From the NCBI GenBank assembly GCA_964484035.1, contig CAZAEG010000385.1, positions 1 through 30,587 of the forward strand: a stretch of 30,587 nucleotides of DNA, read 5' to 3'. Positions within the stretch are counted from its first letter, which is position 1; each line of letters opens with the position of its first letter. Positions 1 to 30,587 of the stretch are shown piece by piece. Under the pieces are notes generated by a model. It made no database searches and was not told where the DNA came from. It was given only the letters and a program-made list of their open reading frames with translations. The position numbers were made by a program, and so were the translations under genes. Source of the stretch: an uncultured Enterobacteriaceae bacterium (lineage in GTDB: Bacteria; Pseudomonadota; Gammaproteobacteria; Burkholderiales; SG8-39).

Positions 1-872
1 CTGCCTTCGACTTTCTCGCTCAGCCGGCGCAACGAGGCCGAGAGCACGTTCAACTCGCCCAGCAGTCGCTCCAGCTCCGGCAGCGCCTCCCCGGTGAAGC
101 GCTGCAGGTCGGCGCCCAGCGTATCGACGGTCTTGCCCGCGTTGGCGCTGGCGGTGGCCGTCACGTCGCTCATGCGCTCGAACGCTTCGGCGCTGCGGCC
201 CACCTGGGCCACGACCGGGCCGAGCTGGGCGCTCGCGCGGGCGCTGTTGTCGAAGGTGCGCGCGGCATTGGCGAGCGCGGCGTCGATCGCGCCCTGGTTC
301 GCGGCGAGCGTCCTGGCAACGGCCGACAGGTCGGCCAGCGTGCTCTTGAACGACGCAAGATTGTCGTCGCTGAGGATCTTGTTGATGGTCTCCGAGGTGG
401 CGTCGAGCTTCGCGAGCACGGTGGTCAGCACGTTCTCCAGGCGCGCAGCCAGCGAGGGCTTGGTGCGGATCACCGGCAGCTCGCCCGGCGCCGACGCGCG
501 CAACGGCGGCGAGGCGAGGGTGCCGCCGTCCAGTTCGACGTAGGCGATGCCGGTGAGCCCCTGGGTCTTGAGCACCGCCTCGGTGTCTTCCTTGATCGGC
601 GTGCCGTGCTCGATCGAGAACAGGAGGCGCACCTGCTCCGGGTTTTCCGGATCGAGCCGGATGGCGCGCACCCTGCCCACGTCGACGCCGCGGTACTTGA
701 CCGGCGCATTGACATTGAGGCCCGCCACCGATTCCCCGACCAGGGCGAGGTACAGGGTGGTCTTTTCCTGGAATCCGCCGCCGCTTGCCAGCCACAGGAC
801 GCCCGCGACCAGCGCGGCCCCCAGCGCGAGCACGAAGGCGCCGACCAGCGCGAAGTTCACTTTGGTTTCCAT
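1..872 (-). CDS. mlaD: MCE/MlaD-family substrate-binding protein (3' end runs off the window)
   Basis: Manual translation from ATG at 872: METKVNFALVGAFVLALGAALVAGVLWLASGG...ESVAGLNVNAPVKYRGVDVGRV...LKTQGLTGIAYVEL. N-terminal TM helix plus MCE motifs (GL...V.YRGV.VG.V; GLTG..YVEL). Start overlaps the mlaF stop. Not in the ORF track. Confidence 0.9.
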   Translation of the reverse strand, partial: METKVNFALVGAFVLALGAALVAGVLWLASGGGFQEKTTLYLALVGESVAGLNVNAPVKYRGVDVGRVRAIRLDPENPEQVRLLFSIEHGTPIKEDTEAVLKTQGLTGIAYVELDGGTLASPPLRASAPGELPVIRTKPSLAARLENVLTTVLAKLDATSETINKILSDDNLASFKSTLADLSAVARTLAANQGAIDAALANAARTFDNSARASAQLGPVVAQVGRSAEAFERMSDVTATASANAGKTVDTLGADLQRFTGEALPELERLLGELNVLSASLRRLSEKVEG

Positions 873-1630
873 GCCGCCGCCCTCCCGCGCGGGCCGTCGA
901 AGTACTGGCGGATGTCCGGATGCTCCAGCCGCGACAGTTCGGCCATCGAGCCGATGCCCTGCACCTTGCCCTGGCCGAGCACCGCGACGCGGTCGGCGAC
1001 CTGCCACAGGAGGTCGAGGTCGTGGGTGATCATGACGACCGTCAGGCCGTAGAGACTGCGCAGCCTGAGTACCAGCTGGTCGACGCCGGCGGCGCTGACC
1101 GGGTCGAGCCCGGCCGTCGGCTCGTCCAGGAACAGCAGTTCGGGATCGAGCGCCAGCGCGCGCGCAAGCGACGCTCGCTTGAGCATGCCACCGCTCAGTT
1201 CGGCCGGATACCGGTTGCCGGTCTCCGGCTCGAGGCCGGCGAGCGCGATCTTCCAGGCCGCGATCTCGTCGATCGACGCTTCCGGCAGCGTGGAATGCTC
1301 GCGCAGCGGCAGGCCGACGTTCTCGCGCACATCCAGCGAACCGAACAACCCGCCGTGCTGGAACATCACCCCGAGGCGCAGCCGCAAGGCTTGCGCGCTC
1401 GCCGCGTCGAGCGATTGCAGGTCCGCGCCCAGCACTTCGATCGAGCCCGCATCCGGGCGATGCAGCAGGATCATCTCGCGCAGCAGCGTGGATTTGCCCG
1501 AGCCGCTGCCGCCGATGAGCGCGAAGATCTCGCCGCGGCGCACTTCGAGGTCCAGCCCCGCATGCACCACCTGCTCGCCGAAGCGGGTCGACAGGTTGCG
1601 CACTTCGATGACAGTGTCGGCGTGCGCCAT
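857..1630 (-). CDS. mlaF: ABC transporter ATP-binding protein, MlaF/Mkl family
   Basis: Walker A GGSGSGKS, signature LSGGM, Walker B LLFLDEP, H-loop ITHD; lies between MlaE-like and MCE genes. Confidence 0.92.
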   Translation of the reverse strand: MAHADTVIEVRNLSTRFGEQVVHAGLDLEVRRGEIFALIGGSGSGKSTLLREMILLHRPDAGSIEVLGADLQSLDAASAQALRLRLGVMFQHGGLFGSLDVRENVGLPLREHSTLPEASIDEIAAWKIALAGLEPETGNRYPAELSGGMLKRASLARALALDPELLFLDEPTAGLDPVSAAGVDQLVLRLRSLYGLTVVMITHDLDLLWQVADRVAVLGQGKVQGIGSMAELSRLEHPDIRQYFDGPRGRAAAWKPK

Positions 1631-1631
1631 G

Positions 1632-2753
1632 TCAAAGGCCCAGCACGCTGAACAGGATGGAGAACAGCGCGTCGGCCACGATCACGAGGAAGATCGCCTG
1701 CACCACGCTGCGCGTGGTGTGGCGGCCGACGCTGTCGGCGCCGCCGCGGGTGCGAAAGCCCTGGAAACAACCGATCAGCGCGATGATCAGCGCGAACACG
1801 GGCGCCTTGCCGAGGCCGATCGCGTATGCCGTGACGCTCACCGCCTTGGTGAAGCGATCCAGGAAATCCTCGAAGCCCACACCCAGCTGGGCGCGCGCCA
1901 TGACCATGCCGCCGAACACGCCCAGCACGTCGGCGAAGAACGTCAGCAGCGGCAGCACCACCAGCAGCGCGAGAACTTTGGGCAGCACCAGCACCTCGAG
2001 GGGGGCGATGCCCAGGGTGCGCATGGCGTCGATCTCCTCGGTGACCGACATGGTGCCGATCTGCGCGGCATAGGCCGAGCCCGAGCGCCCGGCGACGATG
2101 ATGGCCGTCATCAGCGGGGCGAATTCGCGCAGCATCGACAGGCCCACCAGGTCGGCGACGAAGATGTTGGCGCCAAACTGCCTGAGCTGGTCGGCGGCCT
2201 GGTAGGCGATGACGACGCCCATCAGGAAGGAGAGCAGGCCGATGATCGGCAGCGCGTCGACGCCGGCGCTGCGGATGTTGTGCAGGATCGGCCGCCAGCG
2301 CATGCGCGCCGGCTGGGCGATGCTGCCGGCGAGCGCGGCGGCGGCCTCGCCGATGAAGACGAGGAGCGCGAAGGCTTCCTCGCCCGCGGCGCATGCCGCC
2401 CGGCCGGCGCGCGCCAGGGTGCCAGGGGCCGGTGGCGCAGGCGCCGGGGCGCCGGGGCGCTGCTCCAGAAGCTCGAGCAATCCGGCAAACCGGGGACTCC
2501 AGCCTCGCAGGGTCACGGCGTGCCCCTCTGCGCGCAGGCGCTGCAGCAGCCCCTGCAGCAGCCAGACGCCGACCGTGTCCAGGCGCTCGACCCCGGCGCC
2601 GTCCACGACGATCCCGGCCCGCGCGGGCACCTTGAGCGAATCGAACCGCCGCTCGAGGGCGCCTGTCCCGAGCACGGTCCAGCAACCGGACAGCGCGAAC
2701 TCCCCGGGCGCGGGCTGGGCGAGCGCAGCGGGTGCGACCGACGGGAAATTCAT
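1632..2753 (-). CDS. mlaE: MlaE-family ABC permease with N-terminal STAS-like domain
   Basis: MlaE motifs [28 protein letters not shown] and [11 protein letters not shown]; N-terminal STAS-like segment [17 protein letters not shown]. Start placed at ATG 2753 (MNFPSV); the ORF track extends to 2804. Confidence 0.88.
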
Positions 2754-2825
2754 GCGCAGCCTGCAGGCTGGACCAATTCCCCGCGCCGGTATGTACGGGA
2801 CCATACAGAGCCGGCCCTTGCGCCC

Positions 2826-2926
2826 CTACACTGCCGAGCGCCGGGCGTTGGCGAGCGTCAGGCGCTCGACCAGGATCTCCATGAAGGCACGGTCGAACTT
2901 GTGGCGGCAGGTGTCGGAGGCCTGCG
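2826..2926 (-). repeat. Orphan copy of the last 32 codons plus stop of the Ser/Thr kinase gene (direct repeat, copy 1)
   Basis: 2841-2926 matches 6292-6377 at 84/86 nt (constant offset 3451). Translates [32 protein letters not shown] versus ...[20 protein letters not shown] in the intact gene, with the stop at the same position. Confidence 0.95.
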
Positions 2927-3093
2927 GAGTGAACAACCCCTACAGGGGCAACGTGCTCGCCGATCCCGAGATCCGCGAGGGCATCAAGCGCTACGCCAAC
3001 TGGCCCACCATCCCGCAGCTCTACGTCAACGGCGGGTTCGTCGGCGGCGCGGACATCTTGAAAGAGATGTACCAGTCGGGGGAACTGCAATAG
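2920..3093 (+). pseudogene. grxD: 3' half of monothiol glutaredoxin (Grx4/GrxD family), truncated
   Basis: ACGV...[50 protein letters not shown] matches the GrxD C-terminal half (WPTIPQL, GG.D motifs). The N-terminal CGFS active site and a native start are missing. Confidence 0.9.
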
Positions 3094-3103
3094 CTGCTGG
3101 AAG

Positions 3104-3262
3104 GGCTTCGCCAGGATCTACTGCGACCATTGCCGGCACGGCTTCATCCTGGCCTTCTCGTGCAAGGCGAGGTACTTCTGCCCAAGCTGCCACCGAAAGA
3201 GCGTGCCGGCGTATGCCGAATGGGTGGAAGCCAGCGTGCTCCCTCCGGTACCGCATCGGCAA
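3104..3262 (+). mobile_element. Internal fragment of an IS91-family (rolling-circle, HUH) transposase, zinc-binding domain
   Basis: Manual translation GFARIYCDHCRHGFILAFSCKARYFCPSCHRKSVPAYAEWVEASVLPPVPHRQ, i.e. GFAR..CxxC....LAFSCK.R.FCPSC...W.....L..VPHRQ, typical of the IS91/ISCR N-terminal Zn domain. No start codon and no downstream HUH/Tyr domain. Confidence 0.85.
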
Positions 3263-3374
3263 TCGCCGCGGTCGCAGGCACCTCAAAGCCGGTTAGCTCG
3301 CCGAGCTGAGCGGCGGCCGGCACCGCGGCCAGCGCCACGAGCACGGCGCCCGTGCCGGTGAGCAGCATTTGTGT

Positions 3375-3403
3375 TTTGGCGCACAGACCGGGCTTGCGCC
3401 AAA
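3375..3403. promoter_or_regulatory. Perfect 9 bp inverted repeat TTTGGCGCA-N11-TGCGCCAAA upstream of the dehydrogenase
   Basis: Read directly from the sequence; ends 29 bp before ATG 3433. Function unknown. Confidence 0.4.
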
Positions 3404-3432
3404 GCAGATCTTGCCCCGTCGACGCACACGAT

Positions 3433-4749
3433 ATGCGGTTGTCCATACTGGCCGGTTTGCTGATCCTGCATCTCGCCGGCTGCGGCGAAATGGCCACATT
3501 GCCGGAGAGCGCCGGAATCGGGCCGCGGCCGACCTTGCCGCCGCCGAACCCGACACTCATACCGTCGGTCCACATCGCCCCGGCCAAGGGCTGGCCGTAC
3601 GGGGCGACGCCGGTGGCTGCGGCCGGACTTGCAGTGAACGCCTACGCGGCCGGGCTCGATCACCCCCGCTGGCTCCATGTCCTGCCCAACGGGGATGTAC
3701 TGGTTGCCGAAACCAATGGGCCGCCCAGGCCGGACGACACGGCCGGCATCAAGGGCTGGGTGACGAAGCTGCTGAGGAAACGTGCAGGCGCGGGAGGTGC
3801 AAGCGCCAACCGCATCACGCTGCTGCGCGACATGGACGGGGACGGCATCGCGGAGATGCGCACCGTGTTCCTGGCCGGACTGACCTCGCCTTTCGGCATG
3901 GCGCTCGTCGGCAGCGACCTGTATGTCGCCAACACCGATTCGCTCGTGCGCTTTCCCTACAAAGCGGGCGACAGGCAGATCACCGCGCCCGGCGTAAAAG
4001 TCGTCGATCTGCCCGCGGGCACGATCAACCACCACTGGACCAAGAATGTCATTGCCAGCCGCGACGGTTCGCGACTCTATGTCACGGTAGGCTCGAACAG
4101 CAATGTGGGCGAAAACGGCATGCACAACGAGGTCAACCGCGCCGCCATCCTGGAGGTCGAACCCGCGACCGGGCGCGCGCGGCTGTTCGCCTCGGGTTTG
4201 CGCAATCCGAACGGCATGGACTGGCAGCCGCAAAGCGGCGCGCTCTGGACCGCGGTCAATGAACGCGACGAGCTCGGCAGCGACCTGGTGCCCGACTACA
4301 TGACCTCGGTGCAGGATGGCGCCTTCTACGGCTGGCCGTACAGCTATTACGGCCAGCACGTCGATGTGCGGGTGCAGCCCCCGCGTCCCGACCTGGTCGC
4401 TCGTGCCATTGCGCCCGACTATGCGCTCGGCACGCATACCGCCCCGCTCGGGCTGGTGTTCTATCGCGGCAGTCTTTTGCCGAAGCGCTATGCCGGCGGG
4501 GCGTTCATCGGCCAGCACGGCTCGTGGAATCGCAAACCGCGCAGCGGCTACAAGGTCATATTCGTATCGTTTGCCGATGGACGCCCGGTCGGGGTTCCCG
4601 AGGACGTGCTGACCGGCTTTGTCGACGCGAAGGGTGATGCTCTGGGCCGCCCCGTGGGCGTGGCGGTGGACCGTGCAGGCGCCCTGCTCGTCGCGGACGA
4701 CGTCGGCAATGTCATCTGGCGTGTGAGGCCGGCTGCGGCGAAGCGGTAA
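3433..4749 (+). CDS. PQQ-dependent sugar / L-sorbosone dehydrogenase family lipoprotein (beta-propeller)
   Basis: Lipoprotein signal [17 protein letters not shown]; motifs [67 protein letters not shown]. Start moved from 3352 to ATG 3433. Confidence 0.85.
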
Positions 4750-5016
4750 TTTCCCTCATCGACTGGCCCCGGGGAATGTTGGGGTCTGCGCACCGTGAGA
4801 TCAGGTGCCAGTCCGGCGCTTGCCCGTTCTTTCCCCGCGACGCTCCGATTGACGCGGTGCACGCACGGGATACGCCACCTCGCGAACCTTTTCACGACCC
4901 GCGCTCGCTTCTGTTTGTGCACTCGACGGGAATCGCCGCGGATTGAGCAGTTTGCGCGGCGCGCGCGCCTTGGTGGAGCTTTTGGGCTGATTCATGAGGG
5001 CCTCGAGAGGCGTCTT

Positions 5017-5250
5017 TCAGGCGCGGTCGCGCAGTTCCTTCACGCCCGCCATCTCGGCGCAGTGATCGCAGCAGTACATCCGGCCGTCCTTCTCCAGGCC
5101 GTGGCCGATCATGCGCACGCCGCATTGCACGCAGGTTGGCGCGAGCGTATGGACCGCGCATTCGAAGCTGTCGAACGTATGGGTCTTGCCTCGCGCGATA
5201 ACCTGAAAGCTTTTGTCGTAGTCATTGCCGCACGCGTCGCATTTCGCCAT
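5017..5250 (-). CDS. 77 aa Cys/His-rich putative metal-binding protein
   Basis: MAKCDACGNDYDKSFQVIARGKTHTFDSFECAVHTLAPTCVQCGVRMIGHGLEKDGRMYCCDHCAEMAGVKELRDRA; 8 Cys; GGAG RBS upstream of ATG 5250. Confidence 0.8.
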   Translation of the reverse strand: MAKCDACGNDYDKSFQVIARGKTHTFDSFECAVHTLAPTCVQCGVRMIGHGLEKDGRMYCCDHCAEMAGVKELRDRA

Positions 5251-5386
5251 CGCGAACTCCAGAGGACGGTTGCCCGTTGCCGCTTTGATATTCTTCTCCG
5301 GCCGGGTCGCGGTCTGTGCGCGGGCGCACCACCGGTCGCGCTGGCAGGGCCTGCAGCTTCGCTGCTGGCCGTATGATCCGGGTTGC

Positions 5387-6229
5387 ATGAAATCCGCTCT
5401 CGCGCCCCTCGAGACGCTGTACGAGGCAAAACGCGGCCGGTCGCTGCCGCTGCCTCCCGGGCTGGCGCGCCTGTATGGACGACTGCGCATGCCCCTCGCG
5501 CGTGCACGGCCGCACGTCATCAGCAATTTCGTGACCTCGCTGGACGGCGTCGTTTCGCTCAATGAGAAGGGACACGCCAGCGGCGGCGACATCAGCGGAT
5601 TCAGCGCCCAAGACCGCATGGTGATGGGCCTGTTGCGCGCCATCGCAGACGTGGTGATCGTCGGCGCAGGCACGCTGGGCGTCGACCGGCATCACGTCTG
5701 GACGGCCGAGCGCATTTTCCCCGGCCTCGACGGAGAATACCGCCGGCTGCGCAAGGCGCTGGGCAGGCGCGATCTGCCGCTGATGGGGGTCGTCAGCGGC
5801 AGCGGCCGGCTCGATCTGCGCCTGCCCGTGTTTACATCCGGCGAGTTGCGCTCGCTGGTCGTGACGAGCGCCGCGGGGGCAAGGCGGTTGCGCAGATCAA
5901 AGGTGCCCGCATCGGTCGAGATCCGCGCAGTGCATGGCGGCCGCGCGATACGTGCGAGGTCCATCCTCGACCAGGTGCGCCGGGTGAGTGCCGGCAAGCT
6001 GATTCTGGTCGAAGGCGGGCCGCGCTTGCTCGGCGACTTTTTCGCGGATCGCCTCCTCGACGAGCAGTTCCTGACCCTCGCGCCGCAGATTGCCGGGCGC
6101 AAGGCGGGCGATCGGCGGCTCGGCCTGGTCATGGGCCGGACTTTCGCGCCGCAGAGTCCGCTATGGGGACGCTTGATCGACGTGCGGCGCGGCAAAGTCC
6201 ATCTGTTCCTGCGGTATTCGTTTCACTGA
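5387..6229 (+). CDS. Standalone RibD C-terminal / dihydrofolate-reductase-fold reductase
   Basis: NFVTSLDG, LLRAIADVVIVGAGT, LVEGGPRLLGDF and LDEQFLTLAPQIAG motifs; no deaminase domain. Start set at ATG 5387 (MKSAL). Confidence 0.82.
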   Translation: MKSALAPLETLYEAKRGRSLPLPPGLARLYGRLRMPLARARPHVISNFVTSLDGVVSLNEKGHASGGDISGFSAQDRMVMGLLRAIADVVIVGAGTLGVDRHHVWTAERIFPGLDGEYRRLRKALGRRDLPLMGVVSGSGRLDLRLPVFTSGELRSLVVTSAAGARRLRRSKVPASVEIRAVHGGRAIRARSILDQVRRVSAGKLILVEGGPRLLGDFFADRLLDEQFLTLAPQIAGRKAGDRRLGLVMGRTFAPQSPLWGRLIDVRRGKVHLFLRYSFH

Positions 6230-6276
6230 AGTCCTTGCGCATCACCACTTCCTTGGAGAATGGCGGCGCATGGCGC

Positions 6277-6377
6277 TCACACGCCCGCGAGCCGGGCGTT
6301 GGCGAGCGTCAGGCGCTCGACCAGGATCTCCAGGAAGGCGCGGTCGAACTTGTGGCGGCAGGTGTCGGAGGCCTGCG
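6277..6377 (-). repeat. Direct repeat copy 2 (3' end of the intact kinase gene)
   Basis: Matches 2826-2926; see copy 1. Confidence 0.95.
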
Positions 6378-7572
6378 CGAGCTTGGCCGTCGGCACCGAG
6401 ATGATCTTCGATTCGTCCATCACCGTGACGTCGGCGCCGCGCAGTTGCTCGTCCTTCGACAGGTAGGCCATCTCGCCGAAGCATTCGCCGGTGTGCAGGA
6501 TGTTGAGCAGCTTGCCCTTGCGCGTCACGCGCACCTGGCCGTCGGCGAGGATGCAGAAGAAGCTGCCCGGCTCGCCTTCCTTCATCAGCAGCTCGCCCAC
6601 CGCCGCGGTGCGCCAGTTGGAGATGCGCGCCACCTCCCACAGCTCGGCGTCGGTGAAGTTGGTGAAGAAGGGGAGCCGGCGCAGCGACTCGAACTTGTCG
6701 GAGTCGGCGAACGTCTCCTTCCTGCCGCCCAGGCCCTCGTTCCTGAACACCTCCGCCAGGTCGAGCGAGAAGTCCTCCCAGGCCGCGTAGCGCTGCGCCA
6801 GGTCCTTGGCCATGGCGCGCTTGACGATGGCGTCGAGCGCCGCGGGGATCTGCGGGCGGTAGGACGAGGGCGGCTGCGGCTCGACGTTGGCGATCTGGTA
6901 GATGAGGCTGAAGTTGTTGGTGGCCTGGAACGGCAGCCGCCCGGCGAGCAGCTGGTACATGACCACGCCGAGCGAGTAGATGTCGGTGCGGTGGTCGAGC
7001 GCGTGCTCCTTCACCTGCTCGGGCGACATGTAGGCGGGCGAGCCGATGGCCGAGACCTGCGTGATGTCGCCGCTGGCGATGAGCGCGGCGCCGAAATCCG
7101 ACACCTTGACGTCGGTCTCGCCCGTGAAGAGGATGTTCGCGGGCTTCAGGTCGCGGTGCGTGATGCCCATCTTGTGCGCGAATTCCAGCGCGCGCGTGCA
7201 CTTGAAGATGATCTCCACCACGCGGTCGATGGGCAGCAGGTCCTGCGCGTCGCCGTGGCGCTCGAGCGTCCCGCCGTCGACGTACTCCATGACGATGTAC
7301 TGCTGGCGGTCGTCGGCCACCGCGTCGTAGATCTGGCAGATGTGCGGATGCTGCAGCTTGCCGGCGAGCGAAGCCTCGGTGATGAAGAGCTTGCGGTACA
7401 GCCGCCCCTTGTCCTTGCTCTCGAAGGCCTCCGGCATCACCAGCTTGACGGCGACGTTGCGGCTGTAGAACGGATCGTTGCACAGGTAGACGACGCTGGT
7501 CGCGCCGCGGCCGATCTCCTGCAGCACCGGGTACTTGCCGATGCGCTCGGGGACCGCGGCGGGCTCGTTCAT
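6277..7572 (-). CDS. Hanks-type Ser/Thr protein kinase with C-terminal cyclic-nucleotide-binding (CNB) domain, 431 aa
   Basis: [41 protein letters not shown]; C-terminal LRRLPFF...EGEPG.FF.IL.G.V.V...[10 protein letters not shown]....RGADV. ATG 7570-7572 overlaps the argH stop (ATGA). Confidence 0.93.
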
Positions 7573-8993
7573 GTCCTGGCGCGCCGGCCGCGCGCGCGCG
7601 CCACCGCTGCCTTGACGCGCTTCGGGGCGGTGCCGCCGACGTGGTCGCGCGCCGCCACCGAGCCCTCCAGGCTGAGGCAGTCGTAGACGTCGTCGCCGAT
7701 GGCGCCGGAAAAGCGCTTGAGCACCGCGAGCGGCAGCCCGGAGAGGTCGCAGCCCAGGCCTTCCGCCTCGCGCACCGCGCGCGCCACGATGCCGTGCGCG
7801 TCGCGGAACGCGACGCCCTTCCTCACCAGGTAGTCGGCGAGGTCGGTGGCGGTGGCGAAGCCCTCGAGCGCGGCGGCGCGCATCGCGTCGGGCAGCGGCT
7901 CGATGCCCGGCACCATTTCCGCGAACACGGCGAGCGTGTCCTTCAGGGTGTCGACCGCATCGAACAGCGGCTCCTTGTCCTCCTGGTTGTCCTTGTTGTA
8001 GGCGAGGGGCTGACCCTTCATCAGCACGAGCAGAGAAACCAGCGCGCCGATGACGCGCGCGCTCTTGCCGCGCGCGAGCTCGGGCACGTCGGGGTTCTTC
8101 TTCTGCGGCATGATCGAGCTGCCGGTGGTGAAGCGATCGGGCAGGCGCACGAAGCCGAAGCGCGGGCTCATCCACAGCACCAGCTCCTCGGCGAAGCGCG
8201 ACAGGTGCACCATGGCGAGCGCGGCGTGCGCGCAGAACTCGATGGCGAAGTCGCGATCCGACACCGCGTCCATCGAATTGGCGCATACGCCGTCGAACCC
8301 GAGCTCGCGCGCCACGCGCGCGCGGTCGATGGGGAAGGGGGTGCCGGCGAGCGCCGCGGCACCGAGCGGCAGCAGGTTGACGCGCCGCCGGCAGCCGGCG
8401 AAGCGCTGCCGGTCGCGCTCCAGCATCTCGACGTAGGCCATCAGGTGGTGGCCGAAGGTCACGGGCTGCGCCACCTGCAGGTGCGTGAAGCCCGGCATCA
8501 CGAGGGCGGCGTGGCGCTCGGCCTGCGCCAGCAGCGCCTCCTGCAGCCTGGCGAGGAGCGCGTCAACGGCGTCGATCTCGTCGCGCAGCCACAGCCGCAC
8601 GTCGGTCGCCACCTGGTCGTTCCTCGAGCGCGCGGTGTGCAGGCGCTTGCCCGCCTCGCCCACCCGCGCGATCAGGCGCCGCTCGATGTTCGTGTGCACG
8701 TCCTCGGCCTCGAGCGACCACGGGAAGCGTCCGGTCTCGATCTCCTTCGCGATCAGCGCCAGGCCGCGCTCGATCTCGGCGCGGTGGGCGCGCGAGATCA
8801 CGCCGCAGGCGGCGAGCATGCGCGCGTGGGCGAGCGAGGCCGAGATGTCGTGCCGCGCGAGGCGCCGGTCGAAGCCCACCGACGCCGTATAGCGCTGCAC
8901 CAGGTCGCTGACCGGCTCGACGAACCGGTCGGACCACGGTGCCGGCGTGCCGGCCTTACTGCGCGACTTCCGCTTGGTGCGAGGAGGGGCCAT
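7569..8993 (-). CDS. argH: Argininosuccinate lyase
   Basis: [60 protein letters not shown]. Start at ATG 8993. Confidence 0.97.
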
Positions 8994-9030
8994 GGGGCAT
9001 ACTTGGATCGCGGCGCGCCGCGCTATGCCA

Positions 9031-10038
9031 ATGAGTATAAAGCAAAACTTCACAGCCGACGCCCTGCCGGACTTCCGTAACCTGGGCGTCGTGGCGCGCA
9101 TTCTGATCGGCGTCAACGCGCTCGCGTTCGCGGCGGTGCTCGCCGCGGTGCCGGGCTGGGGCGCGGCGCTCGAGCGATTTCTCCTGGTGGCGGCGCGCCT
9201 CGAGCCGGCGCTCGCCGTGACGCTCGTCGTGCTGTACGCGCTCTCGAGCGCGCTGGCGCGGCTCGCGTACTGGCAGGGCGGCGCGGCGGTGGTGGCGCTC
9301 GCCCTCGCGGTGAGCGGCACGCTGCACGTGGCGAGCGCGCCGGCGGGCGATGGCGCCGCGGGCCTCGCGCGCACGCTCGTGCTCGCGACGATCGCCGCGC
9401 TGCTGCTGCTCGCCTACCTGCGCCTGCTCACGCGCGCCTATTCGCCCGCGCTGGCCGAAGCGCGGCTGCAGGCGCTGCAGTCGCGCATCCGGCCGCATTT
9501 CCTGTTCAACAGCCTGAACGCCGTGCTCTCGCTCATCCGCCGCGACCCGCGCCGCGCCGAGCGCGCGCTCGAGGACCTCGCGGACCTGTTCCGCGTGCTG
9601 ATGCAGGACAACCGCAGCTTCGTGGCGCTCGGCGACGAGATCTCGCTGCTCGAGCGCTACGCGAGCCTCGAGCAGCTGCGCCTGGGCGAGCGCCTGAAGG
9701 TGGTGTGGGAGCTGCAAGGCGCGCCGCGCGACGCCCTGCTGCCGCCGATGATCCTGCAGCCGCTGCTCGAGAACGCGATCTACCACGGCGTCGAGCCGGG
9801 CGCGGGGGAAGGGCGCGTGGTGGTGCATATCGAGCGGCGCGGCGCGCGCGTCTTCGCGCGCATCGAGAACCCGTACCTCGAGGAGCATGCGCACCGCGCC
9901 GGCAACCGCATGGCGCTGGCGAACATCCGCGAGCGGCTGCAGCTCTTCTTCGACGTCGAGGCGCGCATCGACATGCGCGTGGAGAACGATCGCTACGTGG
10001 TGGAAATCGCGATGCCGTACCGGCCGGCGAAGGCCTAG
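9031..10038 (+). CDS. algZ: LytS-type sensor histidine kinase, AlgZ/FimS-like
   Basis: TM N-terminus, [16 protein letters not shown]-box, [16 protein letters not shown]-box, degenerate G-boxes (ENP...[13 protein letters not shown]); argH<>algZ-algR-hemC-hemD synteny. Start is uncertain (8992, 9025 or 9031). Confidence 0.85.
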
Positions 10039-10043
10039 CGGCG

Positions 10044-10796
10044 ATGCTGCGCGTGTTCATCGCCGACGACGAGACGCCCGCGCGCGAGCGCCTGAAGGAG
10101 CTGCTCGCCGACATCGCCGCCGAGTTGCCCACCGAGGTGGTGGGCGAGGCGGCGAGCGGCCTCGACGCCGTGGCGCAGTTGCCGGCGAGCCGCGCCCAGG
10201 TGCTGCTGCTCGACATCGAGATGCCGGGCATGCGCGGCCTGGAGGTGGCGCGCCACCTCGCCGGGCTGGAGCTCGCGCCCGCGGTGGTGTTCGTCACCGC
10301 GCACGAGCGCCATGCGGTGGAGGCCTTCGAGCTGAACGCGCTGGACTACCTGTTGAAGCCGGTGCGCGCCGAGCGCCTCGCCGCGGCGCTGAAGAAGGCG
10401 AGCGCGGGCGGGCCGCCGGCGCGCGAGCAGCTGGCGCGAGCGGCCGCGCAGGCGCGCGAATACCTCTCGGTGACCGAGCGCAACCGCATCCACCTCGTGC
10501 TGGTGCGCGATGTCGTCTACCTGCGCGCGGAGCTGAAGTACGTGACCCTGCGCACGCGCGCGGGCGAGCACCTGATCGAGGAGTCGCTGATGGCGCTCGA
10601 GCGCGAGTTCGCGCAAGCGTTCGTGCGCGTGCACCGCAACTGCCTGGTGGCGAGAAGCGCGGTGCGCGGCTTCGAGCGCGCGGCCGACGGCGGCGACGAG
10701 CCGCACTGGAACGTGGTGCTCGAGGGCGTGCCCGAGCGCCTGCCGGTGAGCCGCCGCCAGTGGGCCGAGGTGCGGCTGCTCGTGAAGGAGGGCTGA
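10044..10796 (+). CDS. algR: LytTR-family response regulator, AlgR-like
   Basis: Receiver motifs IADDE, LLDIEMP, FVTAH, DYLLKP; LytTR motifs AELKYV, FVRVHRNCLV, LPVSRR. Confidence 0.9.
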   Translation: MLRVFIADDETPARERLKELLADIAAELPTEVVGEAASGLDAVAQLPASRAQVLLLDIEMPGMRGLEVARHLAGLELAPAVVFVTAHERHAVEAFELNALDYLLKPVRAERLAAALKKASAGGPPAREQLARAAAQAREYLSVTERNRIHLVLVRDVVYLRAELKYVTLRTRAGEHLIEESLMALEREFAQAFVRVHRNCLVARSAVRGFERAADGGDEPHWNVVLEGVPERLPVSRRQWAEVRLLVKEG

Positions 10797-11720
10797 ATGC
10801 GCGCGCGCCTGACGATCGCCACGCGCCGCAGCCGGCTCGCCTTGTGGCAGGCCGGGCACGTCAAGGCGCGGCTCGAGGCCTGCCACCCCGGCACCGCGGT
10901 CGCGCTGCTCCCCCTGTCGACGCGCGGCGACGAGCTGCTGGAGGCGCGCCTCGACAAGGTCGGCGGCAAGGGCCTGTTCGTGAAGGAGCTGGAGCAGGCC
11001 ATGGCCGACGGCCGCGCCGACCTCGCGGTACACTCCATGAAGGACGTGCCGGCGGCGCTGCCCGCGGGCTTCGTGCTCGCCGCCATCCTCGAGCGCGAGG
11101 ACGCGCGCGACGCGCTGGTCAGCAGCGCGTACGCGGACCTCGCGGCGCTGCCGCCAGGCGCGCGCGTCGGCACCTCGAGCCTGCGCCGCGCGGCGCAGGT
11201 CGCCGCCCGCCATCCGCAGCTGCGGCTGCTTACGCTGCGCGGCAACGTCGAGACGCGCCTCGCGAAGCTCGACCGCGGCGAGTACGACGCCATCCTGCTC
11301 GCGGCCGCGGGGCTGAAGCGCCTCGGGCTCGAGGCGCGCATCCGGTGCTGCCTGCCGGTGGAGGAGAGCCTGCCCGCGCCCGGGCAGGCGGCGCTCGGCA
11401 TCGAATGCCTCGCGGCGCGCGCGGAGATCCGCGCGCTGCTCGAGCCGCTCGCGCACGCGGCCAGCAGCGACTGCGTGCGCGCGGAGCGCGCCGTGAGCCT
11501 CGCCCTCGGCGGCAGCTGCACGATCCCGCTCGGCGCCTACGCCGAGCGCTGCGGCGCGCGCCTGCGGCTGCGCGCCCTGGTGGCGGCGCCCGACGGCACG
11601 CGCCTGGCGCAGGCCGACTGCGAGGGCGCCGCCGACGACCCGGAGGCGCTGGGCGCGCAGGCGGCGCGGGTGCTGCGCGCGCAGGGCGCCGACGAGATCC
11701 TGGCGGCGATCGCCGCGTGA
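10797..11720 (+). CDS. hemC: Hydroxymethylbilane synthase (porphobilinogen deaminase)
   Basis: [48 protein letters not shown]. Confidence 0.97.
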
Positions 11721-12460
11721 GCGCGCTCGCGCTGGCGGGCAAACGCATCCTGGTCACGCGCCCGCGCGAGCTCGCGCAGGGCCTCGCCACGCTCATCGCC
11801 CGGGCGGGCGGCGAGCCGGTGCTCTTTCCGGCGCTCGAGATCCGCGATGCCGAGGATGCGGGCGCGGCGCGCGCGGTGCTCGCGCGCCTCGAGGCGTTCG
11901 ACCTGGCGGTGTTCGTCAGCCCGAGCGCGGTGCGCAAGGCGTTCGAGCTGCGCGGCGCGCGCTGGCCGGCGCGCGTGCGCGCCGCGGCGCTCGGCGCCGG
12001 CACGCGCCGCGAGCTCGAGACGCGCGGCGTGGCGGGCATCATCGCGCCCGAGGACGGCGCCGACAGCGAGGCGCTGCTCGCGCTGCCGCAGATGCGCGGG
12101 CTCGAGCGCTCGCGCGTGCTCATCCTGCGTGGCGCCGGCGGGCGCGAGCTCCTCGGCGAGACGCTCGCCGCGCGCGGCGCGCAGGTGAGCGTCGTCGAAT
12201 GCTACCGGCGCGCGCGTCCCGCCCCGGGCGCCGCGCCCGCGGGAGCGCTCGACGCGGCGTGCGCGAACTCGAGCGAATCCCTGGACAACCTCGTGGCGCT
12301 GCTCGGGCTGGCGCGCCTGCGCGATACGCCGCTGTTCGTGCCGCACGAGCGCGTGGCGCGGAAGGCGCGCGAGACGGGATTCACCGCGGTGGAGGTGGCG
12401 GGTCCCGGCGATGCGCAGATGCTCGCGCGCCTGCTTGCATACTTCGGCGGCGCGAAGTAA
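11717..12460 (+). CDS. hemD: Uroporphyrinogen-III synthase
   Basis: GTG start overlapping the hemC stop; [38 protein letters not shown]. Confidence 0.92.
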
Positions 12461-12469
12461 AACCCCTGC

Positions 12470-13525
12470 ATGGACAGCGAGGAGCAGAAAGCGGCGCCGG
12501 AGCAGGCGGGCGCGCCGCAGAAGAAGGCGGCGAACGGCCTCGGCGCGCGCGTGCTCGCGGGCGTGCTGGTCGTCACGGCGCTCGGCGCCTCGGGCTGGGT
12601 GGTCTATGACTCGCGCCAGCGGCTCGACGCCACGCAGGAGGATCTGGCGCGGCGCCTGAAGGGCATCGATGCGGACGCGCGCGAGGCGCGCGCCGCGGCG
12701 CGCGAGGCGCAGGAGTCCGCGCGCGAGATGCAGGCGAAGCTCGGCGCGCTGGATGCGCGCGTCGCCGACGCGCAGAGCCAGCAGCTGGCGCTGGAGTCGC
12801 TGTACCAGGAGCTGTCGCGCAACCGGGACGAGTGGCAGCTCGCCGAGATCGAGCAGGTGCTCGCCATCGCGCAGCAGCAGCTGCAGCTCTCGGGCAACGT
12901 GCGCGCGGCGCTGCTCGCGCTGCAGCTCGCCGAGAGCCGCCTGTCGCGCGCCGACCGCCCGCAGTTCCAGCCGGTGCGGCGGGCGCTGGCGCGCGACATC
13001 GAGCGCCTGAATTCGCTGCCGGCGGCCGACCTCGCCGGCATGGCGCAGCGCCTGGACGCCGTGCTGGCCGAGATCGACGACCTGCCGCTCGCCCACGACG
13101 CCCGCCTGGCGCGCGAGCCGGGGGCGGCGCCGCCGGCGGCGAGCGGCGGTTTCCTCGCGCAATTCGGCGCCGGCCTGTGGCGCGACCTGAAGGGCCTGGT
13201 GGTGGTGCGGCGCGTGGATGCGCCGCAGCCGCCGCTCCTGCCGCCCGAGCAGGCCTACTTCCTGCGGGAGAACCTGCGCCTGCGGCTGCTCAACGCGCGC
13301 CTGGCATTGCTCTCGCGCAACCAGGCGGGCTTCGAGGAGGACGTGCGCGTTGCCCGGCGCTGGCTGCAGCGCCACTACGACGTGCACGCGCAGCCCACGC
13401 GCGAGGCGCTGCAGCGGCTCGAGCAGCTGCAGGGCTCGCCGATCAGCTTCGAGCCGCCTTCCATCACCGACAGCCTCGACGCGGTGCGCAATTTCAAGGC
13501 GCGCCGCGACCGCGCCGCGGGATGA
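12470..13525 (+). CDS. hemX: HemX-family membrane coiled-coil protein
   Basis: Single TM then coiled coil; DEWQLAEIEQVL..AQQQLQL.GNV..AL.ALQ.A, FLRENLRLRLLNARLALL; follows hemCD. Confidence 0.88.
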   Translation: MDSEEQKAAPEQAGAPQKKAANGLGARVLAGVLVVTALGASGWVVYDSRQRLDATQEDLARRLKGIDADAREARAAAREAQESAREMQAKLGALDARVADAQSQQLALESLYQELSRNRDEWQLAEIEQVLAIAQQQLQLSGNVRAALLALQLAESRLSRADRPQFQPVRRALARDIERLNSLPAADLAGMAQRLDAVLAEIDDLPLAHDARLAREPGAAPPAASGGFLAQFGAGLWRDLKGLVVVRRVDAPQPPLLPPEQAYFLRENLRLRLLNARLALLSRNQAGFEEDVRVARRWLQRHYDVHAQPTREALQRLEQLQGSPISFEPPSITDSLDAVRNFKARRDRAAG

Positions 13526-14706
13526 AGGGCCTTTTCTGGCTGCTGGCGGTGTTCGCCGCGGCGGCGGCGCTCGCCGTCTTCGGGCACCTCGACCGCGGCT
13601 ACGTGCAGTTCGCGTACGGCGAGTGGCGCATGGAGATGTCGCTGCTGCTCTACGCGGTGCTCGCGCTGCTCGCGTTCATCGGCGCGTTCATCGCCGTGCG
13701 CATGCTGCAGCATGCCCTCGCCCTGCCGGCGTACGTGAGCGCCTTTCGCGCGCGGCGGCGGCGCGATCGCGCGCAGGCCGCGCTCGCCGCGGCGCTGCAG
13801 GCGTGGCTCGAGGGCCGCTACGCGCGCGCGGAGAAGGAGGCGACGCGCGCCGCCGAGGGCGACGCGTCGCCCGGCCTGGCGGCGATCATCGCCGCGCGCG
13901 CGGCGCACGAGCTGGGCGTGCCGGAGCGCCGCGAGCAATGGATGACGCGCGCGCAGGACGCCGGCCAGCGCACCGCCGGCATGCTGTCGCGCGCCGTGAT
14001 GGCGCTCGGCGAGCGCGACTACGGCACCGCGGCCGATGCGCTGCGCAGCCTGCAGGGCTCGGGGGCGCGGCAGTTCGCGACCCTGCGGCTGCTGCTGCGC
14101 GCCGAGCGCGGGCTGCGCCACTGGGACGAGGTGCTGCGGCTCACCGCGCAGCTCGCCAAGCGCGATGCGATCGCGCCGGGCGTCGCCGAGGAGTACCGCG
14201 TGCAGGCGCACGTCGAGCTGTTGGCGCAGGCGGCGGCCGAGCGCAATGCGTTCGAGGAGCGCTGGCGCAGGATCCCCGCGCGCGAGCAGTCGATCGCGCG
14301 GGTGGCGGGCGCCGCGACGCGCCATGCGCTCGCGCTCGGGCTGACCACGCTGGCGCGCGACGCGATCGAAAAAGCGCTCGCCACGGAGTGGGCGCCGGCG
14401 CTCGCCGCGCTGTACGGCGAGCTGCCCGGCATGGAGCCGCCCGCGCGCGGCGAGGAGGCGCGGCGGCGCATCGAGCGCGCGGAGCAGTGGCTGCTCGCGC
14501 ACGAGTCGGACCCGCAGCTGCTCGCCGCGCTGGGGCGCCTGTGCGCGCACGCCGAGCTCTGGGGCAAGGCGCAGAACTACCTGGAGGCGAGCCTCGCGTT
14601 CGAGGAGTCGCGCGCCACGCACCTGGAGCTCGCGCGCCTGCTCGACCGGCTGGAGCGCGGCGCCGAGGCGCAGCAGCACTACCGCAGGGCGGCGGAGCTG
14701 CCCTAA
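13522..14706 (+). CDS. hemY: HemY-N/TPR-like heme biosynthesis-associated membrane protein (not protoporphyrinogen oxidase)
   Basis: ATGA overlap with hemX; two N-terminal TMs with GYV...GEWR.EMS; helical repeats; LGRLC...LWGKAQ.YLEASL. Confidence 0.85.
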
Positions 14707-15575
14707 ACCCAATCCTTGGGCCTCAGGAAATCCCTGTAGAGCTTGTCCTCCGGAGAGCCCGCCTCCGGCTGCCAGTCGTAGCGCCACGCCACGCGCGGCG
14801 GTAGCGACATCAGGATCGCCTCGGTGCGCCCGCCCGATTGCAGGCCGAAGAGCGTGCCGCGGTCGTACACCAGGTTGAATTCCACGTAGCGCCCGCGGCG
14901 GTAGGCCTGGAAGTCGCGCTCGCGCTCGCCGTAAGGCGTCTCGCGCCGGTGCTCGATGATCGGCGCGTACGCGGCAACAAAGTGGTCGCCGACCGAGCGC
15001 ACGAGCCTGAAGCTGGTGTCGAAATCAGGTTCGTTGAAATCATCGAAGAAGATTCCGCCGATGCCGCGCGGCTCGTTCCGGTGCTTGATGAAAAAGTACT
15101 CGTCGCACCAGCGCTTGAACCCCGGATACCGGTCCTTGCCCACGGCAGCCTTGCACGTGGCATGAAAATGCCGCGCATCCTCCTCGAACCCGTAATACGG
15201 CGTGAGATCCATGCCGCCGCCGAACCACCAGATGTCCCCGGCGGCGAAGCAGCGCACGTTCATGTGCACCGTCGGGCAGTACGGATTCCTCGGGTGCAGC
15301 ACGAGCGACACGCCCACCGCCTCGTAGGCGCGTCCGGCAAGCTGCGGCCGCGACGCGGTCGCGGAAGCGGGCAGGCTCGCGCCGCGCACGCTGGAGAAAT
15401 TGACGCCGCCGCGCTCGAAAAGCGCGCCTTCCTCGAGAACGCACGCCTTGCCGCCGCCGCCTTCGGCGCGTGTCCAGGCATCGGCGCGGAACCTGCCGCC
15501 GTCGAGCGTCTCGAGCGCCGCGACGATCGAGGCCTGCAGGCCGAGGAAAAAGTCGCTGACGGCGGCGAGGTTCAC
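14703..15575 (-). CDS. hemF: Oxygen-dependent coproporphyrinogen III oxidase
   Basis: GTG start; [74 protein letters not shown]. Confidence 0.96.
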
Positions 15576-16813
15576 TTCTGCAGCGCGCGATGGCCGATGT
15601 CTTTGCGGTACTGCATGCCGTCGAAGCGGATGCGCTCGATCGCCGCGTAGGCGCGGCTGCGCGCCGAGCGCAGGTTGTCGCCGAGCGCGGTGACGCAGAG
15701 CACGCGCCCGCCGCTGGTGACGAGGTCCTTGCCTTGAACGCGGGTGCCGGCCTGGAATACGCGGCAATCGGCCGCGGGCGCGGGAATGCCCTCGATGCGA
15801 TCGCCCGCGCGCGGCGCTTCGGGGTAGCCGTGCGCCGCGAGCACCACGCCGAGCGCCGCGCGCCGGTCCCATTCGGCCTCGGCGTCCCGCAGCCGGCCGT
15901 CGAGCGCGCGCTCCACCAGCTCGACGAGATCGGACTTCAGCCGCATGAGGATCGGCTGCGCCTCCGGGTCGCCGAGCCGGCAGTTGAATTCCAGCGTCCG
16001 CGGCGCGCCCGCGGCGTCGATCATCAGCCCCGCATAGAGAAAGCCGGTGTAGGGCGTGCCGTCCTGCGCCATGCCGGCGATCGCCGGCTGGATGATCTCG
16101 CGCATGACGCGAGCGTGCACCTTGGGCGTGACCACGGGCGCGGGCGAGTAGGCGCCCATGCCGCCGGTGTTGGGCCCGGCGTCGCCGTCGCGCAGGCGCT
16201 TGTGGTCCTGGCTGGTGGCGAGCGCGAGCGCATGCGCGCCGTCGGCCATGACGATGAAGCTCGCCTCCTCGCCCGCGAGGCACTCCTCGAGCACCAGCTT
16301 CCCGCCCAGCCTGTCGATCGCTTCGTGCGCCTGCGCCACCGACTGCGCCACCACCACGCCCTTGCCGGCGGCGAGGCCGTCGGCCTTCACCACGATCGGC
16401 GCGCCTGCCTTCGCCACGTAGGCCTTCGCCTGCGCGGCATCCTCGAACGTCGCGTGGCGCGCGGTGGGAATGCCATGGCGCATCATGAATTGCTTGGCGA
16501 AATCCTTGGAGGCCTCGAGCTGCGCGGCGGCGCGCGTCGGACCGAAGATGCGCAGTCCGGCCTGGCGAAACGCGTCCACCACGCCCGCGGCGAGCGGCGC
16601 CTCGGGGCCGACCACCGTGAGCTGGATGCCTTCCAGCTGCGCGAAGGCGACGAGCTCGTCGGCCGCCGCGAGCGGCACGTTCTCGGCGTCCGGCTCCGCC
16701 GCGGTGCCGCCGTTGCCCGGCGCCACGTAGACCTTCTGCACGCGCGGGCACTGCGCCAGCTTCCATGCGAGCGCATGCTCGCGGCCGCCGGCGCCGATGA
16801 CCAGCAGCTTCAT
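15572..16813 (-). CDS. purD: Phosphoribosylamine-glycine ligase
   Basis: [70 protein letters not shown]. Confidence 0.97.
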
Positions 16814-18372
16814 CAGTGACGGAAGTGCCTGATGCCGGTGAACACCATGGCGATGCCGCGCTCGTTCGCCGCCGCGATCACCTCGTCGTCGCGCACGCTG
16901 CCGCCGGGCTGGATCACGGCGACGGCGCCCGCCTTGGCGACGGCGTCCAGGCCGTCGCGAAACGGGAAGAACGCGTCCGACGCCGCCACCGAGCCCTTCA
17001 GCGCGAGGCCCGCGGCCTTCGCCTTGATCGCGGCGATGCGCGCGCTGTCCAGCCGGCTCATCTGGCCCGCGCCCACGCCCACCGTCATGCCGCCCCGGGC
17101 GAAGACGATGGCGTTGGACTTCACGAACTTCGCCACGCGCCAGGCGAACAGCAGGTCGGCGAGCTGCGCCTTGCCGGGCTGCTTTCTCGTCGCGACCTTC
17201 AGGTCCTTCGCCTGCAGCTCGTGCGTGTCGCTCGACTGCACGAGCAGGCCGCCGCCGACGCGCTTGAAGTCGCAGGCGTTCGCCTCGTGCGCGAGCGGCA
17301 CCTCCAGCACGCGCAGGTTCGCCTTGCTTGCGAACGCCGCTCGCGCCGCGGCGTCGACGCGCGGCGCGAGGACGACCTCCGCGAATTGCCTGCCGATCGC
17401 GGCCGCGGCGGCCCCGTCGAGCACGCGGTTGAAGGCGAGGATGCCGCCGAACGCGGAGGCCGGATCGGTCCTGAACGCCTTGCGGTAGGCCTCGAGCGGC
17501 CCCTTGGCGATCGCCACGCCGCAGGGATTGGCGTGCTTGACGATGACGCACGCGGGCTCGGTGAAGCTCTTCACGCATTCCCAGGCGGCATCGGCGTCCG
17601 CGACGTTGTTGTAGGAGAGCTCCTTGCCCTGCAGCTGGCGGTAGCCGGCGATGCCGCCCGCGACCGGCTGCGCGTCGCGGTAGAACGCGGCGGCCTGGTG
17701 CGGGTTCTCGCCGTAGCGCATGTCCTGGAGCTTCTCGAACTGCAGGCAGAGCACGCGCGGGAAGGCGCCGCGCGCGCCCGCGGCATCGAGCGAGGAAAGA
17801 TAGCTCGCGATGGCGCCGTCGTAGGCCGCCGTGTGCGCGAAGGCCTTGGTGGCGAGCGCAAAGCGCGTCGCCGCCGACACTTTCCCCGTCGCGCGCAGCT
17901 CATCGAGCACCTGCCGATAGTCCGCGGGATCCACGAGCACGGCCACGTCGGCGTGGTTCTTCGCCGCCGAGCGCAGCATCGCCGGGCCGCCGATGTCGAT
18001 GTTCTCGATCGCGTCCTCCAGCCGGCAGTCGGGATCGGCGACCGTCGCCGCGAAGGGATACAGGTTGACGACGACGAGGTCGATCGGCGCGATGCCGTGC
18101 GCCTCCAGCGCCGCCATGTGCGCCGCGGCGTCGCGCCGCGCGAGGATGCCGCCGTGGATCTTCGGGTGCAGCGTCTTCACGCGCCCGTCGAGCATCTCGG
18201 CAAACCCGGTGTGCGCCGACACCTCGGTCGCCGCCACGCCTTCCTTCTGCAGCAGCCTCGCCGTGCCTCCGGTGGACAGGATCTCGATGCCCAAGGCCGC
18301 CAGCGCGCGCGCGAACTCCGCGATCCCCGACTTGTCCGAGACGCTGACCAGCGCCCGCTTGAGCTTGGTCAC
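16813..18372 (-). CDS. purH: Bifunctional AICAR transformylase / IMP cyclohydrolase
   Basis: [69 protein letters not shown]. Confidence 0.98.
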
Positions 18373-18608
18373 CCTTTGATGCGCAGCTGCTGCATCTTCT
18401 TGCGCAGCGTGTTGCGGTCGATGCCGAGCATGGCGGCGGCGCGCGACTGGTTGCCCTCGGCGCGACCGAGCACCACCTCGATCATCGGCTTCTCGACGTT
18501 CTTCAGCACCATGTCGTAGATGGCGGTCGGCCGTTCGCCGTCCATGTCCTTGAAGTAGCGCTCGAGCGAGCGCCTGACCGCGTCGCCGAGCTCGCTGCCG
18601 CGGCTCAT
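18369..18608 (-). CDS. fis: Fis-family DNA-binding protein, 79 aa
   Basis: [17 protein letters not shown]...[20 protein letters not shown]; dusB-fis-purH synteny. Confidence 0.93.
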
Positions 18609-19573
18609 GCGGCGAGCCTCGCGAAATAGTCGTTCACCGCCGCGCGCTGCGTCGCCGCCGCTTCCAGACGCACCACGGCCTGGCGGAAGCGCTCGCCCTC
18701 GGGGAGCGCGCGCGCGTACCAGCCCAGGTGCTTGCGCGCCACGCGCAGGCCCTGCGCCTCGCCGTAGAGCGCGTACAGGCCCTCGAGGTGCTCGCGCACC
18801 ACGGCCTCGATCTCTGCGGTCGAAGGCGGCGCGAGCGCCTCGGCCGTGGCGAGGAAGTGCTCGATCTCGCGGAAGATCCAGGGACGGCCAAAGGCCGCGC
18901 GCCCGATCATCAGGCCGTCGGCGCCGGTGCGCCGCAGCACGTCGCGCGCCTCGGCCGGGGTGCCGATGTCGCCGTTGGCGATCACCGGCAGGCGCACGCT
19001 CGCCTTCACCTCGGCGATGGTGTCGTACTCCGCGTGCCCGGCGAAGCCGCAGGCGCGCGTGCGGCCGTGGACGGCGAGCAGCCGCACGCCGCACTCCTGG
19101 GCGATGCGCGCGACGCGCACGGCGTTGCGCCGCCCGGGCGCGGGCCCGGTGCGGATCTTCAGCGTCACCGGCACGTCGACCGCCGCGATCACCGCCTCGA
19201 GGATGCGCGCCACCAGCGCCTCGTTCTCCAGGAGCGCCGAACCGGCGTAGACGTTGCAGACCTTCTTCGCCGGGCAGCCCATGTTGATGTCGATGATCTG
19301 CGCCCCGCGCTCGACGTTGTCGCGCGCGGCCTGCGCCATCTGCGCCGGCTCGGCGCCGGCGATCTGCACCGAAACGGGGCCGGGCTCGCCGGCGTGGTCC
19401 ACGCGCAGGAGCGACTGCCTCGAGCCGCGCAGCTCGGGGCGCGAGCTCACCATCTCGGAGATCGCGAGGCCGGCGCCGTAGCGCCGCGCGAGGATGCGGA
19501 ACGGCCGGTCGGTCACGCCCGCCATCGGGGCAGCGAACAACGCATTGCGCAGGACGTGCGCGCCGAGCTGCAT
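18605..19573 (-). CDS. dusB: tRNA-dihydrouridine synthase B
   Basis: [64 protein letters not shown]. Confidence 0.96.
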
Positions 19574-19608
19574 GGGAGGTTCAGGGTTCCGAGCGCGAAG
19601 GGAACGGC

Positions 19609-19614
19609 ATTCTA
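19609..19614 (-). promoter_or_regulatory. Candidate sigma70 -10 element (TAGAAT) for dusB-fis-purH-purD-hemF
   Basis: TAGAAT in the only AT-rich gap before dusB, followed by a GC-rich discriminator-like GCCGTTCC; the -35 match is poor. Confidence 0.5.
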
Positions 19615-19622
19615 CAAATATT

Positions 19623-20672
19623 TCACGGCAGCGCGGAAGGCCCGAAGATCATGCGCCGCGCAAAAAAGCGCCGCGCCGCGGGCAGCAGGTCAAGGCTCGT
19701 GAGGACGGCGCCGCGCGCGGCGCGCGCGAGCGGATGCGCGCCGAGAAAGGCGTGCGCCAGGAGCTCGGTGACGCCGATCGTCGCCGCGGCGTCGAGGCGG
19801 CGCAGCGCCGCGAAGCGCGCCAGCACGCGCGCATCGCCCGCGTCCTCGGCGTCATACAGGGTCTGCGCCAGGTCCCAGGCGTCGCGCAGGCCCAGGTTCA
19901 GGCCCTGGCCGGCGACCGGATGCAGCGTCTGCGCGGCGTTGCCGATGTACACCTCGCGCCCCTCGACGCGCGAAGCGCGCACGCGTAGCGCAAGGGGCAC
20001 CTGCGCGCGCTCGCGCACCGCGGTGAAGCGCCCGGCGCGCTCGCCGCAGGCCTCCTGCAGCCGCGCGAGGAACGCCGGCGGCGCGGCGCGCGCGAGCTCC
20101 GCGGCGCGCTCCGGGTGCGCGCCCCAGATGAGCGCCCACTCGCCGGCGAGCGGCAGCAGCGCGAGCGGCCCTTCGGCCGTGAAGCGCTCGAAGGCCACGT
20201 CCTGCGGCGCCGGCGCAGCGGCGATGCGCGCCACCACCGCATCGTGCCCGTAGCGGCGCTCGCGCGCGGCGGGCGCGGCGCCTTCCGCGTGCACGGTGCA
20301 GCGCGCCGGCGGCCCGTCCCCGGCGTGCAGCTCGACGCGAGCGCGCAAGGCCGCAAGCAGCTCGGCGTACTGCGTCACGTAGCCGAGCGCGGGAACGCCC
20401 GCGTCGGCCGCGTCCATGCGCGTGCGGCCGAAGGCGCCGGCTTGCGAGACGCGGATGGCGCGGATCGGCGTCGCCGGAAAATCGCCCCAGACGCCGGTGC
20501 GCTCGAGGATCAGCCGGCTGGCGTGCGAGAGCGCGATGGGGCGGAAGGCGACGCGCGCCGCGGGCTGCGGGTCGACGAGGCGCACGGCGTGGCGCGAGCC
20601 GCGCAGCGCGAGCGCCAGGGTGCAGCCGACCGGCCCCGCGCCGCGGACGAGGATGTCAGCGCCGGCCGTCAC
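19623..20672 (-). CDS. ubiH: FAD-dependent monooxygenase, UbiH/Coq6 family (ubiquinone hydroxylase)
   Basis: GAGPVG FAD motif, ERFT.EGPLALLP, IGNAAQTLHPVAGQGLNLGLRDA; pepP-ubiH synteny. Confidence 0.85.
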   Translation of the reverse strand: MTAGADILVRGAGPVGCTLALALRGSRHAVRLVDPQPAARVAFRPIALSHASRLILERTGVWGDFPATPIRAIRVSQAGAFGRTRMDAADAGVPALGYVTQYAELLAALRARVELHAGDGPPARCTVHAEGAAPAARERRYGHDAVVARIAAAPAPQDVAFERFTAEGPLALLPLAGEWALIWGAHPERAAELARAAPPAFLARLQEACGERAGRFTAVRERAQVPLALRVRASRVEGREVYIGNAAQTLHPVAGQGLNLGLRDAWDLAQTLYDAEDAGDARVLARFAALRRLDAAATIGVTELLAHAFLGAHPLARAARGAVLTSLDLLPAARRFFARRMIFGPSALP

Positions 20673-21984
20673 GGATCAGCGCCTCGATCTCGGCGAGCGC
20701 CTTCGGCGCCGCGGCGGTGAGCACCTCGCACGCACCCGCGGTGACCAGGACGTCGTCCTCGATGCGCACGCCGATGCCGCGCAGGCGCTCGGGCACGTCG
20801 TCCGCGGCGCGCACGTACAGGCCGGGCTCCACGGTGAGCGTCATTCCGGGCTCGAGCGCGCGCCAGGCGCCGGCGCGCTTGTAGTCGCCGGCGTCGTGCA
20901 CGTCGAGGCCCAGCCAGTGCCCGGTGCGGTGCATGTAGAAGCGCTTGTAGGCCTCCTTCTCCAGCGCCTCGTCGAGGCTGCCCGCGAGCAGCTTCAGGTC
21001 GAGCATGCCCTGCGCCAGCACGCGCACCGCGGCGTCGTGCGGGGCGTTGAAGGCGCGGCCCGCGCGCACCTCGCCCAGCGCCGCGCGCTGCGCGGCGAGC
21101 ACGATCTCGTATGCCTCGCGCTGCGCGCCGCTGAAGCGCCCGTTCACCGGGAAGGTGCGCGTGATGTCGGCGGCGTAGCCCTCGAGCTCGCAGCCGGCGT
21201 CGATCAGCAGGAGCATCCCGTCGTCGAGCCGCGCGTCGTTCTGCACGTAGTGCAGCACGCAGGCGTTGGCGCCGCCGGCGACGATCGGCGAATAGGCGGG
21301 GAACTGCGCGCCGCTCGCCCGGAACTCGTGCAGCAGCTCGGCCTCGATCTCGTACTCGCGGCGCCCGGGGCGCGCGGCGAGCATCGCGCGCCGATGCGCC
21401 GCCGCCGAGATCGCCGCCGCGCGACGCATCAGGGCGAGCTCGTGCGCGTCCTTCAGCAGGCGCATTTCGTCGAGCGGCGCGCGCACGTCGTGCAGCGCCT
21501 GCGGCGCGGCGACGCCGGCACGCGCGTTGGCGCGCACCGCGTTCAGCCAGCGCATGGCGCGCGCGTCCCACTCGGCATCGGCGCCGACCGGATACCACAG
21601 CGCGGCGCGATCGGCGATGAGCGCCGGCAGCGCCTCGTCCAGCGCGCCGATCGGGTGCGCCGCGTCGAAGCCGAAGCGCTCGCGCGCGCCCTCGGGCCCG
21701 TGCCGGAACCCGTCCCAGGTCTCGCGCTCCGGATTCTTCTCGCGGCAGTACAGCAGGGCGCGCGGTTCGGCGCCGCCGACCAGCACCAGCACTGCCTCGG
21801 GCTCCTGGAAGCCGGTGAGGTAGTAGAAGTAGCTGTCGTAGCGGTACGGATAGTGCGAATCGCGGTTGCGCGCGCGCTCGGGCGCGGTGGGGATCACCGC
21901 GACGCCCTCGCCGATGACGGCGGCAAGCCGGCGCCGGCGCTCGGCGTGCACCGCGAAATCCGGTCCCGGATCGTCGGCTTTCAT
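20656..21984 (-). CDS. pepP: Xaa-Pro aminopeptidase
   Basis: YRYDSYFYYLTGFQEPEA, LHYVQN, LIDAG, YAADITRTFP, HRTGHWLGLDVHD, TVEPGLY, GVRIEDD. Start at ATG 21984 (ATGA with murU). Confidence 0.95.
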   Translation of the reverse strand: MKADDPGPDFAVHAERRRRLAAVIGEGVAVIPTAPERARNRDSHYPYRYDSYFYYLTGFQEPEAVLVLVGGAEPRALLYCREKNPERETWDGFRHGPEGARERFGFDAAHPIGALDEALPALIADRAALWYPVGADAEWDARAMRWLNAVRANARAGVAAPQALHDVRAPLDEMRLLKDAHELALMRRAAAISAAAHRRAMLAARPGRREYEIEAELLHEFRASGAQFPAYSPIVAGGANACVLHYVQNDARLDDGMLLLIDAGCELEGYAADITRTFPVNGRFSGAQREAYEIVLAAQRAALGEVRAGRAFNAPHDAAVRVLAQGMLDLKLLAGSLDEALEKEAYKRFYMHRTGHWLGLDVHDAGDYKRAGAWRALEPGMTLTVEPGLYVRAADDVPERLRGIGVRIEDDVLVTAGACEVLTAAAPKALAEIEALIRDGRR

Positions 21985-22664
21985 GTCCTCTCTTTCGCCC
22001 CGGCGAGCAGCGCCTCGAGCTCGGCCAGGCGTTCCGCCGTGCCGACGTCGCGCCACAGGCCCGCGTGCAGCTCGCCCGAGAGCCGCCCGCCGTCCGCCGC
22101 CGCGCGCAACAGCGGCGCGAGCTGCGCGCGCTCGCCCGCGCGCACCGGCGCGACCAGCGCCGGGTCGACGAGCGCGATGCCGGTGTAAGTGTAGCGCGGC
22201 GCGGCGGCGTTCCCGACCCGGCCGTCGGCAAGCGAGAAATCGCCCGCGACGTGGTGCGGCGGATTGGGCGCGAGCACCAGGTGCGCGAGATGCGGGCCCA
22301 GGGCGCGGCGGCGAAGCATCGCGAGGTCGAAATCGCAGGCCACGTCGGAGTTGACGAGGGCGAAGGGCGCCGGGCCGAGGAGCGCGCGCGCCTGGGCGAT
22401 GCCGCCCGCGGACTCGAGCGGCTGCGGCTCGCGCGAATAGGACAGGGCGAGGCCGAACGCGCTGCCGTCGCCCAGGCGCGCTTCGATGCGCTCACCCAGC
22501 CAGCTGACGTTGATCACCACCTCGCGGAACCCGGCGCGCGCGAGCCGCTCGAGCTGCCAGACGATGAGCGGCTTGCCGCCCGCCTCGACCAGCGCCTTGG
22601 GGACCTGGTCGGTCAGGGGCCGCAGGCGCAGGCCCAGGCCCGCGGCGAGCACCATCGCCTTCAT
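21981..22664 (-). CDS. murU: N-acetylmuramate alpha-1-phosphate uridylyltransferase
   Basis: MKAMVLAAGLGLRLRPLT..PK.L, LESAGGI, YTGIAL, WRDVGT.ERL; adjacent to amgK. Confidence 0.9.
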   Translation of the reverse strand: MKAMVLAAGLGLRLRPLTDQVPKALVEAGGKPLIVWQLERLARAGFREVVINVSWLGERIEARLGDGSAFGLALSYSREPQPLESAGGIAQARALLGPAPFALVNSDVACDFDLAMLRRRALGPHLAHLVLAPNPPHHVAGDFSLADGRVGNAAAPRYTYTGIALVDPALVAPVRAGERAQLAPLLRAAADGGRLSGELHAGLWRDVGTAERLAELEALLAGAKERT

Positions 22665-23632
22665 GCGTGCAGCTCGTCCAGGAGCCGCGCGAGCGGCGCG
22701 AGCGCGCCGTGGCGCCCGGCCGCGGCGCGCGCGTAGCCGAGAAAGCGCGGCGTGTCGGCGAGATACTTCGGCTTGCCGTCGCGGTAGGTCAGGCGCGCGA
22801 AGATGCCCAGCACCTTGAGGTGGCGCTGCAGGCCCATCCACTCCTGGGCGCGCCGGAACTCGGCGAAATCCGCCGCCACCGGCAGGCGCGCGTGCTTCGC
22901 GTCCTCCCAGTAGCGCGCCGACCAGTCGAGCACGCGCGCCTCGTCCCAGCTGACGAACGCGTCGCGCGTGAGCGAGGCGATGTCGTAGGTCACCGGTCCG
23001 ATGACCGCGTCCTGGAAATCGAGCACGCCGGGATTGGGCTCGCAGCGCATGAGGTTGCGCGGCATGTAGTCGCGGTGCACGTACACCTGCGGCTGCGCCA
23101 GCGCGCTCGCCACGAGCGCCGCGCACAGGCCGTCCCACGACGCGCGCTGCGCCGCGCTGAGCGCCCGGCCGAGGTGGCGCCCGACGTACCAGTGGGGGAA
23201 GAGCGCGAGCTCGCTGCGCAGGAGCGCCTCGTCGTAGGGCGGGAGCATCCCGGCGCGCGTCGCCCGCTGCCACTTGACGAGCGCGGCGATCGCGTCGCGC
23301 ATGAGGAGGTCGGCGGTGTCGTCGTTCAGCGCGTCGAGGTAGGTGACGGTGCCAAGGTCGGTGAGCAGCAGGAAGCCCTGCCCGAGGTCCTGCGCGTGCA
23401 CGGCGGGGGCGTTCACGCCCGCGGCGCGCAGCAGCTGCGCCACGCGCGCGAACGCGGCGCTGTCCTCGTGCTCGGGCGGCGCGTCCATGGCGACGAAGCT
23501 GCGGCCGTCGGCGCGCGTGACGCGGAAATAGCGGCGGAAACTGGCGTCCGCGGACGCGGGCGCGATGCGGAACTCCGGGCCGCCGAGCGGCCCGGCGAGC
23601 CAGCGCCTGAGCGCAGCGAGCCTTTGATCCAC
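22661..23632 (-). CDS. amgK: Anomeric MurNAc/GlcNAc kinase (aminoglycoside phosphotransferase fold)
   Basis: ASADASFRRYFR, MDAPP, LLTDLG, HRDYMPRNLM, LDFQDA, LQRHLKVLGIFARL; divergent from lptD. Confidence 0.9.
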   Translation of the reverse strand: MDQRLAALRRWLAGPLGGPEFRIAPASADASFRRYFRVTRADGRSFVAMDAPPEHEDSAAFARVAQLLRAAGVNAPAVHAQDLGQGFLLLTDLGTVTYLDALNDDTADLLMRDAIAALVKWQRATRAGMLPPYDEALLRSELALFPHWYVGRHLGRALSAAQRASWDGLCAALVASALAQPQVYVHRDYMPRNLMRCEPNPGVLDFQDAVIGPVTYDIASLTRDAFVSWDEARVLDWSARYWEDAKHARLPVAADFAEFRRAQEWMGLQRHLKVLGIFARLTYRDGKPKYLADTPRFLGYARAAAGRHGALAPLARLLDELHA

Positions 23633-23664
23633 GGGTTGCGTTGCGCCTGGCGCGGAATTGTGCG

Positions 23665-23670
23665 ATTTTA
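23665..23670 (-). promoter_or_regulatory. Candidate -10 element (TAAAAT) for amgK-murU-pepP-ubiH
   Basis: AT-rich hexamer in the 47 bp amgK/lptD divergent gap; no good -35. Confidence 0.4.
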
Positions 23671-23679
23671 CACGTACAC

Positions 23680-25911
23680 ATGCAGCGTTTCCCAGCGCGC
23701 CCGCTGGCCCTCCGAGTCGCCGGCGGCGTTGCGCTGCTCTTCGCGCTCGCCGCGGCGGCGCAGACCGACGCGCCGAAAGAGCCGGCGACCATCGACGCGC
23801 AGTCCATCGAGGGCATCTCGGGCCTGGAAGTGACTGCGCGCGGCGGCGTCGAGTTCCGCCAGGGCGAGTTCGCGGTGTACGCCGAGTACCTCAAGTTCAA
23901 CCGCGAGTTCGGCCGCCTCGAGGCCGAGGGCGGCGTGCGCGTCGTGCAGGGCGCCGACCGCTTCGTCGGCTCGCGCCTGCGCTACGACACGACCGACGAC
24001 ACCGGCGTGATGGAGGAGCCCACGTTCATCATGCGGCGCAAGCACACCGCGCGCGGCGGCGCCGAGCGCATCGAGTTCCTGGCCCGCGGCCGCTATCTCC
24101 TGAGCGGCGCGCATTTCACCACCTGCGAGCCGGGCAACGACGACTGGCGGATCGAGGCGCGCGAGATTGAGCTCGACTTCACGGAGGACGTGGGCGTGGC
24201 GCGCGGCGCGCGCCTGCGGTTCTTCGACACCACGATTCTCGGCACGCCGTACTTCAGCTTCCCGCTGGAGGACCGGCGCAAGAGCGGCCTGCTGCCGCCG
24301 CACTATGCGCAGACCTCGCTGCGCGGGGGCGAGCTCATGCTGCCGTTCTACTGGAACATCGCGCCGGAGCAGGACGCGACCGTCACGCCGACGTTCATGT
24401 CGAAGCGCGGCGAGCAGCTGAAGACCCATTACCGCTATCTCGGCCGGCGCTTCAGCGGCGAGGCGCGCCTCGAGTACCTGCCCGAGGACAAGCTGCTCGG
24501 GCGCTCGCGCACCGGCTACTCGCTGCAGCACGAGCACCGCTTCACGTCGGCGCTCACCGCCAAGGTGGACCTGAACCATGTGTCCGACGACGGCTATTTC
24601 GTCGACCTGTACACCGACGTGCGCCAGGTCTCCACCGGCAACTTGCAGCGCGACGGCTACCTGCAGTACGCGCGCGACATCAGCGGCACCGGCATCCGGC
24701 TGCAGGGGCGGGTGCAGCGCTTCCAGACGCTGCAGGACCCGCTCGCGCCGATCGTGCCGCCCTACCACCGCGTGCCGCAGATCAACCTGGAGGTCACGCG
24801 CAACGACATGGGCGGGCTGCTCGATGCCGCGCTGCCCGTCGAGTACGCGCGCTTCACCCACCCGACGCTGGTCGTAGGCGAAAGGGCCACCTTGAATCCG
24901 GTGCTGAGCGCGCCGCTCACCGCCCCGGGGTACTTCCTCACGCCCAGGCTCGGCGCGCGCCATGCGCGCTACTCGCTCAGCCGCACGGCGGCGGGCCAGC
25001 CCGAGCACCAGACGCTCAGCGTTCCCTGGCTCAGCCTGGACGGCGGGCTGGTGTTCGAGCGCGGCGCCGGCTGGTTCGGCGAGGGGCTGTCGCAGACGCT
25101 CGAGCCGCGCCTGTTCTACGTGTACGCGCCCTACCGCGACCAGTCGCAGCTGCCGCTGTTCGACACGGCGCCGGCGGACTTCAACTACGCGCAGCTCTTT
25201 TCCGAGAACCGCTTCGTCGGCGGCGACCGCTTCGGCGACGCCAACCAGATCACCTGGGCGCTCACCTCGCGCCTGCTGAACGAGCGCGGCGAGGAGCGCC
25301 TGCGCGCCACGGTCGGGCAGCGCTATTACTTCGAGGACGAGCGCGTCGGCCTGACCTCGTCGTCGGTGACGCGCACCTCGACCGAGTCGGACTGGCTGGC
25401 CTCGGCCGGCGGGCGCCTGGGGCCCTGGAGCTTCGACGGCACCATGCAGTACAACCCGCGCGATTCGCGCACCGAGCGCTACGGCCTGCAGCTGCGCTAC
25501 GCGCCGGAGATCGCCAAGGTGCTCAACTTCAGCTACCGCTTCAACCGCGCCACGCTGCGCCAGTGGGATCTTTCCGCGCAGTGGCCGGTCCAAGGTGGCT
25601 GGTATGCGATCGGACGCTACAATTACTCGCTGCTCGACCGGCGCGTGCTGGAGGCGCTGGGCGGCATCGAGTACAACGGCGGCTGCTGGGTGTTCCGCGC
25701 GGTGGCGCAGCGCGTGCAGGCGGCCACCGACGTGACCTCGAAGGCGATCCTGTTCCAGCTCGAATTCAACGGCCTCGGCCAGATCGGCTCCAACGAAACC
25801 GTGTCCCTCTTCCGCCGCAGCGTCCCGGGCTACTCGGTGACCAACCCGCGCGACCAGACGCTGGTGCCGCCGAGCCTGCAGCCGCAGCTGCCCTTCCAGC
25901 AGGCGTACTGA
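23680..25911 (+). CDS. lptD: LPS-assembly outer-membrane protein LptD (OstA/Imp)
   Basis: Signal peptide, FTTCEPG..DW, SGLLPP, PFYWNIAP, LEPRLFY.Y.P, FSENRF.GGDR.GDANQ, YNGGCW; amgK<>lptD-surA-pdxA-rsmA synteny. Confidence 0.96.
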   Translation: MQRFPARPLALRVAGGVALLFALAAAAQTDAPKEPATIDAQSIEGISGLEVTARGGVEFRQGEFAVYAEYLKFNREFGRLEAEGGVRVVQGADRFVGSRLRYDTTDDTGVMEEPTFIMRRKHTARGGAERIEFLARGRYLLSGAHFTTCEPGNDDWRIEAREIELDFTEDVGVARGARLRFFDTTILGTPYFSFPLEDRRKSGLLPPHYAQTSLRGGELMLPFYWNIAPEQDATVTPTFMSKRGEQLKTHYRYLGRRFSGEARLEYLPEDKLLGRSRTGYSLQHEHRFTSALTAKVDLNHVSDDGYFVDLYTDVRQVSTGNLQRDGYLQYARDISGTGIRLQGRVQRFQTLQDPLAPIVPPYHRVPQINLEVTRNDMGGLLDAALPVEYARFTHPTLVVGERATLNPVLSAPLTAPGYFLTPRLGARHARYSLSRTAAGQPEHQTLSVPWLSLDGGLVFERGAGWFGEGLSQTLEPRLFYVYAPYRDQSQLPLFDTAPADFNYAQLFSENRFVGGDRFGDANQITWALTSRLLNERGEERLRATVGQRYYFEDERVGLTSSSVTRTSTESDWLASAGGRLGPWSFDGTMQYNPRDSRTERYGLQLRYAPEIAKVLNFSYRFNRATLRQWDLSAQWPVQGGWYAIGRYNYSLLDRRVLEALGGIEYNGGCWVFRAVAQRVQAATDVTSKAILFQLEFNGLGQIGSNETVSLFRRSVPGYSVTNPRDQTLVPPSLQPQLPFQQAY

Positions 25912-27198
25912 ATGGCGCGGCGCGCGGCCTGCCTGCTGCTCGTGCTCGCGGCGCTGCCGGCCGCGGCGCGCGATGCGGTGCTCGTCGACCGCGTGGTCGC
26001 CGTGGTCAACAAGGACGTGATCACGCTGACCGAGCTCGCCCAGCGCACCGAGAGCGCCGCGGCCGAGCTGCGGCGCCAGCGCATCGCGGCGCCGGAGCGC
26101 GCGGTGCTCGAGCGCCAGGTGCTGCAGCGCCTGGTGCTGGACAAGGCGCAACTGCAGCTCGCCGAGAGCACCGGGATGCGCGTCGACGAGCTGCAGCTCG
26201 ACCGCGCGGTGCAGCGCATCGCGCAGAACAACGGCCTCGCGCTGGCGGACTTCCGCCGCGCGCTCGAGCGCGACGGCGTCGACTTCGAGGTCTTCCGCGC
26301 CGAGCTGCGCCAGCAGATCCTGCTCTCGCGCCTGCGCGAGCGCGAGGTGGACGACCGCGTGCAGGTGAGCGAGACGGAGCTCGACGCCTACCTCGACGGG
26401 CACAAGGCGAGCCTGGCGAGCGCCGTCGAGTACGACGTGGCGCACATCCTGGTGCGCGTGCCGGAGCAGGCGCGACCCGAGCAGGTGGAGCAGGCGCGCG
26501 CGCGCGCCGCGCGCGCGCGCGACGAGGCGCGCGCGGGCGCCGATTTCGCGCGCCTCGCGGCAAGCGCGTCGGACGCCGGCGACGCGCTGCAGGGTGGCGC
26601 GCTCGGCTGGCGCGCGCCGGGCAGGCTGCCGGAGCTGTTCGCCGAGGCGCTGCGCGACATGCAGCCGGGCGCGGTGAGCGAGCTGCTGCGCAGCCCGGCG
26701 GGCTTTCACGTGGTGAAGCTGCTCGGCCGGCGTGGCGCCGGCGACGCGGCGCCGGTCACGCAGACGCGCGCGCGCCATATCCTCGTCAAGTCGAACGAGG
26801 TCGTCTCCGAGGAGGACGCGCGCCGGCGCCTGCTGGGCCTGCGCGAGCGCATCGTCGCGGGGGCCGATTTCGCCGAGATGGCGCGCTTGAACTCCGAGGA
26901 CGGCACCGCGGCGCGCGGCGGCGCGCTCGGCTGGGTCTATCCGGGCGACACGGTGCCCGAGTTCGAGCGCGCGATGAACGCGCTCGCGCCCGACGAGCTC
27001 AGCCAGCCGGTGCGCACGCCGTTCGGCTTTCACCTGATCGAGGTCCTGGAACGGCGCGCCGGCGACGTCAGCGCGGAGCGCGAGCGCCAGCTGGCGCGAC
27101 TGGCGCTGCGCGAGCGCAAGGCCGACGAGGCCTACCAGGACTGGCTGCGCCAGCTCCGGGACCGTACCTACGTCGAGCTGCGGCTCGAAGAGCGCTGA
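25912..27198 (+). CDS. surA: Periplasmic chaperone / parvulin PPIase SurA
   Basis: VDRVVAVVNKDVIT, two parvulin domains (AHILV...GGALGW; ARHILVK...GGALGWV), YQDWLRQLRDRTYVE. Confidence 0.95.
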   Translation: MARRAACLLLVLAALPAAARDAVLVDRVVAVVNKDVITLTELAQRTESAAAELRRQRIAAPERAVLERQVLQRLVLDKAQLQLAESTGMRVDELQLDRAVQRIAQNNGLALADFRRALERDGVDFEVFRAELRQQILLSRLREREVDDRVQVSETELDAYLDGHKASLASAVEYDVAHILVRVPEQARPEQVEQARARAARARDEARAGADFARLAASASDAGDALQGGALGWRAPGRLPELFAEALRDMQPGAVSELLRSPAGFHVVKLLGRRGAGDAAPVTQTRARHILVKSNEVVSEEDARRRLLGLRERIVAGADFAEMARLNSEDGTAARGGALGWVYPGDTVPEFERAMNALAPDELSQPVRTPFGFHLIEVLERRAGDVSAERERQLARLALRERKADEAYQDWLRQLRDRTYVELRLEER

Positions 27199-27200
27199 GC

Positions 27201-28100
27201 GTGGCGCGAATCGCCCTCACCTCGGGCGAGCCGGCGGGCATCGGCCCCGAGCTGTGCGTGGCGGCGGCACGCGCGTTCCGCGGCGCGACGCTGCGGGTGA
27301 TCGGCGACCGCGGCCTCCTGCAAGGCTGCCCGCACGTCGAGCACGTGCCGCTCGCGGTGCCGCGAAAGGCGGGCAGGCTCGACCCGCGCAATGCCGGCTA
27401 CGTCCTGCAGGTGCTGGACCGGGCGATCCGCGGCTGCCTGTCCGGGGAGTTCGACGCCATGGTCACGGCGCCCGTGCACAAGGGCGTGCTCAACGACGCC
27501 GGCATCGCGTTCACCGGGCACACCGAGTATCTCGCGGCGAAGGCGCGCGCGCCGCACGTGGTGATGATGCTGGTGGGCGGCGGGCTGCGCGTGGCGCTCG
27601 CCACCACCCATCTGCCGCTCGCCGAAGTGCCGCGCGCGATCACGCGCCGCGGGCTGGTGGCGACGCTGCGCGTGCTGCATGCGGATCTGCGCAAGCGCTT
27701 CGGCATCCGGCGCCCGCGCATCCTAGTCGCGGGGCTCAATCCGCACAGCGGCGAATCGGGACACCTCGGCACCGAGGAGCAGGAGACGATCGCGCCCGCC
27801 ATCGCGCAAGCGCGCCGGCTCGGCATCGCTGCGCAGGGCCCCATTCCCGCTGATACGCTGTTCGTGCCGGCGCGCCTGAAACGCGCCGATTGCGCGCTCG
27901 CCCTGTATCACGACCAGGGCCTGCCGGTGCTGAAGTACGCGAGCTTCGGCCGCGGCGTCAACGTGACGCTCGGCCTGCCGTTCGTGCGCACCTCGGTCGA
28001 CCATGGCACCGCGCTCGACATCGCGGGCAAGGGCCGCGCCGACCCGGGCAGTCTGCTCGAGGCGCTCAAGCTTGCGCGCAAGCTCGCATCGCCGCGGTAG
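27201..28100 (+). CDS. pdxA: 4-hydroxythreonine-4-phosphate dehydrogenase
   Basis: GTG start; TSGEPAGIGPE, TAPVHK, FTGHTEY, GLNPHSGE, YHDQGLPVLK, NVTLGLPFVRTSVDHGTA. Confidence 0.96.
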   Translation: MARIALTSGEPAGIGPELCVAAARAFRGATLRVIGDRGLLQGCPHVEHVPLAVPRKAGRLDPRNAGYVLQVLDRAIRGCLSGEFDAMVTAPVHKGVLNDAGIAFTGHTEYLAAKARAPHVVMMLVGGGLRVALATTHLPLAEVPRAITRRGLVATLRVLHADLRKRFGIRRPRILVAGLNPHSGESGHLGTEEQETIAPAIAQARRLGIAAQGPIPADTLFVPARLKRADCALALYHDQGLPVLKYASFGRGVNVTLGLPFVRTSVDHGTALDIAGKGRADPGSLLEALKLARKLASPR

Positions 28101-28123
28101 GGTGGGCCAGCGGCCCGCCCTAC
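28097..28123. repeat. GTAG-headed REP-like palindrome GTAGGGTGGGC-CAGCG-GCCCGCCCTAC
   Basis: 11 bp stem with one G-U pair and a 5 nt loop; starts with the GTAG tetranucleotide typical of REP elements. Confidence 0.6.
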
Positions 28124-28884
28124 GGTCCGCGGATCGCCACCGTCCGCGCAAGCGCTTCGGCCAGCACTTCCTGCGCGATCCCGGGGTGGTGCGTCGCATC
28201 GTCGAGGCCATCGTGCCGGCGGCGGACGATTTCATCGTCGAGATCGGCCCCGGGGAGGGCGTGCTCACGCGGCCGCTCGCGCAGCGCGCCGGACGCCTGG
28301 AGGCGATCGAGATCGACCGCGACCTCGCTGCCGCGCTGGCGGCGCAGGGCATCCGGGTGCACGTTGCCGATGCGCTCGATTTCGACTTCGGCCAGCTGCC
28401 GCCGGGGGCACGCATCGTCGGCAACCTGCCCTACAACATTTCCACGCCGCTCCTGTTCCATCTCGCCCGCTTCGCGGAGCGGCTGCGCGACCTGCACTTC
28501 ATGCTGCAGCGGGAAGTCGTGGAGCGCATGGTGGCCCGGCCTTCGACGCCGGCCTACGGTCGGCTTTCGGTGATGCTGCAGGCGCGCTTTCGCATGGCGA
28601 AGCTGTTTCGCGTCGCGGCGGGCGCGTTTCGGCCGCCGCCGCGGGTCGAATCGGCCGTCGTGCGGCTGGTGCCGCTCGCCGAGCCCCTGGACCGGGAGGC
28701 GCCACGCTTCGCCGAGGTCGTGCGCCGGGCGTTCAGCGCCCGGCGCAAGACACTGCGCAACGCGCTCGCCCTGCCGGCGCAGGAACTCGAGGCGCTCGGC
28801 ATCGACCCCGGGCTGCGGCCGGAGAACCTGTCCCCGGCCGACTACGTGCGGATTGCGCGGCGCACCATTTCGCAGCCGGGTTGA
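28102..28884 (+). CDS. rsmA: 16S rRNA m6,2A1518/1519 dimethyltransferase
   Basis: RKRFGQHFL, VEIGPGEG, IEIDRDL, VGNLPYNIS, FRPPPRVESAVV, RRKTLRNAL. Start inferred at the GTG inside the REP-like hairpin. Confidence 0.93.
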   Translation: MGQRPALRSADRHRPRKRFGQHFLRDPGVVRRIVEAIVPAADDFIVEIGPGEGVLTRPLAQRAGRLEAIEIDRDLAAALAAQGIRVHVADALDFDFGQLPPGARIVGNLPYNISTPLLFHLARFAERLRDLHFMLQREVVERMVARPSTPAYGRLSVMLQARFRMAKLFRVAAGAFRPPPRVESAVVRLVPLAEPLDREAPRFAEVVRRAFSARRKTLRNALALPAQELEALGIDPGLRPENLSPADYVRIARRTISQPG

Positions 28885-28910
28885 GGAGCGGGAAGTGCGC
28901 CGAGTACAAT
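28881..28910 (+). promoter_or_regulatory. Candidate sigma70 promoter for sodC (TTGAGG-N18-TACAAT)
   Basis: -35 at 28881-28886, -10 at 28905-28910, then a GGAGG RBS before ATG 28943. Confidence 0.6.
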
Positions 28911-28942
28911 CGGCAGGCACATTCAGAGGAGGAGGCGAAAAG

Positions 28943-29467
28943 ATGAAAGCGGGACACGTAGCACTGCTGCTCGCGGCGGCCGCACTCGCGGGTTGCCAGT
29001 CCATGACCTCCAGCGGGCCGCTGCTCGCCTCGGCCGGCCTCGCGCCGACCAAGGGCAACAAGACCGTCGGCGAGGTTACCTTCGAGCAGGCCGGCAGCAA
29101 GGTGCGCGTCACCGCGCAGGTCATCAACCTCAAGCCCAACCAGGAGCACGGCTTTCACATCCACGAGGTGGGCGATTGCAGCTCGGGGGACGGCATGAGC
29201 GCGAAGGGCCACTTCAACCCATTCGGCAAGCCGCACGGACACCATGGTTCGAGCGAGCGTCACGCCGGCGACCTGCCCAGCCTCAAATCCGACGCCAAGG
29301 GCAGGGCCAGGCTCAGCGTCGAGCTCGACGTCATCACCTTGACGCCGGGGCCGGCGAGCATCATCGGCCGCGGCGTGATCGTGCACGCCGATCCGGACGA
29401 CTACCGGACGCAGCCCACCGGCAACGCCGGCGCGCGCCTCGCCTGCGGAGTGATCAAGGCGAACTGA
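28943..29467 (+). CDS. sodC: Cu/Zn superoxide dismutase, lipoprotein
   Basis: Lipobox LAG-C; metal ligands HGFHIH, GHFNP, HGHH, HAGDL, IVHA; GNAGARLACGVI. Confidence 0.96.
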   Translation: MKAGHVALLLAAAALAGCQSMTSSGPLLASAGLAPTKGNKTVGEVTFEQAGSKVRVTAQVINLKPNQEHGFHIHEVGDCSSGDGMSAKGHFNPFGKPHGHHGSSERHAGDLPSLKSDAKGRARLSVELDVITLTPGPASIIGRGVIVHADPDDYRTQPTGNAGARLACGVIKAN

Positions 29468-29487
29468 GCGGTTTTCGGGGACTGAAA

Positions 29488-29517
29488 CGAAAAGGGCGCC
29501 GGCAGGCGCCCTTTTCG
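29488..29517. terminator. Bidirectional intrinsic terminator between sodC and the convergent TPR gene
   Basis: Perfect 13 bp inverted repeat CGAAAAGGGCGCC-GGCA-GGCGCCCTTTTCG with a T-run on each strand. Confidence 0.88.
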
Positions 29518-29532
29518 CTTCCAGCGGTGAAC

Positions 29533-30273
29533 TCAGGTTTGAACGCTCTGCCGGGCGAGCGCCAGCCACTCCCTCTGCGCGTCGCGATAGTAGCCCGGCA
29601 TGCGCTCGGCATTGCGCAGCATGTGCTGGAACACGTTGCGCGCCTGCTCGGCGCGGCCGGTGCGGGCGAGCAGCGCGCCGTAGCGCCAGCGGCCTTCTTC
29701 CCCCGGGTAGGTGTCGGCGAGAACCCCGTACTCGGCCAGGGCGTCCTCCACCCGGCCCATTTCTTCCATGCTCCGCGCGAGCACGAGGCGGACGTCGTTG
29801 ACGCGGAACGCGGGATGGGACTGCCGGAGCTTGCGCGCCAGGGTTGCCGCCTCCTCGAAGGACCGCGCGTGCAGCAACGCGCTCGCGAGCCCGCGACGGA
29901 TATCGGGGTCGTCCCCGTGGATGCCCGTCAGGCAGCTCCGGTACAGCGCCGCCGCCTCCGCGTGCATGCCCCGGGCGCCGCACTCACGCGCCAGCGCGAC
30001 ACGGTTGTCGACGCTGCCGCAGGCTTGCACGTCGGCCACGCGCGCGCGCAGGTCCTTCCCGGGATCGAACGCCTTGACGATCGATCGCACGGCTTTCTCG
30101 GCACTGCGGCTCTCGCGCGAGGTGGGAAACACCTCGACGAAGTAATACAGGACGCAGCCGATAACCGGGAAGGCCATGATGATGAACAGCCACCAGTACG
30201 GCCGCCCCGTCCTCAGGGCGTGATAAGCGAAGCAAAGCTGGATCAGCAGGACCACCGCGCCGATGACCGGCAT
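29533..30273 (-). CDS. Membrane-anchored tetratricopeptide-repeat-like protein
   Basis: Two N-terminal TMs (HALRTGRPYWWLFII..FP.IG..LY.FVE..P), then helical repeats (EAAALYRSCLTG, ARLV-type LARSME..G...ALAEY, WRYG.LL...G); GGAGG RBS. Confidence 0.8.
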   Translation of the reverse strand: MPVIGAVVLLIQLCFAYHALRTGRPYWWLFIIMAFPVIGCVLYYFVEVFPTSRESRSAEKAVRSIVKAFDPGKDLRARVADVQACGSVDNRVALARECGARGMHAEAAALYRSCLTGIHGDDPDIRRGLASALLHARSFEEAATLARKLRQSHPAFRVNDVRLVLARSMEEMGRVEDALAEYGVLADTYPGEEGRWRYGALLARTGRAEQARNVFQHMLRNAERMPGYYRDAQREWLALARQSVQT

Positions 30274-30386
30274 CGCGCACCTCCGAGTACCGCGATTCGC
30301 GTACGGCGTCGATTAGACACCAGCGCCGGGGCCGGTGGCATGCGACCCACGCGTCAAAGGAGGTAAAACAGGAAACTCGTCACACC

Positions 30387-30409
30387 GCGGCCGCCCTGGG
30401 GGCGACCGC
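30387..30409 (-). terminator. GC-rich hairpin after gloA (possible terminator, no adjacent U-tract)
   Basis: GCGGTCGCCC-CCA-GGGCGGCCGC on the minus strand, 6 nt after the gloA stop. Confidence 0.35.
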
Positions 30410-30415
30410 TGGGCC

Positions 30416-30587
30416 CTACGACCGCCCCTTGCGCTCGATGAACTCGATCTTGTAGCCGTCGGGGTCCTCGACGAAGGCGATCACGGTGGTGCCGCCCTTC
30501 ACCGGGCCCGCTTCGCGCGTCACCTTGCCGCCCTTGGCGCGCACCGCCTCGCAGGTCTTCGCCGCGTCGTCGACCTCGAGCGCCACG
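30416..30587 (-). CDS. gloA: Lactoylglutathione lyase (glyoxalase I), 3' part
   Basis: Manual translation [56 protein letters not shown]; 5' end is outside the window; not in the ORF track. Confidence 0.93.

Follow-up and report, generated by a model that had tools for sequence, protein, structure and literature searches.

In the genome of an uncultured soil betaproteobacterium, a segment of about 3.45 kb lies between a protein kinase gene and the mla genes, with a copy of the kinase 3′ end on each side. The question is how this islet was acquired. According to the preliminary description, it is a site-specific integrative element, with the kinase 3′ end as attB, a replacement end supplied by the incoming DNA, and an integrase that was lost or acted in trans. 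We addressed the question in the whole stretch of DNA analysed (30,587 nt, hereafter the window), in which the following features define the locus.

3–854, minus strand: mlaD-like gene (Pfam MlaD, 2e-19), extending past the left edge of the window
857–1630, minus strand: mlaF-like ABC ATPase gene (Pfam ABC_tran, 2e-29)
1632–2804, minus strand: STAS-MlaE permease gene, mlaE (Pfam MlaE, 1e-79, and STAS_2; NCBIfam TIGR00056 above cut-off; alignments with L081 and L082)
2754–2825, minus strand: kinase–mlaE spacer of the empty-site type, kept beside the remnant (alignment A2 with L081)
2826–2926, minus strand: displaced copy of the kinase 3′ end, the remnant (33 codons and TAG)
2917–3114, plus strand: 5′-truncated Grx4-family glutaredoxin pseudogene, grx′ (Pfam Glutaredoxin, 6e-9; aligned to grx of L082, L052 and L002)
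2918–2926, no strand assigned: 9-nt microhomology AGGCCTGCG at the join of kinase tail and grx (alignment A3)
3107–3268, plus strand: internal fragment of an IS91-family transposase zinc-binding domain (Pfam Zn_Tnp_IS91, 2e-10)
3433–4749, plus strand: intact PQQ-dependent sugar (sorbosone/glucose) dehydrogenase gene (Pfam GSDH; GC3 0.82; lipoprotein-type signal)
5017–5250, minus strand: 77-aa Cys-rich zinc-ribbon or metallothionein-like protein (Pfam Metallothio_Pro and Zn_ribbon, both weak and below cut-off; GC3 0.82)
5387–6229, plus strand: RibD_C-type pyrimidine-reductase family protein (Pfam RibD_C, 2e-16; NCBIfam pyrimidine reductase family below cut-off)
6228–6276, minus strand: chromosomal remainder from a different type of locus (alignments A1 and A2)
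6277–7572, minus strand: intact Ser/Thr kinase gene with a C-terminal cNMP-binding domain (Pfam Pkinase, 8.5e-53; cNMP_binding, 2e-13)
7569–9011, minus strand: argH (Pfam Lyase_1 and ASL_C2)

The frame given for mlaE is the longest one, and the conserved start is probably the ATG at 2753. The order of genes on both sides of the islet is that of related loci, where mlaF follows mlaE in 70 or more cases and argH, conserved at this place, precedes the kinase in about 25. Aligned with its orthologues the kinase is full length, and hence intact despite the insert. It is slightly nearer to locus L001 (95% amino acid identity over its full length) than to L081 (93%), while argH is nearer to L081.

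A repeat search disclosed one outstanding direct repeat, formed by 2828–2926 and 6279–6377 (99 nt, 94% identity or 93/99, 3451 bp from start to start). In self-BLAST this pair scores 152 bits, compared with a mean of 37 and a maximum of 43 bits for the top self-match in 30 dinucleotide shuffles. With stop codons included, the copies are 101 nt long each (2826–2926 and 6277–6377); on the minus strand both read as the tail of a 431-aa Pkinase and cNMP_binding protein, the second being the final segment of the intact gene. The 86-nt core (2841–2926 and 6292–6377) holds two mismatches, a silent one (2889/6340, CGT/CGC) and one that changes Met to Leu (2882/6333, ATG to CTG). At their ends the copies diverge: the remnant finishes with RRSAV-TAG and the full gene with RLAGV-TGA, both stops being in register. 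The repeat is thus confirmed as initially described, in its length, its spacing, its two core changes and its diverged ends. The remnant retains Met and Ser at the positions where orthologues have these residues.

The locus without the islet was found in two related metagenome contigs. L081 has the order argH–kinase (93%)–mlaE (89%)–mlaF, and L082 the order kinase–mlaE–mlaF–mlaD followed further on, about 3.6 kb past the kinase, by a convergent full-length grx (TIGR00365, Grx4, above cut-off). The co-directional ancestral order proposed earlier, kinase–mlaE–mlaF–mlaD, is thereby upheld as the state before insertion, and the empty site exists in relatives. The spacer that follows the remnant, 2754–2825, is orthologous to the kinase–mlaE spacer of L081 and matches it nearly base for base (GTACGGTCCCGTACATACCGGCGCGGGGAAT.GGTCCAGCCTGCAGGCTGC.CATGAATT, alignment A2). 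More widely, the kinase is convergent with grx in 16 related loci, the two being 33 bp to 5.7 kb apart. Depending on the relative, the kinase-to-grx interval is empty or occupied by a MetE-like gene, a vapC scrap, a second kinase or mlaEFD.

The 49 nt past the stop of the full gene are leftover chromosomal context of another locus type, not islet cargo. Their first part, 6259–6276, is a kinase-downstream spacer that matches L001 only (16/18 nt immediately past the stop). The second, 6228–6258, is a scrap in continuity with a vapC-like gene and extends into L001-like sequence in contigs of metagenome runs X1 and X4; the sequence downstream in L001 resembles the VapC C-terminus (9e-11). Positions 6238–6271 are absent from runs X10 and X26. 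Both the tail of the full gene and its downstream spacer do look as if supplied by the incoming DNA, as had been suggested. These 49 nt, the glutaredoxin pseudogene and the IS91 fragment were overlooked in the preliminary description.

The three intact islet genes have a GC3 of 0.82, against 0.98 in the kinase, 0.95 in argH and 0.89–0.91 in mlaE and mlaF, so that the earlier impression by eye of a less extreme islet was right. The closest non-self homologues of the PQQ dehydrogenase (88–89% identical) come from Betaproteobacteria, in unrelated contexts. The glutaredoxin pseudogene represents the 3′ 60% of Grx4 (about codons 42–107) and has an in-frame TAG at 3091–3093 where relatives have AAG. 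It faces the full kinase in the same convergent orientation as grx does in relatives. Over 2927–3026 it is about 84% identical to a grx of run X2 that bears an L082-type downstream flank. GC3, the L001-type spacer, the divergence of grx′ (set against 94% identity between the tail copies) and the differing affinities of argH and the kinase support a probable origin of the inserted DNA in a different genome.

The 3′ end of grx′ is joined to the IS91 fragment on an 8-nt microhomology, TTCGCCAG (3107–3114). This fragment of 54 codons (162 nt; profile positions 35–85 of 90) is the sole mobility gene in the islet. A Pfam search of the islet found no intact IS91-family HUH (Y2) transposase, the catalytic domain being absent and only part of the N-terminal zinc domain present. 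The islet could be a decayed IS91/ISCR-type unit, in which overrunning rolling-circle transposition produced a circle of transposase, cargo and adjacent chromosomal DNA with a kinase tail. Homologous recombination between this tail and the resident one would then have rescued the circle, and the transposase would later have decayed to its present 162 nt. Fuller copies of the same sequence do occur in X1 and X5, where contigs supply the missing upstream part (ending in FLACGDPQHG) joined at 3107, and a cargo bounded by a duplication is the product expected from the published model (PMC7707992). We nevertheless consider this origin rather unlikely. The fragment is internal, lacking the first 34 profile positions and everything beyond codon ~54, and its join with grx lies inside an ORF, on a microhomology, instead of at an element end. 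Variants in X5 and X25 that have no IS91 fragment still keep the insertion. In addition, an oriIS-like motif has no match in the window at up to 3 mismatches, although this is a weak test. The fragment also leaves space for a transposon-assisted step within an import by recombination.

The inner boundary of the islet on the mla side, earlier placed at GCCTGCG, was upheld and refined to the 9-nt AGGCCTGCG, a sequence that occurs only 3 times in the window. Native grx of L052 and L002 reads CAGGTGCTGCAGGCCTGCGG at this point and the antisense kinase CAGGTGTCGGAGGCCTGCGC, with 16/19 identity and 9 nt exact (A3). The second junction thus falls on a short microhomology between otherwise unrelated sequences, while on the other side of the insert homology to the recipient extends through the kinase (93–95% amino acid identity to relatives). 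A join between the inside of grx and the inside of the kinase is also, in its b|a form, what a tandem duplication would leave at its junction. This raises an origin in situ, by tandem duplication from kinase codon −33 to mid-grx, mlaEFD included, and later replacement of mla in the first copy by cargo. The distance of grx from the kinase in L082 is near the 3451-bp unit size. Such an origin is very unlikely: grx′ is about 16% diverged from the X2 grx with the L082-type flank, as opposed to only 1–6% between tail copies, and the spacer of the first copy is L001-like, not of the empty-site (E) type. Beyond the second tail copy the sequence continues into mlaE, where adjacent tandem units would have placed the cargo again. 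At least two extra events would be required, with breakpoints exactly at the kinase stop.

Read evidence for the locus comes from metagenome contigs built at k=31, in which the 99-nt repeat cannot be phased where a strain keeps both copies. The exact join of kinase and grx was found as contigs in X2, X10, X24, X25 and X26, and the join of the RibD_C flank to the tail in X2, X3, X10, X24, X25 and X26. In X5, a 1465-nt contig of a decayed variant connects the mlaE flank with 4430–~5803 by way of short remains of the tail and grx, and a second contig of 1193 nt connects the RibD_C side, across the tail, with 621 nt of the kinase. Later deletions in X5, X25, X10 and X26 have short or zero homology at their breakpoints.

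These contigs have to be weighed against an assembly artefact, in which an empty-site chromosome would have been falsely fused with a second molecule that also contains the 99-nt sequence. Run X1 contains a near-identical strain with an empty site, whose contig of mlaE flank plus tail is covered 55x and whose kinase body is covered 58x with 0 differences (kinase positions 6361–6633 are identical to it), compared with only 8–12x for the islet interior; the two islet-end junctions were not detected in X1 contigs. Furthermore, at most 53% of the words of 2780–2990 (remnant and junction) were found in any indexed run. On the other hand, individual X5 contigs cross each side of the islet, one from its interior into the mlaE flank and another from it into the kinase body, and junctions of the integrated form recur in at least six soil and sediment runs that are independent and belong to different studies. 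A molecule of 3.45 kb without a replication gene could not reach chromosome-like depth, and in X2 the islet is covered 20x compared with 27x. An artefact is therefore extremely unlikely, and the integrated form is real.

The type of the tail varies among runs. In X10 an RSAV-like tail also adjoins the mlaE flank. In X1, X2 and X3 the tail at this flank is of the LAGV type, unlike the RSAV type of the window, which would imply gene conversion or reversion, or a later replacement of the mla side of the window from another strain. These LAGV tails count against the import reading set out below, since the original copy could be either one. The two tail copies of X2 differ only at one position (6295), compared with 94% identity in the window.

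The contigs also bear on mobility. At low depth (3–7x), both reciprocal pairings were seen: the empty-type pairing of the mlaE flank with the kinase in X3, and the circle-type pairing of the RibD_C flank with grx′ in X25. Together with an insert bounded by direct repeats of a gene 3′ end, a gene left intact and an existing empty site, these would agree with a site-specific integrative islet. The pairings can, however, be explained by collapse of the repeat (82–99 nt, longer than k=31) at this depth, and X25 also holds the kinase body. Pfam searches of the islet ORFs and of the annotated high-GC3 ORFs of the 30-kb window revealed no integrase, excisionase or site-specific recombinase of the tyrosine or serine type, in line with the earlier statement that an integrase is missing. 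No tRNA was found, and there was no near match to plasmids and viral contigs. The claim of an integrative element with an attachment site was unsupported in another respect as well. Both ends of the islet, grx′ on one side and the L001-like kinase spacer with the vapC scrap on the other, are fragments of the chromosomal kinase-to-grx interval of a related genome and not element-specific arms, and the inner boundary falls on the microhomology to grx. We therefore regard a site-specific islet as improbable; the role of a homology anchor suits the kinase tail better than that of an att site.

A related proposal is that the 3451-bp unit, or its 2.1-kb deleted form, is an active cassette that switches between integrated, excised and tandemly amplified states through the 99-nt repeat. 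Empty and occupied sites coexist among strains with identical kinase sequence, both reciprocal pairings appear as contigs, and the X2 tail copies are nearly homogenised. Against this, low-depth contigs at k=31 are unable to phase the repeat, and one repeat has already been lost in some lineages. Present activity thus seems unlikely; if it were true, populations would mix empty, single-copy and multi-copy loci.

The islet is probably, though by no means certainly, a segment imported from an alternative form of the same locus, anchored by kinase homology and closed at a microhomology. Before insertion, the recipient would have had the order argH–kinase–mlaE–mlaF–mlaD, followed after ~650 nt by a convergent grx. 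The donor would have been a closely related genome in which the kinase was followed by a different spacer, variable cargo and a convergent grx, and by then its kinase-to-grx interval would have carried, besides the vapC scrap, the three genes of lower GC3 and the remains of an IS91 copy joined to the 3′ end of grx. A genome with this arrangement (kinase, L001-like spacer, cargo, intact grx) was not recovered, and the only hint of it is a unitig adjacency in X1, where a full-length-type grx is followed by exact 2997–3133. RecA-type homologous pairing within the kinase would anchor the incoming DNA, and its far end, inside grx, would be joined illegitimately to the recipient kinase tail at AGGCCTGCG. 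This might occur in one step, by homology-facilitated illegitimate recombination, or in two, a fragment first closing into a circle at the microhomology and then entering through one Campbell-type crossover within the 99-nt tail. The analysis shows directly the repeat, the empty site, the linkage of the integrated form, the pseudogenes, the microhomologies and the decay by later deletions, whereas the donor, the succession of events and the route taken are inferred. Either route would give an intact kinase whose tail and spacer come from the incoming DNA, an insertion of 3.35 kb, and the recipient's last 33 codons as a dead copy before mlaE, with the mla spacer untouched. Neither a dedicated recombinase nor an att site would be needed, and the repeat would be a by-product of the overlap between anchor and join. 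Overall, the islet is a mosaic of leftover and probably foreign DNA. It looks like a trace that ordinary recombination left after an encounter with a related genome, and does not resemble a self-mobile element.

Known systems share some of these features. The E. coli e14 and phage 21 prophages at icd are flanked by icd and an icdC C-terminal pseudogene (PMC13626634). As at our locus, the 3′ end of a protein-coding gene is duplicated, the working gene ends in element-side sequence with the displaced C-terminal pseudogene at the far end, and loss of the insert would yield a chimeric yet intact gene. However, e14 carries its own integrase and excises on SOS induction, while the islet has no recombinase and its ends are synteny fragments.

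In the published model for ISCR1 units in complex class 1 integrons, aberrant rolling-circle transposition makes a circle that inserts by homologous recombination, which gives a duplicated 3′-conserved segment (PMC7707992). Like the islet, such a unit combines cargo with sequence of an IS91-family transposase, part of a conserved resident segment is directly duplicated around them, and entry is by homologous recombination and not by an att-site reaction. In contrast, the islet keeps only the 162-nt internal transposase fragment, whose join to neighbouring DNA is a deletion scar, and oriIS/terIS were not found. Its cargo is not composed of resistance genes, and what is duplicated belongs to a chromosomal gene, the end of the kinase.

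Hotspot intervals between core genes, swapped by recombination in their flanks, resemble the kinase-to-grx interval in that its cargo varies among relatives. A clean flank-to-flank exchange would remove mlaEFD; here the far end would have been resolved illegitimately inside the near flank, so both cargos were kept.

Homology-facilitated illegitimate recombination, or one-sided-homology insertion, has been described in naturally transformable bacteria. It shares with the islet extended homology that anchors one side, here in the kinase, a join at a short GC-rich microhomology of 9 nt on the other and, probably, DNA imported from a related donor, with no need for a dedicated recombinase. The process at this locus is deduced and not observed, and it would differ in that the join lies upstream of the anchor end, so that 99 nt were duplicated and zero recipient DNA was deleted.

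The core genes at this locus lie on the minus strand in the order argH, kinase, 3.45 kb of other DNA, the remnant (a displaced copy of the kinase 3' end), a 72-nt spacer, STAS-mlaE, mlaF and mlaD. The segments concerned are as follows:

7569-9011, minus strand: argH
6277-7572, minus strand: Ser/Thr kinase of 431 aa with a C-terminal cyclic-nucleotide-binding domain
2826-2926, minus strand: remnant, 101 nt repeating the final 33 codons and stop of the kinase
2754-2825, minus strand: 72-nt spacer from the remnant to STAS-mlaE

A repeat search of the window recovered the two tail copies as a direct repeat (2828-2926 and 6279-6377) with 94% identity and a spacing of 3451 nt. The pair scores 152 bits, compared to 43 bits for the best self-match in 30 dinucleotide shuffles, and the repeat reported in the preliminary description is thereby confirmed. 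The same holds for its details: 84 of 86 core positions are identical, the differences are one silent and one Met/Leu change, and the copies end in RRSAV-TAG (remnant) and RLAGV-TGA (full copy, at the end of the intact kinase) with the stop in register. The segment 8947-30587 is ordinary core chromosome from which mobility genes are absent; it carries genes for a LytS-type histidine kinase, a LytTR regulator, hemC, hemX, coproporphyrinogen oxidase, purH, dusB, an FAD monooxygenase, pepP, an APH-family kinase, lptD, surA, ksgA and a TPR protein.

The DNA between the copies, referred to as the islet, is comprised of gene fragments and three intact genes:

2917-3114, plus strand: grx', C-terminal part (~60%) of a Grx4-type monothiol glutaredoxin (Pfam, 6e-9)
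3107-3268, plus strand: 54 codons from the interior of an IS91-family transposase zinc domain (Pfam, 2e-10, matching profile positions 35-85 of 90)
3433-4749, plus strand: PQQ sugar dehydrogenase (GSDH), lipoprotein-type, intact
5017-5250, minus strand: Cys-rich zinc-ribbon protein, 77 aa, intact
5387-6229, plus strand: RibD_C pyrimidine-reductase-family protein, intact

Window G+C is ~70%, and real genes can be distinguished by GC3, which is 0.82 in the three intact islet genes, 0.98 in the kinase, 0.95 in argH and 0.89-0.91 in mlaE and mlaF. The grx' reading frame is interrupted at 3091-3093 by TAG, in place of the AAG of relatives, and in alignment with them the homology extends beyond this TAG (LLEGLRQ); the piece is a pseudogene. 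Upstream sequence missing from the IS91 piece (...FLACGDPQHG) is present in contigs of sequencing runs X1 and X5, joined exactly at 3107; all evidence from runs, which sample soil and sediment, consists of Logan k=31 contigs. A short minus-strand ORF with a signal-peptide-like start (3270-3371) is divergent from the dehydrogenase gene and ends where the IS91 fragment ends, and probably represents what is left of the 5' end of the gene that originally neighboured the dehydrogenase.

On the kinase side, 6259-6276 agrees at 16 of 18 positions with the sequence immediately 3' of the kinase stop in L001, the closest relative by kinase comparison, and no other relative matches there. The adjoining 6228-6258 continues, in contigs of X1 and X4, into L001-like sequence coding a VapC C-terminus. 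A C-terminal fragment of this PIN toxin stands directly after the kinase in L001 (10430-11032); the X1 and X4 contigs connect the 31-nt scrap in the window to the same gene, though with a different upstream sequence there.

Kinase neighbourhoods were compared in 80 loci from species-representative (GTDB) genomes. The kinase is preceded by argH in about 25 of them and followed by convergent grx in 16, the intervening spacer measuring 33 bp to 5.7 kb. In seven loci (L010, L011, L012, L014, L020, L021 and L029) the first kinase and grx are separated by a second, tandem paralogue of the kinase (55-59% aa identity to the query), another sign of a variable kinase-grx interval. None of the 80 loci has mla genes near the kinase. 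A conclusion from this set that mlaE never follows the kinase was overturned by a metagenome scan with the MlaE protein. The 14-kb metagenome contig L081 carries argH, kinase (93% aa), mlaE (89%) and mlaF, and L082 carries a kinase tail, mlaE, mlaF, mlaD, ~650 nt and a convergent full-length grx; the mla operon therefore sits between kinase and grx in the window's own clade. The empty site that had been predicted for relatives was thus found, and kinase-mlaE is, judged from these arrangements, the pre-insertion state.

The remnant-side spacer (2754-2825) aligns nearly base for base with the kinase-mlaE spacer of L081. Directly 3' of the kinase stop, at ~9957-9990, L081 has a ~30-nt GC-rich hairpin (GGTGGGCCCATGGCCCACC) that is missing next to the window's remnant. 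The rest of the L081 spacer is almost invariant up to mlaE, which suggests a conserved regulatory site for this gene. The C-terminus of kinase orthologues is LSGV, and some ancestral states survive in each window copy: the full copy has LAGV and Leu, the remnant RSAV and Met. In more distant relatives, homologues of the islet dehydrogenase (64-69% aa) occur directly upstream of mlaE in divergent orientation (L086, 8553-9959) and 7 kb from mla (L092, 14613-15920); this proximity may be coincidence or a recurrent association.

Inspection of the joins bears on how the islet arrived. Native grx of two relatives, L052 and L002, reads CAGGTGCTGCAGGCCTGCGG at the position of the kinase join, and the kinase tail, in antisense, has CAGGTGTCGGAGGCCTGCGC. 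The two are identical at 16 of 19 positions, 9 of them an exact run (AGGCCTGCG) at which the switch from kinase to grx falls; this 9-mer has only three occurrences in the window. Likewise, the grx 3' end (GGGCTTCGCCAGCAGG) and IS91 sequence (GGGTTCGCCAGGATC) are fused at a common TTCGCCAG. Both joins are microhomology scars rather than element termini.

No integrase was detected among islet ORFs or annotated window ORFs, and a search of the window gave no tRNA or tmRNA. Of the interpretation offered in the preliminary description, insertion at the kinase tail with supply of a replacement end stands, while the integrative element with an unusual att site is abandoned: the ends are pieces of a kinase-grx interval, the joins are scars and an integrase is lacking. 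A site-specific islet served by an integrase in trans, likened to e14 and icd-icdC (PMC13626634), would share the gene-end repeat and the empty site, and faces the same three observations; we regard it as quite improbable. An IS91/ISCR-assisted circle followed by homologous rescue, a model applied to ISCR1 units that carry a duplicated 3'-conserved segment (PMC7707992), would draw on the IS91 piece. That piece is an internal fragment fused to grx at a scar, and a weak test allowing up to 3 mismatches gave no oriIS-like motif in the window; this route is unlikely.

Sequencing runs from several independent studies contain islet junctions. The comparison with runs covered 2300-4800 and 5900-6700; some part of 1500-2300, 4800-5900 or 6700-8000 occurs mainly in human sequencing runs, which could reflect sequence in common with a frequent contaminant or with a bacterium associated with people. 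The kinase|grx join was found as exact contigs in X2, X10, X24, X25 and X26, and the join of the RibD_C flank to the tail in X2, X3, X10, X24, X25 and X26. An X3 contig passes from the mlaE flank to the kinase and a 319-nt X25 contig from the RibD_C flank to grx'; alone they prove nothing, because k=31 cannot phase the 82-99-nt repeat. A free circle or tandem array, raised by the X25 contig and by missing arms in X24, was rejected as unproven, the kinase body having been found in X25, with a coverage gap.

Decisive linkage for the integrated islet comes from X5. One contig (1465 nt) links the mlaE flank (2788-2828) to 4430-~5803 by way of ~10 nt of tail and ~40 nt of grx', and another (1193 nt) joins 485 nt of the RibD_C side, the tail and 621 nt of kinase. 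This lineage lacks the remnant repeat and 3089-4429, and since the deleted repeat leaves nothing to collapse, the islet is seen physically integrated between kinase and mlaE. In this variant a ~208-bp deletion (~2839-3046) has removed the repeat, and recombination between repeats is no longer able to eliminate the islet. X25 shares the 1341-bp deletion (3089-4429), in X10 and X26 the 34 bp at 6238-6271 are replaced by G, and the islet sequences of X2 and X5 are ~3-4% diverged from that of the window. Because of the recurrent joins, the X5 linkage and the variants across runs, the insertion is real, widespread, old enough for diversification, and decaying. An assembly artefact is extremely improbable.

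In X1, the islet interior (2997-~5600) is exact at 8-12x, a kinase segment (6361-6633) is identical to the window at 58x, and the mlaE flank is joined straight to a kinase tail at 55x; the RibD_C-side arm was not seen in X1 contigs. With the mlaE-flank and kinase arms at equal depth, a near-identical strain that has the empty site is indicated.

The islet ends are those of a kinase-to-grx interval from another locus type: spacer and the vapC scrap lie on the kinase side and grx, facing the kinase, on the other, with probably foreign cargo and a dead IS91 between. Over 2927-3026, the identity of grx' to a grx contig of X2 with an L082-type downstream flank is only ~84%, and the tail copies differ by 1-6%. 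This disparity favours import from another lineage over a recent duplication in situ; duplication with replacement is highly improbable. In 150-nt sliding identity, argH (7569-9011) is more like L081 and the kinase slightly more like L001, with only a soft shift and no sharp breakpoint in the kinase, which is consistent with a mosaic and hints at older recombination tracts across the locus.

The best reading, and a probable one, is homology-anchored, microhomology-closed import from an alternative form of the locus. In the simplest history, a single recombination, donor DNA would have paired with the recipient through the kinase, and its far end, inside grx, would have been ligated to the recipient's kinase tail at the 9-bp microhomology. 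The tail would be present twice, without recipient loss, because the join site lies 99 nt upstream of the homology end. Alternatively, a fragment circularised at the same microhomology could have entered by one crossover in the tail, giving an identical product. Ordinary flank-to-flank exchange through kinase and grx would have deleted mlaEFD, and the aberrant product may have survived because it retained this operon. Judged by spacers, the remnant would be the recipient's original tail. The tail beside mlaE is of LAGV type in X1-X3 and RSAV-like in X10, which implies gene conversion, reversion by repeat recombination or later mla-side replacement in some lineages.

Cargo searches gave no source locus, since the closest GSDH homologues (88-89% identical; L161-L163) sit in unrelated contexts. 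A near-identity search of plasmids with the islet gave only ~76% matches, to sorbosone dehydrogenases, viral contigs do not contain the junction 31-mer, and exact-product look-ups for kinase, mlaF, GSDH and RibD_C returned nothing on record.

A soil Burkholderiales-like lineage has acquired a PQQ sugar dehydrogenase, a small zinc protein and a RibD_C reductase. The practical consequence for the organism is small; the transcriptional link between kinase and mlaEFD would now be broken by 3.45 kb. Around the junctions no sigma-70-like promoter was detected, and terminator-like sites were not above chance in number. On the favoured reading, the locus offers a clean natural example of a small gene cluster entering a core operon region without mobile-element machinery; the ingredients would be a single conserved flank that provides homology, a microhomology of 9 bp, and selection retaining the kinase and the mla lipid-transport operon. 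For island finders it advises caution: neither an integrase-type element nor a new att site can be concluded from a direct repeat of a gene 3' end and an empty site alone. Homology-anchored, microhomology-closed insertion into a variable interval between core genes is already known as a kind of event, to which this locus adds another, well-documented natural case.

Follow-up and report, generated by a model that had tools for sequence, protein, structure and literature searches.

The kinase-CNB gene and its overlap with argH

The window analyzed here (30,587 nucleotides of DNA from an uncultured Enterobacteriaceae bacterium) carries a gene that joins a Hanks-type Ser/Thr kinase to a cyclic-nucleotide-binding (CNB) domain and begins inside the stop codon of argH, raising the questions of whether its product could be a cyclic-nucleotide-regulated kinase and whether its position beside argH says anything about its role. 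What is known of bacterial cyclic-nucleotide signaling comes mostly from transcription factors of the CRP type and a small number of enzyme fusions, and what is known of bacterial Hanks kinases mostly from membrane receptors, PknB among them. If its sole sensor is indeed a CNB domain, a soluble kinase of this kind would join both fields, and PKA/PKG-type logic would have evolved independently in bacteria. In the window sequence, the range 6277-8993 comprises two minus-strand genes, argH and the kinase gene, with the following features in and around them:

6277-7572, minus strand: gene for a soluble Ser/Thr kinase-CNB fusion (P0001, 431 aa; translation and Pfam)
6781-7530, minus strand: Hanks-type kinase domain, residues 15-264 (Pfam PF00069, E = 8.5e-53)
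7444-7446, minus strand: K43 of the kinase domain
7135-7158, minus strand: catalytic loop HRDLKPAN, residues 139-146
7015-7098, minus strand: DFG and activation segment, residues 159-186, containing T171
6280-6705, minus strand: C-terminal CNB domain, residues ∼290-431 (Pfam PF00027 and AlphaFold secondary structure)
6370-6603, minus strand: Pfam core of the CNB domain, residues 324-401 (PF00027, E = 2.2e-13)
6427-6480, minus strand: phosphate-binding cassette, residues 365-382 (conservation and HMMER alignment)
7569-7572, minus strand: ATGA, the kinase start overlapping the argH stop (read from the sequence)
7569-8993, minus strand: argH, argininosuccinate lyase, 474 aa (Pfam Lyase_1, E = 1.1e-78; ASL_C2, E = 4.2e-26)
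8992-10796, plus strand: AlgZ/FimS-like histidine kinase and LytTR response regulator (Pfam His_kinase; Response_reg and LytTR)
6279-6377, strand not assigned: 3′-terminal 99 nt of the kinase gene, a direct repeat (repeat search; 94% identical copy at 2828-2926)

On the minus strand argH ends in ...AGG ACA TGA and the kinase gene starts with ATG AAC GAG, the two genes sharing ATGA, as the first-pass annotation had read them. This ATG is the sole start codon that fits, and relatives start at the equivalent position; the in-frame upstream extension (an open reading frame from 8286) consists of off-frame argH sequence. No overlap between genes of bacterial operons is commoner than a 4-nt ATGA, and the one here is real and unremarkable in itself. 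A scan for promoters and terminators, both between argH and the kinase gene and after the latter, found neither a sigma-70-like site nor a convincing terminator. Part of the kinase gene is also contained in RNA sequencing runs. From the overlap, the kinase gene is probably co-transcribed with argH and translationally coupled to it. On its other side argH stands head to head with the AlgZ-like histidine kinase gene, which is followed by the LytTR response regulator and hemCDXY, and the divergence from AlgZ/AlgR genes that had been described for this locus stands. No PP2C, FHA, cyclase or phosphodiesterase gene was found in the window, which agrees with the earlier statement that a cognate phosphatase or FHA gene is missing from it, and no other arg gene lies near the kinase there.

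Third-position GC content (GC3) of the kinase gene is 0.98, the highest of the region (genes of a neighboring inserted islet, 0.81), and it is therefore taken as a resident core gene with native codon usage. The islet, 3.45 kb long, is flanked by the 99-nt direct copies (6279-6377 and 2828-2926) and now parts the kinase gene from the STAS-mlaE and mlaF genes, with the full kinase reading frame preserved at its insertion via the 99-nt duplication. On the closest long contig, STAS-mlaE starts 63 nt after the kinase gene. STAS-MlaE was considered as a conserved target of the kinase and set aside, since among the relatives fetched mlaE lay downstream only in locus L081.

An intact Hanks-type kinase domain

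The Pfam Pkinase match at residues 15-264 (E = 8.5e-53) scored 179.8 bits against a gathering score of 31.7, and the set of kinase motifs is complete (Gly-rich loop GRGATS, 21-26; VAVK43 with the beta3 Lys; alphaC E66; HRDLKPAN, 139-146; DFG, 159-161; APE-like P+1 segment SPAYMSPEQ, 178-186). Conservation was assessed in an alignment of 78 sequences (39-95% identity), consisting of the 431-aa protein and 77 relatives whose sequences had been translated from genome loci. Residues G23, K43, E66, H139, D141, K143, N146, D159 and F160 were invariant, as were G177, P179, Y181, P184 and Q186 of the SPAYMSPEQ segment, while G161 was kept in 76 of 78 sequences and the activation-loop T171 (Thr-Gln, as in PknB) in 69 of 78. 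The catalytic motifs that had been called intact in this one protein are thus invariant or nearly so across the 78 sequences.

No curated NCBIfam model scored above its cut-off on the 431-aa protein. Model NF033483 (PknB/Stk1 PASTA kinases) scored 276 bits, short of its cut-off of 450, and matched the kinase domain alone, leaving the protein outside that family. The best solved relatives of the kinase domain were PknB kinase domains (E = 2.7e-47), and it is assigned to the Hanks-type Ser/Thr kinases, closest to PknB. The protein carries no hydrophobic or transmembrane segment (maximum Kyte-Doolittle mean over 19 residues, 1.06) and is for that reason predicted to be soluble.

The CNB domain, its likely ligand and the predicted structure

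Pfam placed a cNMP_binding domain at residues 324-401 (E = 2.2e-13; 50.4 bits, gathering score 27.5), which bears out the previously proposed reverse architecture, with the kinase at 15-264 preceding the CNB domain in one polypeptide. Residues G345, G366 and E367 were invariant across the 78 sequences, with R378 kept in 77 and A380 in 71, so that the cassette Gly-Glu and Arg noted at first pass are retained in 77 to 78 of these sequences. In the HMMER alignment R378 pairs with the phosphate-binding Arg of the PKG cassette, the query being two residues longer; the cassette exceeds those of PKA, MloK1 and the canonical form by the same two residues. As aligned, the canonical phosphate-binding cassette (Gly-Glu, Arg-x-Ala) is present, slightly lengthened. 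The nearest solved CNB relatives were PKG, PKA-R and MloK1, all true cNMP binders, together with Bd1971 and a CNB-diguanylate cyclase, and among solved structures the C-terminal domain matched PKG CNB domains best (E = 2.8e-21). Neither Pfam nor the AlphaFold model revealed an HTH domain after the CNB domain, and the protein ends at its C-terminal helix, which sets it outside the CRP/FNR family. This helix is long and amphipathic, with R420 and L421 kept in 77 of 78 sequences and N425 in 72 of 78.

Single-sequence AlphaFold prediction was unusable (pLDDT 38) and was replaced by a model built on the alignment (pLDDT 89.5, pTM 0.87). In this model the kinase fold is followed by a low-confidence linker (residues ∼281-290), N-terminal CNB helices, an eight-stranded beta-barrel with a short cassette helix, and a 28-residue C-terminal helix (residues 403-430); the pTM of 0.87 points to a defined arrangement of the two domains. 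Foldseek searches against the PDB matched the kinase part alone (PknB, TM 0.85-0.92) and returned no solved structure with a kinase-CNB two-domain arrangement. Within the argH-linked clade described below, identity was 73% in the kinase domain, 68% in the CNB domain, 75% in the C-terminal helix and 57% in the linker. The linker motif GRKETF, which resembles an R-K-x-T-hydrophobic site, was considered as a pseudosubstrate and appears unlikely to be one, as the segment varies across the family. At the level of sequence, then, the kinase-CNB fusion is intact, and strong purifying selection acts on both of its domains.

Of the two cyclic nucleotides, cAMP is the likelier ligand in Betaproteobacteria; heme, 2-oxoglutarate and c-di-GMP are also known as ligands of certain CNB domains. 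The residue that follows the cassette Arg is Gly in the window protein and S, G, T, H or Q across the family, and because of this variability ligand specificity is unreadable from sequence. We infer that the domain binds a cyclic nucleotide because it keeps the canonical cassette, whereas loss of the cassette Gly-Glu/Arg is the general rule among CNB families that take other ligands (PMC2246266, Table 1). A different reading, in which the CNB-like domain senses no cAMP or cGMP and instead recognizes another small molecule, or acts through its long C-terminal helix as a dimerization or autoinhibitory module, would fit the two additional cassette residues, the variable position after the cassette Arg, the documentation by Kannan et al. 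of CNB families whose ligands are not nucleotides (PMC2246266), and the amphipathic and highly conserved character of the C-terminal helix, as in CRP-type dimer helices. We consider it unlikely, if still worth serious attention, given that the cassette Gly-Glu/Arg generally lost in such families (PMC2246266) is kept in 77 to 78 of 78 sequences and that the solved structures nearest to the domain belong to genuine cNMP binders.

Distribution of the family and of the argH linkage

Relatives are encoded in at least 591 species genomes (contigs of one genome per species), mostly of Betaproteobacteria (Burkholderiales and Nitrosomonadales MAGs, Gallionella, Accumulibacter and cultured Methyloversatilis), with a few from Gammaproteobacteria and one from a Nitrospirota MAG. 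In a 90%-identity protein database there were at least 120 clusters at 87-99% identity, all of 416-434 aa, with the same architecture and named merely "serine/threonine protein kinase", and when representatives at 50% identity were searched exhaustively, dozens more clusters of 420-450 aa matched over their full length at 37-57% identity. The rarity implied by the first-pass annotation does not survive these counts, nor the listing of this architecture in a 2007 catalogue (PMC2246266). On this evidence the kinase-CNB family is large, vertically inherited, strongly conserved at ∼430 aa, and found mainly in Betaproteobacteria. Its presence in the cultivable species Methyloversatilis universalis and M. 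thermotolerans, together with its size and conservation, makes the cyclic-nucleotide hypothesis directly testable.

Gene context was examined in 80 fetched loci. The kinase gene had argH directly upstream in 24 of them (L001-L021, L029, L032 and L056), of which 21 also showed algZ and 19 algR, and the hemC-algR-algZ/argH-kinase arrangement was complete wherever an argH-linked locus extended far enough upstream. A second context group had an M48 peptidase gene and moaC upstream and tusA and valS downstream; in a third (Methyloversatilis, Accumulibacter) the kinase gene was divergent from grpE-dnaK-dnaJ; two more groups had no conserved neighbors. In a maximum-likelihood tree the argH-linked sequences formed one clade (support 100/97), nested among the M48/moaC members and explained by a single change. 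A start-stop overlap of the form [AG]TGA occurred in ∼14 of 23 argH-linked loci, and the remaining informative loci had gaps of roughly ≤100 nt, except L013 (∼150 nt). Paralogues are frequent: a second kinase-CNB gene followed the first in tandem in five argH-linked loci, and one contig of 2.24 Mb carried both an argH-linked copy at 88% identity (L081) and a paralogue at 41% identity (L078). Conservation of the argH-kinase pair, for which a survey had been proposed, therefore holds within a single clade and fails in the other 56 loci.

These distributions bear directly on whether the kinase is tied to arginine biosynthesis, as had been suggested, by phosphorylating ArgH or a regulator of the arginine pathway in a way that would explain the translational coupling. 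The adjacency, mostly with a 4-nt overlap, is kept across 24 species-level genomes in which kinase identity falls to 55-63%, as such a role would lead one to expect. Against it, the adjacency arose once and is absent from sister clades, whose members sit at or beside unrelated housekeeping genes in a manner that fits expression hitch-hiking; some argH-linked genomes hold a tandem second copy; and no other arg gene is nearby. A functional tie to arginine synthesis accordingly appears improbable, and argH coupling is best read, from these gene orders, as expression hitch-hiking on a housekeeping gene, which would provide steady expression, rather than as a regulatory partnership. This reading follows from the single origin of the coupling, the housekeeping genes adjoining the sister clades, and the lack of involvement of any other arginine gene. 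A point on the other side is that selection for co-expression could be what has kept the 4-nt overlap in place over the long term.

Pseudomonas aeruginosa has a Pil-Chp/CyaB/cAMP-Vfr circuit that controls fimS-algR. This circuit, and the head-to-head placement of algZ-algR and argH in most argH-linked loci, would be in keeping with a reading akin to the surface or pilus link proposed at first pass, in which the kinase reads cAMP signals of surface sensing or type IV pili and works with the neighboring AlgZ/AlgR (FimS/AlgR) pair. The hemC-algR-algZ/argH block is, however, ancestral and also known without the kinase in Pseudomonas; argH intervenes between the kinase gene and algZ, which lies on the opposite strand; and the same restriction to one clade applies, members of the other clades having no such neighbors. 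We give the AlgZ/AlgR partnership the same slim chance as the arginine tie, and in the comparison of loci neither specific link finds support. A decaying, inactive pseudokinase or a mobile defense-system kinase, to which weak NCBIfam kinase-domain matches (MADS6 and PglW, both far below cut-off and confined to that domain) and the foreign islet at the 3′ end of the gene might be thought to point, is effectively refuted at the sequence level by catalytic residues that are all intact and invariant, a GC3 of 0.98 among neighbors that are all core housekeeping genes, and the reading frame that the insertion left whole.

A proposed cyclic-nucleotide-regulated kinase

The reading that we favor, and hold to be probably correct, is that its product is a PknB-type Hanks kinase, active in the cytoplasm, whose sole sensor is the CNB domain, that the kinase is regulated by a cyclic nucleotide, and that its link to argH is one of hitch-hiking. 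Under this proposal a cyclic nucleotide, cAMP being likelier than cGMP, would bind the beta-barrel through G366, E367 and R378; binding would shift the linker together with the long and conserved helix at the C-terminus; and kinase output would change, either through relief of autoinhibition or through promotion of dimer-dependent trans-autophosphorylation of the activation-loop Thr171. We lean, by a little, toward this chain from binding through helix and linker movement to altered output, all of it deduced from sequence and model.

More broadly, the family may be a genuine bacterial cyclic-nucleotide-dependent kinase, a convergent counterpart of PKG/PKA that is carried by many Betaproteobacteria, often as several paralogues, and that provides a direct route from cAMP or cGMP to Ser/Thr phosphorylation beside CRP-type control; in the argH clade the level of the kinase would be set by a housekeeping operon and its output would depend on the messenger only. 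We see the case for this wider view as evenly balanced. The window itself adds little beyond what the family provides, the argH coupling being a clade-specific gene order.

Comparison with known systems

Full-text literature searches found no characterized bacterial kinase-CNB fusion, in agreement with the first-pass remark that no characterized member was known. Kinases are among the partners (CheY, rhodanese, kinases and DNA-binding domains) of the "Other_bacterial" CNB family of Kannan et al. in 2007 (PMC2246266), Planctomycetota kinases with CNB domains are mentioned in passing elsewhere (PMC11032199), and a 2018 review of bacterial Hanks kinases makes no mention of cyclic nucleotides (PMC6213207); the kinase-CNB family is, in short, catalogued and never studied. 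The cassette consensus of the "Other_bacterial" family, GEMALLDGEPRSATVVA, is close to the GEMAYL......R.A.V of the window protein, whose cassette is two residues longer, and that family is itself a catalogue entry (PMC2246266).

Closest in sequence and fold to residues 13-280 are M. tuberculosis PknB and the Stk1/StkP-type Hanks kinases (E = 2.7e-47, ∼35% identity, TM 0.85-0.92). The window protein, too, is of the RD type and conserves a Thr-Gln in its activation loop, corresponding to T171 of PknB. Unlike PknB, Stk1 and StkP, it has no transmembrane helix or PASTA domains, and is predicted to be soluble with an intracellular CNB domain as sensor. The CNB matches also included bacterial proteins that couple one CNB domain to an enzyme as output, namely the Pat acetyltransferase (Rv0998; M. 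tuberculosis and M. smegmatis), the CNB-EAL protein Bd1971 of Bdellovibrio and a CNB-diguanylate cyclase (5h5o). In Pat the mechanism is allosteric relief of autoinhibition. Control by cAMP is proven in these proteins, whereas in the window protein nucleotide control is predicted, the output is a Hanks kinase and the CNB domain is C-terminal.

The likeness to PKG (including Plasmodium PKG) and PKA lies in the joining of a Ser/Thr kinase to a CNB domain whose cassette has the canonical Gly-Glu...Arg-x-Ala form. In PKG the CNB domains precede the kinase, and in PKA they are carried by a separate R subunit. The order is reversed in the window protein, which has a single CNB domain C-terminal to the kinase, and its catalytic domain is PknB-like, whereas PKG and PKA have an AGC domain with a C-terminal tail, neither of which is present here. 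The PKG match (E = 1.8e-36, including CNB stretches) ranks behind that to bacterial PknB (E = 2.7e-47). By CNB placement, by the type of its kinase domain and by the lack of an AGC tail, the protein falls outside the PKG/PKA family, and these comparisons identify it as an independent fusion convergent with PKG.

Sequence between the kinase and mla genes

In the window, a 3.45-kb islet is flanked on both sides by a direct repeat of the 3' end of the kinase gene:

window 2828-2926 and 6279-6377: direct repeat of the kinase 3' end, 99 nt, 94% identical

The upstream copy leaves the kinase reading frame whole, and the other copy is a remnant with the terminus ...ANARRSAV*. The islet encodes a GSDH-type dehydrogenase and a RibD_C reductase (GC3 of 0.81 for both; kinase gene, 0.98). 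On the closest long contig, which carries L081 (an 88%-identical, argH-linked kinase copy), STAS-mlaE lies directly 3' of the kinase. The corresponding permease in the window is an MlaB-like domain fused to MlaE:

window 1632-2804 (-): MlaE-type permease with an N-terminal STAS_2 domain
window 857-1630: mlaF, after the permease gene

Elsewhere in the window, an APH-family gene and its neighbors form a usual outer-membrane biogenesis cluster, which is unrelated to the Hanks kinase:

window 22661-23632 (-): APH-family phosphotransferase gene, upstream of lptD-surA-(pdxA?)-rsmA(ksgA), a stretch reaching 28884

The 5' end of argH

Across the window and argH-linked loci L001-L021, the conserved WSxRF motif of ArgH is preceded by an N-terminal leader that is basic, rich in Lys/Arg and of differing length (examples in relatives: MPKKKQL, MAAPAAKQKKKAKT), and the region encoding this leader overlaps the start region of the divergent algZ. 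The split argH in L081 is probably a frameshift or long-read assembly error.

window 8937-8993 (-): ArgH basic N-terminal leader
L081:8516-10004: argH called as two ORFs, 295 aa and 114 aa

Kinase-CNB paralogues

A diverged second kinase-CNB paralogue directly follows the argH-linked copy (argH-kin1-kin2) in five loci, and in L032 a kin2-like copy itself directly follows argH:

L011:7253-8590: second paralogue
L012:7306-8586: second paralogue
L014:6324-7601: second paralogue
L020:7241-8599: second paralogue
L029:1516-2829: second paralogue

Typical betaproteobacterial loci (L012, L015, L025, L027, L030) occurred in MAG records titled Enterobacteriaceae, Bordetella parapertussis, Streptomycetaceae or Chitinophaga pinensis; these titles are probably taxonomy mislabels of deposited bins.

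The L081 contig (2.24 Mb) also holds a 41%-identical kinase-CNB paralogue (L078), head-to-head with an HD-GYP-type phosphohydrolase gene:

L078:4635-6215 (-) and L078:5968-7260 (+): the two genes of the head-to-head pair, one of them encoding DUF3391 + HD_5

Conservation of this pairing was observed in just a few loci; the DUF3391 + HD_5 gene may be a nucleotide-signalling partner of the L078 paralogue.
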